A DNA stretch of 64,000 bases, from contig OZ242260.1 of assembly GCA_965207065.1 (NCBI GenBank), forward strand, positions 2,432,001 to 2,496,000. The letters are read 5' to 3'. Origin of the DNA: a bacterium (lineage in GTDB: Bacteria; UBA8248). The position numbers were made by a program, and so were the translations under genes. Of this stretch, positions 1-64,000 are shown one piece after another. Below the pieces are notes generated by a model. The model made no database searches. It was not told the origin of the DNA and saw only the letters and a list, made by a program, of their open reading frames with translations. Position 1 is the stretch's first letter. Each line of letters opens with the position of its first letter.

Positions 1-1055
1 CGGAGGAGATCGGCTTCGACGAGATCGACAAGGCGCCGGAGGAGCGCGAGCGGGGGATCACGATAGCGACGGCTCACGTTGAGTACGAGACGGACAACCG
101 CCACTACGCGCACGTGGACTGTCCGGGCCATGCGGATTACGTGAAGAACATGATAACGGGCGCGGCGCAGATGGATGGCGCCATACTGGTGGTCTCGGCG
201 GCGGACGGACCGATGCCGCAGACGCGCGAGCACATCCTGCTGGCTCGCCAGGTGGGGGTACCCTACATCTGCGTGTACCTGAACAAGGTGGACATGGTGG
301 ACGACGAGGAGCTTTTGGAGCTGGTGGAGCTGGAGGTCCGCGAGCTTTTATCGACGTATGAGTTCCCGGGCGACGACATACCGGTTGTTCCGGGTTCGGC
401 GCTGAGAGCCTTGGAGGGGACGGACACGTCTTCGATAGACGATTTGATGGAGGCGGTGGACGGCTACATCCCGGAGCCGGTCCGCGACGTGGACAAGCCG
501 TTCCTGATGCCTGTGGAGGACGTGTTTTCGATATCGGGCCGTGGCACGGTTGCGACGGGCCGTGTGGAGCGCGGGATCGTGAACGTTGGGGATGAGGTGG
601 AGATAGTGGGCATCACGGACACGCGCAAGACGGTTGCGACGGGCGTTGAGATGTTCCGGAAGCTCCTGGACCAGGGCCAGGCGGGTGACAACGTAGGGGT
701 ATTGCTCCGGGGCATCAAGAAGGACGAGATAGAGCGCGGCCAGGTGCTGGCGCAGCCGGCCTCGATCATGCCGCACCTGAAGTTCAAGGGTGAGGTATAC
801 ATACTGACGAAAGAAGAGGGTGGTCGTCACACGCCGTTTTTCAACGGCTACCGTCCTCAGTTTTATTTCCGTACGACGGACGTGACGGGTCTGGTGACGC
901 TGCCTGAGGGTCGTGAGATGGTGATGCCGGGCGACAACGTATCGTTGGACGTAGAGTTGATAACGCCGATAGCGATGGAGCGCGAGTTGCGCTTCGCGAT
1001 ACGCGAGGGAGGCCGCACCGTGGGGGCCGGCGTCGTCACAGAGGTCGTCGAGTAG
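1..1055 (+). CDS. tuf: Elongation factor Tu (5' end outside window)
   Basis: Open frame from position 3: [47 protein letters not shown]-terminal [12 protein letters not shown]. Confidence 0.99.
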
Positions 1056-1080
1056 AGCGACGGAAGGATAACGCGAGAAG

Positions 1081-1389
1081 ATGAGCCAGAAGATTCGGAT
1101 TCGACTGAAGGCATACGATCATCGCTTACTGGATCAATCCGTGGGCGAGATTGTCGATACGGTGAAGCGCACGGGCGCTTCGCTGGTGGGGCCGGTGCCG
1201 CTGCCCACTTCCATCAACAAGTACACGGTGCTGCGTGGCCCGCATATTGACAAGAAATCGAGAGAGCAGTTCGAGATCCGGACGCACAAGCGGCTCGTGG
1301 ACATTATGGAGCCCACGCAGCAGACGGTGGATGCGCTCATGAAGCTGGAGCTTGCCGCCGGCGTGGACGTCGAGATCAAGCTGAACTAG
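1081..1389 (+). CDS. rpsJ: 30S ribosomal protein S10
   Basis: [15 protein letters not shown]...GPVPLPT...[14 protein letters not shown]; first gene after tuf. Confidence 0.99.
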
Positions 1390-1402
1390 ACAGGATGATG
1401 TG

Positions 1403-2116
1403 ATGCAATTTTTACTTGGCCGAAAAATCGGGATGACTCAGGTGTTTTCGCCGGATGGCGGAGCGATCTCGGTGACGGTGGTCGAAGCGGGCCCTTGCAC
1501 TGTCTTGCAGCGCAAGACCGAGGAAAACGACGGCTATGCGGCCGTTCAAATCGGGTACATGCCCCGAAAGGAAAAGGGCCTCACAAAAGCAGCCCTTGGC
1601 CATTTCCAGAAAGCGGGTACGCAGCCGTTTCGCTATCTGAAGGAAGTACCGCTGGAAGATGAAGACGCCGAGCTCGAAGCCGGCAGCCTCATCGACGTGA
1701 CGATATTCGATCGCGGTGATCGCATCGACGTGACGGGCACGAGCAAGGGCCGCGGCTTCGCCGGCGTGATGAAGCGTCACGGATTCGGGGGCGGGCCTGC
1801 CTCTCACGGCGGCATGTTCGATCGCCTGCCGGGTGCGATGGGAGCATCGGCGTATCCCTCGAAGATCATCAAGGGCAAAAAGATGCCGGGCCAGATGGGG
1901 AACGAGAAAGTTACCACGCAGGGGCTTTTGGTGGTGGACGTCATCCCCGAGGAGAATCTGCTTCTGCTCAGGGGCGCCGTGCCCGGAGCGAACAATGGAT
2001 TCGTGCTCTTGCGCAAGAGCGTCAAGGGCAACAAGGGCGGATTGGAAAAACCGAAAGAGCAGGCCAGGAGCCTGAACCCCCTGAAGGCTTCGAAGCGGGC
2101 CGCACGAGGGAATTGA
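1403..2116 (+). CDS. rplC: 50S ribosomal protein L3
   Basis: GRKIGMTQVF, DVTGTSKGRGFAGVMKRHGF, GKKMPGQMG; synteny. Confidence 0.98.
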   Translation: MQFLLGRKIGMTQVFSPDGGAISVTVVEAGPCTVLQRKTEENDGYAAVQIGYMPRKEKGLTKAALGHFQKAGTQPFRYLKEVPLEDEDAELEAGSLIDVTIFDRGDRIDVTGTSKGRGFAGVMKRHGFGGGPASHGGMFDRLPGAMGASAYPSKIIKGKKMPGQMGNEKVTTQGLLVVDVIPEENLLLLRGAVPGANNGFVLLRKSVKGNKGGLEKPKEQARSLNPLKASKRAARGN

Positions 2117-2124
2117 GGAACGAG

Positions 2125-2751
2125 ATGCCCCGGATTGATGTGTATGACCTCGAAGGACAGGTAGTGGAGCAGATGGATCTGCCCGAGTCCGTTTTTGACG
2201 GTGAGGTGAAAATGCACCTGATCCACCAGATGGTGAAGGCGCAGCTCGCAGGAAAACGTGCGGGCACGCACTCGACGCTGACGCGCAAGGAAGTGCACGG
2301 CACGGGCGCGAAGCCCTTCAAGCAAAAGGGCGGGGGACGCGCGCGCGCGGGCGACGTCAAATCCCCCATATGGCGCCACGGCGGGGTCACCTTCGGCCCC
2401 AAACCGCGCGATTACAGCCAGAAGATGAACAAGAAGATGAAAAGCGGCGCGCTCAGGAGCGCCCTGAATTTGAAATGGAAAGAAGGAAAACTGCTCGTCG
2501 TGCGCGACCTCAATCTGCCTGAGCCTAAGACACGCCTGATGGCGGAAGTTATGGTGAACCTGAACCTGGGGCGCAAGGCGTTAATCGTAGATGATGGGAG
2601 CGAGCGGAATTTCGAGTTGGCGACGAGAAATATCAAGGGCGCGAAACCGATGAATCCCGAAGGCTTGAACGTATACGACATCTTGGGTCACGAGCACCTC
2701 GTTTGCACCAAGGGCGCGCTTGATGGCATTTCGGAAAGATTGGCGGGTTAG
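2125..2751 (+). CDS. rplD: 50S ribosomal protein L4
   Basis: RAGTHSTLTRKEV, KPFKQKGGGRARAG, SPIWRHGGVTFGPKPRDY; ATG at 2125 after GAGG. Confidence 0.98.
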   Translation: MPRIDVYDLEGQVVEQMDLPESVFDGEVKMHLIHQMVKAQLAGKRAGTHSTLTRKEVHGTGAKPFKQKGGGRARAGDVKSPIWRHGGVTFGPKPRDYSQKMNKKMKSGALRSALNLKWKEGKLLVVRDLNLPEPKTRLMAEVMVNLNLGRKALIVDDGSERNFELATRNIKGAKPMNPEGLNVYDILGHEHLVCTKGALDGISERLAG

Positions 2752-2754
2752 GTC

Positions 2755-3042
2755 ATGGAGAGTACATACATCATCCGCAGGCCCTGCGTGACGGAAAAAA
2801 GCATCGCGAGCTCCGAGGAAGCGAACAAGGTCGTCTTCGAGGTAGCCGTCGGAGCGAACAAGATAGAGATAAAAAAGGCGGTGCAGGAGTTGTTCGGTGT
2901 CACGGTGCTGAACGTGAACACGATGCGGGTGCCCGGAAAGAAGGTTCGCATGGGCCGCCATCAGGGCGCCAAACCAGCGTGGAAAAAAGCGATTGTGACG
3001 CTTCGCGAAGGCGATACGATCGAATTTTTTGAATCTACTTAG
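2755..3042 (+). CDS. rplW: 50S ribosomal protein L23
   Basis: [35 protein letters not shown]. Confidence 0.98.
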
Positions 3043-3059
3043 CTATTGAGACGAGTGCT

Positions 3060-3890
3060 ATGCCGGTAAAAAAATACAAGCCGACTTCCCCGGGGCGGAG
3101 ATTCCAGGACGTTCTCCTGCGGGATGAGATTACGACGGACCGGCCCGAGAAGTCCCTGACAAAGGGGCTGTCGAAATCCGGCGGGCGGAACAACCGGGGC
3201 CGCATCACCACCTACCAGAGGGGCGGAGGCCACAAGCGTCGCTACCGGGTGGTGGATTTCCGGCGCGAGAAAACCGGCGTGCCCGGCAAGGTGCGCTCCA
3301 TAGAATATGACCCGAACCGCTCCGCGCGGTTGGCGCTCATCGTCTATCTGGACGGAGAGAAGCGCTACATTATCGCGCCCGACGGCCTGGAAGTGGGCGC
3401 GACCGTCAGTTCCGGACCGGATGCTGAGATCCGCATCGGCAACGCGCTGCCCGTGGAGCGGATTCCGCTGGGTACCACGTGCCACAACATCGAGATGAAA
3501 CCCGGGCGCGGCGGACAAATCGCCCGCAGCGCGGGTGTGAGCGCCCAGCTCATGGCGAAAGAGGGAAATTACGCGCAGTTCCGGCTCTCCTCCGGAGAGG
3601 TGCGCATGATTCATCTGTCGTGCTACGCCACGATAGGCGAAGTGGGAAATTCCGACCACAGCAACGTAAGTCTCGGCAAGGCGGGGCGCAAGCGTTGGCT
3701 GGGTCGTCGTCCCAACGTCCGCGGCGTTGCCATGAACCCGGTGGATCACCCCTTGGGCGGCGGCGAGGGCAAAAGTTCTGGGGGCAGGCACCCGGTGACC
3801 CCGTGGGGCAAGCCGACCAAAGGATACAAGACGCGCAAGAAGGACAAGCCTTCTTCTAAATTCATCGTGCGGCGAAGAAAATCCAGGTAG
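3060..3890 (+). CDS. rplB: 50S ribosomal protein L2
   Basis: [36 protein letters not shown]. Confidence 0.99.
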
Positions 3891-3916
3891 CCGGATTTCA
3901 GGGAGATTGGATAGCA

Positions 3917-4201
3917 ATGCCACGTTCTCTTCATAAGGGCCCATTCATAGATGCCCACCTTCGCAAGAAGGTGGAGGCGATGGACGAGAGCGGCGATAAG
4001 CGGATGATCAGGACCTGGTCCAGGAGATCCACCATCATTCCGGATTTCGTTGGCCATACGTTCGCCGTGCACAACGGTAAAAAATTCATACCCGTGTACG
4101 TGACGGAAAACATGGTGGGTTTCAAGCTCGGAGATTTTTCCCCCACCCGCACGTTCCGCTCGCACTCGGGAATGACGAAGCGGCAGGTTACGCTGAAGTA
4201 G
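3917..4201 (+). CDS. rpsS: 30S ribosomal protein S19
   Basis: [36 protein letters not shown]. Confidence 0.99.
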
Positions 4202-4238
4202 GTATTGGTGGATTAGGCGAAACAGGCAAGGGAATGAA

Positions 4239-4574
4239 ATGTCCAAGGCGATTTTAAAATATTACCGCGCCAAGCCGCGGAAGACGCGCCAGGTAGCGGA
4301 TATGATTCGCGGCAGGCGGGTGGCGGACGCCCTGAATCTTTTGCGCCTGTCCACGCGTTCATCGGCCAAGGTGGTGGAGAAGGTTTTACTCTCCGCGCTC
4401 GCGAACGCTACCGACAAGGGGGAGCACGACGATCCCGAAGGTCTCATCGTGAAGAGTATTCGGGTTGACGAGGGGCCGATGCTCAAGCGGTTCCGGGCGC
4501 GCGCCCGCGGGCGCATCGGCCGCGTCAAACACAGAAGTTGCCACATTCGCGTGGATATCGGCGAAGCGAATTAG
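4239..4574 (+). CDS. rplV: 50S ribosomal protein L22
   Basis: [36 protein letters not shown]. Confidence 0.98.
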
Positions 4575-4584
4575 GGGGATACAA

Positions 4585-5247
4585 ATGGGTCAAAAAGTTC
4601 ACCCCATCGGTTTTCGGGTCGGCATTACCAGGGGCTGGAATTCGCACTGGTTCGCCAAACACAATTTCGGCGACCTGCTTCTGGACGATCAGCGCATCCG
4701 CAAGTACGTGAAGGAGCGCCTCTCGCACGCAGGCGTGAGCAACGTGGAGATAGAGCGAGCGAGCGAGCGCGCGCGCATCAACATCTGGACGGCTCGGCCG
4801 GGCATCATCATCGGAAAGCGTGGTGCCGAGGTGGACAGGCTCAAGGCGGATCTGCAGGAACTCACCGGCAACCAGGTGAACGTGAACATCAAGGAAGTGC
4901 GAAAAGCCGAGATGGACGCCCAACTCGTGGCGGAGAACATCGCTATGCAGCTTGAGCGTCGGATCGCTTTCCGCCGCGCGATGAAAAAAGCGGTGACATC
5001 TGCTCTTCGCTTCGGCGCCAAAGGTGTGAAAATTCAGTGCTCCGGCAGACTCGGGGGTGCGGAGATTGCGCGGACCGAATGGTACCGGGAGGGCCGGGTG
5101 CCGCTCCAGACCCTTCGCGCGGACATCGACTACGGCTTTGCCGAAGGTAAGACGACATACGGGATCATCGGCGTGAAAGTCTGGATATTCAGAGGCGAGA
5201 TGATCCGGCAAGCAAGAAGAACGCCTTCCCAGACCTTGGGTTCGTAA
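4585..5247 (+). CDS. rpsC: 30S ribosomal protein S3
   Basis: [50 protein letters not shown]. Confidence 0.99.
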
Positions 5248-5267
5248 CAGGCGCTTAGGAGCGAGAC

Positions 5268-5675
5268 ATGCTGCAACCAAAAAGAACGAAGTTCAGGAAG
5301 ACGCAGAAGGGTCGTCTGGACGGAAAGGCCCAGCGCGGCTCGACGCTCTCGTTCGGCTCATACGGGCTTCAGACTTTGGAGACGGCGCACATTACGGCGC
5401 GCCAGATCGAGGCGGCCCGTATCGCGATGACGCGCCACGTAAAGCGCGGCGGAAGGATATGGATACGCCTCTTCCCCGACAAGCCGATGTGCAAAAAACC
5501 GGCCGAGGTTCGCATGGGCAAGGGAAAGGGTTCGCCCGAGTACTGGGTGGCGCCCGTGCGCGCAGGCAAGATTCTCTACGAGATGGACGGAGTCGCCGAT
5601 GACATCGCACGCGAGGCGCTTCGTTTGGCCGCTCAGAAGCTGCCGTGCAAAACCAGGATTGTGAACTCTTCCTGA
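5268..5675 (+). CDS. rplP: 50S ribosomal protein L16
   Basis: [32 protein letters not shown]. Confidence 0.99.
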
Positions 5676-5688
5676 GGGGGATGATGGC

Positions 5689-5910
5689 GTGAAGTACAGC
5701 GAAGTCCTCGAACTGAGCGATGATGAACTCGGGTTCAAGGAAAAGGAGTTGCGTCAGGAGTTGTTCAACCTGCGCTTTCGCAAGGCGACGGGCCAACTGG
5801 ACAACACGGCGCGCATCGGATTGTTAAAGCGGGATATGGCCCGGGTGTTGACTTCTAAGCGTGAGCGCAATAGCGCGCAGTCCGCAGGCGCAGAGGGAGA
5901 AGTGTCGTAG
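5689..5910 (+). CDS. rpmC: 50S ribosomal protein L29
   Basis: ELFNLRFRKATGQLDNTARI...KRDMARVLT; GTG start. Confidence 0.97.
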   Translation: MKYSEVLELSDDELGFKEKELRQELFNLRFRKATGQLDNTARIGLLKRDMARVLTSKRERNSAQSAGAEGEVS

Positions 5911-6171
5911 ATGAGTGAGGTTCGAGGCAGGCGTAAGGTCCGGGAAGGAAGGGTTACGAGCGACGTGATGGACAAGACCGTCACCGTCGAGGTGGTGCGT
6001 ATGTTCAAGCATACGACCTTCAAGCGTGTCGTGCGCAGGCGCAAGAAATATCTGGTTCACGATGAGGAGAACTCCCTCCATACGGGAGACAGGGTGCGTA
6101 TTATCGAAACGAGGCCGCTCAGCCGGAGGAAACGCTGGCGTCTTCTGGATGTAATTGAGCGCAGCAAGTAG
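5911..6171 (+). CDS. rpsQ: 30S ribosomal protein S17
   Basis: GRVTSDVMDKTVTV, HDEEN, GDRVRIIETRPLSRRKRW. Confidence 0.98.
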   Translation: MSEVRGRRKVREGRVTSDVMDKTVTVEVVRMFKHTTFKRVVRRRKKYLVHDEENSLHTGDRVRIIETRPLSRRKRWRLLDVIERSK

Positions 6172-6183
6172 GGAACGGGGAAA

Positions 6184-6552
6184 ATGATTCAGGTCGAAAC
6201 TATGTGCAGCGTGGCGGACAATTCGGGGGCGAAGCGCGCCCAGTGCATCAAGGTGTTGGGTGGCTCGCGCCGCCGGTATGCAAGAATCGGCGACATTATT
6301 GTCGTGGCCATCAAGGAAGCCGTGCCGAATAGTCCCGTGAAAAAAGGAGAAGTCAGGCGCGCCGTCGTCGTTCGGACCGTCAAGGAAACCGGACGCGAGG
6401 ACGGCACCTACATACGCTTCGACGACAATGCCGTCGTCATCATCAACGACGCGCGCGAACCGATGGGGACGCGCATTTTCGGGCCTGTGGCTCGCGAGTT
6501 GAGGCGTAAACGGTTCATGCGCATCGTTTCGCTCGCGCCTGAGGTTTTGTGA
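6184..6552 (+). CDS. rplN: 50S ribosomal protein L14
   Basis: MIQVET...[36 protein letters not shown]. Confidence 0.99.
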
Positions 6553-6560
6553 GGAACGAG

Positions 6561-6899
6561 ATGGGTTCGAATGCCAGGAAAACGCATGTGAAAAAGGGCG
6601 ACATCGTACAGGTGATCGCCGGCCGCGAGAAGGGAAAGACAGGCAAAGTGCTTCAGGTGCTTAAACATGAAAACCGCGTGATCGTCGAGAAGGTGAATAT
6701 CGTGAAGCGTCACACGAAGCCCAGCCAGGGTCAGCAGCAAGGGGGCATCCTGGAGCGGGAGGGCAAGATTCATATTTCCAACGTCATGCCAGTGGACCCG
6801 AAGACCAACCAGCCATCGCGGATTCGGAGAAAGCGGCTCGAAGACGGCGCGCATGTGCGTGTGACGCACCACAGCGGCGAATTGCTCGATACGGTTTAG
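6561..6899 (+). CDS. rplX: 50S ribosomal protein L24
   Basis: [18 protein letters not shown] (KOW), EGKIHISNV. Confidence 0.98.
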
Positions 6900-6922
6900 A
6901 ACAGAGAAGGATTTTCATAGAA

Positions 6923-7474
6923 ATGGCGTACTTGCCCAGAATGTTGCAGCTTTATCGTGATGAAATCATGGAAAAACTCCGCAATGAGTTTGAATACGCC
7001 AACGTCATGCAGATTCCACGGCTTCTGAAAATCACGTTGAACATGGGACTTGGAGAAGCCGTTCAGAATGCGGCGACTCTCGAAAATGGTGTCGCCGAGT
7101 TGACGAACATCGCGGGTCAAAAGCCCGTCATCACCCGCGCGAGAAAATCCATCGCGAATTTTAAGTTGCGCGAAGGCATGCCCATCGGGGCGATGGTGAC
7201 GCTTCGCGGTGCGCGGATGTGGGATTTTATGGACCGGCTTGTGAATGTGGCGCTCCCACGCGTGCGCGATTTCAGGGGCTTGAGTCCGAAGTCCTTCGAT
7301 GGGCGCGGGAACTTCAGTCTCGGAATCCGTGAGCAGCTCATTTTTCCTGAAATCGATATCGACAAGGTGGAGAGAGCGCGTGGCATCGGGGTAGTTCTGA
7401 ACACGTCGGCGAACACGGACGAGGAGGGCAGGGCACTGCTTCGCGAGTTGGGCGTTCCCTTCCGGGTGAATTAA
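6923..7474 (+). CDS. rplE: 50S ribosomal protein L5
   Basis: [36 protein letters not shown]. Confidence 0.99.
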
Positions 7475-7484
7475 GAGGATATAC

Positions 7485-7670
7485 ATGGCGAAAAAGTGCT
7501 TGGTTGCGAAACAGAAGAAAACGCCTAAGTTTGGCGTGCGGGCGTATAACCGCTGCCAGCGTTGCGGGCGTCCGCGAGGCTACTTGAGGCGTTTCAAGAT
7601 TTGTCGAATCTGCTTCCGTGAATTGTCGCTCAAGGGTGAAATTCCGGGAGTCACGAAGTCGAGCTGGTAG
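7485..7670 (+). CDS. rpsN: 30S ribosomal protein S14, short zinc-binding (type Z) form
   Basis: 61 aa with [10 protein letters not shown]...ICRICFRE. Confidence 0.98.
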
Positions 7671-7686
7671 TCGGAGAGCGAAGAAT

Positions 7687-8088
7687 ATGAGCATGACGGA
7701 TCCCATTGCCGATCTTCTTACGCGCATTCGCAATGCGGTGCGCGCGGGTCACGATAACGTAGAGATACCGGGCAGCGAGCTCAAGGCGCGGGTCGTCGGT
7801 ATCCTCAAGTCCCAAGGCTATATCAAAGGATATGATATCGAGCCCGGGCCGACGGGCCAGACCCGGATAAAGGTTGATCTCAAACCGCCTCAGGATGGTA
7901 AACTGGTATTGAGCGGCCTCAAGCGCATCAGCAAGCCTGGCCTTCGCGTGTACGTGGACAAGGATTCGGTACCCAAGGTGCTCAACGGCATGGGGATCGC
8001 CATTCTCACCACTTCGCGAGGGGTGGTGACGGATGATGAAGCGAGGAATCTGGGTGTGGGCGGTGAAGTTCTTTGTGAAATTTGGTGA
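7687..8088 (+). CDS. rpsH: 30S ribosomal protein S8
   Basis: MSMTDPIADLLTRIRNA, RISKPGLRVY, GGEVLCEIW. Confidence 0.99.
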   Translation: MSMTDPIADLLTRIRNAVRAGHDNVEIPGSELKARVVGILKSQGYIKGYDIEPGPTGQTRIKVDLKPPQDGKLVLSGLKRISKPGLRVYVDKDSVPKVLNGMGIAILTTSRGVVTDDEARNLGVGGEVLCEIW

Positions 8089-8098
8089 GGTGGTTTGA

Positions 8099-8644
8099 AT
8101 GTCACGCATCGGAAAAATGCCGATTCCCATTCCCTCGGGCGTGGAAGTGAAACTCGATGGACGCCACATCTCCGTCAAGGGGCCTCTGGGTGAGCTCGAG
8201 CTCGAGTTGCACCACAGGCCGAAGGTGGAAATTGATAATGGGAACATCGTCGTCTCGCGTGTCAGCGAATCGCGCCAGGACAAATCGCTGCACGGCCTCA
8301 CGCGTACGCTGATCGCCAATATGGTCGAAGGCGTGACGAAAGGGTTCGAAAAGGAACTCGAGATTATCGGCTTGGGGTATCGCGTCGAAGAGAGGGGCAA
8401 GGGAGTCGTCCTGAATGTGGGATATTCGCATCCGGTGAGCATTGAACCGATCGAGGGGATCACCTTCGAGGTGCAGAGCGACCGCAACCGGACGGCGATC
8501 AAGGTGAAGGGCATCGACAAACAGATGGTAGGCTGGGTGGCCGCTGAAATCCGCAAGGTGAAGCCCCCGGAGCCGTATAAGGGTAAAGGCATCCGCTATG
8601 CGGGCGAGACGGTTCGCCGCAAGGTCGGTAAGGCCGGCGTATAG
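8099..8644 (+). CDS. rplF: 50S ribosomal protein L6
   Basis: MSRIGKMPI, PPEPYKGKGIRY. Confidence 0.99.
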   Translation: MSRIGKMPIPIPSGVEVKLDGRHISVKGPLGELELELHHRPKVEIDNGNIVVSRVSESRQDKSLHGLTRTLIANMVEGVTKGFEKELEIIGLGYRVEERGKGVVLNVGYSHPVSIEPIEGITFEVQSDRNRTAIKVKGIDKQMVGWVAAEIRKVKPPEPYKGKGIRYAGETVRRKVGKAGV

Positions 8645-8661
8645 CGCAGGAGGTTTGAGAA

Positions 8662-9042
8662 GTGGGTCGACTGAGTAAGCTCGAGGCAAGGCTCAAGCGT
8701 AAGGTGAGAATCCGCAAGAAGAGCCGCGGAACGAGCGATCGTCCTCGATTGACGGTTTTCAGGAGCGGCGGACACATCTATGCCCAGGTCATAGATGATG
8801 TCTCGGGTGAAACCCTGGCTGCGGCCTCCTCGCGCGAGAAGGATTTCGCATCCGAAGCGAAGGAGGTCGAAAACGCGGGCGGGAACAACGTGGCGGGCGC
8901 CGTCATCGTCGGCAAGCTGCTGGCCGGTCGCGCGAAGGCCAAGGGCGTGGGAAAAGTGGTTTTTGATCGCAACGGCTATCTCTATCATGGCCGCGTGAAG
9001 GCGCTGGCCGACAGCGTGAGAGATACGGGGGTAAGTTTCTGA
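8662..9042 (+). CDS. rplR: 50S ribosomal protein L18
   Basis: [36 protein letters not shown]. Confidence 0.98.
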
Positions 9043-9719
9043 TGGCGCGAGACGGAAGAAGAGGCCGGGCCAGAGAGCCTGAGAATCCCGAAGAGCGTGA
9101 ATTCATCGACCGGGTCATCTACGTGAACCGCGTCGCCAAGGTGGTGAAGGGCGGCAGGCGCTTCAGTTTCAGCGCCCTGGTGACCGTCGGCGACAGAAAA
9201 GGACAAGTCGGCATCGGGATGGGTAAGGCGAACGAAGTGCCCGAAGCCATTCGCAAGGGCGTGGAGAAGGCTCGCAAGGCGATGGTGAAGGTGGCCCTCG
9301 ACCACGAGACCATTCCCCACAAGACCATGGGCAAATACGGCGCGGGCCGCGTGCTGCTCAAGCCGGCGGCGCGGGGAACGGGCGTCATCGCTGGTGGCCC
9401 CGTGCGCGCGGTTTTGGACGTCGCCGGGGTGCGTGACATATTGACGAAGTGCATCGGCACGAACAATCCGCACAATGCGGCCAAGGCGACGCTGCAGGGT
9501 TTGACTTCGCTGCGCAACAGGGAAGAAGTTCTCGCGCTCCGGGGAATCGGCGTCGAAGACGCCGCCGCCGATGGCGCAGAGGCGGAGGATGTTGAGCTGG
9601 TGGCTGTGGAGAGTGAGGTCGCAGCGGAAGACGCCGTGAATAGCGACCCCGTAACCGACGAAGCCGGTGACGACGGCGACGCAAGCGACGCCGAAGATGG
9701 CGGCGCGAAAGAAGAATAG
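9042..9719 (+). CDS. rpsE: 30S ribosomal protein S5 with acidic C-terminal tail
   Basis: [34 protein letters not shown]. Confidence 0.98.
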
Positions 9720-9727
9720 AGGAAAAG

Positions 9728-9916
9728 ATGGGGCAGGATAAGATTAAAATCACCTTGAAAAAAAGCTCGTCCGGCTCGAACCCGAAGCAACGCGCCGTTT
9801 TGCATGGGTTGGGTCTGAGGCGGATCAACCAGACGGTCGTCAAGGCGGACAACGCCTGTATTCGCGGCATGGTGTTCAAGGTCAAACATCTCATAGAAGT
9901 GGAGGAGGGGGCTTAG
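9728..9916 (+). CDS. rpmD: 50S ribosomal protein L30
   Basis: KIKITLKKS...[10 protein letters not shown]...[12 protein letters not shown]; synteny. Confidence 0.97.
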
Positions 9917-9930
9917 CTCCCCGGATTCAT

Positions 9931-10439
9931 ATGTCCGAGAACGACGCGAAGCCAGAAAATTCATTTACGGGCCTGGGTGATTTGTCCTCCCCGGAGGGGG
10001 CGATGAAAACCCGGCGGCGCGTGGGCCGCGGTACGGGCTCCGGAAGGGGCAAAACCTCGACGCGCGGGCACAAGGGGCAGAAGTCGCGTTCCGGCTACAG
10101 TCGAAAGGTGGGTTTCGAGGGCGGCCAAATGCCGCTGCAGCGCCGCTTGCCGAAGCGAGGGTTCAACAACCGCTTCCAAAAAGAATTCTCCGAGTTGAAC
10201 GTGGGGCGTTTGGGCGTGTTGGCCGAGGGCGCGAGCGTCGACGCCGATGCCCTGCGTGCCGCTGGCTTGGTACGGAAAGTAGCCAAAGACGGCGTAAAGC
10301 TCCTGGGTGAGGGTGAGGTCAATCGAGCGATTCACCTCAAGGTCCAGAAGTGCAGTGGATCAGCTCGCCGGAAAATCGAGAGTGCGGGCGGCAGTGTGGA
10401 GATCGTGGCTCTCGCCTCGAAGCCGGAGGATAAAAGCGA

Positions 10440-10443
<4 letters not shown>
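9931..10443 (+). CDS. rplO: 50S ribosomal protein L15
   Basis: RVGRGTGSGRGKT, GHKGQKSR, GFEGGQMPLQRRLPKRGF. Confidence 0.98.
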
Positions 10444-11762
<1,319 letters not shown>

Positions 11763-11763
11763 C

Positions 11764-12393
11764 GTGAAAATTATTCTTCTAGGTCCTCCGGGTTCGGGAA
11801 AAGGCACCCAGGGCATTATTCTCTCGAAGGAACTCGAGATACCCGAAATCTCGACAGGAGATATGTTGCGCCAGGCGGTGGCGGAGAAATCGGCGCTCGG
11901 TCAGCAGGTGGGAGAAATCATCAACCAGGGTTGTCTCGTGCCCGATGACCTCATCATTTCTGTGATCGAGGAGCGCATTTCCCGGGTGGACTGCGGTAAA
12001 GGATTCATCCTGGATGGTTTTCCCAGGACGATTGAACAGGGCGAGGCCCTGGAGAAAGTCTTGCCGGACAGTGTGGATGTGGTTATCTATTTCAATGTGT
12101 CGAGCGAATCCGTGGTGGCTCGTTTGGCGGGTAGACTCACGTGCAGGAAATGCGGCGCCGTCTTTCCCATCATGGATACCTCGCTTTGCACCGTGTGTGG
12201 AGGAGACCTCTACCAGCGCGAGGACGATATGACGAGCACGGTGCTTCGTCGCCTGAAGCTGTATCGGGAGCATACAGAACCGTTGGTGGCGTTTTACCGC
12301 GACAAGAATAAGCTCGCGGAAATCGACGGTGAGGGCAGCGTCGAGGATATCGCGCAGAGGGTGGAGGAAGGTATTGCCCAGGTGCTTGCTTGA
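11764..12393 (+). CDS. adk: Adenylate kinase
   Basis: GPPGSGKGTQ P-loop, STGDMLR, LDGFPRT, CxxC..CxxC LID; GTG start. Confidence 0.98.
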   Translation: MKIILLGPPGSGKGTQGIILSKELEIPEISTGDMLRQAVAEKSALGQQVGEIINQGCLVPDDLIISVIEERISRVDCGKGFILDGFPRTIEQGEALEKVLPDSVDVVIYFNVSSESVVARLAGRLTCRKCGAVFPIMDTSLCTVCGGDLYQREDDMTSTVLRRLKLYREHTEPLVAFYRDKNKLAEIDGEGSVEDIAQRVEEGIAQVLA

Positions 12394-13145
12394 TGGCTAT
12401 CATCCTTCGTTCGCGAAAAGAGATAGAGCGTTTGCGAGCCAGCAACCAGGTAGTGATGAGCGTCATGGCCGAACTTAAAAAAGCGATTCGACCAGGAATT
12501 ACGACTCTGGAGTTGGACGCCTTGGCGGAACGGATTATTCGCGGGCAAGGAGCCATACCTGCTTTCAAGGGGTATAGGGGCTATCAACACACGATATGCG
12601 CTTCGGTAAACGAAGAGGTGGTTCATGGGGTGCCCTCCGGGAAAAAGCTCAAGGACGGGGATATTGTGAGCGTGGATGTCGGGGCGAAATTGTATGGCTA
12701 TTTTGGGGATCATGCGGTTACCTTCCCTGTGGGCAACGTTGATCCCGGAGCCAATAAGTTGTTGAAATGCTGCGAGGAGTCGCTTTTCAAGGGCATCGAG
12801 CAGGCGAAACCGGGCAACCGGTTGTTTGATATTTCACACGCCGTGCAAAAGCACGCGGAAGGCGCCGGATTCTCGGTGGTGCGCGCCTACGTGGGACATG
12901 GAGTGGGAACGAATCTTCACGAAGAACCACAGGTTCCGAATTTCGGCGAACCCGGCACGGGTCCGGAGCTCAAGGCAGGCATGGTTCTCGCGATTGAGCC
13001 AATGCTGAACATGGGTGTTCATGACGTGAAGGTATTAAGCGATGAATGGACAGTCGTTACGGCGGACGAGAAACTCTCCGCTCATTTTGAACATTCCGTC
13101 GCCATCACCGAAGACGGCCCGGAAATTCTGAGCCTGGCCGCATGA
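12393..13145 (+). CDS. map: Methionine aminopeptidase type I
   Basis: [36 protein letters not shown]. Confidence 0.98.
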
Positions 13146-13429
13146 GAAGACCGCGTCGAGGGGGGAGCAGGAAGCAGAGAAAGCGCGATCAGGCTGAGCG
13201 CGAGGAAAGAGCTCCAAAAGAGGGCGTAATTGAGGTGGACGGAATCGTCGTGGAGCCGCTGCCGAACGCGATGTTTCGCGTTGAGCTTGAAGGCGGCCAT
13301 AAGGTGCTGGCTCACATCTCGGGGAAAATGCGGATGCACTTTATCCGGATTCTCCCGGGGGACAACGTCAAGGTGGAGCTGTCCCCTTACGATTTGACGA
13401 GAGGGCGGATAACGAGTCGGTACAAGTAG
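13142..13429 (+). CDS. infA: Translation initiation factor IF-1 (apparent basic N-terminal extension)
   Basis: [10 protein letters not shown]...[35 protein letters not shown]. Confidence 0.97.
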
Positions 13430-13458
13430 ATGTTTCAAGTGAGATTTGGAGTCAGGCC

Positions 13459-13572
13459 ATGAAGGTGAGAAGTTCGGTCAAACCAATGTGTGATAAATGC
13501 AAGGTCATCCGCCGCAAGGGTGTTGTGCGCGTCTTGTGCTCGAACCCCAAGCACAAGCAGCGGCAAGGCTGA
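13459..13572 (+). CDS. rpmJ: 50S ribosomal protein L36 (not in ORF track)
   Basis: Manual translation [41 protein letters not shown] upstream. Confidence 0.98.
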
Positions 13573-13603
13573 GGCGGTGAAGAGAATTTAGAGGAGAACG
13601 TGA

Positions 13604-13978
13604 ATGGCCCGTATTGCCGGAGTTGATATTCCCAACGATAAGAACGTCAATATCGCTTTGACGTATATCTATGGAATCGGGCGAACTTCCGCGAACAAGA
13701 TAGTGGAAGAAGCGAAAATCGAAACCTTCTCCAAGGTGAAGGACCTCACTGAAGCCGAGGTGCAGACCTTGCGCGAGATTATCGAGCGCAGCTATGCGGT
13801 GGAAGGCGATTTGAGGAGCCGGATAACGATGAACATCAAGAGATTGATGGACATCGGCACCTACCGGGGACTCCGGCACCGACGCGGACTCCCCGTTCGC
13901 GGGCAACGAACACACACGAACGCGCGCACCCGCAAGGGACCGCGCAAGACGGTGGGTGCGAAGAAAAAGGACAACTGA
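13604..13978 (+). CDS. rpsM: 30S ribosomal protein S13
   Basis: [41 protein letters not shown]. Confidence 0.99.
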
Positions 13979-14016
13979 TCTTTCAATTTCGTCTCTTATA
14001 GGGCAGGAGATTTCAA

Positions 14017-14418
14017 TTGGCGCAAGCGGGCAGAGGAAAACGCGGTGGAAAGCGCCGTCGTGAGCGAAGAGCCATCGGTAAGGGCCAGGCTCATATACTG
14101 GCGACCTTCAACAATACGATGATATCGATTTCCGACACGGGCGGAAACGTAGTTTGCTGGTCAACGGCCGGTGGACAAGGCTTCAAGGGTTCCCGGAAAA
14201 GCACGCCTTTCGCCGCGCAGATGGCTGCTGCGGATGTCGCCAAAAAAGCGTTGGACCTGGGCGTGACTTCGGTGGAAGTGTACGTGAGTGGTCCCGGTTC
14301 CGGGCGAGAGGCGGCAATTCGCTCGCTGGCCGCGGCGGGGCTCGAGGTGAGTCTCATTCGTGACGTAACGCCTATTCCCCACAATGGTTGCCGACCGCGC
14401 AAGCGGCGTCGGGTCTAG
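14017..14418 (+). CDS. rpsK: 30S ribosomal protein S11
   Basis: [35 protein letters not shown] start after AGGAG. Confidence 0.99.
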
Positions 14419-14443
14419 GTCTAGGCAAGAGGGAGTTTGAATT

Positions 14444-15076
14444 TTGGCGCGATACAAGGATTCGGTTTGTCGGCTTTGCCGAAGGGAAGGGATGAAGCTC
14501 TTCTTGAAGGGCGATCGCTGCATCGGCGATAAATGCTCTTTCGAGAAACGGAGCTTTCCGCCGGGGCAGCATGGCGCGGCGCGTACGCGGGGGAAGCTGA
14601 GCGAATACGGAATGCAGCTTCGCGAGAAACAAAAGGCGCGCCGGGTGTACGGCGTACTGGAGAAGCAGTTCCGGCTATATTACAAAGAAGCCGCACGGCG
14701 CAAGGGCGTCACCGGCGACAACCTGTTTTCACTGCTTGAATCCAGGCTAGACAACGTCGTGTTCCGGGCCAGTTTCGCGGATTCGCGCAATCAGGCGCGT
14801 CAACTGGTGATTCACAACCACATTCGTGTGAACGGCAGGAAGGTGAATCGCCCGGCGTTCGTCGTTCGCAAGGGCGACGTCGTCGAGATTAAAGAGAAAA
14901 GCAAGAAGAATGGGCTGATCGTGCAAAGCGCGGAAAAAGGGAAAGTGCGCGGCGCTCCCGCCTGGCTCGATGTGGACCACGCCGATTTTCAGGCGCGCGT
15001 CCTGGAGCCGCCCAGTCTGGTTGACTCCCAGATTGACATCAACGTGCAGCAGATTGTGGAACTGTATTCCAAATAA
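14444..15076 (+). CDS. rpsD: 30S ribosomal protein S4
   Basis: [42 protein letters not shown] start. Confidence 0.99.
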
Positions 15077-15143
15077 ATAACAAGCTCGTTTCGACCAACT
15101 TGTTTCAAAAAGTGGTCAACCGCTAAACGGAGGACCAATAGAA

Positions 15144-16163
15144 ATGACAGCCACTGCTGATCTGGTCAAACCCACTGGCCTGGAGCCTCAGCCGGAAAGT
15201 TTGACCGATACTTTCGGCCGTTTTATCGCCGAGCCCCTGGAACGCGGGTATGGTGTTACGCTGGGCAATGCGCTCCGCCGCGTGATTTTGTCTTCACTGC
15301 AGGGAGCCGCTTTCACGGGTGTGCGCATCGAGGGCGTATTTCACGAGTTTTCGAGCATACCGGGCGTCATGGAGGATGTGACGGAAATCATCCTGAATCT
15401 CAAGGATGTCGTCATCGAAGTGGAATCGGAAACCTGGCCGGTTCACATGAATTACCAGCATACAGGATCCGCCGGCGTATTCAGGGCGGGAGATATCGAA
15501 GCCCCTGCGGGCGTGAAGGTGCTCACCCCCGACATCGAGATCGCCAACATGAACGAGGAGGCGGAACTCGAGGTGGAACTCGTGGCGAACATCGGTCGCG
15601 GCTACGTTCCCGCGGAGAGAAACGTGGATTTGACCCTCGGCCCTCAGTTCATCCCGATGGATTCCATCTTCTCTCCCATCCGCCGCTGCACCTTCCAGGT
15701 GGAGAAAACCCGGGTGGGCGACATTACGGATTACGACAAGCTGATTCTCGACGTGGAGACGAACGGAACCATCGCCCCCGTGGATGCGGTCGCCCACGCG
15801 GCGAAGATACTGAAGGACAATCTCCAGATATTCATCAACTTCGAGGAAGAGATTGCGCCCCAGGCGCCCAAGGTGGATGAGCGCAAGCAGAGGATTGTGG
15901 AGAGCCTGAGCAGAAGCGTGGAAGAACTCGAGCTTTCGGTTCGCAGCTATAACTGCCTGAAAAACGCGCGGATCCGCACGCTGGGCGAGCTGGTGCAAAA
16001 GACCGAAGCCGAGTTGCTGAGAACCAGGAATTTCGGGCGCAAGAGTTTGAATGAAATTCGTGATATTCTCACGGGAATGGGTTTGTCTCTCGGAATGGAT
16101 TTAAGCTATATGGATCTCACGCCGCGCGATCTGAGCGGGCAGGATGATTCCGAACAAGAATAG
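15144..16163 (+). CDS. rpoA: RNA polymerase alpha subunit
   Basis: [52 protein letters not shown]. Confidence 0.99.
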
Positions 16164-16174
16164 GACATAGATAG

Positions 16175-16597
16175 ATGCGGCATAAATGGCACGGCAGGAA
16201 ACTGGGGCGCACCTCGAAACATCGCGATGCGATGACGAGGAACATGGTAACTTCCCTGATCGACGAGGAGAGGGTGCGGACTACGCTGGCCAAGGCCAAG
16301 GAGGTTCGTCGCCATGCCGAGCGCATCATCACCACGGGCAAGAAAGGCACGCTCCATGCGCGGCGGCAGGTCGCCTCTTATCTCAAGACCCCGGCCGCGG
16401 TCGCCAAGCTCATGGATACCATCGCCCCGAGATATGCGGAGCGGCCGGGCGGCTATACGCGGATTCTGCGCCTCCCTCCCCGGCAGGGAGACGCCGCGCC
16501 CATGGCGCTCCTCGAGTTGATCGACAGAGACACCACCAGGGAACAGGAAAGACAGGAACGCCGCCAGAAGAGAAAAGAGGCGCAAGGGGAATCGTAG
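16175..16597 (+). CDS. rplQ: 50S ribosomal protein L17
   Basis: MRH...RKLGRTSKHR, TTLAKAKE, RPGGYTRI. Confidence 0.99.
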   Translation: MRHKWHGRKLGRTSKHRDAMTRNMVTSLIDEERVRTTLAKAKEVRRHAERIITTGKKGTLHARRQVASYLKTPAAVAKLMDTIAPRYAERPGGYTRILRLPPRQGDAAPMALLELIDRDTTREQERQERRQKRKEAQGES

Positions 16598-16623
16598 GGG
16601 GTTCCCGAGATGAGAGACTCCTG

Positions 16624-16654
16624 AAAGGAGAGCCGCCGAGGCTCTCCTTTTTTT
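16624..16654 (+). terminator. Rho-independent terminator closing the alpha operon
   Basis: AAAGGAGAGCC-GCCGA-GGCTCTCCTTT hairpin followed by a T run. Confidence 0.9.
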
Positions 16655-16670
16655 GTTTAGCCGAGACGAG

Positions 16671-17111
16671 ATGGAGAGAGAACCATTGTCTGACCCGAGA
16701 GGACGCCCGGATGCGGATGGCTGTTTCGTATGCGGCCCCGCGAACCCGATTGGCCTGAAAATCACTTTCCGGCTCGATGGCGACGTCTGCCGCGCCGAGT
16801 TCACGCCTGAGTCCGTCCACCAGGGCTACGACGGCGTGACGCACGGTGGCATTGTCTTCAGCGTTCTCGATGACGTGATGGCGAACTGGCTTTTCCTCAA
16901 AGGGATGCGCGCCTACTCGGCGAGAAGCGAAATCCGCTATCGCGACCCCCTCCCGGTCGGCACTCCCTTGCTGCTCGAAGGAAGGCTGAAGAAGAAAAAA
17001 GGCAGGTTCGTCGTCCTGGAAGGAAAGGCGATCAGGGCGGAAGACGGCCGGCCCGTCGCCGAGGCGGAGAGCACGTTTCATGTCGTGGAAGAGGAGGCGG
17101 AGGGTCCATGA
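16671..17111 (+). CDS. PaaI-family (hotdog fold) thioesterase
   Basis: [33 protein letters not shown]. Confidence 0.85.
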
Positions 17112-18223
17112 GAATCGGGCTGCTCAGGGAAATCAAACAGGATGAATACAGGGTCGCCTTGACGCCTGGCGCGGTGGAGGCTCTCGCCGAGGCGGGCCAC
17201 GCCGTGATGGTGGAAAAAGGCGCCGGTCTCGACGCCGGCATAGCGGATGCGGAATACGAGGCGGTGGGTGCGCGGGTCGTTTCAACAGCCGAGGAACTCT
17301 GGGCGGAAGGGGAGATGGTCGTCAAGGTCAAGGAACCCCTGGAGCCGGAGTTTCCGCTGATGCGCGAGGGGCAGATTCTGTTCGCTTTTTTGCATCTGGC
17401 CGCCTGCCAGCCCCTTGCGCGCGCGCTGGCTGAGAGCGGAACCTACGGCGTCGCGTTCGAGACGGTCACTTCGCCCGATGGCGTTTTGCCCATCTTGCAG
17501 CCCATGAGCGAGATAGCGGGCAGGATGGCGGTTCAGGAAGGAGCCAAGTATCTCGGGAAAAACCTGGGGGGACGCGGCGTATTGCTGGCCGGGGCACCGG
17601 GCGTTCCCCGGGGGAACGTGGTCATCCTCGGAGCGGGCATCGTGGGAAAGAACGCGGCAAAAATAGCGGTCGGCATGCACGCGGGCGTCACGGTGTTCGA
17701 CATTAATCATGCGCGTCTCGAGTATATCGACGATATTTTCGATGGCCGGGTCAAGACGCTGGTGTCCACGCGTTTCACCATACGTGAAGCCCTGCGCGAG
17801 GCGGATCTGGTCATCGGCGCCGTTCTGGTGCCGGGCGGGCGCACGCCGGTTCTGGTGTCGCGCGAGATGCTGCAGGAGATGAACGCAGGCGCCGTCATCG
17901 TGGACGTGGCGGTGGATCAGGGCGGCTGCGTGGAGACGATACGCCCCACCTACCATTCGGATCCCACCTACCTCGTCGACGGCGTCGTCCACTACGGCGT
18001 GGCGAACATGCCGGGGGTCGTCCCCCGCACGAGCACCATCGCGCTCTCGAACGCGGTGCTGCCCTATGTCCTGGAACTGGCCAACTCAGGCTTGAAAGAA
18101 GCGGTTGCGCGCAATCCGCACCTCGCAGATGGCCTGAACGTGGCCGAAGGGCGCATCACCCACGCGGGCGTGGCGCAAGCCCTGGGCATGGTGGGCGCAA
18201 ATGTGCGGGAAGAGTTCGACTAG
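17108..18223 (+). CDS. ald: Alanine dehydrogenase
   Basis: [49 protein letters not shown]. Confidence 0.95.
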
Positions 18224-18927
18224 GCTGGTTCTGCAATTGTAACGGTTGCGTTTTCGGATGATTTCTTGATGAGGTCCAGCACGAAATTCCCCTGAATTTC
18301 CAGGTGTCTGATCACCAGGCGCTCGGCGCTTCTTCCGTCGCTATCGATAATGGCCTGGAGTATTTCCTCATGTTCGGCCATGGAATTTTCGAGACGTCCG
18401 GGCGCGTGTAGCGTCACCACACGGGTCTTCATGATCTGCTGCCTCAGGTTCTCGATGAGTCCCTGGAGTCTCGAGTTCTCGCAAGCGCTCGTGATGTGGC
18501 GGTGAAAATCGCGGTTGGCCGCCCAGTAGGCATCCACCTCGCCGCGCTCATAGTGGTGCTTCAACTGCTCGAATAATTCATGGAGCGTTTCGTTCGTCCT
18601 GCCTTCGCGGAGGTTCGGGGTCGCGAGGCGCGTGGCGAGTCCCTCAAGCACGCTGGTGATGGCGTAGATGTCCAGAACCTCATCCTCGCTCACGAGGCTC
18701 ACGTGCGCCCCCTTGTGTGGTACGACGGTGATGTAGCCTTCCGCCGCGAGTTCCCGGAAGGCTTCTCGGAGCGGGGTTCTGCTCACGCCCATCGATTCGG
18801 TGAGCGTCGTTTCGACCAGCTTGTCCCCCGGCTGGAAGATGCCGCTCAGGATGGCGTCTTTAATTTGTTCCGACACCATCTTGCTCAGGGATTTGGGTTT
18901 TTCGATCTGGACGCCAGGTATCCGCAA
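18220..18927 (-). CDS. GntR-family (FadR/FCD) transcriptional regulator
   Basis: wHTH PGDKLVE...GVSRTPLREA; FCD-like ANRDFH...EHEEIL. Confidence 0.92.
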   Translation of the reverse strand: MRIPGVQIEKPKSLSKMVSEQIKDAILSGIFQPGDKLVETTLTESMGVSRTPLREAFRELAAEGYITVVPHKGAHVSLVSEDEVLDIYAITSVLEGLATRLATPNLREGRTNETLHELFEQLKHHYERGEVDAYWAANRDFHRHITSACENSRLQGLIENLRQQIMKTRVVTLHAPGRLENSMAEHEEILQAIIDSDGRSAERLVIRHLEIQGNFVLDLIKKSSENATVTIAEPA

Positions 18928-19007
18928 CTCAATTCCCCCATGAGCCCTTACACGGGATCAACGCTCTGATGCCGGAGTAATTCGTGAAGATGTTCATCTC
19001 TCCTGCC

Positions 19008-20198
19008 TCACACCACGCTTTTTTCCCGAAGCGCCTTTCTTTGCGCCTCATCCATGCCGAGGACGGATTCGAGCACCTCGTCGGTGTGCTGTCCCAGCGT
19101 GGGCGGCGGCGTGCGCACGGCGCCCGGGGTCTCGGATAGCTTGATGGGCACGCCGGTCACCTTCGTGGGGCCGGCGACGGGCACGTCGACGTCCACCACC
19201 ATCTCGCGCGCGAGAATCTGAGGCTCGTTCAGCACCTGTTCGAGATTGTTGATCGGGCCGCACGGGACGCCCGCGCTCCGCAGGGCATCGAGCGTTTCTC
19301 CCACCGTCTTCTCCGCGAAGAAGGCGTCGAGAATCTCCTGGAGCTCCAGGCGGTTGTCCACCCTGTCCTTGTTGATGGCGAATTTGGGGTCTTCCTTGAT
19401 GTGCCCCAGCCCCATCGCGTCGCAGAACCTGCGCCACAGGCTGTCGTTGCCCACGCCCAGGTTGAAGTATCCGTCCCTGCACTCATAGGTCTCATACGGC
19501 GTGATGGAAGGATGCTTGTTCCCCCGCCTGGGCGGAAGCTTTCCGGTTCCGAAGTAGTTGTTCGCGTGGTAGGTGAGCAGGGCCACCTGCCCGTCGAGCA
19601 TACCGACGTCGACCATCTGCCCCACGCCCGTTTTCTCGCGGTGGTAGAGGGAGAGCAGAATTCCCTGGGCGGCGAGCATTCCCGCCGTGATGTCCGCGAT
19701 GGATGCGCCTACCTTGCTGGGCGGAGCGTCGGGCTCTCCGGTGATGCTCATGATTCCGCCTTCGCCCTGGATGACCACGTCGAAGCCGGGCTCGCTTTTC
19801 CGGGGGCCGGTCTGGCCGAAGCCTGATAGCGAGGCGAATATCATCGCGGGGTTGATGCGGTGGATCTCCTCCCAGGGAAAGCCGAGTTTCTCCAGCGCTC
19901 CGGGCCTGAAATTCTCCACCATGACGTCGCTGTTGCGAATCAGATCGCGCAGAAGCTCCTTGCCGCGCTCGTCCTTCAGGTTGAGCGTGAGGCTTTTCTT
20001 GTTGCGGTTAATCGAGATGAAGTACGTGCTCACCCCGTTCAGAAATGGAGGACCCCAGCCTCGTGTGTCGTCCCCGCCGTCGGGATTTTCGATCTTGATG
20101 ATTTCCGCGCCCATATCGCCCAGCATCATGGTGCAATACGGGCCTGCGAGAATTCGCGTCAGGTCGACTACCCGGATGCCTTCCAGTGGTCCAGCCAT
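19008..20198 (-). CDS. CaiB/BaiF (family III) CoA transferase
   Basis: GPLEGIRVVDLTRILAGP, NRNKKS, ENFRPG, SGFGQTGP, PGFDVVIQ, PPPTLGQHT. Confidence 0.93.
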   Translation of the reverse strand: MAGPLEGIRVVDLTRILAGPYCTMMLGDMGAEIIKIENPDGGDDTRGWGPPFLNGVSTYFISINRNKKSLTLNLKDERGKELLRDLIRNSDVMVENFRPGALEKLGFPWEEIHRINPAMIFASLSGFGQTGPRKSEPGFDVVIQGEGGIMSITGEPDAPPSKVGASIADITAGMLAAQGILLSLYHREKTGVGQMVDVGMLDGQVALLTYHANNYFGTGKLPPRRGNKHPSITPYETYECRDGYFNLGVGNDSLWRRFCDAMGLGHIKEDPKFAINKDRVDNRLELQEILDAFFAEKTVGETLDALRSAGVPCGPINNLEQVLNEPQILAREMVVDVDVPVAGPTKVTGVPIKLSETPGAVRTPPPTLGQHTDEVLESVLGMDEAQRKALREKSVV

Positions 20199-20211
20199 GA
20201 AGTTCTCTCCG

Positions 20212-21335
20212 TCAGGTTCGGATGAGTGAAATCAGCACGCCGGCCGCTATCGCCGAGCCGATGACGCCCGCCACGTTGGGGCCCATCGCGTGCATGAGCA
20301 GAAAATTCCCCGGATTCTCGTCGGCGCCCACCTTCTGGACGACGCGGGCCGCCATGGGAACCGCGCTCACGCCCGCCGCGCCGATGAGGGGGTTGATCGG
20401 CGTGCTGCTGAACGCGGCCATGATCTTGCCGAAGATCACGCCGGTGGCCGTACCGATGCCGAAGGCGATGAAGCCGAGCAGGAGAATGCCGATGGTTTCC
20501 CACTTGAGGAAAGTCTCGGCCGTCATCGAAGCGCCCACGGAGACGCCGAGGAATATCGTGACGATGTTGAGCAGCGCGTCTTCGGAGGTCTTCAGGAGCC
20601 GCTCGACCACTCCGCATTCGCGGAAGAGGTTCCCGAGCATGAGCATCCCGATGAGGGGCGCCGCCGAGGGGAGCAGGAGGCCCGTGAGCAGCGTCGTGAT
20701 GATGGAAACAGGATGCGTACGGGCTTTTCGATATCTTTTAGCTGCATCATCTCCCGCGAGCGCTCCTCGCTGCTGGTGAGCGCTTTCATGATGGGAGGCT
20801 GGATCATCGGCACGAGCGCCATGTAGCTGTAGGCGGCCACGGCGATGGGACCGAGCAGGTGCGGCGCCAGCTTGGACGCGGTGTAGATGGCCGTGGGGCC
20901 GTCCGCCCCGCCGATGATGCCGATGGCGCCGGCTTCCGAGAGGTTGAAGCCCAGGAATATGCTCCCGAGCAGGGTGGCGAAGATGCCGAACTGCGCCGCC
21001 GCTCCCAGGAGCAGCGTCTTGGGGTTCGCCAGCAGCGGGCCGAAATCCGTGAGCGCCCCGATGCCCATGAAGATCAGGGGCGGAAATATGCCCGCCTTCA
21101 CCCCGAAGTAGAAGTATTGGATGAGGCCGCCTGTATCGAAAATGCCGGTTTCAGGCAGGTTCGAGAGCAGCATGCCGAACCCGATGGGCACCAGGAGCAG
21201 GGGCTCGAAGCCCTTCTGGATGGCCAGGTAGAGCAGAAGGCATGAAATCGCGAGCATGAGGACGTCGCCGAAACCCAGTGACGAAAACCCGGTGAGGGAG
21301 ATGAATTCGGCGACCGAAGAGAACAGTTGGCTCAT
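20212..21335 (-). pseudogene. Na+-translocating decarboxylase beta subunit (OadB/MmdB/GcdB-like), split by a 1-nt frameshift near 20704
   Basis: N-part: [34 protein letters not shown]-part in another frame: [37 protein letters not shown]. Confidence 0.85.
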
Positions 21336-21739
21336 GAGATCTCCATGAGCAATTGAGAGGCTTCCACCTTATCGCCCTTGTGCACATGAACCGCCTGAAC
21401 CGTACAATCGGAATCCGCCCGGATCACGTTTTCCATCTTCATGGCTTCCAACACCAAAAGCGTATCCCCGGCGCGCGCCGAATCGCCCGGGGCCACCGCG
21501 ACGGACAAGACCACGCCCGGCAGGGGGGCGAGTATCTTCCCGCCGGCGCTCGTCGCCTTGGGGGCGGGTTTGCGCGCGGCGGATGGACGGGGAGCGGAGG
21601 GTGCGGCCTTCTCCTCTTCTTCCACCTGGACGCGATGTGTCTGCCCGTCTACCGTGACCTCGAGTTCGCTCGAGCCGGGGCCACGCTCGACGCTCACCGC
21701 GTAGCGTTTCCCGTTGATGGTCAGATGGAAATTTCTCAC
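21332..21739 (-). CDS. Biotin carboxyl carrier subunit of the decarboxylase (MmdC-like)
   Basis: Ala/Pro linker followed by biotinyl domain with EAMKM. Confidence 0.93.
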
Positions 21740-22056
21740 CGACGCCTCCGCTGGCTGAGATGTCCTGCACGGGCGGTTCGCGCCCAGACGGAATTTGCAT
21801 TCCGGCGCACCGGGGGCACGTATACCTCGGGCGCTTCTGTTTCCAGAAAGTAACCGGCGGCGGCAGCCAAGACGACGTCCAGGTCGTCGTTCTCAGGCGT
21901 TGTTTCGGTCTCCTCCGCGTCCGCACCGGCTTTCCGCCGCCCGGAGCCTACGAATCTCTCCAGAAGCAGGATGACCACCATCAGCACGACCAGGGAGCCG
22001 AAGACGACGCCCATGCCGATGGTCGTCAGCAAGATTCCGGGTATGAATGAATCCAC
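21736..22056 (-). CDS. OadG/MmdD-like small membrane anchor subunit
   Basis: N-terminal TM helix IGMGVVFGSLVVL, VLAAAA, SVWARTAR; position in operon. Confidence 0.8.
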   Translation of the reverse strand: MDSFIPGILLTTIGMGVVFGSLVVLMVVILLLERFVGSGRRKAGADAEETETTPENDDLDVVLAAAAGYFLETEAPEVYVPPVRRNANSVWARTARAGHLSQRRRR

Positions 22057-22072
22057 GGGGAAATCCTTATCC

Positions 22073-23635
22073 TTACAGCGGAATGTTTCCGTGTTTTTTT
22101 TCCGGCCGCACCTCGCGCTTGTGCGCGGTCATCTCGAGAGCCCGGATGAGCGCGCCCCGCGTGTGGCGCGGCTCGATGATGACGTCCACGAGACCGTATT
22201 TCGCGGCCGTGTAGGGCTTGGCGAAAAGCCTGCGGTATTCCTCTATCTTCTCCCCGCGGACCTTGTCGGGGTCCTCGGCCTCGCCGATCTCGCGCCGGAA
22301 GATGATGTTGGCTGCGCCCTCGGGACCCATCACGGCGATCTCCGCGAACGGATACGCGAGAACGCGGTCGTAGCCCAGTCCGAACCCGCTCATCGCGATG
22401 TAGGCGCCGCCGTAGCTCTTGCGGACGATCAAGGCGATTTTCGGCACGTTCGCCTCGCTGTAGGCGAAGAGCACCTTGGCCCCGTGGCGGATGACGCCGC
22501 CGTATTCCTGCTGGGTGCCGGGCAGATAGCCGGGCACGTCCACGAAGTTGACAAGGGGCAGGTTGAAGGCGTCGCAGAAGCGCACGAAGCGCGCGAGCTT
22601 GTCGGAGCTGTCGATGTCCAGGACGCCGGCCAGGTGCGTGGGCTGGTTTCCCACGACGCCGACGGGTCTTCCCTTGAGACGCGCGAACCCGACGACGATG
22701 TTTTTGGCGAATTCCGCATGGACCTCCAGGAAATCGCCGTCGTCGAAGACGTTTGTCACCAGGTCGCGGACGTCGTAGGCGGTTGTGGCTTCCGCGGGGA
22801 CGATGCCGTCGAGCTCGGGGTTTTCATCCGATGGCCACTCGCGCGTATCGGACAGGGGAGGATCGTCGAGGTTGTTCGAGGGGAGGAAGGAGAGCAGTTT
22901 TTTCACCATCTCGAAGCATTCGCGCTCGTCTGTGGCGAGAAAATGCGCGTTCCCGCTCGTCGAGCAATGCACCGCGCCGCCGCCCAGCTCCTCGACGGAT
23001 ACGTCCTCTCCCGTCACCGCCTTGATGACTTCCGGCCCGGTGATGAACATCTTGCTCAGCCCGTCGACCATGAAGACGAAGTCCGTGATGGCGGGTGAGT
23101 AGACGGCCCCTCCCGCGCAGGGACCGACGATGATCGAAATCTGGGGAATCACGCCCGACGCCTGGGTGTTGTTGTGGAAGATTTGCGCGTAGCCGTGAAG
23201 CGCCAGGACGCCCTCCTGGATACGCGCGCCGCCCGAATCGAGAATGGTGACAATGGGCGCGCCCGCCTTCATGGCGAGTTCCTGCATCTTCACGATTTTT
23301 TCGGCGTGCATCTCTCCGAGCGAACCGCCGAGGGCCCCGAAATCCTGTGAGGCCACGAACACGAGTTGGCCGTTCACGTGTCCGCTGCCGGTGATGACGC
23401 CGTCGCCTGGGGACCGCCGCGCATCCATCCCGAAATCCGTCGAGCGCGTCTCCACGAAGAGGTTGAGTTCCGAGAAGCTGTCGGGGTCGAGCAGGAGGTC
23501 GATGCGCTCCCTGGCGGTCAGCTTGCCCTGCTTGTGCTGGCGCTCTCTCGCCGCCTTGCCGCCGAGCGCCTGCGCCTTGGAGGTGAGCGCTTTCAGTTCA
23601 TCGATGGGATCTGGTCGTTCCGACTCGGGCGGCAA
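22073..23635 (-). CDS. Acyl-CoA carboxyltransferase subunit (MmdA/PccB-like)
   Basis: GKLTARERIDLL, DSGGARIQEG, GPCAGGAVYSPAITDF, VDVPGYLPG, KKHGNIPL; TTG start after AGGAG. Confidence 0.93.
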   Translation of the reverse strand: MPPESERPDPIDELKALTSKAQALGGKAARERQHKQGKLTARERIDLLLDPDSFSELNLFVETRSTDFGMDARRSPGDGVITGSGHVNGQLVFVASQDFGALGGSLGEMHAEKIVKMQELAMKAGAPIVTILDSGGARIQEGVLALHGYAQIFHNNTQASGVIPQISIIVGPCAGGAVYSPAITDFVFMVDGLSKMFITGPEVIKAVTGEDVSVEELGGGAVHCSTSGNAHFLATDERECFEMVKKLLSFLPSNNLDDPPLSDTREWPSDENPELDGIVPAEATTAYDVRDLVTNVFDDGDFLEVHAEFAKNIVVGFARLKGRPVGVVGNQPTHLAGVLDIDSSDKLARFVRFCDAFNLPLVNFVDVPGYLPGTQQEYGGVIRHGAKVLFAYSEANVPKIALIVRKSYGGAYIAMSGFGLGYDRVLAYPFAEIAVMGPEGAANIIFRREIGEAEDPDKVRGEKIEEYRRLFAKPYTAAKYGLVDVIIEPRHTRGALIRALEMTAHKREVRPEKKHGNIPL

Positions 23636-23881
23636 CGTTCTTCTCCTGAAAATGTATATTGCATACAATCAGCTTTGAGCCGCAAAGTCAAGGGTTTTCA
23701 AGAGCCTTGGGAGATGTTCTTGGGGAAAAACCGGCGCGGCGGGGGGTCAACCCCGACTGAGGAAGGAGGGGCTGAACGACCGGGGAGGGAGGAGGTATTA
23801 TTCCTCCTGCAGAGTGTCAACAAAACACTCCCCCTTGAGGGTTGTTGGAAAAGCCCCTCCTCGCTCGGAATTGATCTACGC

Positions 23882-24024
23882 CGTCATTCCGGCGAAAGCC
23901 GGAATCCATTCTAATGCAGAATGACGATGTTCCGGCTTTTCATCTCCCCGTCATTGGCGGGAACCAATCAGAAAAGAAAAAAACAAAGGCAAACAAATGG
24001 ATTCCGGCTTTCGCCGGAATGACG
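23882..24024. repeat. Inverted pair of CGTC-type REP-like palindromes
   Basis: CGTCATTCCGGCGAAAGCCGGAATCCA (23882-23908) and its exact reverse complement (23998-24024). Confidence 0.85.
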
Positions 24025-24053
24025 ATGCGTTTGCTTGGTCGATAAACAAGAAT

Positions 24054-24081
24054 GTAGGGACAGGTCGCGACCTGTCCCTAC
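24054..24081. repeat. 28-bp perfect palindrome, GTAG-type REP-like (copy 1 of 3)
   Basis: GTAGGGACAGGTCGCGACCTGTCCCTAC; identical copies at 36981 and 46206. Confidence 0.9.
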
Positions 24082-24380
24082 CAAAACATAATCGCTCGCT
24101 CCTCGGAGGGGGGACGACACCGGAATGACGAACAAAACTGTATTCACACGTAGCCGGGCGGCCCCCTATCGCCGCCCGTATCGGATATGTCCATCCCTGT
24201 GGTTGCGCTTCACAGGGGCAGGCACGGGAGCAGGACAACCCCTCATCGGGGTTGTCACTACGGTCTTTATATATGGTTGTAGCGCAAGGGCCGTTCGCGA
24301 ACGTGGGGCGTTCATAAACGCCCCGCCCCGGAGAAACAAGCGTTTCACGAAGCACACACACGCCATCCGCAGGCGTCGCC

Positions 24381-25304
24381 TCAGGATGCCATTTCCCATT
24401 CGGGGATGCCTGCGTGGAGGAGTTGCCCCGGCAACTGGCGATCCAGGATTTTCTCCGCGTGGGCGACGGCTTCCAGGAGTTTCGGCAGGTCGACCCCGGT
24501 ATCGACCCCCATCTCGTGCAGCATGTTGATCGTGTCCTCGCTCGAGATGTTGCCTGTGGCGCGTGGGGCGAAGGGGCAGCCGCCCAGGCCGCCGATGGAG
24601 GTGTCGAACGTATCGACGCCGACTTCCAGACCCGCAAGCAGGTTGGCGAGGCCGGCTCCCCTCGTGTTGTGGAGGTGGAGCGCGTAGCGGACGGAGGGGA
24701 ATTTGTCGCGGATGTGATTGGTGAGCCTCTTGATTTCGGCCGGGTTCGACATGCCCACGGTGTCGGCCAGGCCGATCTCCGCACAGCCCATGTCCACGTA
24801 TTCGCCGACCACCCACTCGACGTCCTCGTAGGAGATGCGCCCCTCATACGGGCAGCCGAAGGTGGCGACCACGCCGCCCCTGAGCTTGAGCCCCGCATCC
24901 AGCGCCATCCTGGCCACTTCGCGGGCGACGCCGAGCATTTCCTCCCGGCTCGCGCGGATGTTCTTCAGGTTGAACGTCTCGCTGGCGGCGACGAACAGCA
25001 TGACGCCGTCCAGATCGCATTCGAGCGCGCGCTCCATGCCCCGGACATTGGGGACCAGGGCTTCGTACTCGGCGTGGGGGCTGCGCTTGCAACCCGCCAG
25101 CACCTCCTGCGCGTCCCGAAGCTGCGGGACGTGTTTGGGGCTCACGAAACTCGTCACCTCGATGCGGCGGACGCCCGCGTCGGTGATGGTGTCCAGAAGC
25201 CTTATCTTGTCCTCGGGCGTGATGTACTGCTTTTCGTTCTGGAGGCCGTCCCGCGTGCCTACCTCGACGATATCGACCTTCGTGGGGAGACTCATCGCAT
25301 TCAT
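24381..25304 (-). CDS. Hydroxymethylglutaryl-CoA lyase-like protein (DRE-TIM family)
   Basis: EVGTRDGLQNE, LADTVG, HLHNTRG, GGLGGCPFAPRATGN. Confidence 0.9.
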   Translation of the reverse strand: MNAMSLPTKVDIVEVGTRDGLQNEKQYITPEDKIRLLDTITDAGVRRIEVTSFVSPKHVPQLRDAQEVLAGCKRSPHAEYEALVPNVRGMERALECDLDGVMLFVAASETFNLKNIRASREEMLGVAREVARMALDAGLKLRGGVVATFGCPYEGRISYEDVEWVVGEYVDMGCAEIGLADTVGMSNPAEIKRLTNHIRDKFPSVRYALHLHNTRGAGLANLLAGLEVGVDTFDTSIGGLGGCPFAPRATGNISSEDTINMLHEMGVDTGVDLPKLLEAVAHAEKILDRQLPGQLLHAGIPEWEMAS

Positions 25305-25334
25305 TCTCCTGCGTAAGTTAAAGGTTTGATTCCG

Positions 25335-26438
25335 CTATACGGCATCCCTCGCCATCTTCTCGACACGCGCGGGGATGCCTTTGGCTCCGTGTCCGGCCGC
25401 ATCCGCCAGCGTGAACTCGCCGCCCGAAATGGAGTGGCTCCACTCGGCGTAAGGTTCCTCATTAAGCAGATGGGCGAGTTCTTGCGCCCTGTCCGCGGTC
25501 TCGAGCGAGAGGGCGAGGGCGAAGCCCGCCGATTTGGCGATGTAGGATTCATAGGGAGAGCTGAGCAGGGCGGGCTTGCCTGCGCCGTCGAACACCCGCG
25601 CCACCTCCCAGGCGTTCCGGGGACCGCCGAATTTCGCGATCTTGATGACGGCGACGTCAACGGCATCCGCGTCGACGAGGCGGCGCGCGTCGTCGATGGA
25701 GAAGAGCGATTCATCCAGGGCGACCTGCATCCCCCGGGCGCGGATTTCCCTGAACACGTCGAGGCATTTTTCTTCTGAGGGAAGCACGGGCTGCTCGAAG
25801 TGCTCGAGGCCGATCGCGATCATCCTGTCCGTGAAGCGCAGGGCCTCCTCGGGCGTGAACCCGCCATTGGCATCCGTCCTCAGCTTGATGCCGGGTCCGA
25901 ACCGCTCGCGCAGCCTTTCGATGCGCTCGGCGTCCGCCTCCATATCGACGCCCGATTTCACCTTGAGGGTCCTGACTCCTTGCGCCACGAGCGGTTCGGC
26001 CTTCCTGACGGCTTCATCGGGAGGGAGGAGGCCGATGGGGGCGTCGAGCGTGACGGCGTTTCTCTTGTGCCCGCCGAAGACCTGTGAGAAGGGCGCCTGG
26101 CTGGTTTTGGTGGACAGGTCGACCGCGGCGATTTCGAGAGCGGTGCGCGCGGCGCCCATTCCCTTGAAATCCACCGTCTCATCGAACGCGGCGAGCAGCT
26201 CATCCGCTTCCATTCCCCGTATGCGGGGGGCGGATTCGCGGAGTACGGCCGCCATCTCCGAGCCGGTATCTTTGGTGATGTACATCAGAGGCGCCGCCTC
26301 GCCCCAGCCTTCCAATCCTTCGTCGTTCGTTAGGCGGACCACGACGCGCTCAAGCAAAGACGCGCCCCCGTAGCGGTTCCTGGATCCCTGATCGACTTCC
26401 ACGGCGGTATCCCAGACCGTTATCTCCTGAATCGGCAT
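25335..26438 (-). CDS. Mandelate racemase/muconate lactonizing enzyme family protein (epimerase/cycloisomerase-like)
   Basis: GWGEA, KVKSG, DANGG, EQP, DES, KIAKFGG; start chosen at MPIQE after AGGAG. Confidence 0.85.
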   Translation of the reverse strand: MPIQEITVWDTAVEVDQGSRNRYGGASLLERVVVRLTNDEGLEGWGEAAPLMYITKDTGSEMAAVLRESAPRIRGMEADELLAAFDETVDFKGMGAARTALEIAAVDLSTKTSQAPFSQVFGGHKRNAVTLDAPIGLLPPDEAVRKAEPLVAQGVRTLKVKSGVDMEADAERIERLRERFGPGIKLRTDANGGFTPEEALRFTDRMIAIGLEHFEQPVLPSEEKCLDVFREIRARGMQVALDESLFSIDDARRLVDADAVDVAVIKIAKFGGPRNAWEVARVFDGAGKPALLSSPYESYIAKSAGFALALSLETADRAQELAHLLNEEPYAEWSHSISGGEFTLADAAGHGAKGIPARVEKMARDAV

Positions 26439-26484
26439 GAACGTATCTCCTGTGTGAACGGAAGGCCGGGGCCTTGTTGATTGA

Positions 26485-26809
26485 GGGGTTTTTGAAAAAG
26501 CCTTTACTCTTATGATTCGGGGTATGTAGCCGACCGGGTAGGGCGTTCGACTCTGATTTGTAGGAGTCGCATATATGCGACCCATGCGGACGAACCAAAA
26601 CCACGCTCATGGCAATATCCCCCCGCCCGAATCGCGTCCATGACCCCCAAAGGGCGGATATCAAATCATGGGTCGCATATATGCGACCCCTACATCCCTC
26701 TCTCGTTATTTCCGCCCAATCGGGTCTGACACCGGAATGACGGCGGTGATGAATTCCGACCTGTCCCTACAAAACCATCGCACTCCCAACGAGGACTTTT
26801 TCATCGGGC
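26485..26809. mobile_element. Degenerate MITE-like element carrying a REP doublet
   Basis: Left GGGGTTTTTGAAAAAGCC, right GGACTTTTTCATCGGGC; inside lie an inverted GTAG-GTCGCATATATGCGAC pair (26560-26693) and half of the 28-bp palindrome (26757-26770). Confidence 0.5.
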
Positions 26810-26904
26810 ATTCCCCTTGGGATACCCGACCCCTCAAGGGGGGAGGGATTGTGTTATCTCCTCCCTCATCCGCACTCCGCCCCTTCGTCTCCTTCCGGCA
26901 ACGC

Positions 26905-27426
26905 TCATTCGGGCGCATAGATCCGGATGTCCGGCAGGGTGCGGTATGCCTCGTCGCAGTCAAGCCCGTAGCCGACCACGAAATGATTGTCGATGGTGAA
27001 GCCCACGTGGTCCGCGTGGATATCGACTTCTCTCCTCTCCGGCTTGTCCATCAACACGCACGTCCTGAGAGAGGCGGGGCGCTTATCTCCAAGAATATCC
27101 AGGGTTTTCGAGAACGTGTGCCCCGTATCGAGAATGTCGTCGATGAGCAGGACGTTCCGCCCCTCGATGTCGCCCAGGTGCCTGGCGTCGATCTCCACGC
27201 GGCCCGTGCTTTGCGTTCCTTCCCCGTAGCTCGAGGCCGTGAGGAAGCCGAGCGTGGTGTTGCGCTCAAGGGCGCGGGCGAGGTCGACGCCGAAGATAAT
27301 CGCGCCTTTCAGTATCATGACGACGTGAACCGGCCCGTCGGGCTGCACCGCGTTGATCTCGGCGGCGAGTTCGGAAAGACGGCTCTGTATGTCCGCTTCC
27401 GGTATCAGTATATCGGTTGCAGGCAT
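26905..27426 (-). CDS. hpt: Hypoxanthine phosphoribosyltransferase
   Basis: ILKGAIIF, SSYG, VLLIDDILDTGHT PRPP loop, FVVGYGLD. Confidence 0.92.
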   Translation of the reverse strand: MPATDILIPEADIQSRLSELAAEINAVQPDGPVHVVMILKGAIIFGVDLARALERNTTLGFLTASSYGEGTQSTGRVEIDARHLGDIEGRNVLLIDDILDTGHTFSKTLDILGDKRPASLRTCVLMDKPERREVDIHADHVGFTIDNHFVVGYGLDCDEAYRTLPDIRIYAPE

Positions 27427-27429
27427 CGT

Positions 27430-28572
27430 CTACTCGAGCACGGCCAGCAGAAGACGCTTCAGGTCCTCCTGGGTCGAGGGGACCGGATTCGTGTTGACCT
27501 GGTGGCTTTCCGCCGCGTCTTTTGCCAGTACGTCCAAATCCTCGTTCACGACGTCCGCTTCTCTCAGGCTGCCCGGTATGCCGATATCCGTGTTGAGTTC
27601 GCGGATGGCGTCTATCGCCGCCTCGGCCGTATGTGGAGCGCCTTCTTTGAGCAAGGGCGCCATACGCGCGTAGGCCTCCCGCATGACGGGGAGGTTGAAT
27701 TCCATGACGGGCGGCAGGAAGATGCCGTTCGCCGTGCCGTGATGCAGCCCGTGGTAGGCGCCGAGCGGATGCGCGAGCGAGTGCACGATGCCGAGGCCCG
27801 TGTTGGTGAACGCGCGTCCCGCCAGCATGGCCGCGAGCGATATGCCGTCGGCGGCTTCCGGATCCGAGGGGTCGTCCACGTAGGCTCTGCCGTGCTTTCC
27901 GATATAGGTGATCGACTGAAACGCAATCGCCTCCGTCCAGGGGTTGGAGGCGGGCGAGCCGACCGATTCGATGGCGTGGGTCAGGGCGTCCATCATCGCG
28001 CCGGCGGCGATGTGGGAGGGGAGCTTGGCCAGGAGCGCCGAATCGACGACCGCGAGTTTCGCGAAGAGCGAGTCGTCCGCCAGGACGGTTTTGATCATGA
28101 GCTTCATGTCCGTGACGATGGAGCTCATGGTGACTTCGCTGCCCGTGCCCGCCGTGGTGGGAACGGTGATGAGCGGCGGGCCGGGTTTCGTGGCTTTGCC
28201 GCGACCGTAGTAGTCGCTCGGAACGCCGCCGTTCGCGACGATGGCCAGCGTCGCCTTGGCGGTGTCCATCGTGCTGCCGCCGCCTGCGGCGATGAAGCCG
28301 TCGCACCCGTTATTGTTGAAGAACTCGCGGGCCGCGAGGATGCTGGCGTCCGAGGGATTCGCCTCGGCCTGATCGTAGAACTGGTAGTCGATAGAGTCGT
28401 CTTCGAGGCCTTTGATGACCGAATCGAGCGCGCCGCTCGACGCGAGTCCCGGGTCGGTGACGAGCATCGGTCTGGCCATCCCCAGGCCCTTGGCTTCCTC
28501 TCCGACCTGGGTGGCTTCTCCGCGACCGAAGCGGACGCGCGGGCCGGATGCAATCTGAAACGCTTTCAACAT
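27430..28572 (-). CDS. Iron-containing alcohol dehydrogenase
   Basis: GGGSTMDTAK, PTTAGTGSEVT, DALTHAIE, HSLAHPLG, HHGTAN. Confidence 0.93.
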   Translation of the reverse strand: MLKAFQIASGPRVRFGRGEATQVGEEAKGLGMARPMLVTDPGLASSGALDSVIKGLEDDSIDYQFYDQAEANPSDASILAAREFFNNNGCDGFIAAGGGSTMDTAKATLAIVANGGVPSDYYGRGKATKPGPPLITVPTTAGTGSEVTMSSIVTDMKLMIKTVLADDSLFAKLAVVDSALLAKLPSHIAAGAMMDALTHAIESVGSPASNPWTEAIAFQSITYIGKHGRAYVDDPSDPEAADGISLAAMLAGRAFTNTGLGIVHSLAHPLGAYHGLHHGTANGIFLPPVMEFNLPVMREAYARMAPLLKEGAPHTAEAAIDAIRELNTDIGIPGSLREADVVNEDLDVLAKDAAESHQVNTNPVPSTQEDLKRLLLAVLE

Positions 28573-28602
28573 GAATACACTCCTTCGCTGCTCGTATGAG
28601 GA

Positions 28603-29223
28603 TTATTGGAATTTACGAAGCATGGATTCGTAATCTTTTTCCGTGTCGATGTCGAGAAAGATATCATCATTGGGCAGGTGGTGAAATACGATCGCCCCCG
28701 GAGATTCGTTTTCCAGTCTCCGGATGATGCCCCGGCCGCCCGCATCGCCGCTCGCATGCAGCAGTTCGTCTTTGAGATCGGCTGAGAACAGCGCGGGGTT
28801 TCCGCGCCTGCCCTTGAAGGCCGGCGCCGCGACCTGTGCTTCGGGCCGGGACCTCTCATAGAGGGAAATCACCTTGTTCACGATTTCCGGCGTCAGCAGG
28901 GGCTGATCGCCCAGGACGAACAGGTAGGCGTCGGTATCTTCAGGCGCGGCCTTGATTCCTGCGATCATGCTCGTGCTCTGCCCCTCGGCGTAGCGGGGGT
29001 TGTGTGTGAGGCGCACGTCGAGATCTTCCACGGCCTCTTTCACCATCGCCTCCTCATGGCCCGTCACGAGGATGACCACTGAAACCGCGCTCGCGAGCAC
29101 CGCCTTCGCCGTCCTGCGGATGACGGTCTCATCCCCGAGGGGCAGGAGGAGTTTGTTCCGCCCCAGGCGCTTCGAGAGGCCTGCGGCGAGCAGGATCGCC
29201 GTAATGCGGCGCGCGTCCGCCAT
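28603..29223 (-). CDS. MocA-like nucleotidyltransferase (molybdenum cofactor cytidylyltransferase family)
   Basis: LLAAGLSKRLGRNKLLL, LGDQP, RGNPALF, DIDT. Confidence 0.85.
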   Translation of the reverse strand: MADARRITAILLAAGLSKRLGRNKLLLPLGDETVIRRTAKAVLASAVSVVILVTGHEEAMVKEAVEDLDVRLTHNPRYAEGQSTSMIAGIKAAPEDTDAYLFVLGDQPLLTPEIVNKVISLYERSRPEAQVAAPAFKGRRGNPALFSADLKDELLHASGDAGGRGIIRRLENESPGAIVFHHLPNDDIFLDIDTEKDYESMLRKFQ

Positions 29224-29307
29224 GGGAGTTCTCCGAAAGCAAAAAAGGACTGGAGTCTGGTCGGCATGGTAAGGAGGCGTGCTTCCCCGTGTCAATTCCA
29301 GGTGGGC

Positions 29308-29468
29308 GGGGTTGTTGAGAAAGTCCGAGGAGGGAGTTCGTGGTTTTGTAGGGGCCGCATAAATGCGGCCCTTTTGGTGGGATATTGGTGCGGGGCGCAT
29401 ATATGCGCCCCCTACACACATTCACATCCGTCGAATCAAACTGCAGAGCCGGGACTTTTTTAACAGCC
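29308..29468. mobile_element. MITE-like element with terminal inverted repeats carrying a REP doublet
   Basis: GGGGTTGTTGAGAAAGTCC ... GGACTTTTTTAACAGCC; internal inverted GTAG-REP pair 29348-29415. Confidence 0.6.
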
Positions 29469-29536
29469 ACGACAAGGGGGGGTAGGGGGGGTTGGTTTTC
29501 AACAATTCATGGCGGGCGCGCCCTCAAGCCATTCCG

Positions 29537-29565
29537 TTGACAAGGCTTCACCCCGACTCTAATAT
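29537..29565 (+). promoter_or_regulatory. Sigma70-type promoter of the cyclase/ADH pair
   Basis: TTGACA-N17-TAATAT. Confidence 0.65.
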
Positions 29566-29723
29566 CAAAAGCGCTCAAAACCCACGAATTATCCCAGATG
29601 AAACCCGGAAACGGGCAAGTCGTTTCGCCGGTTTTGGCCTGATTCAACAGATATGCTTCATGCAGCGAATCGCAAGGATTCGAACAGTTCACCTATAGCG
29701 GAACATGCCGGAGGAGAATCACC

Positions 29724-30437
29724 ATGGCGTACAAGAATCACGAAATCGTTGACCTCTCACAAGACATCTACCAGGGACAGCCCGTGTTCGTGGGGCACCC
29801 CGAGACCTGGCGCTGGACGAACATGACGCACGAGGAAAGCGCCGCCAGCGGCCGCTTCAAGAGCGAGATGAGCTATTACTCGGGCATCATCCAGTTCTGC
29901 GAGCATGGCCCGACGCACGTGGATTCCATCAGCCATCTCGACCCCTCGCCCGACGCGCCGCACATCGACGAGATGAACTTCGATTCCTTCTACAGCCGGG
30001 GCATCGCGATTGATTTCGAGAACGTCGAGGACAACAGCTACATCGACGCGGACGACGTGAAGCGCAGGCTCGACCATTACAATTACGAGCTAAAGCCGGG
30101 CGATACGCTCCTCTACACGTACGGGCACTTCAAGCGCCACCATCCGACGCCGAAGTACACGACGGCCTACGCAGGCTGGACGCGCGAAGCGGCCGAGTAC
30201 GTCTACGGCGAGTGCGGGGCCATCAACGTGGGCACCGACGCCCCGAGCATGGACATGGCTTCCAGCCCCGACTATCCCTGCCACCTCGTTTGCCGCGAGC
30301 TGGGCCGCACGAACACGGAGAACCTGTGCAACATCGAGCTGGTGGTGGGCAAGGAGTTCCTCTACATCGGGCTTCCGCTCAAGATTACGGGCGGGTCGGG
30401 CTCGCCGATCCGGGCGATCGCCGTACTGAACGCCTGA
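29724..30437 (+). CDS. Cyclase family (kynurenine formamidase-like) metal-dependent hydrolase
   Basis: VDLS, EHGPTHVDSISH (HxGTHxDxPxH-like), GTDAPSMD, ENL, GSGSPIRAIA. Confidence 0.88.
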   Translation: MAYKNHEIVDLSQDIYQGQPVFVGHPETWRWTNMTHEESAASGRFKSEMSYYSGIIQFCEHGPTHVDSISHLDPSPDAPHIDEMNFDSFYSRGIAIDFENVEDNSYIDADDVKRRLDHYNYELKPGDTLLYTYGHFKRHHPTPKYTTAYAGWTREAAEYVYGECGAINVGTDAPSMDMASSPDYPCHLVCRELGRTNTENLCNIELVVGKEFLYIGLPLKITGGSGSPIRAIAVLNA

Positions 30438-30458
30438 TTCGGTTCATGCGAGGCGAAC

Positions 30459-31493
30459 ATGAAAGCCCTGGTGAAACAGGCGAAAGGGCCCGGCAACATG
30501 GCGCTATTGGACGTTGCGGAGCCTCACGCCGGTCCCGGTCAGGTGAAGGTGAAAATCGCCCACGCCGGCATCTGCGGCACGGACGTGCACATCGCCTCGG
30601 GCGAATTTTTTCACTATTTCCCGCCCCTGGTGCTGGGGCATGAGTTTTCGGGCGAAGTGGTGGAAACAGGTCCGGGCGTCGAGGGAATCCCTTTGGGCGC
30701 GCGGGTGACGGCCGAACCGACGAAGTCGACGTGCCGCGCCTGCCCGCACTGCATCTCGGGCCGCTACAACCGGTGCGAGGAGCGCGACATCGCGGGCGTG
30801 GTGAGCAACGGCGCGTTCACCGATTACGTGGTCACGCGGGCGGAGTCGATTCACCGCCTGCCCGAGGGCGTGAGTCTCAAGGCAGCCGCGCTCTCCGAAC
30901 CCCTAGCGGTCTGCGTTCACGGGGTGTGCGAGCAGTGCAGCGTGCGCGAGGGCGATTTCGTCCTCGTCATGGGGCCGGGCGCGATCGGCCTGGGCTGCGC
31001 CCAGGCGGCTCTCGCCCACGGCGCGCGGGTGATGGTGGCCGGGGCCGGTAAGGACGCGCACAGGCTGGCGCTCGCCAGCTCGCTCGGCGCGGAATGGACG
31101 GTGAACGTGGAGACCGAAAACGTCCTGGAACGGGCTCTCGCGGTCACGAACGGCTGGGGGGTCGACTTGGCGGTCGAGGCAGCGGGGGCTCCCGGTGCGC
31201 TCGGCGTTTGCGTCGAGGCGGTCAAGAAGGGCGGAGAAATCCTCCAGGTGGGCCTGCCCGGCGCGCCCGTTCCCGTCGATATGGACAGGCTGGCGTTCAA
31301 GGAGATCCGCCTGGTCGGCACGTTCGGGCAGAAGCGCTCCGCGTGGCTGCTGGCGCTCAAGTTACTGGAAGAGGGCAGGGTCGACGCCGAGGCGATGGTA
31401 TCTGATATGCTCGCGCTCGATGAGTGGGAGAGAGGATTCGACATCATGGCGCGCGGGGCCGGGCTGAAGGTGCTCCTGGCGCCCGACGGGTAG
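30459..31493 (+). CDS. Zinc-dependent (MDR) alcohol/polyol dehydrogenase
   Basis: GICGTD, GHEFSG, CxxCxxCxxxxxxxC structural Zn site, GPGAIG. Confidence 0.92.
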   Translation: MKALVKQAKGPGNMALLDVAEPHAGPGQVKVKIAHAGICGTDVHIASGEFFHYFPPLVLGHEFSGEVVETGPGVEGIPLGARVTAEPTKSTCRACPHCISGRYNRCEERDIAGVVSNGAFTDYVVTRAESIHRLPEGVSLKAAALSEPLAVCVHGVCEQCSVREGDFVLVMGPGAIGLGCAQAALAHGARVMVAGAGKDAHRLALASSLGAEWTVNVETENVLERALAVTNGWGVDLAVEAAGAPGALGVCVEAVKKGGEILQVGLPGAPVPVDMDRLAFKEIRLVGTFGQKRSAWLLALKLLEEGRVDAEAMVSDMLALDEWERGFDIMARGAGLKVLLAPDG

Positions 31494-31559
31494 GGGGTTT
31501 TGGGGAAGGCCAATGCAATCACGATTGACGCGAAGGGTGTGGCGAATGGAGTTGATTTT

Positions 31560-31625
31560 GTAGGGGTCGCATATATGCGACCCGACCAGGTTGCGATATG
31601 TGGGCCGCATATATGCGGCCCCTAC
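31560..31625. repeat. Inverted GTAG-REP doublet (REPIN-like)
   Basis: GTAGGGGTCGCATATATGCGACCC ... GGGCCGCATATATGCGGCCCCTAC. Confidence 0.85.
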
Positions 31626-31917
31626 ACACCCTTCGACAAGGCGGTATCCCGTCGCCGTCATACCGGCATTGCAGGGTTTTTCAACATTCCCTCCTTTATC
31701 GGTCGGGAATGACCCTCTAGGGGGGCGTGTACCTTGCTCTTTCGTTGGAAGATTCAATCCTCGTTCACCAGAGGCTTTTTCAACCGCCCCGATAGACGAG
31801 GGACGGAGAACAGCGGCGCTTTTCCGGGAGTCGCGGGGATACCACAACGACGCGGACCCGTTAAAAATGAGAGATATTCGGACTAACCAGGAGCGTTCAC
31901 TTTAGGGGATTTTTCAC

Positions 31918-32421
31918 ATGAGCATCGACGGAAAAGAATTCAGAACAGCCCTCGGCAGGTTCGCGACGGGCGTCACGGTCGTCACCGCGAAAACCGAAAC
32001 CGAAGCGCGGGGCATGACGGCGAACGCGTTTTCCTCCCTCTCGCTCGACCCGCCGCTCGTCCTGGTGTGTTACGACAACAAGGCGTCGAGCCTGAAGATG
32101 GTGCAGGATGCGAAGAAGTTCGCCATCAATTTCCTCTCGGAAGAGCAGAAGAGCACGTCGGACTGGTTCGCGGGCAAGGGCAGGGACGCGGAGGATCAGT
32201 TCGCCGACATCCCGCATGAAACCGGGGAGAACGGCTCGCCCGTGCTCACGGGGAACGTGGGCGTTCTGGAGTGCGACCTGCACGAGGAGCTTCCGGGCGG
32301 TGACCACACCATCGTCATCGGGCGCGTGACCCGCGTCCTGCTCGAAGAAGAGGTACGCGCGCCCCTTCTTTTCTACGGCAGCGCGTACCGGAAAATGGAT
32401 ATGGACGGTTCCTACGACTGA
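31918..32421 (+). CDS. Flavin reductase family protein (HpaC/RutF-like)
   Basis: FRTALGRFATGVTVVT, GMTANAFSSLSLDPPLV, GGDHTIVIG, PLLFY. Confidence 0.93.
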   Translation: MSIDGKEFRTALGRFATGVTVVTAKTETEARGMTANAFSSLSLDPPLVLVCYDNKASSLKMVQDAKKFAINFLSEEQKSTSDWFAGKGRDAEDQFADIPHETGENGSPVLTGNVGVLECDLHEELPGGDHTIVIGRVTRVLLEEEVRAPLLFYGSAYRKMDMDGSYD

Positions 32422-32457
32422 TCCCTGAACCCGGCCCTCATTTCGCAAGGAGTTCCC

Positions 32458-33219
32458 TTGGCTTCGTATCGCGCGGTTGCGTTCGACCTGTTCGACACGC
32501 TCGTTGATTTCGACATCTCCCTTTTCCCGGTGGCGGAGATAGACGGCAAGGAGGAGAAGACCACCTCGAAGGCGGCTTATGACGCGCTTTACGAGGGTGG
32601 ATTCCTCGTGCCGAATTACCAGGCCTTCCACCAGCTCTGGATCCAGAACTCGAAAGAGGTGTGGGGCGAGCGCAACAACGACCCCGAGCTCAAGGAGGTC
32701 CGCTCGATACATCGTTTCCGGCGCCTCATGGAACTTCTGGTGGCGATCCCCGCACAGGACAGGGAGCGGGCCGCCCTGACGGCCCTGAACGCCCACATGT
32801 ACGGCATCGAGAATTCCGTCGTCTTCGATACGGACCGCCTCGACGTGCTGGGAAGGATAAAAGAAGCCGGTTTGCCGATAGCGCTCCTGAGCAATTTCGA
32901 CCATGCCCCCACCGCGCGGCGGATTATCGATCAACGGGGCATCACGCCTTATATGGATTCTATTCTGATTTCAGAGGATGAGGGCTTCCGGAAACCCGCG
33001 GCGTCGCTTTTTCTAAAAGTGGCCGACGAACTGGGTGTTGCGGCTGCGGAAGTGCTCTTCGTGGGCGATACGTTCGATGCCGACGTTACGGGGCCGCAGA
33101 GCGTGGGCATGCCGTGCGCCTGGCTCAACAGAAAGGGAGCGCCCGTGCCGGAGGGTTGTAAGCCGCCCGATTTCGAGATTGAGGATTTGAGGGAGACGCT
33201 TACGATACTGGGGATTTAG
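32458..33219 (+). CDS. HAD-superfamily hydrolase
   Basis: FDLFDTL, LSN, RKP, FVGDTFDADV; TTG start after AGGAG. Confidence 0.9.
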   Translation: MASYRAVAFDLFDTLVDFDISLFPVAEIDGKEEKTTSKAAYDALYEGGFLVPNYQAFHQLWIQNSKEVWGERNNDPELKEVRSIHRFRRLMELLVAIPAQDRERAALTALNAHMYGIENSVVFDTDRLDVLGRIKEAGLPIALLSNFDHAPTARRIIDQRGITPYMDSILISEDEGFRKPAASLFLKVADELGVAAAEVLFVGDTFDADVTGPQSVGMPCAWLNRKGAPVPEGCKPPDFEIEDLRETLTILGI

Positions 33220-33227
33220 GGGATTTC

Positions 33228-33492
33228 GTAGGGACAGGCCCCCGTGCCTGTCCGAGGTCGGGGTGATTACGATGGATGGGCGGGCACGGTCGAACTTCCC
33301 TCTTCAGGAAGTTCGACGCCCCTACGGTCGTTATTCGAGAGGGCGTGTAGGTCGGACATATATGTCCGACATATATGCGACCCGCATCGTGAGGGCGAAA
33401 GGCAGGGCCGCATATATGTAGCGCTCCCAAGAAGGGAGCGTTACCTACAGTTGGAATCCCGACTGAATCGCAAGGACTTTTTCAACAGCCCC
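33228..33492. repeat. Cluster of degenerate GTAG-REP palindromes ending in a MITE-type right end
   Basis: GTAGGGACAGGC..GCCTGTCC, GTAGGTCGGACATATATGTCCGAC; GGACTTTTTCAACAGCCCC at 33474-33492. Confidence 0.65.
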
Positions 33493-33523
33493 TTCCAGGC
33501 CCTCCTAATATGAGGATATTCCC

Positions 33524-34246
33524 TTGTCCGTTCTCGCGCTTCAGCATGTGGACGTGGAAAGGCTCTCGCTGCTCGAGGAGGTGCTCGCGCAGCGCGGCGT
33601 TCCCTCGCGCTACCTGGCTCTCCACAAAGGGGAGCGTCTCCCGCACTCGGTGGAGGATATGGAGGACGCCGAGGCGATTGTCGTCCTGGGCGGGCCGATG
33701 GGCGTTTACGAGGCGGAGAAATACCCCTGGCTGGCCGATGAGATCCGGTTCCTGGGCGAGGCGATCCGCGCGGGCGTTCCGGTTTACGGCCTCTGCCTGG
33801 GCGCGCAGTTGATGGCGGCGGCGTTGGACGCCCGCGTGTATCCGGGCGAGGGGAAAAAAGAAATCGGCTGGTTCCCGGTGGACCTGACGCCCGAGGCGCG
33901 AGGGGACCCGCTGCTGGGCGATGAGGAGGCGAGCTTCCCCGTGTTCCAGTGGCACGGCGATACGTTCGATATTCCTGAGGGCGCCGTTCATCTGGCGTCT
34001 TCTGCGCGGTATCCCAATCAGGCGTTCCGGTGGGGCGCGCGCGCCTACGCCTTCCAGTTTCACCTGGAAACCGGGATGGCGGACATCACCACCTGGCTGG
34101 AGGCGTTCGAGGGCGATATGGCCTCCCCGCGCTCGGACGCGGACCCCGAGGCGATACTGCGCGATGCGCCGGGGCATCTCGAAACTTTGAACAGGCGCGC
34201 CGCGTGCTGGTTCGAGCGCTGGCTCGCTCTAGCGGGGCTTGCTTAG
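33524..34246 (+). CDS. Type 1 glutamine amidotransferase-like protein
   Basis: LGGPMGVY, GLCLGAQL nucleophile elbow, WHGDTF, QFHLE. Confidence 0.92.
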   Translation: MSVLALQHVDVERLSLLEEVLAQRGVPSRYLALHKGERLPHSVEDMEDAEAIVVLGGPMGVYEAEKYPWLADEIRFLGEAIRAGVPVYGLCLGAQLMAAALDARVYPGEGKKEIGWFPVDLTPEARGDPLLGDEEASFPVFQWHGDTFDIPEGAVHLASSARYPNQAFRWGARAYAFQFHLETGMADITTWLEAFEGDMASPRSDADPEAILRDAPGHLETLNRRAACWFERWLALAGLA

Positions 34247-34269
34247 TCGCCTTGAGGGTTACCCCCTTT

Positions 34270-34674
34270 GGGGTTGTTGAAAAACCCTGAGTTCGCGTTT
34301 CTGCGTATGCAACCGACCGGAGAGGGAGGAGACAACACATTCCCCATATTGAGTACCCAACAATCACTCCCCCCTTGAGGGGGTCGGGCTTCCCGAGGGG
34401 AAAGCCCGACAGAAGCCGAGCGTTTTTTGCGAAGGCTGATGCGGTGGGGGGTGAAATGCGTTTTATTGCCTTTCCGAGTTATACCCCCCACCGAATCGCT
34501 TTCGGGCTTACGCCCTAAGCTCTTCGACTCCCCCTCAAGGGGGGAGTGATTGTTGGGGCGTTCTGCAGGGGGAGAATGTATTAGCCCGACCCCTCAAGGG
34601 GGGAGTTGATTTGAAATTCTCTTTGGTGGAGAGATATCGCCGCAGGTGACGTACACCGGATTTTTCAACATCCC
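34270..34674. mobile_element. MITE-like element with TIRs carrying a long G/C-run inverted repeat
   Basis: GGGGTTGTTGAAAAACCC ... GGATTTTTCAACATCCC; internal 28-bp perfect IR at 34356-34383 / 34530-34557. Confidence 0.6.
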
Positions 34675-34678
34675 GCCC

Positions 34679-34707
34679 TTGTCGGCGGGGGAGCGCTCCC
34701 CTAATAT
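34679..34707 (+). promoter_or_regulatory. Putative sigma70 promoter of cinA
   Basis: TTGTCG-N17-TAATAT. Confidence 0.45.
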
Positions 34708-34761
34708 GAGCCTTCCCACAGGGGTCTTCATTTTCCGATTCTTGGCATAAAGGAACCTTTC

Positions 34762-36024
34762 ATGGCGGAACCTGTTCGCGGCGAAATCGTCGCCATCGGC
34801 ACCGAGATGCTCCTCGGCGACCTCATCGACACCAACAGCGCGTTCATCGCGGACCAGCTCAAGTCGATCGGCGTCAACATGTATTTCAATACCACCGTGG
34901 GCGACAACCTGGACAGGATCGCGGGCGTCATCAAGCAGGCGCACGAGCGCTCTCAGGTGGTCATCACCACGGGCGGGCTCGGCCCCACAGTGGACGACCT
35001 GACGCGGGAGGCCTGCGCGAAGGTGATGGGCGTGGAGCTCGAGTACCGGCAGGACCTGTACGACTACATCAGCGCCTATTTCAGCCGGCGCGGCTTCCAC
35101 ATGAGCGACAACAACAAGAAGCAGGCCTACATTCCCGCAGGCGCGACGCCCATCGAGAATCCGCGCGGCACGGCGCCTTGTTTCATGTGCGAGGACGAGA
35201 ACGGGGTCATCATCGTGAGCCCGGGCGTGCCGCACGAGATGCGCTACATCATCACCCAGTGCGCGGTGCCCATCCTGCAGGAGAAATTCGACTTAGGCGA
35301 AGTTATCCGCACGAAGGTCCTGAAGACATGCGGCCTCGGCGAATCGAGGGTCGACGAGATGATATCGGAGTTGTTTCGGGAATCCATCAACCCGAGCATC
35401 GGCGTGCTCGCCCACCCCGGACAGGTGGACGTGCGGATCACCGCGCGCGCGAAAGACATCGAAGAGGCGAACAACCTGATCGCGGGGCTGGAAGTGAAGG
35501 TGCGCGAGATTCTCGGCTCCGCCGTCTACGCCACCGGGAACGCGACGCTCGAGGAGACGCTGGCGCGTGTGCTGGCCCAGAGCGGCAAGACCATCGCGAT
35601 CGTCGAGTCGAACACGGGCGGGGCCTTGATCCAGCGGCTGAACGCCTGGCCCGAGCGCGTGCAGTTCTTAAAGCGCGGCGTCGTCGGCCTGCACGTAGAG
35701 GAACTCGCGCGAATGTTCGGCGTGGATGCGGGAGCAAGCCCTGAGGACATCGCAAAAGCGCTCGCCGGGAAAATTCGCGAGGAATCCGGCGCCGACTTAG
35801 GGCTCGCCGTCTTCGGCCCCAATCCACCCGAGAACATCGAGCCTGAAAACTCCCGCCGCGCGCCCGCGCTGGGCGATACCCACATGGCGCTCGATACGGG
35901 CGGCGACGCCTTCACCTTCTCGTCGAGCTTCGGGGGGAACGAGCAGTTCGTGCAGTCGCGCGCGCCGATCTACGGGATGGAACTCGTGCGCCGCGCGGTG
36001 CTGGGCCTCGACCCGCTGGGGTGA
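34762..36024 (+). CDS. cinA: CinA-family competence/damage-inducible protein (MoCF-like domain plus divergent PncC domain)
   Basis: IGTEMLLG...DTNS, VGDN, TGGLGPTVDDLTRE, NPRGTAP, PGVPHEM, GLGES; C-terminal ESNTGG. Confidence 0.85.
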   Translation: MAEPVRGEIVAIGTEMLLGDLIDTNSAFIADQLKSIGVNMYFNTTVGDNLDRIAGVIKQAHERSQVVITTGGLGPTVDDLTREACAKVMGVELEYRQDLYDYISAYFSRRGFHMSDNNKKQAYIPAGATPIENPRGTAPCFMCEDENGVIIVSPGVPHEMRYIITQCAVPILQEKFDLGEVIRTKVLKTCGLGESRVDEMISELFRESINPSIGVLAHPGQVDVRITARAKDIEEANNLIAGLEVKVREILGSAVYATGNATLEETLARVLAQSGKTIAIVESNTGGALIQRLNAWPERVQFLKRGVVGLHVEELARMFGVDAGASPEDIAKALAGKIREESGADLGLAVFGPNPPENIEPENSRRAPALGDTHMALDTGGDAFTFSSSFGGNEQFVQSRAPIYGMELVRRAVLGLDPLG

Positions 36025-36331
36025 CGCGGCCAGCATCGGTTCGAGAGCGAGGAGGGTGATCGCACCGTCCAACCCTGGACGCCCGAGCCGGACCGGCGGG
36101 AATACTCCCCACCCATAACAACGCCTTCTCCGAAAATGCGCCATGTTCGATCAATAAAACGGCGCGTTTTTTCTTGACTCTTGCCAGAATGAAATACAAT
36201 ATAAGCATCAATGACGCAGTATAGACGTATAAACAATATATATAATGGTAAATATCCTACTGACACCTCGCGCGGGATTCCACGTTCAGTGAAGTGCGGG
36301 ACCCGTCCATTCGACCTGGAGGTATTCAGCA

Positions 36332-36790
36332 ATGACCTCAACGAAACGGCACCAACCCATCGTCTTCGCCCTCGTATGCGCTCTCGTTCTCATTGGCGGA
36401 AGCCTGAAAGCTCACGCGGAGGATCTCTTTGGCTTTAACCCGAAAGTCACGAGCACCACCGGAACAGCCAATGTCTCAAATGATAGTCATGAATTGCATG
36501 TCGAATTCACCCTCAGTGCCGTAAAGTACGGTGCAACGAATAAATTTGAAGTTTGCGGGAAATTCCAACATGCGACTGAGTCAAGCCAATGGCATTATGC
36601 TACGCAGTGTGGCCCGGACGATCTGGAAGATAAGGGATCCGGAAGTTACAAGGCAACCTGGAGCGTTTCGAAAAAGATGGGCGGGAGTCGGGTAAAGAAC
36701 TCCGAAGCAAGGATAAAAATAAAGAAAACTCAAGGCGATGGGACAGTGAAAGAGAGTGACTGGACACTGAATGAGAGGGTGACTTGGTAG
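36332..36790 (+). CDS. Hypothetical secreted protein
   Basis: GGAGG RBS; signal peptide ending AHA; beta-rich mature part with two Cys; visibly AT-richer than its neighbours. Confidence 0.7.
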   Translation: MTSTKRHQPIVFALVCALVLIGGSLKAHAEDLFGFNPKVTSTTGTANVSNDSHELHVEFTLSAVKYGATNKFEVCGKFQHATESSQWHYATQCGPDDLEDKGSGSYKATWSVSKKMGGSRVKNSEARIKIKKTQGDGTVKESDWTLNERVTW

Positions 36791-36906
36791 TCGCTGTCCC
36801 GCAGGTCTTGAATTCTCAGATCAGGCGGTTCGGCCCGCGCCCGGATGCGTCTTTTGACCCTTCCTCCCCGGTCGGGTCAAGCCATCGATACAAACGTACC
36901 TTCATC

Positions 36907-37073
36907 GGGGCTGTTGAAAAAGTCCTCTCCGCTCGGATTTCACGACCGCCGGAATGACGAACTATACCGCTCCGCCTCCTGTAGGGACAGGTCGCGACCT
37001 GTCCCTACGGACCTTCCTGCCCGGTTGGGTTTATTCGCGAAATCACGAAACCGGGGTTTTTCAACAGATCCCC
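36907..37073. mobile_element. MITE-like element with TIRs carrying the 28-bp palindrome (copy 2, 36981-37008)
   Basis: GGGGCTGTTGAAAAAGTCC ... GGGGTTTTTCAACAGATCCCC. Confidence 0.65.
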
Positions 37074-37118
37074 ATCAGTCGCGTTTGACCTACGACGCCT
37101 ACTCAGGATGAGGGTTTG

Positions 37119-37147
37119 TTGACAGGATCGGCAAGAAGATAGATACT
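37119..37147 (+). promoter_or_regulatory. Putative sigma70 promoter of the UGSC selenoprotein operon
   Basis: TTGACA-N17-GATACT about 100 nt upstream of the start codon. Confidence 0.55.
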
Positions 37148-37243
37148 TTCCATCATCTTATCATTTCATAACGATCCAGCACTCATCGTGATTTAAGGCC
37201 GCGCCCTGCGCGAATCCGCCTGGTTTCAGGGGAGGAGTGTTTT

Positions 37244-37798
37244 ATGGGGAATACCCTGGTGATTCTCGATCCCTCGGGAATACCCCCGCCGCTGGAGAAG
37301 GTGCGGCCCGCCGCGCGCCCCGCCTCCCGCGAGGGCATTCGCCTGGGGCTTCTCGACAACACGAAACCCAACTCCGACAAGCTGCTCCGCCGCCTGGAAG
37401 AGCGCTTAAGCGGGAAATACCCCATCGGCTCGTTCACGCACTACCGCAAGGGAGGCAGCGCGCTTCCCCTGGAGGAGGACCTGATCGATCGGATGGCGGA
37501 AGAGTGCGACTTCGTGGTGAACGCGGTGCCCGACTGAGGGTCCTGCACGCCGTGGAGTATCCACGACGCGATTGAGCTCGAACAGCGCGGGCTCCCCACG
37601 CTCACCATCATCACGGACATGTTCGAGGCCTTCGGCCGCAAGAAGGCGCGGGCCCTGGGCTTCGCGGGCCTCCCGCTCGTCTCGATCCCCCATCCCATCA
37701 CCGGAATCCCGCTCGATACGGTGCAGGCCCACGCGGACGGGATACTCGAAAGCGTGGCGGACTCCCTGACGCTGGCGCCACCGGAAGACGAAGGATGA
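37244..37798 (+). CDS. UGSC-motif selenoprotein (184 aa; Sec at in-frame TGA 37535-37537)
   Basis: Reading through TGA gives ...NAVPD-U-GSCTPWSIHDAIELEQRGLPTLTIITDMF...IPHPI...; frame stays open to TGA 37796-37798, which overlaps the next ATG (ATGA); hairpin just 3' of the UGA. Confidence 0.88.
37548..37570 (+). promoter_or_regulatory. Candidate bacterial SECIS element
   Basis: CGTGGA-GTA-TCCACG perfect 6-bp stem, extendable by CGC/GCG; G-first loop 19 nt after the UGA. Confidence 0.7.
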
Positions 37799-38850
37799 AG
37801 CTGACCTCGGTGCGCCACGAGGTGGCGGAATCCCCCCTGGAACTGCTCGAGTACGTGATGGAACGTGGCTGGGGGGACGGGCTGCCCGTCATCCCGCCCA
37901 CCGAAGAGCGGGTGGCGGCCATGGTGGAGGCATCGGGCCGCCCGCCTGATGAGTCCCGCGGCCGCATCCCCCATCTGTTCGGCGACGCCACGATCGAGAA
38001 GATCGCCGTAAACGCCGCCATGGCGGGCTGCAGGCCCGAGTACATGCCGGTGCTCGTCACCGCCGTCGACGCCATCTTCGACCCCATCTACAACCTGCCG
38101 GGCGTTCAGGGGACGACGAACTGCATCGCGCAGCTCATCGTCGTCCACGGCCCCGCCCGGGGCGCGCTGGGAGTCAATTGCAAGGAAAACCTCTTCGGCC
38201 AGGGCTGGCGGGCCAACGCCACCATCGGCAGGGCCTTCCGGTTCATCCTGCAGAACATCGGGGGCGCCAAGCCGGGCGATACCGATCGCAGCACCTTCGG
38301 CCACCAGGGCAAGTTCTCGAGCTGTATCGGCGAAAACGAAGAGGCGAGCCCCTGGCCGCCGCTCCACGTCGAGCGCGGCCTGGAGCGCGCCGACAGCGCC
38401 GTGACCGTCATCGCGGTCGACCCGCACATCATGGTCAACGACGCGGCCAGCACGGATGGCGAGGGCGTGCTCCAGTCCATCGCCTCCTCGATGATGCAGG
38501 CGGGGAGCAACAACGCGCTCTTCGGCGGGGAGATGGTGGTCGTTCTCGGCCCCGAACACGTGGACATGCTCGTGCGCGACGGCTGGGACCCGCCGCGAAT
38601 CCGGGCCTTTCTCTACGAGCGGGGCAGGGTGCCGACGTTTCTCTTCGCGCCGGCGAACCTGGAGCGCGCGCGAGGGCGCCGGGACGACCTCCTGGCCCGG
38701 GAAGACCTCGAAAGCGTTCCCGTCGTCGACGATGTGGATAGCATCTGCCTGTTCGTGGCGGGCGGCCTCGGGAAGCACAGCCTCGTCATCCCGACGTTCG
38801 GAAACACGCACAGCGTCACGCGAAAGATCGATTTTTCTTTCACCGGCTGA
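37795..38850 (+). CDS. Conserved hypothetical protein, partner of the UGSC protein
   Basis: Translationally coupled; motifs GWGDGLPVIPPTEERV, AVNAAMAGCRPEY, ANATIGRA, ENEEASPW, VAGG of an uncharacterised family that I recall beside UGSC genes. Confidence 0.8.
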   Translation: MKLTSVRHEVAESPLELLEYVMERGWGDGLPVIPPTEERVAAMVEASGRPPDESRGRIPHLFGDATIEKIAVNAAMAGCRPEYMPVLVTAVDAIFDPIYNLPGVQGTTNCIAQLIVVHGPARGALGVNCKENLFGQGWRANATIGRAFRFILQNIGGAKPGDTDRSTFGHQGKFSSCIGENEEASPWPPLHVERGLERADSAVTVIAVDPHIMVNDAASTDGEGVLQSIASSMMQAGSNNALFGGEMVVVLGPEHVDMLVRDGWDPPRIRAFLYERGRVPTFLFAPANLERARGRRDDLLAREDLESVPVVDDVDSICLFVAGGLGKHSLVIPTFGNTHSVTRKIDFSFTG

Positions 38851-39007
38851 ACGCAAGCCGGAATCAAGAGGAGAACGGATTCTACAGGCTATCGTATCCA
38901 ATTTTTCCCCTGCCATATTGGGAGCATTCAACCCTGGAGGCGGTATGACAACGGGGCACAACGCCCCGGACCGTTAGTGGTAATCCCTATTTTTGGAGGG
39001 AAGAGCA

Positions 39008-40624
39008 ATGGAACGACGGAAAATCCGATTTGGAAGCGTCGCTATTTTCTTTCTCCTCGCGGCGGTGCTTGTATTCGGCCAGGTTCCAGGGTCCGCATGG
39101 GCCCAGAAGCGGGGAGGCACGCTGGTCATCGGCCTGGAAGCCGACCCGGGGCATTTCAACCTGATCGTCAAACCGGGCACGACGGTCCAGGTGCCGGCCG
39201 TGAACATCTACAACAAGCTGATCACGCTTGATTTCGCTCTCAACCCGAAGCCGGAACTGGCGAAGTCCTGGGAGGTCAAGGACGGTGGGAAAACGCTCAT
39301 CTTCCACCTCCGGAAGGGCGTGAAGTTCCATGACGGCAAGGAGATGACGAGCGAGGACGTGAAATTCTCTCTCGAGAAGTGCCTGCCGTACAATCCGCGC
39401 TCGCGCGTGTTCTGGAAGCCGGTGGCGGAGAAGGTGGAGGCGCCGGACAAGTACACCATCGTCGTCCGCCTCAAGAAGCCTTTCGCCCCCTTGCTCACGG
39501 TTATGGGGGTGATCTTCGGCGGCCCCGCCATCTACCCCAAGCATCTGTGGAAGGATCACGTGGGCAGCCGCAAGGCGTTCCTGAACGCTCCGTGGAGCAA
39601 GAAACCCGTGGGAACGGGGCCCTTCATGCTCAAGGAGTACAAGAAGGGCAGCCACGTCCGGCTCGTGCGGAACCCGAGTTACTGGAACGCGCCCAAGCCC
39701 TACGCGGATGAACTGGTCATCCGGTTCGTCTCGGACGCCAACACCCGCCTCATCGCCCTGGAGAAGGGCGAGATCGACTATCTCCGCGCGGCCCTCATCC
39801 CCTGGGATCAGGCGGCCCGCCTCAAGAAGAACCCCAAACTCGTCGTGCTCGACAAGGGGGGAGAAGCGACGGGGCAGGTCGAGTTCATGCTCCTGAACGT
39901 GCGGCGGCCCATCACCGGGAACGTGAAGGTCCGCCAGGCGATCGCGTATGCGCTGGACAAGAACCAGATCAGCCAGCTGGCTACCGGGGGCACCGCGAAA
40001 GTGGCGGACGGCATCATGCACTCGGCCATGAAGTGGGCGCACAAGGGCAGCTTCGCCCAGTACAAGCAGGACCTGAAGATGGCGAACAGGCTGCTCGACG
40101 AGGCGGGCTACCCGATGAAGGGAGGCAAGCGCTTCGGCCTCACGTTAACCTGGGCCAAGGGCCGCGGCTTCGAGGGACTGGCGGCCGAGGTTATCAAACA
40201 GCAGCTCAAGAAAGTCGGCATCGACATCAAGATCGAGTCCTTCGACCGGGCGGCGACGCTGAAGAAGGTGTACATCAATCATGATTTCGACATCATGATG
40301 CAGTTCTTCACCACCGGGCCCGACCCCAAGATCAGCGTTACCCGCGTCTATGACAGGAACAACATCGGCTCGGCGAACTTCAACAACGCGCCGTCCTACA
40401 TCAACGTCGGCGTTCAGCGTCTCCTCGACGCCGAATGGCAGATCCCCGACGTGAAGAAGCGTGGCGCCGCGTGGCGTCAAATCGTCGATATGGTCGCGGC
40501 CGACGCGCCCGTGATCCCGCTGTTCGAGACGCCCTTCGTCCACACGCATTCGGCGAAATGGGCGGATGTGGTCACGCGTCCCTACTGCGCGTATTGCACC
40601 CGGGAGGACGCTTACCAGAAGTAG
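39008..40624 (+). CDS. ABC transporter substrate-binding protein, family 5 (peptide/nickel/opine)
   Basis: Signal peptide ending AWA-Q; KRGGTL, PELAKSW, LRKGVKFHDG, PVGTGPF, VRQAIAYA. Confidence 0.93.
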   Translation: MERRKIRFGSVAIFFLLAAVLVFGQVPGSAWAQKRGGTLVIGLEADPGHFNLIVKPGTTVQVPAVNIYNKLITLDFALNPKPELAKSWEVKDGGKTLIFHLRKGVKFHDGKEMTSEDVKFSLEKCLPYNPRSRVFWKPVAEKVEAPDKYTIVVRLKKPFAPLLTVMGVIFGGPAIYPKHLWKDHVGSRKAFLNAPWSKKPVGTGPFMLKEYKKGSHVRLVRNPSYWNAPKPYADELVIRFVSDANTRLIALEKGEIDYLRAALIPWDQAARLKKNPKLVVLDKGGEATGQVEFMLLNVRRPITGNVKVRQAIAYALDKNQISQLATGGTAKVADGIMHSAMKWAHKGSFAQYKQDLKMANRLLDEAGYPMKGGKRFGLTLTWAKGRGFEGLAAEVIKQQLKKVGIDIKIESFDRAATLKKVYINHDFDIMMQFFTTGPDPKISVTRVYDRNNIGSANFNNAPSYINVGVQRLLDAEWQIPDVKKRGAAWRQIVDMVAADAPVIPLFETPFVHTHSAKWADVVTRPYCAYCTREDAYQK

Positions 40625-40648
40625 TCCTGGTATTCGAATCGTGTTTCA

Positions 40649-40674
40649 GGGGCCCCGTCTCCGGGCGGGGCCCC
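40649..40674 (+). other. GC-rich stem-loop between the SBP and permease genes (mRNA stabiliser/attenuator)
   Basis: GGGGCCCCGTC-TCCG-GGCGGGGCCCC; no long U tract. Confidence 0.5.
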
Positions 40675-40708
40675 GCAGGTTTCCTGACGTCTTACCGAGG
40701 GGCGATCC

Positions 40709-41692
40709 ATGGCAGGCGATCATCCGCTTCTGCGTTACAGCGTAAGGCGAATCCTTCAGGCCGTCCCTCTTGTTTTCTGGGTCGTCATCATCAACTTCAC
40801 CATCATCCATCTCGCTCCGGGTGATCCGGCCATTTACCTGGCCAGCGTCACCGAGGCCACGCCGGAGGCTTATGAGGAACTGCGCATCGAGTTCGGCCTG
40901 GACAAGCCGCTTTACGTCCAGATGGGGATTTACCTGTGGAAGCTGCTTCATCTGGACCTGGGCTATTCCACCTGGCACAACTCCCCCGTACTCGGCGTCA
41001 TACTCGATCGCCTGCCCGCGACCATGCTCCTCATGGCGACGGCCTTCTCCATCGCCAGCCTCATGGGGGTGGTTCTGGGCGTCATCGCATCGCGATATTC
41101 CTATTCGGTGGGCGACCATCTGGCGACCCTGGCATCGCTCGCAGGCTATTCGATGCCCATATTCTGGCTGGGCCAGCTTCTCATACTCTTCTTCGCCCTT
41201 TATCTGGATTGGCTGCCGAGTCAGGGCATGTATTCGATGCGCGGTGTGGAACCCGGCTGGCCAGCGGTCCTCGACGTCCTGAAGCACCTGCTCCTGCCCG
41301 CGATCACCTACGCCACCTATCACATGACGCTCGTGTTCCGGATCACGCGGGGCAAGATGCAGGAAACGCTCGCGCAGGACTTCATCCTGACCGCGAAATC
41401 CAAGGGGCTGAACGAACGCCGCGTGCTCTACCGGCACGCCCTGCGCAATGCGCTGCTCCCGGTGGTCACCGTGATCGGCATCAATTTCGCCTACGTCATG
41501 GCGGGCTCGGTGTTCACCGAGACCGTGTTCGGGTGGCCGGGCATGGGCCGGCTGATCTTCGAATCCATCACCGCGCGGGACTATCCGATGATTCTGGGGA
41601 TCTTCCTCGTCGTCTCGATGATGATCGTGCTGGCGAACCTCATCACGGACATTCTCTACGCCTTGATCGACCCGCGCGTGGCTTATAACTAG
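40709..41692 (+). CDS. ABC transporter permease (DppB/OppB-like)
   Basis: LAPGDPA, GLDKPL, DFILTAKSKGL (EAA loop), HALRNA, ETVFGWPGMG, DPRV. Confidence 0.94.
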   Translation: MAGDHPLLRYSVRRILQAVPLVFWVVIINFTIIHLAPGDPAIYLASVTEATPEAYEELRIEFGLDKPLYVQMGIYLWKLLHLDLGYSTWHNSPVLGVILDRLPATMLLMATAFSIASLMGVVLGVIASRYSYSVGDHLATLASLAGYSMPIFWLGQLLILFFALYLDWLPSQGMYSMRGVEPGWPAVLDVLKHLLLPAITYATYHMTLVFRITRGKMQETLAQDFILTAKSKGLNERRVLYRHALRNALLPVVTVIGINFAYVMAGSVFTETVFGWPGMGRLIFESITARDYPMILGIFLVVSMMIVLANLITDILYALIDPRVAYN

Positions 41693-41704
41693 GAACTTGA
41701 GATC

Positions 41705-42604
41705 GTGACGACTGCGACGGACCAAATTGATTATCAAAGCCCGCAAAGAGGGCCGCAGTGGCGGGCCGTCTGGGACGCGTTCAGCCAGAACCGCGCGGTG
41801 CCCATCGCGGGGTCCGTGCTTTTGGTTTTGGTTCTACTGGTACTGTCGGCGCCCTTGCTGGCGCCCTATGACCCTTACGCCCTGGGCTCGGGCTCAAGGC
41901 TGGGCGGGCACAGTTTCCAAAACATCATGGGCGTAGACAATCTCGGCCGCGACGTTTTCAGCCGCATCCTGTGGGGCGGGCGGGTCTCGATCTTCGTCGG
42001 TTTCTCGGCGGCCTTCGCCACGACGGTTATGGGCCTGCTCGTGGGCACGATATCGGGTTACCTGGGCGGATGGGTGGACGACATCCTGATGCGTTTCACC
42101 GAGACCTTCATGGTGATACCGCGATTCTTCCTCGCCCTGATAATCGTGGCCTTCTTCGGGGCGAACATCTGGAACATCATCTTCGCCATCTCCATTCTGA
42201 CGTGGCCGGTGACGGCCCGCCTCGTGCGCTCGGAATTCCTGACTCTGCGCACGCGGCAATTCGTGGACGCCGCGCACGTGATCGGCACGCCGCGCTCGAC
42301 GATCATCTTCCGCGAGATACTGCCGAACGCCATCGGGGTTGTGGTCGTGAACGCCTCGCTTCTGACGGCGCAGGCGATGCTGCTCGAAGCGGGTCTGAGC
42401 TATCTGGGCCTGGGAGACCCCAGCCTGGTGACCTGGGGACGGATGCTGTACGAGGCCCAGCCCTTTCTGCGCCAGGCCTGGTGGATGGCCGTGTACCCCG
42501 GTCTGGGCATCTTTCTTTCGGTCCTGACGCTCAACCTGCTGGGAGACGGCCTGAACGACGTGCTCAACCCCCGCTCCTCCGAGATTCACCGGACCGGACT
42601 ATGA
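41705..42604 (+). CDS. ABC transporter permease (DppC/OppC-like)
   Basis: GVDNLGRDVFSR, FVDAAHVIG, EAGLSYLGLG, NLLGDGL. Confidence 0.94.
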   Translation: MTTATDQIDYQSPQRGPQWRAVWDAFSQNRAVPIAGSVLLVLVLLVLSAPLLAPYDPYALGSGSRLGGHSFQNIMGVDNLGRDVFSRILWGGRVSIFVGFSAAFATTVMGLLVGTISGYLGGWVDDILMRFTETFMVIPRFFLALIIVAFFGANIWNIIFAISILTWPVTARLVRSEFLTLRTRQFVDAAHVIGTPRSTIIFREILPNAIGVVVVNASLLTAQAMLLEAGLSYLGLGDPSLVTWGRMLYEAQPFLRQAWWMAVYPGLGIFLSVLTLNLLGDGLNDVLNPRSSEIHRTGL

Positions 42605-43584
42605 GCACGACGCCTGAAAACCGGAACGGTCTCCTGCGGGTCTCCGATCTGAGGACATACCTCGACGTCCCCTCCGGCGTGATCAAGGCCGTGGACGGCG
42701 TCTCGCTGGAAGTGAACCGCAAGGAGGCGGTTGCGCTGGTCGGTGAATCGGGTTCCGGGAAATCCATGACGGCGCTCACCATCATCCGGCTCCAGCCGGT
42801 CGTGGCCCGCATCCTCTCGGGCGAAATACTGCTGAACGACGTGGATCTCCTCACCCTGGATACGGCGAGCATGTGCGACCTGCGCGGGACGGAGATCGCC
42901 ATGGTCTTTCAGGACCCCATGACCTATCTGAACCCCGTCATGCGGGCAGGCGCCCAGGTGGCGGAAGTGGTGCTGGAGCACCAGGACGTCTCGAAGGGGG
43001 AGGCCCGCTCGCAGGTGCTCGATGCTTTCGAGCGCGTCGGCATCCCTTCCCCCCGGAGGGTGTATGACAGCTACCCCCATCAGTTGAGCGGCGGCATGCG
43101 CCAGCGGGTGCTCATCGCCATGGCCATCTCGTGCCGCCCGTCCCTGCTCATCGCCGATGAGCCCACCACGGCGCTGGACGTGACCATACAGGCGCAAATC
43201 ATGGACCTGCTCGCCCACCTGCGCGAGGAACTCCAGAACGCCCTGTTCCTGATCACCCACGATATCGGCCTGGTGGCGGAGCATTGCGACCGGATATACA
43301 TCATGTACGCGGGCCAGATTGTGGAGCATGCCGACACCTTTACCCTGTTCGCCGAACCGAAACACCCCTATACGGAGGGCCTCCTGCGTTCGACGCTCAG
43401 CCCCGACAAGCGGGTGGAGGTATTCGAGACCATCGAGGGGCAGGTGCCGAACCCCACGGACATGCCGTCGGGCTGCCGCTTCCATCCGCGCTGTCCCCAC
43501 GTCAAAGACATCTGCCGCGAGGAGTCGCCGCCTTCCCTGGATCTGGGGGAGGGACGGATGGTGGCTTGCTGGCTTTATGAATGA
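42601..43584 (+). CDS. ABC transporter ATP-binding protein (DppD-like)
   Basis: GESGSGKS, LSGGMRQR, ADEPTTALD, GCRFHPRC. Confidence 0.95.
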   Translation: MSTTPENRNGLLRVSDLRTYLDVPSGVIKAVDGVSLEVNRKEAVALVGESGSGKSMTALTIIRLQPVVARILSGEILLNDVDLLTLDTASMCDLRGTEIAMVFQDPMTYLNPVMRAGAQVAEVVLEHQDVSKGEARSQVLDAFERVGIPSPRRVYDSYPHQLSGGMRQRVLIAMAISCRPSLLIADEPTTALDVTIQAQIMDLLAHLREELQNALFLITHDIGLVAEHCDRIYIMYAGQIVEHADTFTLFAEPKHPYTEGLLRSTLSPDKRVEVFETIEGQVPNPTDMPSGCRFHPRCPHVKDICREESPPSLDLGEGRMVACWLYE

Positions 43585-44608
43585 GCCCGCCAAAATGAAT
43601 CATTCACTCCTGAAAGTGAGCAGGCTGACGAAGCACTTCCCGGTCGAAGGGGGATGGCTCCGGCCTCCCCGCCACGTGCACGCCGTGGACGACATCAGCT
43701 TCTCGCTCAAGGCCGGCGAGTCGTTCGCCCTGGTGGGTGAGAGCGGCTGCGGGAAAACGACGACGGCCCGCCTGCTGGCGAAGCTGGAAAAGCCCGACGA
43801 CGGAAGCATCCTCTTCGACGAACAGGAAGTCGCGGAACTGAGCGGACCCGCCCTCAAGAAATACAACCGCGACGTGCAGATGATATTTCAGGACCCCTTC
43901 GAATCCCTGAATCCCCGGCGCACCGTACGGGCCATACTGCGCCAGCCCCTCCTCAACCATGACGCGGCGGAGAAAGGGGAGATTGACGAGACCGTCGTCG
44001 GGCTCCTGAACCAGGTGGGCATGGAGCCGGGCGAAATCTTCATGGACCGCTACCCGCACCAGCTCAGCGGCGGCCAGCGCCAGCGAATCGGCATCGCGCG
44101 GGCGCTCACGCTGAAGCCCCGGCTCGTGATCGCAGACGAGCCGGTCTCCTCGCTCGACATCTCCATCCGCGCCCAAATCCTGAACCTCCTGAAAGCCCTT
44201 CAGTCGCAACATGATCTCTCCTACCTCTTCATCACGCACGACCTGGGGGTGGTGCGCTCGGTCTGCGACAGGGTGGGGGTCATGTACCTGGGCGAGATCG
44301 TGGAGCTTGCGGCGGTGGAGTCGCTCTTCACCACCCCGCTGCACCCTTATACGCAGGCGCTGCTCTCGGCCACGCCGGTAGCGGACCCGGTGAAGGCCAG
44401 GGAGCGGCGGCGCATCATCCTCAAGGGAGAGGTTCCCTCCGCCCTCGACCCGCCGACCGGATGCCGTTTCCATACGCGTTGCCCCTACAGCGAGAAGCGC
44501 TGCGTGGAAGAGAAGCCGGCGCTGCGGGAGTTCCACCCCGGCCATACCGTGTCCTGTCATTTCGCAGGCGACGTCGGCGTTAACGTAACCGCCGATTCAT
44601 ACACTTAG
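43577..44608 (+). CDS. ABC transporter ATP-binding protein (DppF-like)
   Basis: GESGCGKT, LSGGQRQR, ADEPVSSLD, GCRFHTRC. Confidence 0.95.
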   Translation: MNEPAKMNHSLLKVSRLTKHFPVEGGWLRPPRHVHAVDDISFSLKAGESFALVGESGCGKTTTARLLAKLEKPDDGSILFDEQEVAELSGPALKKYNRDVQMIFQDPFESLNPRRTVRAILRQPLLNHDAAEKGEIDETVVGLLNQVGMEPGEIFMDRYPHQLSGGQRQRIGIARALTLKPRLVIADEPVSSLDISIRAQILNLLKALQSQHDLSYLFITHDLGVVRSVCDRVGVMYLGEIVELAAVESLFTTPLHPYTQALLSATPVADPVKARERRRIILKGEVPSALDPPTGCRFHTRCPYSEKRCVEEKPALREFHPGHTVSCHFAGDVGVNVTADSYT

Positions 44609-44716
44609 CTGCCGGGCCTTGGGGGGTAGGGGCGGTTCACGAACGGCCTCTATGGTTCCGGCGGGTGTGACTTTCGCCGAAATGACGGCGCTATGGGTCA
44701 ACCGAGTCGGTGGTTT

Positions 44717-44830
44717 GTAGGGGCCGCATACTATGCGGCCCGGCCTTTTCGCCTCCAAATTAGGGTCGCATGGTATGCGACCCCTACAACAGACGGCAAT
44801 TCCCCCGTATTTGGCCTTTTTCAACAGGCC
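44717..44830. repeat. Inverted GTAG-REP doublet followed by a MITE-type right end
   Basis: GTAGGGGCCGCATACTATGCGGCCC ... GGGTCGCATGGTATGCGACCCCTAC (to 44787); GGCCTTTTTCAACAGGCC at 44813-44830. Confidence 0.75.
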
Positions 44831-44868
44831 GGACAAGGGGGGAGTAACGATATCCCGGAGGGTTTTTT

Positions 44869-46209
44869 ATGAAAGACGTACTCGAAAAGGTGATTTCACA
44901 GGGCCGGCGAACCGACGTGGTTGCCCTGCTTCAGGAACTCGTCCGGATTCCCAGCCCCACGGGAGAGGAAGAGGCTGTCCAGACCCTGGTGCAGGAACGA
45001 TTCGCCGATGCCGGCCTCGAGGTGGAGGCGTTCGAGGCGAACCTGGAGGAGGTGCGGGAGCATCCGGCGTTCTCGGCCCCGCGCTCTTCGCTGGAGAGAG
45101 GTTATGCGGGCCGTCCGAACGTGATCGGCCGCATGCGGGGAGCGGGCGGCGGCAGGTCGCTCCTTCTCTTCTGTCACGCCGACACGGTGCCGCCCGGCCC
45201 GCGAAGCGCCTGGACGCGCGATCCCTTCGGCGGCGAGGTGGAGGGCAACCGGCTCTATGGGCGTGGCTCGGGAGACGCCAAGTCGGGGCTGGCCGTCATG
45301 ATCGCGTGCGCCCGGGCCCTGAAAGCCGCCGGGGTGCGCCTCAAGGGGGATCTGACGCTCCTCTCCACCGTCGAGGAAGAAGAAGGCGGCGGCGGGGGCA
45401 TGCTGGCGTGCGTGCTCCGCGGCCTTCGTGCGGACGGCGCCGTTTACACGCACATGAAGCCGGGCGGACTCGGCGGCGTGGACATCGGCTCGGGCGGCGA
45501 CCTGAGTTTCCGGATCACCGTGCCGGGCCAGGCCGGTCACAAGGGCTCGGCGCATCTTTTCGTGAACGCCATCGGGAAAGCCGAATATATCCACGCCGCG
45601 CTCAGGGAGCTGGACGCGCAAAGAGGAGAAGCGGTGCGCGAACCGCTGGTGGAAAAGCGTTTCGAGATAAGCGGACTCGCGCCCCGCACGGTGAACCTCG
45701 TGGTGACCATGATCCGCGCGGGCGTGTCCATCGGCCAGCTTCCGGCCGAATGCGTCCTGGAGGGCGTGGCGGGGGTGGCCCCGAGAGAGGGTCTCGATGA
45801 GGTGAAAAAACTGGTGGAAGACCACGTCGCGCGGGCCGCCGGGGCCGACCCGTGGCTTCGCGGGCATCCGCCGCGTCTGGAATGGACGGAGAGGCGCGCG
45901 GAGCCCTGCCTCACCGACCCCGATCACCCGTTCGTCAAAACGGCGTTGTCCGTGGTCGAACGGGTGACGGGTCGTCCCTGCCAGCGTCAGGCGCTGAACG
46001 GGACGACGGACATGCGGTTCCCGGTTCTCTACGGCGACACGCCCACCATCATGTTCGGAGGGGAGTGCCCGCGGGGCCACATCCCCGATGAATATACGCA
46101 TATCGACGAACTGCGGCTCTCCGTCGACGGGCTGCTCCACCTGATTCTCGAGTGGTGCGGCGCAAGCCGGGATGATGAGCATAAGCAAAAGGGGCCGGGG
46201 GTTTTGTAG
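44869..46209 (+). CDS. M20-family (ArgE/DapE-like) deacylase/peptidase
   Basis: LVRIPS, RPNVIG, HADTV, YGRGSGDAKSG, VEEE, GHIPDEY. Confidence 0.9.
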   Translation: MKDVLEKVISQGRRTDVVALLQELVRIPSPTGEEEAVQTLVQERFADAGLEVEAFEANLEEVREHPAFSAPRSSLERGYAGRPNVIGRMRGAGGGRSLLLFCHADTVPPGPRSAWTRDPFGGEVEGNRLYGRGSGDAKSGLAVMIACARALKAAGVRLKGDLTLLSTVEEEEGGGGGMLACVLRGLRADGAVYTHMKPGGLGGVDIGSGGDLSFRITVPGQAGHKGSAHLFVNAIGKAEYIHAALRELDAQRGEAVREPLVEKRFEISGLAPRTVNLVVTMIRAGVSIGQLPAECVLEGVAGVAPREGLDEVKKLVEDHVARAAGADPWLRGHPPRLEWTERRAEPCLTDPDHPFVKTALSVVERVTGRPCQRQALNGTTDMRFPVLYGDTPTIMFGGECPRGHIPDEYTHIDELRLSVDGLLHLILEWCGASRDDEHKQKGPGVL

Positions 46210-46233
46210 GGACAGGTCGCGACCTGTCCCTAC
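46206..46233. repeat. 28-bp perfect palindrome (copy 3), supplying the stop codon of the M20 gene
   Basis: GTAGGGACAGGTCGCGACCTGTCCCTAC; TAG at 46207-46209. Confidence 0.9.
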
Positions 46234-46379
46234 GGTGGGATCCAGACCGACCCTTGAGGGCGTTGCCAATTCACGATTGAAATGAACCACTCCCCTTGAG
46301 GGTCTGGCTTCCCGAGGGGAAAGTGCGATGAAAAAGACCCCTTTTCAAGGGGTAGAGAGGACGCACCTCTCGACCGAAA

Positions 46380-46531
46380 AACCAACCCCCCCTACCCCCC
46401 CTTGTCAGGGGTCAAACGCGAGTGAGGAACGAGCGTTTGCATAAGCCATTGATGAGAAACACATCGGTACGCAATTTCTCGCTCATCGCTCGAAATTGAC
46501 CCCTGACAAGGGGGGGTAGGGGGGGTTGGTT
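46380..46531. repeat. 36-bp perfect inverted repeat with G/C homopolymer runs
   Basis: AACCAACCCCCCCTACCCCCCCTTGTCAGGGGTCAA (46380-46415) and reverse complement (46496-46531); partial copy at 29471-29497. Confidence 0.85.
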
Positions 46532-46767
46532 CTGACGAGGAGAGTCGGGCGTTCGTGCGAAAGTGGCCTTCCAGCTAAAGGCGATGTCCCTCGACAAGGA
46601 CTTTTTCAACGGACCCTCAAGGGGGGGAGTGGTTGGTTGGCGTTCTGGAAGGGGGGAGTGAAATTCAGCGCGCTCCTTTTCAGGGCTTTTTCAACGCTCC
46701 CGTTTATGCAAGATTGTATATAATCCTCCGAACAATGGTTCCCCGATAACTGCGACGGGAGAAAGCG

Positions 46768-47901
46768 ATGATTGAAAAACAGGCGGCGGTGGCGCCCGAT
46801 TTTGCGGCCCTGCGGGATGAGTTCCCCGTCACCCGGAACTGGACCTATCTGGACCTCGCCAACAAGGCGCCCCTGCCCCGGTGCGCCCAGGACGCGATTC
46901 CGGATTTCCTGCGGGAGATGAACGAACTCGGCGTCCGGGAGGCCTTCTCCAAGGTCCGCGTGGAGGAGGTCCGCGCCTCGCTGGCTTCGCTGCTGGGCGT
47001 CGCGCCGGGGGCGATAGCGTTCATCAAGAATACCTCAGAGGGCATGAACATCGCCGCGCAGGCGCTGGACCTCCAGGCGGGAGACAACGTCATCCAGGCG
47101 GAACTCGACCACCCGAACCAGGTGTACGCCTGGAAGCGCCTGGAGGAAAGGGGCGTCGAACTCAAGTGGGTGCGAAACGGGGAGGGCTGCCCCCCGGTGG
47201 AGGCGTTCATCGAGGCGATGGACGGGCGAACGCGCGTCGTGGCGGTCTCCTACGTGACTTTCGGGACGGGCTGCCGGGTGGACCTGCCCGCCCTGGGCGC
47301 GGCCTGCCGCGAGCGCGGTATCATTTTGATGACGGATGCGATTCAGGGAGTCGGAATCCTCTCGGCATCCTTGCCGGCCCTCGGGGCGGACATCGTGGTC
47401 TGCGGCGGGCACAAGGGATTGCTCGGCCTGCCGGGCACGGGCTTTCTCTATTGCCGCGAAGACCTGATTCCCGGGATGACGCCTCCCTTCTTCGCCCGCG
47501 CCAGCATGGTCCGCGAAGTGCTCGAGCGGATGGAGGTCGGGCTGGCCCCGGACGCCCACCGCTTCGAGATCGGGAATCAGAATTACCTGGGATTATGGGT
47601 GCTCGGCCGCTCGGTCGAGTTCCTGGCGGGGGTGGGGCTCGCGCATGTCGAGGAGCGCGTGCGGGGGTTGACGACTTACCTGATGGAGCTGCTGGAGAGG
47701 CGGGGCGAGAAGATTCTGACGCCTCGCCCCTGGGAGGAGCGCGCCGCCATCGTGAGCATCGAATCGCCCGACCCGCCCAGGGCGGCGGCGCAACTGCGCG
47801 AAAAGAGAATTATCGCCAGCGCGCGCAACAACGCCCTTCGCTTCGCGCCGCATTTCTACAATACCGAAGAAGAAATCGAGCGGGTGGTCGGTCTGCTTTA
47901 G
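46768..47901 (+). CDS. Class V PLP-dependent enzyme (aminotransferase/lyase/epimerase), lacking the desulfurase catalytic Cys
   Basis: YLDLAN, NTSEGMN, DAIQ, GGHKGLLG (PLP Lys), RFEIG, RFAPHFYN. Confidence 0.88.
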   Translation: MIEKQAAVAPDFAALRDEFPVTRNWTYLDLANKAPLPRCAQDAIPDFLREMNELGVREAFSKVRVEEVRASLASLLGVAPGAIAFIKNTSEGMNIAAQALDLQAGDNVIQAELDHPNQVYAWKRLEERGVELKWVRNGEGCPPVEAFIEAMDGRTRVVAVSYVTFGTGCRVDLPALGAACRERGIILMTDAIQGVGILSASLPALGADIVVCGGHKGLLGLPGTGFLYCREDLIPGMTPPFFARASMVREVLERMEVGLAPDAHRFEIGNQNYLGLWVLGRSVEFLAGVGLAHVEERVRGLTTYLMELLERRGEKILTPRPWEERAAIVSIESPDPPRAAAQLREKRIIASARNNALRFAPHFYNTEEEIERVVGLL

Positions 47902-47914
47902 GGAAGATAGCAAA

Positions 47915-48065
47915 CAATTCGATAAATTCAGATAAATTCACGGGGTTTTTGGATAAATTACCGTAAATTAACGAGGGGAAATGCGGGGATTTGCGGGGAA
48001 TTGCGGGGATGGATTGCGCGCAAATGCGGGCAAATGCGTGAGCGAATCCGGCGGAATTCGTGAAT
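47915..48065. repeat. Tract of short tandem repeats with about 10-bp period
   Basis: GATAAATTCA x2, ATAAATTA/GTAAATTA, WTGCGGGGAW x3, CAAATGCG x2. Confidence 0.75.
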
Positions 48066-48132
48066 CTTCCCGCACGATGCGCCTCTTGACCCTGTCCTTG
48101 ATGAAGACGTCCATCATCAGGTTCCCTTGCGC

Positions 48133-49812
48133 CTATGCCCGCCCGTAGCGGCGGCGGCGCCTGTCGATGTCCTCGAGTTTGCGCGAGAGCTTCTCGAGCG
48201 TCCGGTTGTCGCTCAGGTTCCCTTCGATGTGAATATGGTAGACGTGGGCCTCGCCTCCGCCCCCGCCCATCTCCTTTCGTATCGCGTCGCGGATGATGGG
48301 CCGCACGCCGCGCTGAAAGAAATCGATGGATTGCGGGTGGTTCACGTTCATGATGTGCTCGGGACCCGCCTCGCCCACGAGCCTGAGCGCCGAGCGCTTG
48401 ACGAATCGCCCCGCCGCGTCGCCTTCTTCTATGGGGAACGCCCCCAGGTAGGAAGAATAGAGGCCTTGGCCGAAATACCGCTTCACCCCCTCCTGGGGCG
48501 AGATGCCCGCCTTCCCGGCCGCTCTTTGGATAAGCTGGAACGTGAGGCCCGCTTTTTCCAGCAAAGGGGGGTCCACGCTCATCCGGCCTTCGTAGACCGC
48601 CTTGGGAAGCGGGAGGAGCCGCGCTTCATCCGCCACGCCGGTCTTGCGGAATTTCTCCAGCGCGATGTACAGCCCGGCCGCCTGCGCGAGATTCGCTATC
48701 CCCCGGGTGAAGGGGGTGGACCTGTCCCTGAAGCCCTTGAAGCCGAGGAAGGAGAGCACCTGCTTGATGGCGCCCCCCTTGTTGAACAAGACGTCTGTGA
48801 GCAAAAAGGCGCCTGCCGCAGGACCGAAGGCGGCGAGGCCCGTGGCGCCCGCGAGCGCGGGGAGGGCGCCCGCGGCGTTGATGGCCAGATTCGCGCCAGT
48901 TTTCAGGGTTTTGGGTCCCTTGAGGAAGTCCAGCGCCGAAAAAGCGACCCGCAAAGCTGCCGCCGCTTTCGTCGCCGCAATCCGCGCGGCCAGCGCGCCA
49001 CTCGCCTTTTCGCCCGCGGCGGTGGCGACCGCCGTGCCGCCGATCCGGTTCGCCGCTTCGAGTTCGGAGACGGACTGGAAAAGGCGCATGAGCCCCGCCT
49101 CGCCGCCGATTTTCGCCAGCGGCACCACGAGTTCCGGCCCCGCCTCGCCGATCAGGCCCAAGGTGGGTTTTTTCACCAGACCGCCCTTGGCGAATCCGAA
49201 CACATTGAGCAGGCCCTTGCCCAGATCGCCCAGCAGGTTCAGGCCCAGATCCTGGAGCGCGCCAACTGCCGGTTTGATGAATTGCGTACTCGCCATCTCG
49301 GCGGCGGCGTTGCGCACCATGTCGATGGCATGGTTCTTCAGGTCGCTGAACAGGTCCTTTGCGCTGTCGATTTTGCCGGTGAGGGCGTCCGAGAAAAACC
49401 GGGTGAGCGATTTTTCGCTCGCTGAGGCGAAATCGTTCACCGCCCTTCCGGCTATCTGAAAAGAGGCGGGCAGGGCGGCGGCTTTCGCCTTGACCTCGTC
49501 GAGTCCCCTGACGAGCGGGCCGGAGGCAAGCCGGGAGCCGGCTCGCTCCGCATTCCTCCACAGGGTATTCATCCCCTCGGCGGCTTCGGTGGACGAGACG
49601 CCGACTGCATGGAGGCGTTCTGAGGATCGAACGAAGGTGCGGCTCGATTGTTGGAGCGCGCTCTGTGACACGCGCGTTTGTATGCCTAGTTTTTCCGTGG
49701 CGATTCTCGCCTGCCCCGCCGATTTCGTGAAACGATCGAGGACTTTCAGGCTGTTGCCTGAGTTCAGGTCGATTTTCTTTATCACCGAAATCTTGTGGAC
49801 TTGCTCCGGCAT
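48133..49812 (-). CDS. Phage tail tape-measure-like protein
   Basis: Ala/Gly/Leu-rich helical sequence; FAKGGLVKKPTLGLIGEAGPELVVPL and a second LVGEAGPE motif typical of TMP C-termini; terminal YHIHIEG. Confidence 0.75.
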   Translation of the reverse strand: MPEQVHKISVIKKIDLNSGNSLKVLDRFTKSAGQARIATEKLGIQTRVSQSALQQSSRTFVRSSERLHAVGVSSTEAAEGMNTLWRNAERAGSRLASGPLVRGLDEVKAKAAALPASFQIAGRAVNDFASASEKSLTRFFSDALTGKIDSAKDLFSDLKNHAIDMVRNAAAEMASTQFIKPAVGALQDLGLNLLGDLGKGLLNVFGFAKGGLVKKPTLGLIGEAGPELVVPLAKIGGEAGLMRLFQSVSELEAANRIGGTAVATAAGEKASGALAARIAATKAAAALRVAFSALDFLKGPKTLKTGANLAINAAGALPALAGATGLAAFGPAAGAFLLTDVLFNKGGAIKQVLSFLGFKGFRDRSTPFTRGIANLAQAAGLYIALEKFRKTGVADEARLLPLPKAVYEGRMSVDPPLLEKAGLTFQLIQRAAGKAGISPQEGVKRYFGQGLYSSYLGAFPIEEGDAAGRFVKRSALRLVGEAGPEHIMNVNHPQSIDFFQRGVRPIIRDAIRKEMGGGGGEAHVYHIHIEGNLSDNRTLEKLSRKLEDIDRRRRRYGRA

Positions 49813-49865
49813 GGAATCCCCTATTCATGAACGAGATACTGGACGGGGCTGCGCTACCGAACGCG

Positions 49866-49988
49866 CTAATCCGCCCAGGGGTTGATGAAATGCCACAGGT
49901 GGTTCGTGATGAGGCGCGGTTCGACCGCCGCGACGACGCACAAGACGGCGGCGGCCGAGAAAAGCGCCGCGAGAAGGTAAGGAATCAT
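49866..49988 (-). CDS. 40-aa hydrophobic small protein (not in ORF track)
   Basis: MIPYLLAALFSAAAVLCVVAAVEPRLITNHLWHFINPWAD; ATGA overlap with the upstream gene. Confidence 0.5.
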   Translation of the reverse strand: MIPYLLAALFSAAAVLCVVAAVEPRLITNHLWHFINPWAD

Positions 49989-50368
49989 GGTTGACGCTCC
50001 TTGTTCATGCGCTCGTCGAGTCTGGCGAGCGCGGTTTCGACCTCACGCAGGCGGCGGAGTATTTGAGTAAAGGTTTTCGCGTCCTCGCGCGTTTTTTTCA
50101 TGGAAATCGTTTTCAGTTCGCGGAATTTGAGATCGGCAATTGTCTTCGCCTCTCGCAACCGGGTCTCCACTTCCTGGAAGCGGACGCGCGCGCCCGCGTT
50201 TTTCTCCAAAAGCCAGGGATGACCCCGCTCTGCCATGTGGGACGCCAGACGCTTTTCCACGTTCACGATCTGGTTGTATAGCGGCGTATAGGCGGCCACC
50301 CCGAGGCCGGCGATGCTCAGGATGGACAGGAAAATCTGGAGACCTTTTCCGTTTCCCTCAGACGCCAT
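49985..50368 (-). CDS. Hypothetical phage membrane protein (N-terminal TM helix plus coiled coil; lysis-accessory-like)
   Basis: Start MASEGNG overlaps the upstream stop (TGATG); LQIFLSILSIAGLGVAAY helix; VETALARLDERM tail. Confidence 0.6.
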   Translation of the reverse strand: MASEGNGKGLQIFLSILSIAGLGVAAYTPLYNQIVNVEKRLASHMAERGHPWLLEKNAGARVRFQEVETRLREAKTIADLKFRELKTISMKKTREDAKTFTQILRRLREVETALARLDERMNKERQP

Positions 50369-51063
50369 CAGCGCACCGCATCGAAAGAAGAGGCGGCTTC
50401 TTCGAGTTTGGAATCCAGAATCGCCATGCTCGCGGCGGCGTCCGCATCCTGGGTGTCGCGCACGCATTCGTCGTAAATTTTCAGGAGGGAGGCGAGCTTG
50501 CCGAGCAGGGTCGTCCTCCGGCCCGCCCACTCGTCCACCACGCTTTGACCCGACGCGTAGCGCGCCGGATAGGCGTCTTTTCTGTTTTTGATGAGCAGGT
50601 ACTCCGGTTTGGAGAGCTTCTTCGAATCTGCATCCTGCGCCCAGGCGTCAATGAGCCTGGTTTTTTCTTCGTACTCGGCCAGCTTGCCGCCCAGGGCGCT
50701 CACCGGTACGCCCACGATTCGCGCCTTGGCGCTGTTGAGCAACAGGTTGAGTTTCTCCTTCGCCTGATCCCGGTGGATTTGCGCCACGCCCTCGGGCGCG
50801 TGAGCGGCATGAGCGGCGAGAACGGCGTCTCGCTGCGCCCGGGTGCTCGGATCGGCCACGTTGATGACCCACGTGTCCCGGCCGGGGCCATGGACTTCAG
50901 GACGCGCGGATTCCGTCTCGCCGGGCCCGGGTTGCCAGTCGGCGTCAGGCGTCATGGTCGTCTTCAGCCGGTGCGCGCTGCCCAGGTAGAGATGTGCGAG
51001 ACCGGCGGTTTCGAGTTCATCGCGGAAATGCGGGCCGATGGCTTTGGTCACTTCGATTTCCAA
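50368..51063 (-). CDS. Hypothetical phage protein (position of a fibre assembly/accessory gene)
   Basis: AGGAG RBS with TTG start; follows the fibre-like gene; AVLAAH motif then a helical C-terminus. Confidence 0.55.
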   Translation of the reverse strand: MEIEVTKAIGPHFRDELETAGLAHLYLGSAHRLKTTMTPDADWQPGPGETESARPEVHGPGRDTWVINVADPSTRAQRDAVLAAHAAHAPEGVAQIHRDQAKEKLNLLLNSAKARIVGVPVSALGGKLAEYEEKTRLIDAWAQDADSKKLSKPEYLLIKNRKDAYPARYASGQSVVDEWAGRRTTLLGKLASLLKIYDECVRDTQDADAAASMAILDSKLEEAASSFDAVR

Positions 51064-51072
51064 GTCCGTCTC

Positions 51073-52014
51073 CTAAATCAAAACGACGCTTTGGAAGAGA
51101 TAATCCCCAATGTTCAGGATGCTCGAACCCGCCACGCGAAAGACGAACGTGGAGTGAACCTCGGCGAGCGCCCCTGCGTATATTCGCGTGTTCGCAATTG
51201 CGAAGTTGTCTTTCTCGCTGTTCGACAGGCGGATGATCTCGACTTCCGGGTAGGCCTGCTCCGTTCCGCCAAACAGTTCGAGGTCCATGTCCAGGCCCAC
51301 CAGACCCGCGATGCTCGTTGAATTCACCCAGCCCTGGCCGCCGGCTTCCTGGCGGATGACGTCATGGCCCGGCCACATCAGGATTTCGTGCGTGGCGACG
51401 GAGGTCCAGTTGGTCGACAGGGTGGTGGCGAGCGTTCCCCTGGACTGCGCGGCGTAATCCGCCTTGTTCCAGAAACTTCTGACATACACGTCGTTCGCGA
51501 GAACGAACTGGGATGAGGGGTCCGTTCTCGCGACCCCGACCAGGGTGCGGCTCATATCGTCCGTTTTGTGCGCCAGCCCCGTAGCGGCGTCGAACGCCCA
51601 GCTTCCTGTCCCGTCGAATTCGAGCTTGATCTCTCCACCGTCGTCGTAGACGAAGACCGCATAGGAGTGATCCGCAACGAGGTCCGCGTTCGTAATCGTG
51701 ATTCCCTGCCATGGCAAATCCTCGTAATAGACGTCTCCCGACGCTTCATCGATGAAGGGCACGTGACAACCCGCCACGGGATTGACGACGGCGGGATAGT
51801 AGGCGGAGCCCAGCGTCGGCTTGAACGCCAGGGTGGTGGCGTTCACGTAATCAAGCCTGCCCGCGCAATCGATGGGCTGCCTGTTGGCCCTGATTTTTCC
51901 GTCCGGGAACAGGGCGGCGAGGGCCAACCGGTCGATCACGCGGGCTTTCGTGGGGTGGTCGCCGCCGATGGCTTCTTCGGTGTAGCGGGCGGACAGATCG
52001 GCTCCGATGGGCAT
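51073..52014 (-). CDS. Putative tail fibre/receptor-binding protein
   Basis: AAAGGAG RBS; beta-rich sequence; position directly after the hub-like gene. Confidence 0.5.
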   Translation of the reverse strand: MPIGADLSARYTEEAIGGDHPTKARVIDRLALAALFPDGKIRANRQPIDCAGRLDYVNATTLAFKPTLGSAYYPAVVNPVAGCHVPFIDEASGDVYYEDLPWQGITITNADLVADHSYAVFVYDDGGEIKLEFDGTGSWAFDAATGLAHKTDDMSRTLVGVARTDPSSQFVLANDVYVRSFWNKADYAAQSRGTLATTLSTNWTSVATHEILMWPGHDVIRQEAGGQGWVNSTSIAGLVGLDMDLELFGGTEQAYPEVEIIRLSNSEKDNFAIANTRIYAGALAEVHSTFVFRVAGSSILNIGDYLFQSVVLI

Positions 52015-52025
52015 CGTGTTCTCCT

Positions 52026-53237
52026 TTATGCGTAGGTGGCGGCGTCGCGCTCGGCGCCCAGAAGCCGGCCGCCTTCGAGTGTTATGCTCCCGTCCAGAAG
52101 AGGGGAGGATGTCAGGAAAAAGCCGGTGTCCCGGATTTTGAGTTCCATGCCCTGTTCTCCCAGGTCGTAACTCACCTCGATAACCTCCCCGATCTGGTTC
52201 ACGAGGGGTTCGAGTTTATTCGAGCGCATCCAGGGCACGCTGTACGCCAGATAGTCATCCGGTTCGATTTCGAGTGCTCTCAAGGAGTCATCCTCGATGG
52301 TGAGCATGCGGGTGGGTTCGTGATAGCGCGCCACGATGCGCGATTGAACCGTGGCGGCCACGCTCCCGCGCCGGACCCATTCGAGCCTGAGCGGGCTCTG
52401 AGGAGGTCGCCTGACGCCATAGAGCCGTTGGGAGGACCTGTTCCGGGAGGCGCTTCCGTCGTCGTGTTTGATGTAGCGCCCGCCCGGATAATCTCTCGCA
52501 TAGAGCACCGGAACCTGATTGATGACGGTGTCGCGCGCCATCTCCGCCTCGATTCGCGACTGGCCGAAACGCGGCAGAACCTTTTGGGGCGACCTAGCAG
52601 AAGGTTTCTCTCCCGCGATGTGAATTTTCAGGCGACCGAACGAGTCGATTTCGTACCGTCCGAGGAAATCGCCCAACAGAGAGGTGAGAACGTCGGCAGG
52701 CGCATGGTCGTCCAGAATGATCCCGCCCGCCCGGTAGCCGAGGGCCTTCGCGCTGGTTGCCGCACGCGAGAGGGCCTGCATGTCGACCTCCTGTTCAGTG
52801 AATCCCCAGACGCTCGTCATCAGGTCATGAATCACCTCGGCGGGATTTTCGATGAGTGCGCCGCTGTCGTTTTTCCTGCCCTTGCATACGGCGGTCACGC
52901 GCCCCTTCGGTGGGTCTGCGAAAGCGGCCGTGGCGATGGCGCCTTTTGACTGGTAGTTCCTGGCGAGTTCCAGAGAATAGCTTTCCGGCTCGACGCGGCC
53001 ATCATCGTCAAAAAGCGAGACGGCTCCCGATATTTCATGGGCGGCCACGCAGTAGACGCCGCCGTCGGCGGAGTCGATTTTCGGGAGTGCGTAGACGCCC
53101 GCATTCCCGCGTGAAGGAATGGTCAAATCCCCATAGATGACGGGGAGACTCTGGTCCTCGAATTCAGGGTTGGCGTATCTTGAAGCGCGCCCGATATGGA
53201 ATGAGTCCGAGAGCCGGACCGTCGTCGGGTCAGCCAT
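52026..53237 (-). CDS. Putative phage baseplate hub/tail-tip protein
   Basis: LPVIYGD, IENPAEVIHDL, SQRLYG, LEIEPDD, C-terminal LDGSITLEG: patterns seen in siphophage hub/Tal proteins. Confidence 0.6.
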   Translation of the reverse strand: MADPTTVRLSDSFHIGRASRYANPEFEDQSLPVIYGDLTIPSRGNAGVYALPKIDSADGGVYCVAAHEISGAVSLFDDDGRVEPESYSLELARNYQSKGAIATAAFADPPKGRVTAVCKGRKNDSGALIENPAEVIHDLMTSVWGFTEQEVDMQALSRAATSAKALGYRAGGIILDDHAPADVLTSLLGDFLGRYEIDSFGRLKIHIAGEKPSARSPQKVLPRFGQSRIEAEMARDTVINQVPVLYARDYPGGRYIKHDDGSASRNRSSQRLYGVRRPPQSPLRLEWVRRGSVAATVQSRIVARYHEPTRMLTIEDDSLRALEIEPDDYLAYSVPWMRSNKLEPLVNQIGEVIEVSYDLGEQGMELKIRDTGFFLTSSPLLDGSITLEGGRLLGAERDAATYA

Positions 53238-53771
53238 CTAGTTGCCCTCGCATTCTATGGAGATCAGGTCGATGCGCTCGATGATCCGGCGGATGGTGAA
53301 GCTCCCGATCGAGAGAACATCGGATATGTTTTGTCCTGAAAACCCGACGCGCACGTCGACCCTTCCGCCAATGAGCGGCTCTGTCGCAAGAATGCGGCTC
53401 ATTCGCGGGTGGCCGTCCATGTCGGGAGCGTTGTTGACGGCTATCGTGAGGCCGGAGAGTTCCTTTTCTCTGAATATCTCGAGAATGGAGGGGCCTTGAA
53501 ACGCGCCGAGAGAGAAGCGCCCGCCATCTTCCACCCAATCGTGAACGCCCATGAGCACTTCCGCTCCCTCTCCCAGCAAAAGGGAACCGTCGAGAATCCG
53601 CGAGCCGTCGAGGAAATATATGCTTCCTCCTTGCCCGATCAGGAAGTCGGGCACCTGCTTTCCGCAGAACACGCGCTTTCCAGCGGCGGTGGAGAGGTGA
53701 TAGAGGACGAAGGCGGTTTTCCCCTCGTGTCCGGCGATGTCCGCAACCGCCTGATTCGTGGCGCGTCTCAT
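53238..53771 (-). CDS. Hypothetical phage tail protein
   Basis: Coupled to both neighbours; FLDGSRILDGSLLLG motif shared with the next gene. Confidence 0.55.
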   Translation of the reverse strand: MRRATNQAVADIAGHEGKTAFVLYHLSTAAGKRVFCGKQVPDFLIGQGGSIYFLDGSRILDGSLLLGEGAEVLMGVHDWVEDGGRFSLGAFQGPSILEIFREKELSGLTIAVNNAPDMDGHPRMSRILATEPLIGGRVDVRVGFSGQNISDVLSIGSFTIRRIIERIDLISIECEGN

Positions 53772-54844
53772 GCGAGTGTTTCCCTGAGCACGAGTTCGAA
53801 GGAGGAATCATCCGGCCCGATCTGCCGGGGCAAGAAGCCGCCCGCGAGGTGAGCGAGGACGATCGAAGCGGGGTCATCCACGTCCAGGTGAGCGAAGAAC
53901 GGCTTGGCCCGCCCGGCATCGACGTCCTTCACCGCCCGATACATGGCGAGAAACGCTCTTCGCTGCGCATCCGATATGCGCTCGTAGGGAAGGGTGATTG
54001 TGCGGCCACGATTCAGGAGTACGGGACGCTCCGCCATACTTTCCGTGCGGTTTGTTTCCTCGAAGGATTCTTCTCCCACCACGTTTCCGAACCAGAAATG
54101 GTCGGCGGGCTCGAAAAAGCCGCCCAGATAGATTTCCGAGACTTCCAGATAGGCATCCTGGTCGGCGGCGCCTTCGGCCAGGAGGCGCCAGTGGCGATAT
54201 GAACGCGGCGTAGTGGCGAAATAGTGGATGAGCGTGTCGCTGCGCCAGGTGAGCCTTTCATCGAGCGCGGGCGCGCGCCAGTCCGCGGACCTGTTCGCCT
54301 GAATCCGGAGACTGGCGTCGGGCGAGAAATAGTGGAGGTGGGCGATGAACACGTCGGGAGAGATCTGCGCGCCGAAATCAAGGACGAGCGACCATGGGTC
54401 TTCCGGCGGCGAGGCGCTTCTCATCTTCGTTGCGGGGTCGAGATCGTAAATTTTTCTTGGGGAATAAAAGCGGTTCGCCGTCGCCTGCCAATGATCTCCC
54501 AAGGCGAAAGCGGGTGAATCCGCCCCGTCCACGAAGCGGATCTTCACACCTGAGTCCAGGGCGATATCCGTCAGCGCGGTGGGGATGTTCGAGGCTTCCC
54601 AGCCATTCGTTGTGGTTGAGGTCTTGCGCCACTTGAAACGGGCGCTTCCCACATCGCCCGGAGCCTCGATTTCGGCGAAATAGACTTCCTGGTCCTCTCC
54701 GGTGTAGGCGCCCGAGAAGATCATCGATCCGCCCGCGCCCGCCACGCGGGGCACGCCCGCACCGACGAATCCCTTCTCTACGGAAGTGGCGGTGATGACT
54801 GTCTCGTCATCGATGAGATTTTGATACATGAAGCGATGCCCCAT
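53768..54844 (-). CDS. Putative distal-tail (Dit)-like phage protein
   Basis: AAGGAG RBS before MGHRFMYQNL; LVLDFG, YRHWRL, LEVSEIYLG, terminal FELVLRE. Confidence 0.5.
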   Translation of the reverse strand: MGHRFMYQNLIDDETVITATSVEKGFVGAGVPRVAGAGGSMIFSGAYTGEDQEVYFAEIEAPGDVGSARFKWRKTSTTTNGWEASNIPTALTDIALDSGVKIRFVDGADSPAFALGDHWQATANRFYSPRKIYDLDPATKMRSASPPEDPWSLVLDFGAQISPDVFIAHLHYFSPDASLRIQANRSADWRAPALDERLTWRSDTLIHYFATTPRSYRHWRLLAEGAADQDAYLEVSEIYLGGFFEPADHFWFGNVVGEESFEETNRTESMAERPVLLNRGRTITLPYERISDAQRRAFLAMYRAVKDVDAGRAKPFFAHLDVDDPASIVLAHLAGGFLPRQIGPDDSSFELVLRETLA

Positions 54845-55206
54845 TCCAATCTCCTTGGTGAGGGCTTCCGTTTCGGAAGAAGCGTTTCTCCCGTCGTGTT
54901 CTGGCATCACTCCGGTGCGAGGGGATGCCGAGGTCACCGAATATATGGGAACCGGAGTGGAGGGTTCGCCTCGCAAATGCGGGCAAATGCGCGGAAAAGA
55001 GGCATCGGATAAGTCGCAGGTATTCTTCCTGGAACGGAGTGAGCCATCAATTTCCGGAAGCGCTTTGGTTTTCCGGCACGCGCGCGATATGGAAACTTGA
55101 GAACCTGGGAAAATCTGCTATGATGAAGCCTCACCAGAATGATGGGGTTTCTGTCAGATCCCGCTGTTTTATGTGATATCCGCCTGATACTGCGAAAGGA
55201 ATCGCG

Positions 55207-56703
55207 ATGCGCAGGAGGGTGGCGCGTCTTTTCTCTCGATATGGCTCCATTCAAATATCCGGTAGTCGTTCTGCGAAATTTTGCGTAGTTGGCGTGTGCC
55301 TGGCGCTGGGCATCGGCGTGTTTTTGGGCGTCCGCTCCGTCACACCTCCTCCCCCGGTTTCGTCCGAAAAAACTCCTGCAACCCGTGAGGCGCCTCAGGG
55401 CGAACGAGCGCCCCAGAAGGTGAAAAAAGGTGCCGCGCCGAACCGCGAGTTCGCCCACGCGCCACGGAATATGATGCGCGAGAAACCCAAAGAAGATGCT
55501 TTGAAGAAAGCCTTTCGGGATCAGCCAATCATGAGTCCTCCGAATGAGGAAAGACTCACTACGGAAGCCGGCAAATTCTCAAAATCGGACACAGTCATCG
55601 GCGTGTTGATGGCGCATAAAGTGCCCCGTTCGGAAATTCAGAAAGTCCTGGATAGCGTCCGCAACAAACGTATTTTTTCGCGCATTCGGACGGGTCGGCG
55701 GTACGAAGTGAGAAAAAAAGATGGAGAATTTCATGAATTCGTTCTTCAAATCGACAACGAAAGTCGACTCATCATCTCGCGAACGCCAAACGGGACGATG
55801 ACTGCCTCGAAAGAGGCGATACCCTATTCCATAGATGTCGTTCGCATTCAATCCCGCATCGAGAGTTCCTTGTACAAGGCCATAGCCGATGGCGGCGGCG
55901 CTCCCGTACTGGTGAACGAGCTGAGCGATATTTTTGCGTACGTCATTGATTTTCATAAGGATATACGGAGTGGAGACGAGGTGGAAGTCCTGGTCGAGCG
56001 AAAGCATTTCAGGGATGAATTCACCGGTTACGGGAGGATTCTGGCGGCTGAGTTCATTGTTGGAGACAGGCGGCACACAGCAGTGTATTTCAAGCACGCA
56101 GGCGGGAGGTATTACAACTTCGAGGGTGAATCGCTGAGACGCGCCTTTTTGCGCTCTCCGCTCCGCTATACGCGAATCAGTTCGCGCTTCTCGAAGCGGC
56201 GCTTTCATCCCCTGCTCAAGCGCTACCGTCCCCACTTTGGCGTCGACTACGCCGCGCCCCGGGGTACGCCTGTACATGCGGTCGCCGACGGGGTCGTCGC
56301 CTGGGCGGGCCGCAAGCGGCAGGCCGGCAAGACGATAGAACTGCGCCATGGCGGGGGATATCGAACCGCGTATCTCCATCTGTATCGGTACGCGCGCGGG
56401 ATTCGCGCGGGCAGAAGGGTTGTTCAGGGCGATGTGATTGGCTACGTGGGCTCCACGGGGTTGTCCACCGGCCCTCATCTGGACTACAGGCTCATCCGCC
56501 GGGGGCGGTATTTGGACCCCTTGAAGGCGGAGCTTCCCAAAGGTATGCCGCTTCCCAGTTCTCTGCGCCCGGCATTCAATAAGATCTTGGATGAGCGGCG
56601 AACGATGTTTGACAATTTACCCCTGCTCAAGGAAGTTCAGGCTTCGCCGGCGGCCCACGAGCCGTTCTCCAGCGACGCGGAAAAGAGAACATCACGTCTT
56701 TGA
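55207..56703 (+). CDS. M23-family peptidoglycan DD-metalloendopeptidase (MepM-like)
   Basis: N-terminal TM helix; HFGVDYAAP (HxxxD), YLHL, GSTGLSTGPHLDY. Confidence 0.92.
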   Translation: MRRRVARLFSRYGSIQISGSRSAKFCVVGVCLALGIGVFLGVRSVTPPPPVSSEKTPATREAPQGERAPQKVKKGAAPNREFAHAPRNMMREKPKEDALKKAFRDQPIMSPPNEERLTTEAGKFSKSDTVIGVLMAHKVPRSEIQKVLDSVRNKRIFSRIRTGRRYEVRKKDGEFHEFVLQIDNESRLIISRTPNGTMTASKEAIPYSIDVVRIQSRIESSLYKAIADGGGAPVLVNELSDIFAYVIDFHKDIRSGDEVEVLVERKHFRDEFTGYGRILAAEFIVGDRRHTAVYFKHAGGRYYNFEGESLRRAFLRSPLRYTRISSRFSKRRFHPLLKRYRPHFGVDYAAPRGTPVHAVADGVVAWAGRKRQAGKTIELRHGGGYRTAYLHLYRYARGIRAGRRVVQGDVIGYVGSTGLSTGPHLDYRLIRRGRYLDPLKAELPKGMPLPSSLRPAFNKILDERRTMFDNLPLLKEVQASPAAHEPFSSDAEKRTSRL

Positions 56704-56733
56704 ACTGAATACGAAACAAGGGAGAAGGTGCTC

Positions 56734-57243
56734 ATGTTGATTCCCTTTGAGGGAGTTCTGCCCGAGGTTCATGAAACCGCCTGGTTGGCGGAGACCGCTG
56801 TGGTCATCGGCGACGTGGAGATCGGCGAGCACAGCAGCGTCTGGTACAACTGCGTTCTGCGCGGGGACCATATGCCCATCCGCGTGGGCAAGCGCACCAA
56901 CATACAGGACGGCTCCATTCTGCACATCGAGAGCGGCAAATACGACTGCGTGCTTGGCGATGACATTACCGTGGGCCACATGGCTATCGTACATGGGTGC
57001 CATGTGGGAGACGGCGCCGTCATCGCGATGGGGGCCATCGTGCTGAACAACGCGAAGGTGGGCGCGGGCGCCGTCGTGGGAGCGGGCGCCGTCGTGCCCG
57101 AGAACAAGGTTATCGAGCCAGGCACCCTCTGGCTGGGCGCGCCTGCAAAATATGTTCGCGATCTGAGCGATGAGGAAATAGAGCGTTTCAAGAAAGCCGC
57201 CGTCTCCTACATGAACAACAAAGAACGTTTCAGAAATTCCTGA
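56734..57243 (+). CDS. Gamma carbonic anhydrase family protein (YrdA/PaaY-like)
   Basis: VIGDVEIG, LRGD, TNIQDGSILH, TVGHMAIVHGC hexapeptide repeats. Confidence 0.93.
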   Translation: MLIPFEGVLPEVHETAWLAETAVVIGDVEIGEHSSVWYNCVLRGDHMPIRVGKRTNIQDGSILHIESGKYDCVLGDDITVGHMAIVHGCHVGDGAVIAMGAIVLNNAKVGAGAVVGAGAVVPENKVIEPGTLWLGAPAKYVRDLSDEEIERFKKAAVSYMNNKERFRNS

Positions 57244-57267
57244 CCGCGCCGGAAATCCTCTTTTATC

Positions 57268-58227
57268 ATGTCTGATCAATCCCGCGCCGAATCCTCGGCC
57301 CCGCTGGCTGCGGTGGTGGATTTGGGCACGAACGCGGCCCGGTTGGCGCTCGCCACGCTCGATGATGCGGGCAGGCTGGAATCGCGGGGCCGCTGGCGCG
57401 AGTTGATACGCCTGGGCGAGGGGGTTCGCGAAACGGGACTGCTCTCCGAAAGCGCGATGGAGAGAGGGCTCGCATGCCTTTCCCGGTTTGCGCAGATCAT
57501 TCGCGAGCATCGCGTCCATCTCGTCGATGCCGTGGCTACGAGCGCATTGCGTGAGGCGCAAAACGCGGATGTCTTCATTTCGCGCGCCCTGGAGCTGGGG
57601 ATTGCAATGCGCGTGATTCCGCCGGAAGAGGAAGCGCGCCTGGCGTTCGCGGGTGTTTTCGCCGGTGAGGGACATAGGCCCGAGCGCGCGCTGGTGTTCG
57701 ACGTCGGCGGAGGAAGCCTGGAGGTAATTCTCTCCGAGAGCGGCGAGGTTCGGGATATGGTGAGCCTTCCCGCCGGCGTGGTGTATCTGACGGAGCGTTA
57801 CCTGAAAACAATGCCCACGCCGGATGAGCAAGTGCAGGCTTGCTCCCTGGCGGTGGAGGCGATGTTGAGGGATGTTGATTTCGGCGAGGCGGCGTTGGCG
57901 GAAATCCCCTTTATCGGCTGCGGGGGAGTAGTGGCGCTGGCATGGTTTGTGACTGAAGGCGCACCGCCGGGTGGGCGCGTAGACGGGCTTTCGCTCCCTG
58001 GCGCTTTTTTCGAAGAATGGGTGGGTCGGTTCGCCGGGCTGACTTACGGGCAGAGGAGAGAGCTACGCGGTTTCGAGTCGGGGAGGGAAGATGTAGCGCT
58101 CGCCGGGCTGATAGTCGTGCGCGCGCTGTTGCGGTGGGGACGCAAGAAGAAATTAGGCGTATCGACCGGCGGTGTTCGCGAGGGAAGGCTTTTGGAGTTG
58201 TTGAAGACAGGCGCACAGAGTTGTTGA
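57268..58227 (+). CDS. Ppx/GppA-family phosphatase (short form)
   Basis: VDLGTN, VATSALREAQN, EEEARL, DVGGGSLE, GVREG. Confidence 0.88.
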   Translation: MSDQSRAESSAPLAAVVDLGTNAARLALATLDDAGRLESRGRWRELIRLGEGVRETGLLSESAMERGLACLSRFAQIIREHRVHLVDAVATSALREAQNADVFISRALELGIAMRVIPPEEEARLAFAGVFAGEGHRPERALVFDVGGGSLEVILSESGEVRDMVSLPAGVVYLTERYLKTMPTPDEQVQACSLAVEAMLRDVDFGEAALAEIPFIGCGGVVALAWFVTEGAPPGGRVDGLSLPGAFFEEWVGRFAGLTYGQRRELRGFESGREDVALAGLIVVRALLRWGRKKKLGVSTGGVREGRLLELLKTGAQSC

Positions 58228-58299
58228 AATTGATTCAGAGGCGTGTGTTGATTCAATGAATCACAGGACACCCCGAAATAACCCCTTGTGCTTTGTTGT

Positions 58300-58328
58300 T
58301 TGACACGGCCTCTCCGCCTTTTTATATT
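58300..58328 (+). promoter_or_regulatory. Sigma70 promoter of the yceD-rpmF-plsX cluster
   Basis: TTGACA-N17-TATATT. Confidence 0.65.
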
Positions 58329-58417
58329 TTGAAACCAGGCGTTATGGATAGGAGCCCGATGCGACCCTGTGTCGCAAAACGCCCCATCACGTGGCGCACT
58401 TCCTCTGGGGAAACGAT

Positions 58418-58954
58418 ATGGGGAAAATACTTCAATTTCCTCTCTCCCAAATTCCGGATATTGGCTTGGATGTCGCTCTGGATTTGGAAATGGATGATTT
58501 GGAGGAAGATTGGTTCCGGGCTTCCAGTCTAAAGCTCATCGGCAAGTTGGAGAAAACAGGCTCTGATGAAGTGAGTTTCCAGGGCCGGTTGAGTGGTCGG
58601 TTTTTATTGGAATGTTCTCTTGGGCTGGCGGAATTTCTTCACTCGTTCAATGAGCCTCTGGCCGTCTATTTTTCGAGAATGCCGCAAGATTCCGGTTCAG
58701 AAGGTGAAGTCGAACTGAATGAAGAAGATCTCGAGGTCGCATACATCGAAAATGAAACGGTGGACTTGACGATGCCCGTTCGCGATCAAATCGGGCTGGC
58801 GATTCCCATTCAACCCCGGTGTCCTGATAAATGCCTGGGGGAGGCGCCTGAAACTTGCCGGAAACTCGATGAGGGAACTTCCGTCGGTGTAGGCGCGGGG
58901 TCGGATCCGCGCTGGGGGGCACTCAGGGGTTGGAAACCAGGGGACTCCCCATGA
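58418..58954 (+). CDS. YceD/DUF177-family protein
   Basis: LECSLGL, VDLTMPVRDQIGLAIPIQPRC..C.G, DPRWGAL; position before rpmF. Confidence 0.8.
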   Translation: MGKILQFPLSQIPDIGLDVALDLEMDDLEEDWFRASSLKLIGKLEKTGSDEVSFQGRLSGRFLLECSLGLAEFLHSFNEPLAVYFSRMPQDSGSEGEVELNEEDLEVAYIENETVDLTMPVRDQIGLAIPIQPRCPDKCLGEAPETCRKLDEGTSVGVGAGSDPRWGALRGWKPGDSP

Positions 58955-59097
58955 GTTTTGTATGGTTCGTATGTGTTGAATCCCAAATTTGAAATATGTG
59001 GTAGTATGTGGTGTTTCTGTTTTCGGGCATGAGGCCGAGAGGGCATCGGCGGGAATTGCTCGGGTTTAACGAATTATTGTGAAAGGAGTGCGGTGCT

Positions 59098-59277
59098 GTG
59101 GGGCTTCCCAAACGTCGGCACTCGCAGGCGCGAGGCCGCAAAAGAAGAACACATTATAAGGTAGCGAAACCGTCGATTGCGATTTGCTCGAATTGCAATA
59201 ATCCGGTGCTGCCCCACCGGGTGTGCAATGTCTGCGGGTATTACAAGGGGCAAAAAGTTTTAGAAGTGAAGGTATAA
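59098..59277 (+). CDS. rpmF: 50S ribosomal protein L32 (not in ORF track)
   Basis: GTG start after AAAGGAG: MGLPKRRHSQARGRKRRTH...CSNC...PHRVCNVCGYYKG. Confidence 0.96.
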   Translation: MGLPKRRHSQARGRKRRTHYKVAKPSIAICSNCNNPVLPHRVCNVCGYYKGQKVLEVKV

Positions 59278-59297
59278 TATTAACGCTGGAAGAGATT

Positions 59298-60413
59298 ATG
59301 AAAATAGCGATAGATGCCATGGGGGGAGACAACGCGCCTTCGGCAATCATAGAAGGAGCGTTCGACGCGCATCGAGAAGAGGGTATCGAATCCATCCTGG
59401 TGGGTTCGCCGGAGCGGATCGAGGCGGAACTCAAGCGCCTCGGAGCTTCCAAGGACACCTTCGATATTCGCTCGGCGAGCCAAGTCATCGGCATGGGTGA
59501 ATCGCCCACGAAGTCGGTGAAGTCCAAGCCGGATTCATCCATGCACGTCGCTCTTCAGTTGGTCAAGGACGGAGAGGCGCAGGCGGTGTTCAGCGCAGGC
59601 GACACCGGAGGCGCCTTCGCTACGGGTCTGGCCGTATTGCAGCGTATGCCGGGGGTTCAGCGGCCCGCCATCGCTGCTCTGATCCCCACCCTCAAAGGAT
59701 TTTCCGTCATGCTGGACGTGGGAGCGAATCTGACCCCGCGAGCGCAGCACTTGTTCCAATTCGGCGTTATGGGCTCGGTCTATACCGAGGAGGTGTTCAA
59801 GAAACCCGCGCCCACGGTGGGACTGTTGAACGTGGGGGGAGAGGATTCCAAAGGAACCGACGTACTCAAGGCGGTCCATGAAATTTTTGTGAAAAGCGAT
59901 TTGAATTTTGTGGGCAATGTAGAGGGAAGCACTATTTTCCAGGGCGACACGGACGTGGTTGTGTGCGACGGGTTTGCCGGAAACGTGGCTTTGAAGGTGA
60001 GCGAGAGTCTCAGTGAAATGCTGACGACGCTGCTCAGAGAGGAAATTGTCGGTTCGGTGCGCAGCAAGATCGGATATATGTTTTTGCAAAACGGGCTGAA
60101 ATCCATGCGTCAGAGAACCGATTATTCCGAATACGGGGCGGCGCCATTGCTGGGATTGGGCGGAATTTGTACAATTGGACATGGTCGCAGCAACTCAAAG
60201 GCCGTGAAGAACGCCATTCGAACGACAGCGAGTATCGTCAAGGTTGATCTGAATGAGAAGATACAAAAAGAGATTGACAAGCATATCTCCATACAGCGCA
60301 GCGGAGATGTCGGCTGGCGTTTATGGAATCAGATACGAACGGGCATTTTTTACGAAAAGGTAACGGGCGACGAGAAACAGAATGGCGATGAAGAAGAAAA
60401 TCAGCCCTCTTGA
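59298..60413 (+). CDS. plsX: Phosphate acyltransferase PlsX
   Basis: IAIDAMGGDNAP, RPAIA, LDVGAN, VCDGFAGNVALK, GAAPLLGL, HGRS. Confidence 0.96.
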   Translation: MKIAIDAMGGDNAPSAIIEGAFDAHREEGIESILVGSPERIEAELKRLGASKDTFDIRSASQVIGMGESPTKSVKSKPDSSMHVALQLVKDGEAQAVFSAGDTGGAFATGLAVLQRMPGVQRPAIAALIPTLKGFSVMLDVGANLTPRAQHLFQFGVMGSVYTEEVFKKPAPTVGLLNVGGEDSKGTDVLKAVHEIFVKSDLNFVGNVEGSTIFQGDTDVVVCDGFAGNVALKVSESLSEMLTTLLREEIVGSVRSKIGYMFLQNGLKSMRQRTDYSEYGAAPLLGLGGICTIGHGRSNSKAVKNAIRTTASIVKVDLNEKIQKEIDKHISIQRSGDVGWRLWNQIRTGIFYEKVTGDEKQNGDEEENQPS

Positions 60414-60480
60414 TATCTGAGCCGGTTTTCGACTACGATCACTCCCTGGCAGTAACCTCGCCCGAATAGGGGTTCATATT

Positions 60481-61470
60481 GTGACCCACTCCGTCATCCT
60501 GGGGACGGGCTCTTACGTTCCTGAAAGAGTTCTCTCGAACGCCGAGCTGGAAAAGATGGTCGATACCAGCGACCAATGGATTCGCGAGAGAACGGGAATC
60601 AGCGAGCGGCGTGTGGCGAAGCCTGATGAAGCAACTTCCCACTTGTCGATTCATGCCGCCAATCAGGCGCTTGAAGCCGCGGGTTTGGGGCCTGAGGAAA
60701 TCGACCTCATTATCGTAACAACTCTCACGCCGGACACAATGTGTCCGGCTGCGGCTTGCTGGCTTCAGTCTCATATCGGCGCGCATCGGGCCGCTGCGTT
60801 TGACTTGAACGCGGCGTGCACGGGTTTCGTCTATGGTCTGCAGGCGGCGGACGCCTACATTCGCTCAGGCATGATGAAAAAAATACTTTTGGTTTCCGCC
60901 GACGTGATGACGCGTATGACGAACTGGGAGGACAGGGGTACCTGCGTGTTGTGGGGCGATGGAGCCGGCGCCGTCGTTGTGGGGGCGTCGGAGAATGGGC
61001 GAAGAGGCGTTTTGGATTCCAGGGTGTATAGCGACGGAAATGCAGGAGAACTTATTATGGTTCCAGGCGGTGGTTCGAAATTCGCCCCGTTCACTGCGGA
61101 CGACGTACACAACAAAGAGCATTTATTGCAGATGAAAGGGCAAGAGACGTTCAAGACGGCTGTGCGCTATTTCCTGGAAGTTTGCAAGGAAACGCTGGAG
61201 CGAAGCGGCCTCACTTTGGATGACGTGGATGTTTTTATCCCGCATCAGGCGAATCTGCGAATTATCGAAGCCGTGGCGAAACGACTTGAATTGTCGATGG
61301 ATAAGGTGATTATCACGATCAATAAATATGGCAATATGTCCGCGGCCACCATCCCGGTTGCGCTGGATGAAACGGTGAGGGAGGGAAGAATTCGAAGCGG
61401 AGATAATGTGCTCATGGCCGCTTTCGGCGGAGGCCTCACATGGGGTGCGGCTTTGGTCGAATGGAATTGA
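60481..61470 (+). CDS. fabH: 3-oxoacyl-ACP synthase III
   Basis: DTSDQWIRERTGI, AACTGF, PHQANLRII, GNMSAA, FGGGLTWG. Confidence 0.96.
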   Translation: MTHSVILGTGSYVPERVLSNAELEKMVDTSDQWIRERTGISERRVAKPDEATSHLSIHAANQALEAAGLGPEEIDLIIVTTLTPDTMCPAAACWLQSHIGAHRAAAFDLNAACTGFVYGLQAADAYIRSGMMKKILLVSADVMTRMTNWEDRGTCVLWGDGAGAVVVGASENGRRGVLDSRVYSDGNAGELIMVPGGGSKFAPFTADDVHNKEHLLQMKGQETFKTAVRYFLEVCKETLERSGLTLDDVDVFIPHQANLRIIEAVAKRLELSMDKVIITINKYGNMSAATIPVALDETVREGRIRSGDNVLMAAFGGGLTWGAALVEWN

Positions 61471-61575
61471 AGAAATGAACGCCCGGAATTGTTTTGCTTC
61501 ACCCCCCGCCCTGTTTTACTCGCGAGCATAATTGATTCAAGCATTGCCGTTCATGCCATAGGTAAGGGTTGCTAG

Positions 61576-62514
61576 ATGGCTGTGAAAATTGCGTTTTTGT
61601 TTCCAGGACAAGGTTCGCAGTATGTCGGCATGGGCAAAGAGTTTTATGATGAGTATCCATTTGCCCGGGAAGCCTACGAGCGGTCGAGTGATATTCTGGA
61701 ATGGGACCTCGCCAGACTCAGCTTTGAGGGTCCCAAGTCGGAATTGACGCTTACCTGTCACACCCAGCCCGCAATTCTCGTTCATAGTCATATTGCATGC
61801 GCCCTGTTGCGTGAGTGCGGATTCAGTCCTTCTCTCGCCTTGGGGCATAGCCTGGGGGAATACTCCGCTCTCATGGCGGCCGGGGCCTTCGATTTTCAGG
61901 CGGGCGTTGAATTGGTGAAGAAAAGAGGCCGCTTCATGCACGAGGCCGTTCCTGAGCGGGGCGGCGCCATGGCGGCCTTGCTCGGCATAGAGAGAGAAGC
62001 GGCTGAGGCCATATGCGGGGAAGTGGAAGGCGTGGTGGAGGTTGCAAATTATAATGCCCCCGGCCAATATGTCTTGTCGGGAGATAAGGATGGAGTGGAA
62101 TCCGCCGCTCGTTTGGCGACAGAAAAAGGAGCCAGAAAGGCTGTCATGCTTCCGGTGGGAGCGCCCTTCCATTGTTCCTTGCTAAGTGAAGCTGCGGAGC
62201 GGATGAGTGAGATCCTCGATGGAACGGAGATAGACGATCCTTTAATCCCCGTCTACGCGAACGTGACCGCTCAACCCGTTCAGGAGGGAAGACTAGTAAG
62301 AGAGTTGCTCAAGCGGCAGATTCGCTCCGCTGTGCGCTGGGAAGACGCTGTGCGCGCGGCTGGTGAGGAAAAACCCGATGTGATGGTTGAGTTAGGTCCC
62401 GGGAAGGTGCTCTCTGGTTTGAACAGGCGGATATTGAAGGAAATACCGGTACATAATGTGGAAGATATGCAGAGTCTGGAGAAAACTGTTTCGGCCTTGG
62501 GAGAGTTCAACTGA
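61576..62514 (+). CDS. fabD: Malonyl-CoA-ACP transacylase
   Basis: FPGQGSQ, GHSLGEY, ANYNAPGQ, APFHC, ELGPGKVL. Confidence 0.96.
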   Translation: MAVKIAFLFPGQGSQYVGMGKEFYDEYPFAREAYERSSDILEWDLARLSFEGPKSELTLTCHTQPAILVHSHIACALLRECGFSPSLALGHSLGEYSALMAAGAFDFQAGVELVKKRGRFMHEAVPERGGAMAALLGIEREAAEAICGEVEGVVEVANYNAPGQYVLSGDKDGVESAARLATEKGARKAVMLPVGAPFHCSLLSEAAERMSEILDGTEIDDPLIPVYANVTAQPVQEGRLVRELLKRQIRSAVRWEDAVRAAGEEKPDVMVELGPGKVLSGLNRRILKEIPVHNVEDMQSLEKTVSALGEFN

Positions 62515-62685
62515 ATCTCATCCCCGTGTATGATGGCTGATGAGGACATTGACAGGAAAATAAAAAAGCAGGTTATAGAATTCGGATGAAAGCCCCGCAG
62601 ATGTGTAAATGTGTATGGGGTCAGAATTCTTGTCGAAAGGACGACCCAATACCGGTTATATAAAAAGATTTTCGGAGGAATTGGC

Positions 62686-62928
62686 GTGACAGATGATATC
62701 AAAGCACAAATAAAAGAAATCATTGTTGAACAGTTGAGCGTGGAGCCTGAAAAGGTGGTGCCGGAAGCTTCATTTACCGATGATCTGGGGGCGGACTCGC
62801 TGGATACCGTAGAGCTCGTCATGGCGTTTGAGGAGAAATTCGGCATCGAAATACCTGATGAAGAAGCGGAAAAAATTTCCAAGGTTCAGGATGCGTATGA
62901 CTATATCGGCAAGGTGCCTGGAGATTAG
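62686..62928 (+). CDS. acpP: Acyl carrier protein
   Basis: [21 protein letters not shown] start after GGAGG. Confidence 0.97.
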
Positions 62929-62964
62929 AGAAACCTCGTTGGTATGCAAATCTGAAGAGGAAGC

Positions 62965-64000
62965 ATGAATAATCAAGGTTTGGTGAAGTCGGATGTTCGA
63001 GTGGTCGTCACCGGGATCGGAATGCTTACGCCGCTGGGCTTGTCGGTGGAGGAAAACTGGGAAGCCTTGATGCAGGGCCGCTCGGGCATCGGCAAAGTAT
63101 CCCGATTTTCCCCGGACCGCCTGTCGTCCCGCATCTGCGGCGAAATAAAAGGTTTCGAGCCCGAGAATTATGTTTCCCGAAAAGAACTCAAGAAGATGGA
63201 TACTTTCATCCAGTACGTTCTTGCGGCCTCTCAAATGGCCTTCGATGATGCTGAACTGGAAGTTCCAGACACGGAAATTGCGCCGCGATACGGCACCATC
63301 ATCGGAGTGGGTTTGGGCGGTTTGCCCGCCATCGAGGCCAACAAGGAATTAATACAAGTCAAAGAGCCGACGCGCATCAGTCCTTTCTTCATCCCCATGT
63401 TGCTGGGCAACTTGGCCGCCGGCCAGGTTTCGATGCGCTGGGGATTAAAAGGGCCGAACATCTGCACCACCACGGCGTGCGCATCCGGGAATCACGCTAT
63501 CGGGGACGCGATGAAGTGCATTCAGCGTGGCCTGGTGGATGTCATGGTGGCCGGCGGCAGTGAGTCTTGCATCACGGAGTTGGCTATGGCGGGATTTTGC
63601 GCGATGCGAGCGCTCAGCACGCGAAACGATGACCCCGAGAGGGCGAGTCGTCCCTTTGATACGGACAGGGATGGATTCGTCATGGCGGAGGGGGCCGGCG
63701 TCATGATCCTGGAACGCTATGAACATGCCGTGGCGCGGGGCGCGAAAATTTACGCCGAACTCAGTGGTTACGGACTCACTTCCGACGCCCATCACATCAC
63801 CTCACCGGACCCTGGCGGTGACGGGGCAGCCCGCTGCATGGACATGGCGCTGGATGATGCGGGACTAGGGCCTGAGGAGGTGGATTACATCAACGCGCAT
63901 GGTACATCCACCGGTGCGGGAGACAGACTCGAAACGACAGCCATCAAAAGAACATTTGGCGAGCATGCCTACAAACTGAGTGTCAGTTCCACGAAATCTA
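62965..64000 (+). CDS. fabF: 3-oxoacyl-ACP synthase II (3' end outside window; not in ORF track)
   Basis: Manual translation: [47 protein letters not shown]. Confidence 0.95.

Follow-up and report, generated by a model that had tools for sequence, protein, structure and literature searches.

The 64,000-nt stretch of DNA analyzed here (the window) contains a 20-mer, CGCAAATGCGGGCAAATGCG, that occurs exactly at 48019-48038 and at 54972-54991, each time on the + strand, just as the earlier note had reported. No third copy is found in the window at up to 3 mismatches, and 2 matches were obtained in none of the shuffled sequences (0/100). Eight tightly packed minus-strand ORFs lie between the two 20-mers (Table 1). 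A Pfam scan of the 51 remaining ORFs of the window returned housekeeping families or no match and nothing phage-like, so that the repeats do bracket every phage-like ORF of the window. Across the genome the 20-mer belongs to a motif family and represents its consensus, and the identity of the two copies therefore needs no special link between them.

Table 1. Features of the tail operon, its flanking motif copies, and the gene units that make up the set.
Feature	Position	Strand	Description
A/T-phased module	47917..47972	-	GATAAATTC-type tracts every 10 bp; part of a dispersed intergenic repeat
Left motif array	47979..48038	-	Six CGCAWWT-like units spaced ~10 bp apart; the left 20-mer, 48019-48038, is made up of the last two
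TMP559	48133..49812	-	Tape-measure-like, last gene of unit (PHROGs and synteny)
p40	49866..49988	-	40-aa membrane peptide; start overlaps p121 stop (ATGA)
p121	49985..50368	-	127 aa; start at MASEGNGKG; N-terminal membrane helix, then charged helical tail
p231	50368..51063	-	Accessory protein without membrane helix; maximum hydropathy 1.15
p313	51073..52014	-	Probable receptor-binding or fibre protein, a lead from Atlas clusters
p403	52026..53237	-	Baseplate hub / tail-tip protein (AlphaFold and Foldseek)
p177	53238..53771	-	Small tail protein, no known family; ORF overlaps p358 by 4 nt
p358	53768..54844	-	First tail gene; AAGGAG ribosome-binding site and ATG; discoidin/CBM32-like domain; "distal tail" position
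-10 hexamer TATATT	54940..54945	-	26 nt downstream of 20-mer; no -35 consensus
Right 20-mer	54972..54991	-	Two tandem CGCATTT half-sites 10 bp apart; putative promoter-upstream element, ~-58 to -39
Unit A	genome 437.5-440.6 kb		Terminase ATPase, terminase nuclease, portal
Unit B	genome 422.1-428.0 kb		Protease-capsid fusion, neck proteins, tail tube, chaperone-sized gene
Unit C	window cluster		Tail tip, hub, probable receptor binder, two small membrane proteins, tape measure

The first gene of the operon, p358, matches a "tail protein" in BFVD (E 5.5e-8), and its nearest Atlas cluster is viral (score 0.97). Its structure model, of middling confidence (pLDDT 61.9), aligns with CBM32 over 116 residues (Z 11.2, rmsd 2.7 A); the structure matches listed are CBM32/discoidin domains and viral "tail proteins," with no Dit entry among them. 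The earlier label "Dit-like" thus fails for the fold, which is CBM32/discoidin-like, and holds for the position, since the gene keeps its place after the tape measure in outgroups. The p403 model has a mean pLDDT of 57.7, again of middling confidence, with residues 30-200 at 75-89. Its best Foldseek match is the T5 tail tip 7zqp_b (E 1e-6, TM-score 0.38 normalised by query), and further matches are the JBD30, Chi, and DT57C hubs and lambda 8iyk_F. This fold match agrees with the label "hub" given before, and p403 is predicted to be the hub/Tal protein with a gp27-like fold that belongs to a siphophage tail-tip module. It has 378 relatives at E<=0.001. In those of 560-580 aa the hub domain begins at about residue 170, and their N-terminal part is probably a p177-sized domain fused before the hub, in many distant relatives.

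For p313 no Pfam or PHROG match was found; the Atlas clusters closest to it are viral (0.96 and 0.95), and one at 0.93 contains PF21916 mtd_2nd in 65% of its members. The accessory protein p231 likewise has no family match in Pfam or PHROG and is kept in 10/10 relatives. The hydrophobic window of p121 spans residues 8-30, and by shape only the protein is spanin- or holin-like. The p40 peptide sequence is kept in two relatives (G020 and G004). TMP559 has no Pfam match and no phage tblastn match, but it matches phrog_1535, "tail length tape measure protein," at E 9.4e-8, plus three weaker tape-measure families, and a homologue of its C-terminal part lies immediately before p358 in the sister genus (G024; 35% identity, E 3.5e-12). 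These PHROG matches and the sister-genus synteny lend weak confirmation to the earlier label "tape measure" and to the presence of this component of a siphophage tail-tip module.

Gene order was compared with that of a sister genus and a class-level outgroup. In G024 (sister genus) and G027 the tape-measure gene directly precedes the p358 homologue, and the earlier proposal that the order in the window is a circular permutation of the canonical one is supported. The single ancestral array is still contiguous in sister genera, and the permuted order became fixed in the genus long ago and does not reflect a present-day circle.

The right 20-mer is the putative promoter element of the seven- to eight-gene tail operon (unit C). 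Its 17-base core is exact in 8/10 relatives and has 1 mismatch in the other 2, with diverged flanks; the -10 is conserved as CCATATATTC, and the promoter is kept in 10/10 relatives. A sigma-70 scan at the tail promoter did not find a -35/-10 pair. Few RNA contigs cover the operon, and these could stem from carried-over DNA. Genome-wide, the 20-mer has 6 exact copies and 44 at up to 2 mismatches, with 0 for the reversed control. The motif consists of two tandem CGCATTT half-sites separated by 10 bp (one helical turn) at about -58 to -39, and among the 72 motif dimers of the genome the spacing peaks at 10 bp. A fixed architecture follows the dimer: nAnnnT is found at offset +29 in 52/72 and in at most 6 at each of 39 other offsets, the distance from motif to -10 hexamer is 26 nt, and the -35 is absent.

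The motif occurs in 24-78 copies per genome in most of the genus and in 0/18 genomes outside it. One genus member, G016, has just 3 copies even at <=3 mismatches, and these precede the capsid, terminase, and p358 genes. In the genome studied here (G000) most copies lie away from virion genes, and 20 downstream ORFs that were tested comprise 4 integrases, 8 with ordinary enzyme/helicase domains, and 8 with no family. Because most G000 copies are not at virion genes, the motif could have a broader role in promoters, at least within the subclade that saw it expand. The ribosomal-protein operons of the window have no motif copy. In the sister genus, a different motif is common to the capsid and tail promoters, as expected for a dedicated, co-evolving factor. 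Because the element changes between sister genera, it offers a means of searching both for the regulator and for more members of the set.

The left copy has another character. At the fixed offset from its exact dimer there is no -10, and the element that contains this dimer, located after the tape-measure gene, is present in 6/10 relatives and absent in 4/10. The core of the adjoining A/T-phased module, CCCGTGAATTTATC, has 51 copies in the genome, 50 of them intergenic and 16 with at least 2 motif units just upstream. Contig depth reaches 311 at this module versus ~15 alongside, and contigs break there. The left copy is a member of this dispersed intergenic repeat family and no partner of the right copy, and the repeat family amplified the motif in part of the genus.

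Units A and B lie 2 Mb from the tail operon, each behind the same motif at the same distance from the -10. Their identifications are GpA_ATPase and phrog_675, the portal phrog_10963, Phage_capsid_4 and phrog_4523, an HK97-gp10-like protein, and Phage_tube_2. The combination of motif, 26 nt, and TAnnTT is kept at the capsid promoter in 8/8 genomes and at the terminase promoter in 7/7. Promoter conservation at the tail, capsid, and terminase units and the fixed -10 register support what the earlier note had offered as its fallback, a shared regulator site. In some relatives (G001, G007, G008, and G022) the tape-measure gene has its own motif promoter, the fourth of the set. Together the units supply the tailed-phage particle genes expected of a gene transfer agent (GTA), namely terminase, portal, capsid, neck, tube, tape measure, and tail tip, and no integration, replication, or lysogeny genes accompany them: the flanks of the three units are host genes by Pfam, with no integrase, replication, or repressor gene. 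An HTH_3 gene adjoins the portal in G000 and is not at that place in the relatives fetched. Neither a small terminase nor an endolysin was identified at the three loci, where most small ORFs have no family.

The hub, capsid, and portal genes are single-copy in the same 20/22 genus genomes. The tail unit has the same gene order and chromosomal place in 10/10 relatives fetched, and the capsid and terminase units are syntenic in 7/7. Over 16 genes dN/dS is 0.08-0.55 (p358, 0.20-0.31; p177, 0.12-0.23; p313, 0.16-0.43; p121, 0.12-0.17), and dS is within the range of flanking host genes. The synteny, dN/dS, and host-like dS indicate vertical inheritance under purifying selection across the clade, as in a GTA. 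In a sample of the phylum, the capsid is found in 37/51 genomes and the hub in 36/51, with identity dropping with taxonomic distance. Loss and decay also occur. All three units are missing from G009 and G010, which have 0 and 1 motif copies, and G010 retains a 26-aa portal remnant, a deletion scar. The portal is fragmented in G016 and the hub in G023 and G027, and four genomes (G025, G026, G056, and G057) have a capsid without a hub or a hub without a capsid.

An integrated, excisable tail-tip cassette was considered and rejected, as it fails the refutation tests that the earlier note had itself proposed. The earlier note read the two 20-mers as attL/attR-like sites from which a satellite-like or host-range module could excise as a ~7 kb circle. 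In favour of this, the two copies are identical, point the same way, and enclose the cluster, whose genes run in a circularly permuted order; moreover, the interval from the M23 gene to the far neighbour is an empty site in G009 and G010. Repeat-mediated excision would leave one motif dimer behind, whereas both empty sites hold none, and the two genomes also lack units A and B, one of them with the deletion scar. The right copy is part of a conserved promoter, and the gene order is the same in 10/10 relatives; 4 of these, with the cluster in place, lack the left element. With its 44 near-copies the 20-mer is a common genome-wide repeat and is not specific to the ends of the element. No recombinase family was matched among the 9 ORFs of the cluster search and the 51 other ORFs of the window, and the cluster has diverged as much as host genes. 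No joint of 48038 to 54972 is present in contigs of three DNA-type runs, a weak observation since contigs cannot show rare forms. Excision is thus not supported, because of the motif-free empty sites, the lack of a recombinase nearby, the lack of a junction contig, and the dispersed nature of the left copy, and we regard it as extremely improbable. Phage attL/attR and arm-type integrase sites share with this locus short direct repeats flanking a phage-like block; they differ in that here no recombinase is nearby, the repeat is not confined to the ends and is absent at empty sites, and one copy is part of a promoter. This calls for caution: when an exact direct repeat encloses phage-like genes, its two copies may be promoter-type sites and not attachment sites.

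The units might instead be inert remnants of one old prophage, with the motif a common host module, similar to UP elements, contacted by RNA polymerase alpha. In E. coli UP elements, alpha C-terminal domains contact DNA at the positions that the half-sites occupy here, copies of the motif stand ahead of housekeeping genes in G000 as well, and some lineages have broken genes. We nevertheless find this unlikely: dN/dS is 0.08-0.55 with frames intact across 20 genomes, the motif is confined to the three virion units in G016, it was counted in none of the 18 genomes outside the genus and is near-absent in the two genus members that lack the virion genes, none of the ribosomal-protein operons in the window has it, and the sister genus uses another shared motif at its capsid and tail promoters. 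It is more improbable still that the tail unit acts as a tailocin or supplies tails to tail-less capsid islands. At 3.88 Mb the genome does contain a head-only island, which encodes integrase, large terminase, HNH, capsid, protease, portal, and neck terminator and has no tail genes, but the island capsid is present in just 3/22 genus genomes versus 20/22 for the tail unit. The tail unit, moreover, has the same promoter as the capsid, portal, and terminase units of its own set and is lost along with them. Neither a sheath gene nor any other gene of tailocin type was seen.

To judge by their sequences, the three units jointly resemble a virus that its bacterial host has domesticated to make gene-transfer particles. 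The 20-mer is probably a lineage-specific promoter-upstream element that heads every unit of an old, vertically inherited, scattered siphovirus-derived set, a candidate multi-locus GTA. A putative activator would bind the tandem half-sites and recruit RNA polymerase; all units would then fire together, yielding tailed, DNA-packaging particles. Such joint firing and packaging would make the set a candidate multi-locus GTA. It is conceivable, although on balance doubtful, that this small, uncultured, largely sponge-associated phylum (its records are labelled Nitrospinae or Tectomicrobia) has a working GTA of independent origin, cut in the genus into three or four units that are tied only by a dedicated tandem-repeat activator site, the site having later been copied onto dispersed repeats and before four integrase genes. 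If so, genomic islands may trigger their own excision when particles form and ride in them. To our knowledge, experiments have established gene transfer agents in very few lineages. A candidate spread across a phylum of sponge-associated bacteria would offer a concrete vehicle of gene exchange within these dense symbiont communities, and the locus illustrates how a scattered virus-derived gene set may stay one regulon by means of a short cis element.

In E. coli UP elements, alpha C-terminal domains bind upstream of the -35, and OmpR/PhoB-type response regulators such as CtrA bind direct-repeat sites. Compared by sequence alone, the motif resembles UP elements and CtrA boxes in its position upstream of the -35, in its two subsites one helical turn apart, and in the missing -35; unlike them, it has a conserved, G+C-rich, lineage-specific CGCA core. 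Among gene transfer agents, the RcGTA genes also have a multi-locus layout. Both sets consist of phage-derived head-tail genes at more than one chromosomal locus, descend vertically across a large clade, and lack integration and replication genes. Two reports (PMC6363796, PMC9638019) describe RcGTA of Rhodobacter capsulatus with its activator GafA. RcGTA has a dedicated activator at its promoters, and the present set, known from its genes, has a shared promoter element in cis. This set differs in belonging to another phylum with no detectable sequence link (no match to a Pfam GTA family), in having its main head-to-tail array cut into three or four units, in a terminase made of two genes, and in a cis element built as a tandem direct repeat from -58 to -39. 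CcGTA of Caulobacter crescentus is likewise a prophage-like, non-self-propagating cluster, under tight host control according to the published accounts, which describe transcriptional activation plus anti-termination along the cluster (PMC9632790, PMC11150451); here, in contrast, every short unit carries the promoter element for itself. BaGTA of Bartonella, as portrayed in a preprint (bioRxiv 10.1101/2024.11.20.624540), combines two phages in a chimera linked by antitermination and resembles the present set in placing several loci in one expression programme, which the shared promoter element suggests here, but in our case one ancestral array, contiguous in sister genera, was split.

The exact 20-mer CGCAAATGCGGGCAAATGCG lies at 48019-48038 and 54972-54991, both on the + strand; the window holds no other copy at up to 3 mismatches, and two matches were reached in 0 of 100 shuffles. 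The ORFs between the copies all run on the minus strand and are overlapping or closely packed. The 51 other window ORFs scanned encode ribosomal proteins, SecY, RpoA, metabolic enzymes or transporters, or gave no match, with no phage-like gene among them, and the observation in an earlier note that the repeats bracket the phage-like ORFs of the window stands as written.

The host genome (G000) is a single 4.48-Mb contig, of which the window is positions 2432001-2496000. It contains 6 exact copies of the 20-mer and 44 with at most 2 mismatches, against 0 for the reversed control, and is thus a genome-wide motif. The 20-mer consists of two 10-bp units: spacing between WWWTGCG occurrences peaks sharply at 10 (37 pairs on one strand, 35 on the other), giving 72 motif dimers in 62 clusters, with the opposite-strand consensus CGCATTTSCCCGCATTTGCCGT. 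Since the window 20-mer equals the family consensus, the identity of its two copies requires no special link between them. A -10-like hexamer follows 29 nt past a 17-base core, that is, 26 nt past the 20-mer. At this offset nAnnnT occurs for 52 of the 72 dimers versus at most 6 at each of 39 other offsets, and TAnnnT for 28 versus at most 2 elsewhere; no conserved -35 was found across the dimers. Motif copies number 24-78 per genome in 18 of the 22 genomes of the genus and 0 to 4 in the remaining four, and there were none in 18 genomes searched outside it.

Many motif sites are members of multi-copy classes with conserved downstream sequence. Among 20 ORFs behind other G000 sites, picked for a ribosome-binding site and scanned with Pfam, four were tyrosine recombinases (three with an Arm-DNA-binding domain), eight had ordinary enzyme or helicase domains, eight had no family and none was a virion gene. 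The dimers lie 257-410 nt upstream of the four recombinase genes, none of which has a tRNA within 1 kb. The motif sites are not tRNA-linked island ends, because tRNA or tmRNA genes lay within 1 kb of 0 of 70 sites.

On the minus strand the right copy (54991-54972) is followed by 26 nt, TATATT (54945-54940), about 90 nt, AAGGAG and the ATG of p358, the first tail gene, at 54844. This block is kept in all 10 same-genus genomes whose locus was fetched, the 17-base core being exact in 8 and differing at one base in 2; all retain the -10 context CCATATATTC, and sequence farther upstream has diverged. We read the right copy as the promoter element of the tail operon. A sigma-70 consensus scan found no -35/-10 pair at the p358 promoter, which would fit an activator-dependent promoter. 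The sole find was a near-consensus promoter at 55097-55124 (+; TTGAGA, 16 nt, TATGAT, with TG) preceding the divergent M23/Csd3 peptidase gene, which is missing from its place in three relatives (G001, G007 and G020). A metatranscriptome (X20) yielded seven small contigs, of which four map to the operon (49882-50044, 53415-53576, 54263-54620 and 54879-55025); contig 54879-55025 extends upstream of the predicted start and so shows neither start nor expression.

The left copy ends a six-unit CGCAWWT-like array (47979-48038), adjoined by an A/T-phased module (47917-47972) whose core has 51 genome copies, 50 of them intergenic, with no orientation preference and with at least 2 motif units just upstream in 16 of the 51. 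No -10 stands at the fixed offset from the exact left dimer. Summed metagenome-contig depth is 311 over 47862-48142 versus about 15 alongside, and contigs end there. The composite behind the tape-measure gene is present in 6 of 10 relatives and absent from 4 that retain the cluster. The left copy belongs to a dispersed repeat. The composite family, at 47917-48038 and some 50 other intergenic places, comprises A/T-phased modules (51), motif arrays and multi-copy classes whose -10 is fixed and whose transcribed sequence is conserved, such as CAGAAT then TCCCCTGCGCCCGGATTCCGCGG or TATCGT then a GCGGGAAAACGATTTTCCCGC hairpin. Rfam gave two sub-threshold chance matches only over 47500-55400, so the modules correspond to no known RNA family. 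A 49-codon ORF (47968-48117, minus) begins directly after the tape-measure stop and reads across the motif array; G008 and G022 keep the first 16 codons of this ORF, which may have arisen by chance.

In G016, a genome of the genus, only three motif copies exist, even at up to 3 mismatches: one upstream of p358 and two orthologous to G000 sites 428167 and 440648. Behind 440648 stands a terminase-portal unit and behind 428167 a capsid-to-tail-tube unit, which together with the window cluster make up a complete particle set of siphovirus type, about 15.7 kb in all. The capsid promoter (motif, 26 nt, TAGATT or TAAATT; TAGTTT in G020) occurs in 8 of 8 genomes and the terminase promoter (motif, 26 nt, TATATT) in 7 of 7, its first half-site degenerate in G020. 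A fourth, at the tape-measure gene (motif, 26 nt, TACACT), is found in G001, G007, G008 and G022, where one to three lipoprotein genes precede it; it is degenerate in G020 and lost in G000 and G004. These tandem paralogous genes (one to three, 182-217 aa) separate the small membrane-protein genes from the tape-measure gene in the same four genomes and in G020 and are absent in G000; with p121 and p40, which have one membrane helix each, they may act as a set for lysis or a spanin-like one. The large terminase consists of two translationally coupled genes, ATPase and nuclease (L049:10666-12362, genome ~438866-440562, minus), with an ATGA or GTGA stop-start overlap and GGAGG 8 nt upstream; conserved in 7 of 7 genus genomes, the split is fixed and not a frameshift error. 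An HTH_3 gene beside the portal was rejected as regulator, being absent from that place in the relatives fetched. A DUF520 gene upstream of the terminase is a possible further part of the unit: it was partly deleted with the unit in G010, yet is non-adjacent in G020.

Features of the three units and of related loci (window coordinates for p358 to the M23/Csd3 gene; motif sites and recombinase genes in genome coordinates; L, fetched loci; P, relatives' proteins)
Feature	Location	Strand	Size	Match or remark
p358	53768-54844	-		
p177	53238-53771	-		
p403	52026-53237	-		
p313	51073-52014	-		
p231	50368-51063	-		
p121	49985-50368	-		
p40	49866-49988	-		
TMP559	48133-49812	-		53-nt gap before gene
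Flanking Aminotran_5 gene	46768-47901			Pfam
Flanking M23/Csd3 peptidase gene	55207-56703			Pfam
Terminase ATPase	downstream of 440648		352 aa	PF05876; phrog_675, E 7e-50
Terminase nuclease part	downstream of 440648			
Portal	downstream of 440648		449 aa	phrog_10963, E 3e-46
Protease-capsid fusion	downstream of 428167		692 aa	PF25209, E 7e-47
Three small ORFs	downstream of 428167			
Neck protein	downstream of 428167			HK97-gp10-like
Tail tube protein	downstream of 428167		393 aa	PF18906; phrog_290
ORF	downstream of 428167		144 aa	
Lipoprotein gene regions in relatives	L021:11295-13082, L022:11052-12821, L023:11266-11862, L026:11164-11817			
G024 CGAATTTCCTGCAC promoters	L064:3640-3720, L065:380-440			distance to -10 similar to genus motif
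Motif-headed tyrosine recombinase genes	1556448-1557626, 1925766-1926941, 2370065-2371246, 1527991-1528830			
Fused hub-family proteins	P0028, P0098, P0148, P0172, P0160, P0119, P0117			

Pfam gave no match for any of the 7 tail ORFs scanned, and PHROGs matched only the tape measure (TMP559, weakly, E 9.4e-8) and one unknown family. The model of the hub p403 has a mean pLDDT of 57.7, with residues 30-200 at 75-89, and its best structural matches are the T5 tail tip (7zqp_b, E 1e-6), the JBD30, Chi and DT57C hubs and lambda tail-tip entries; the hub-family profile found only a chance-level match among PDB sequences (E 0.28). The family counts 378 relatives at E<=0.001. Some, in other genomes, are fusions with a LamG, NHL beta-propeller, sortilin/BNR or polysaccharide-deacetylase domain and probably serve as tips that bind receptors or degrade glycans. 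The p358 model (pLDDT 61.9) has matches among viral "tail proteins" of BFVD (E 5.5e-8) and CBM32/discoidin domains (Z 11.2, rmsd 2.7 A, 116 residues aligned). Neither Foldseek (pdb) nor VIA-wide listed a Dit entry for it, so the Dit-like label given earlier to 53768-54844 has its basis in gene position only. For p313 the nearest Atlas clusters are viral, one with an Mtd second domain in 65% of members, a link we treat as a lead only. Against 50,697 phage records, tblastn found no match for p403 or TMP559; the capsid matched 109 phage records.

The same 20 of the 22 genus genomes carry one copy each of the hub, capsid and portal genes, with identities of 68-88%, 78-91% and 82-95%, respectively. 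Pairwise dN/dS for 16 virion genes against six genomes was 0.08-0.55, and their dS falls in the same range as that of flanking host genes. Of 51 genomes in a phylum sample, 37 have the capsid and 36 match the hub profile, each of the two being spread over 12 of 15 genera, with identity declining from genus to family to class; homologue records carry the labels Nitrospinae or Tectomicrobia. Neither G009 nor G010 has any of the three units, and their motif copies number 0 and 1, respectively (at most 2 mismatches). A 26-aa portal remnant next to the host neighbour in G010 is a deletion scar, and some lineages show signs of decay.

The earlier note had proposed that recombination between the 20-mers could excise the cluster as a tail cassette, restoring a canonical gene order. 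The cluster keeps its host neighbours in 10 of 10 genus genomes fetched, as the terminase-portal and capsid-to-tube units do in 7 of 7, which speaks for a conserved place rather than an excisable cassette. The empty sites that separate the M23 gene from the far neighbour (about 250 bp in G010, about 760 bp in G009) contain no motif dimer or cluster remnant, contrary to an excision that leaves a repeat. The 48038|54972 joint was absent from the Logan contigs of three DNA-type runs (X1, X3 and X8), a weak test for junctions as it covers contigs only. Two other contig joints, 47552 to 48847 and 47971 to 55700 on opposite strands, have their short sides at the repeat and were read as repeat artefacts. 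No recombinase gene was found in the window.

The circular permutation itself is real. The array of the class-level outgroup G027 runs from terminase through portal, capsid, neck, tube and chaperone to a tape measure (752 aa; phrog_991, E 2e-61), which is followed by the p358 homologue, a p177-like gene and the hub, and in the sister genus G024 a true homologue of the TMP559 C-terminus directly precedes p358. Capsid and hub share one contig, 10-11 kb apart, in a further three genera of the family, and in G023 the host neighbour gene of the capsid-to-tube unit abuts p177/p403 fragments. These orders indicate that the ancestor had one contiguous array. In the genus the tail part moved about 2 Mb away, with the tape-measure gene ending behind it, and a circular intermediate is one possible route. 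The event predates diversification of the genus, and today's two 20-mers were uninvolved. In G024 the promoters of the capsid gene and of p358 have another upstream element in common, CGAATTTCCTGCAC, followed by TAGATT or TACATT, a variant that suggests a cis element co-evolving with its factor.

Outside the window, at genome 3877296-3887496 (L029:11296-18852, L030:310-1497), lies a head-only island with genes for an integrase, a large terminase (476 aa), HNH, an HK97-type capsid, an S78 protease, adaptors, a portal and a neck terminator, and with no tail genes. Just 3 of the 22 genus genomes have its capsid, so the island is mobile; it resembles a capsid-forming satellite, comparable to cf-PICIs, or a defective prophage.

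A conserved, fixed-register promoter element is common to the three or four units that make up a domesticated set of phage particle genes. An activator would bind the tandem half-sites, and the units together would make DNA-packaging particles, making the multi-unit set a candidate gene transfer agent. Among the matches listed by literature searches of non-subscription journals, no paper describes a gene transfer agent or such a promoter element for these bacteria, and for sponge symbionts the bacterial-symbiont or gene transfer agent papers listed concern Alphaproteobacteria. Systems comparable to the candidate are RcGTA with GafA, CcGTA and BaGTA.
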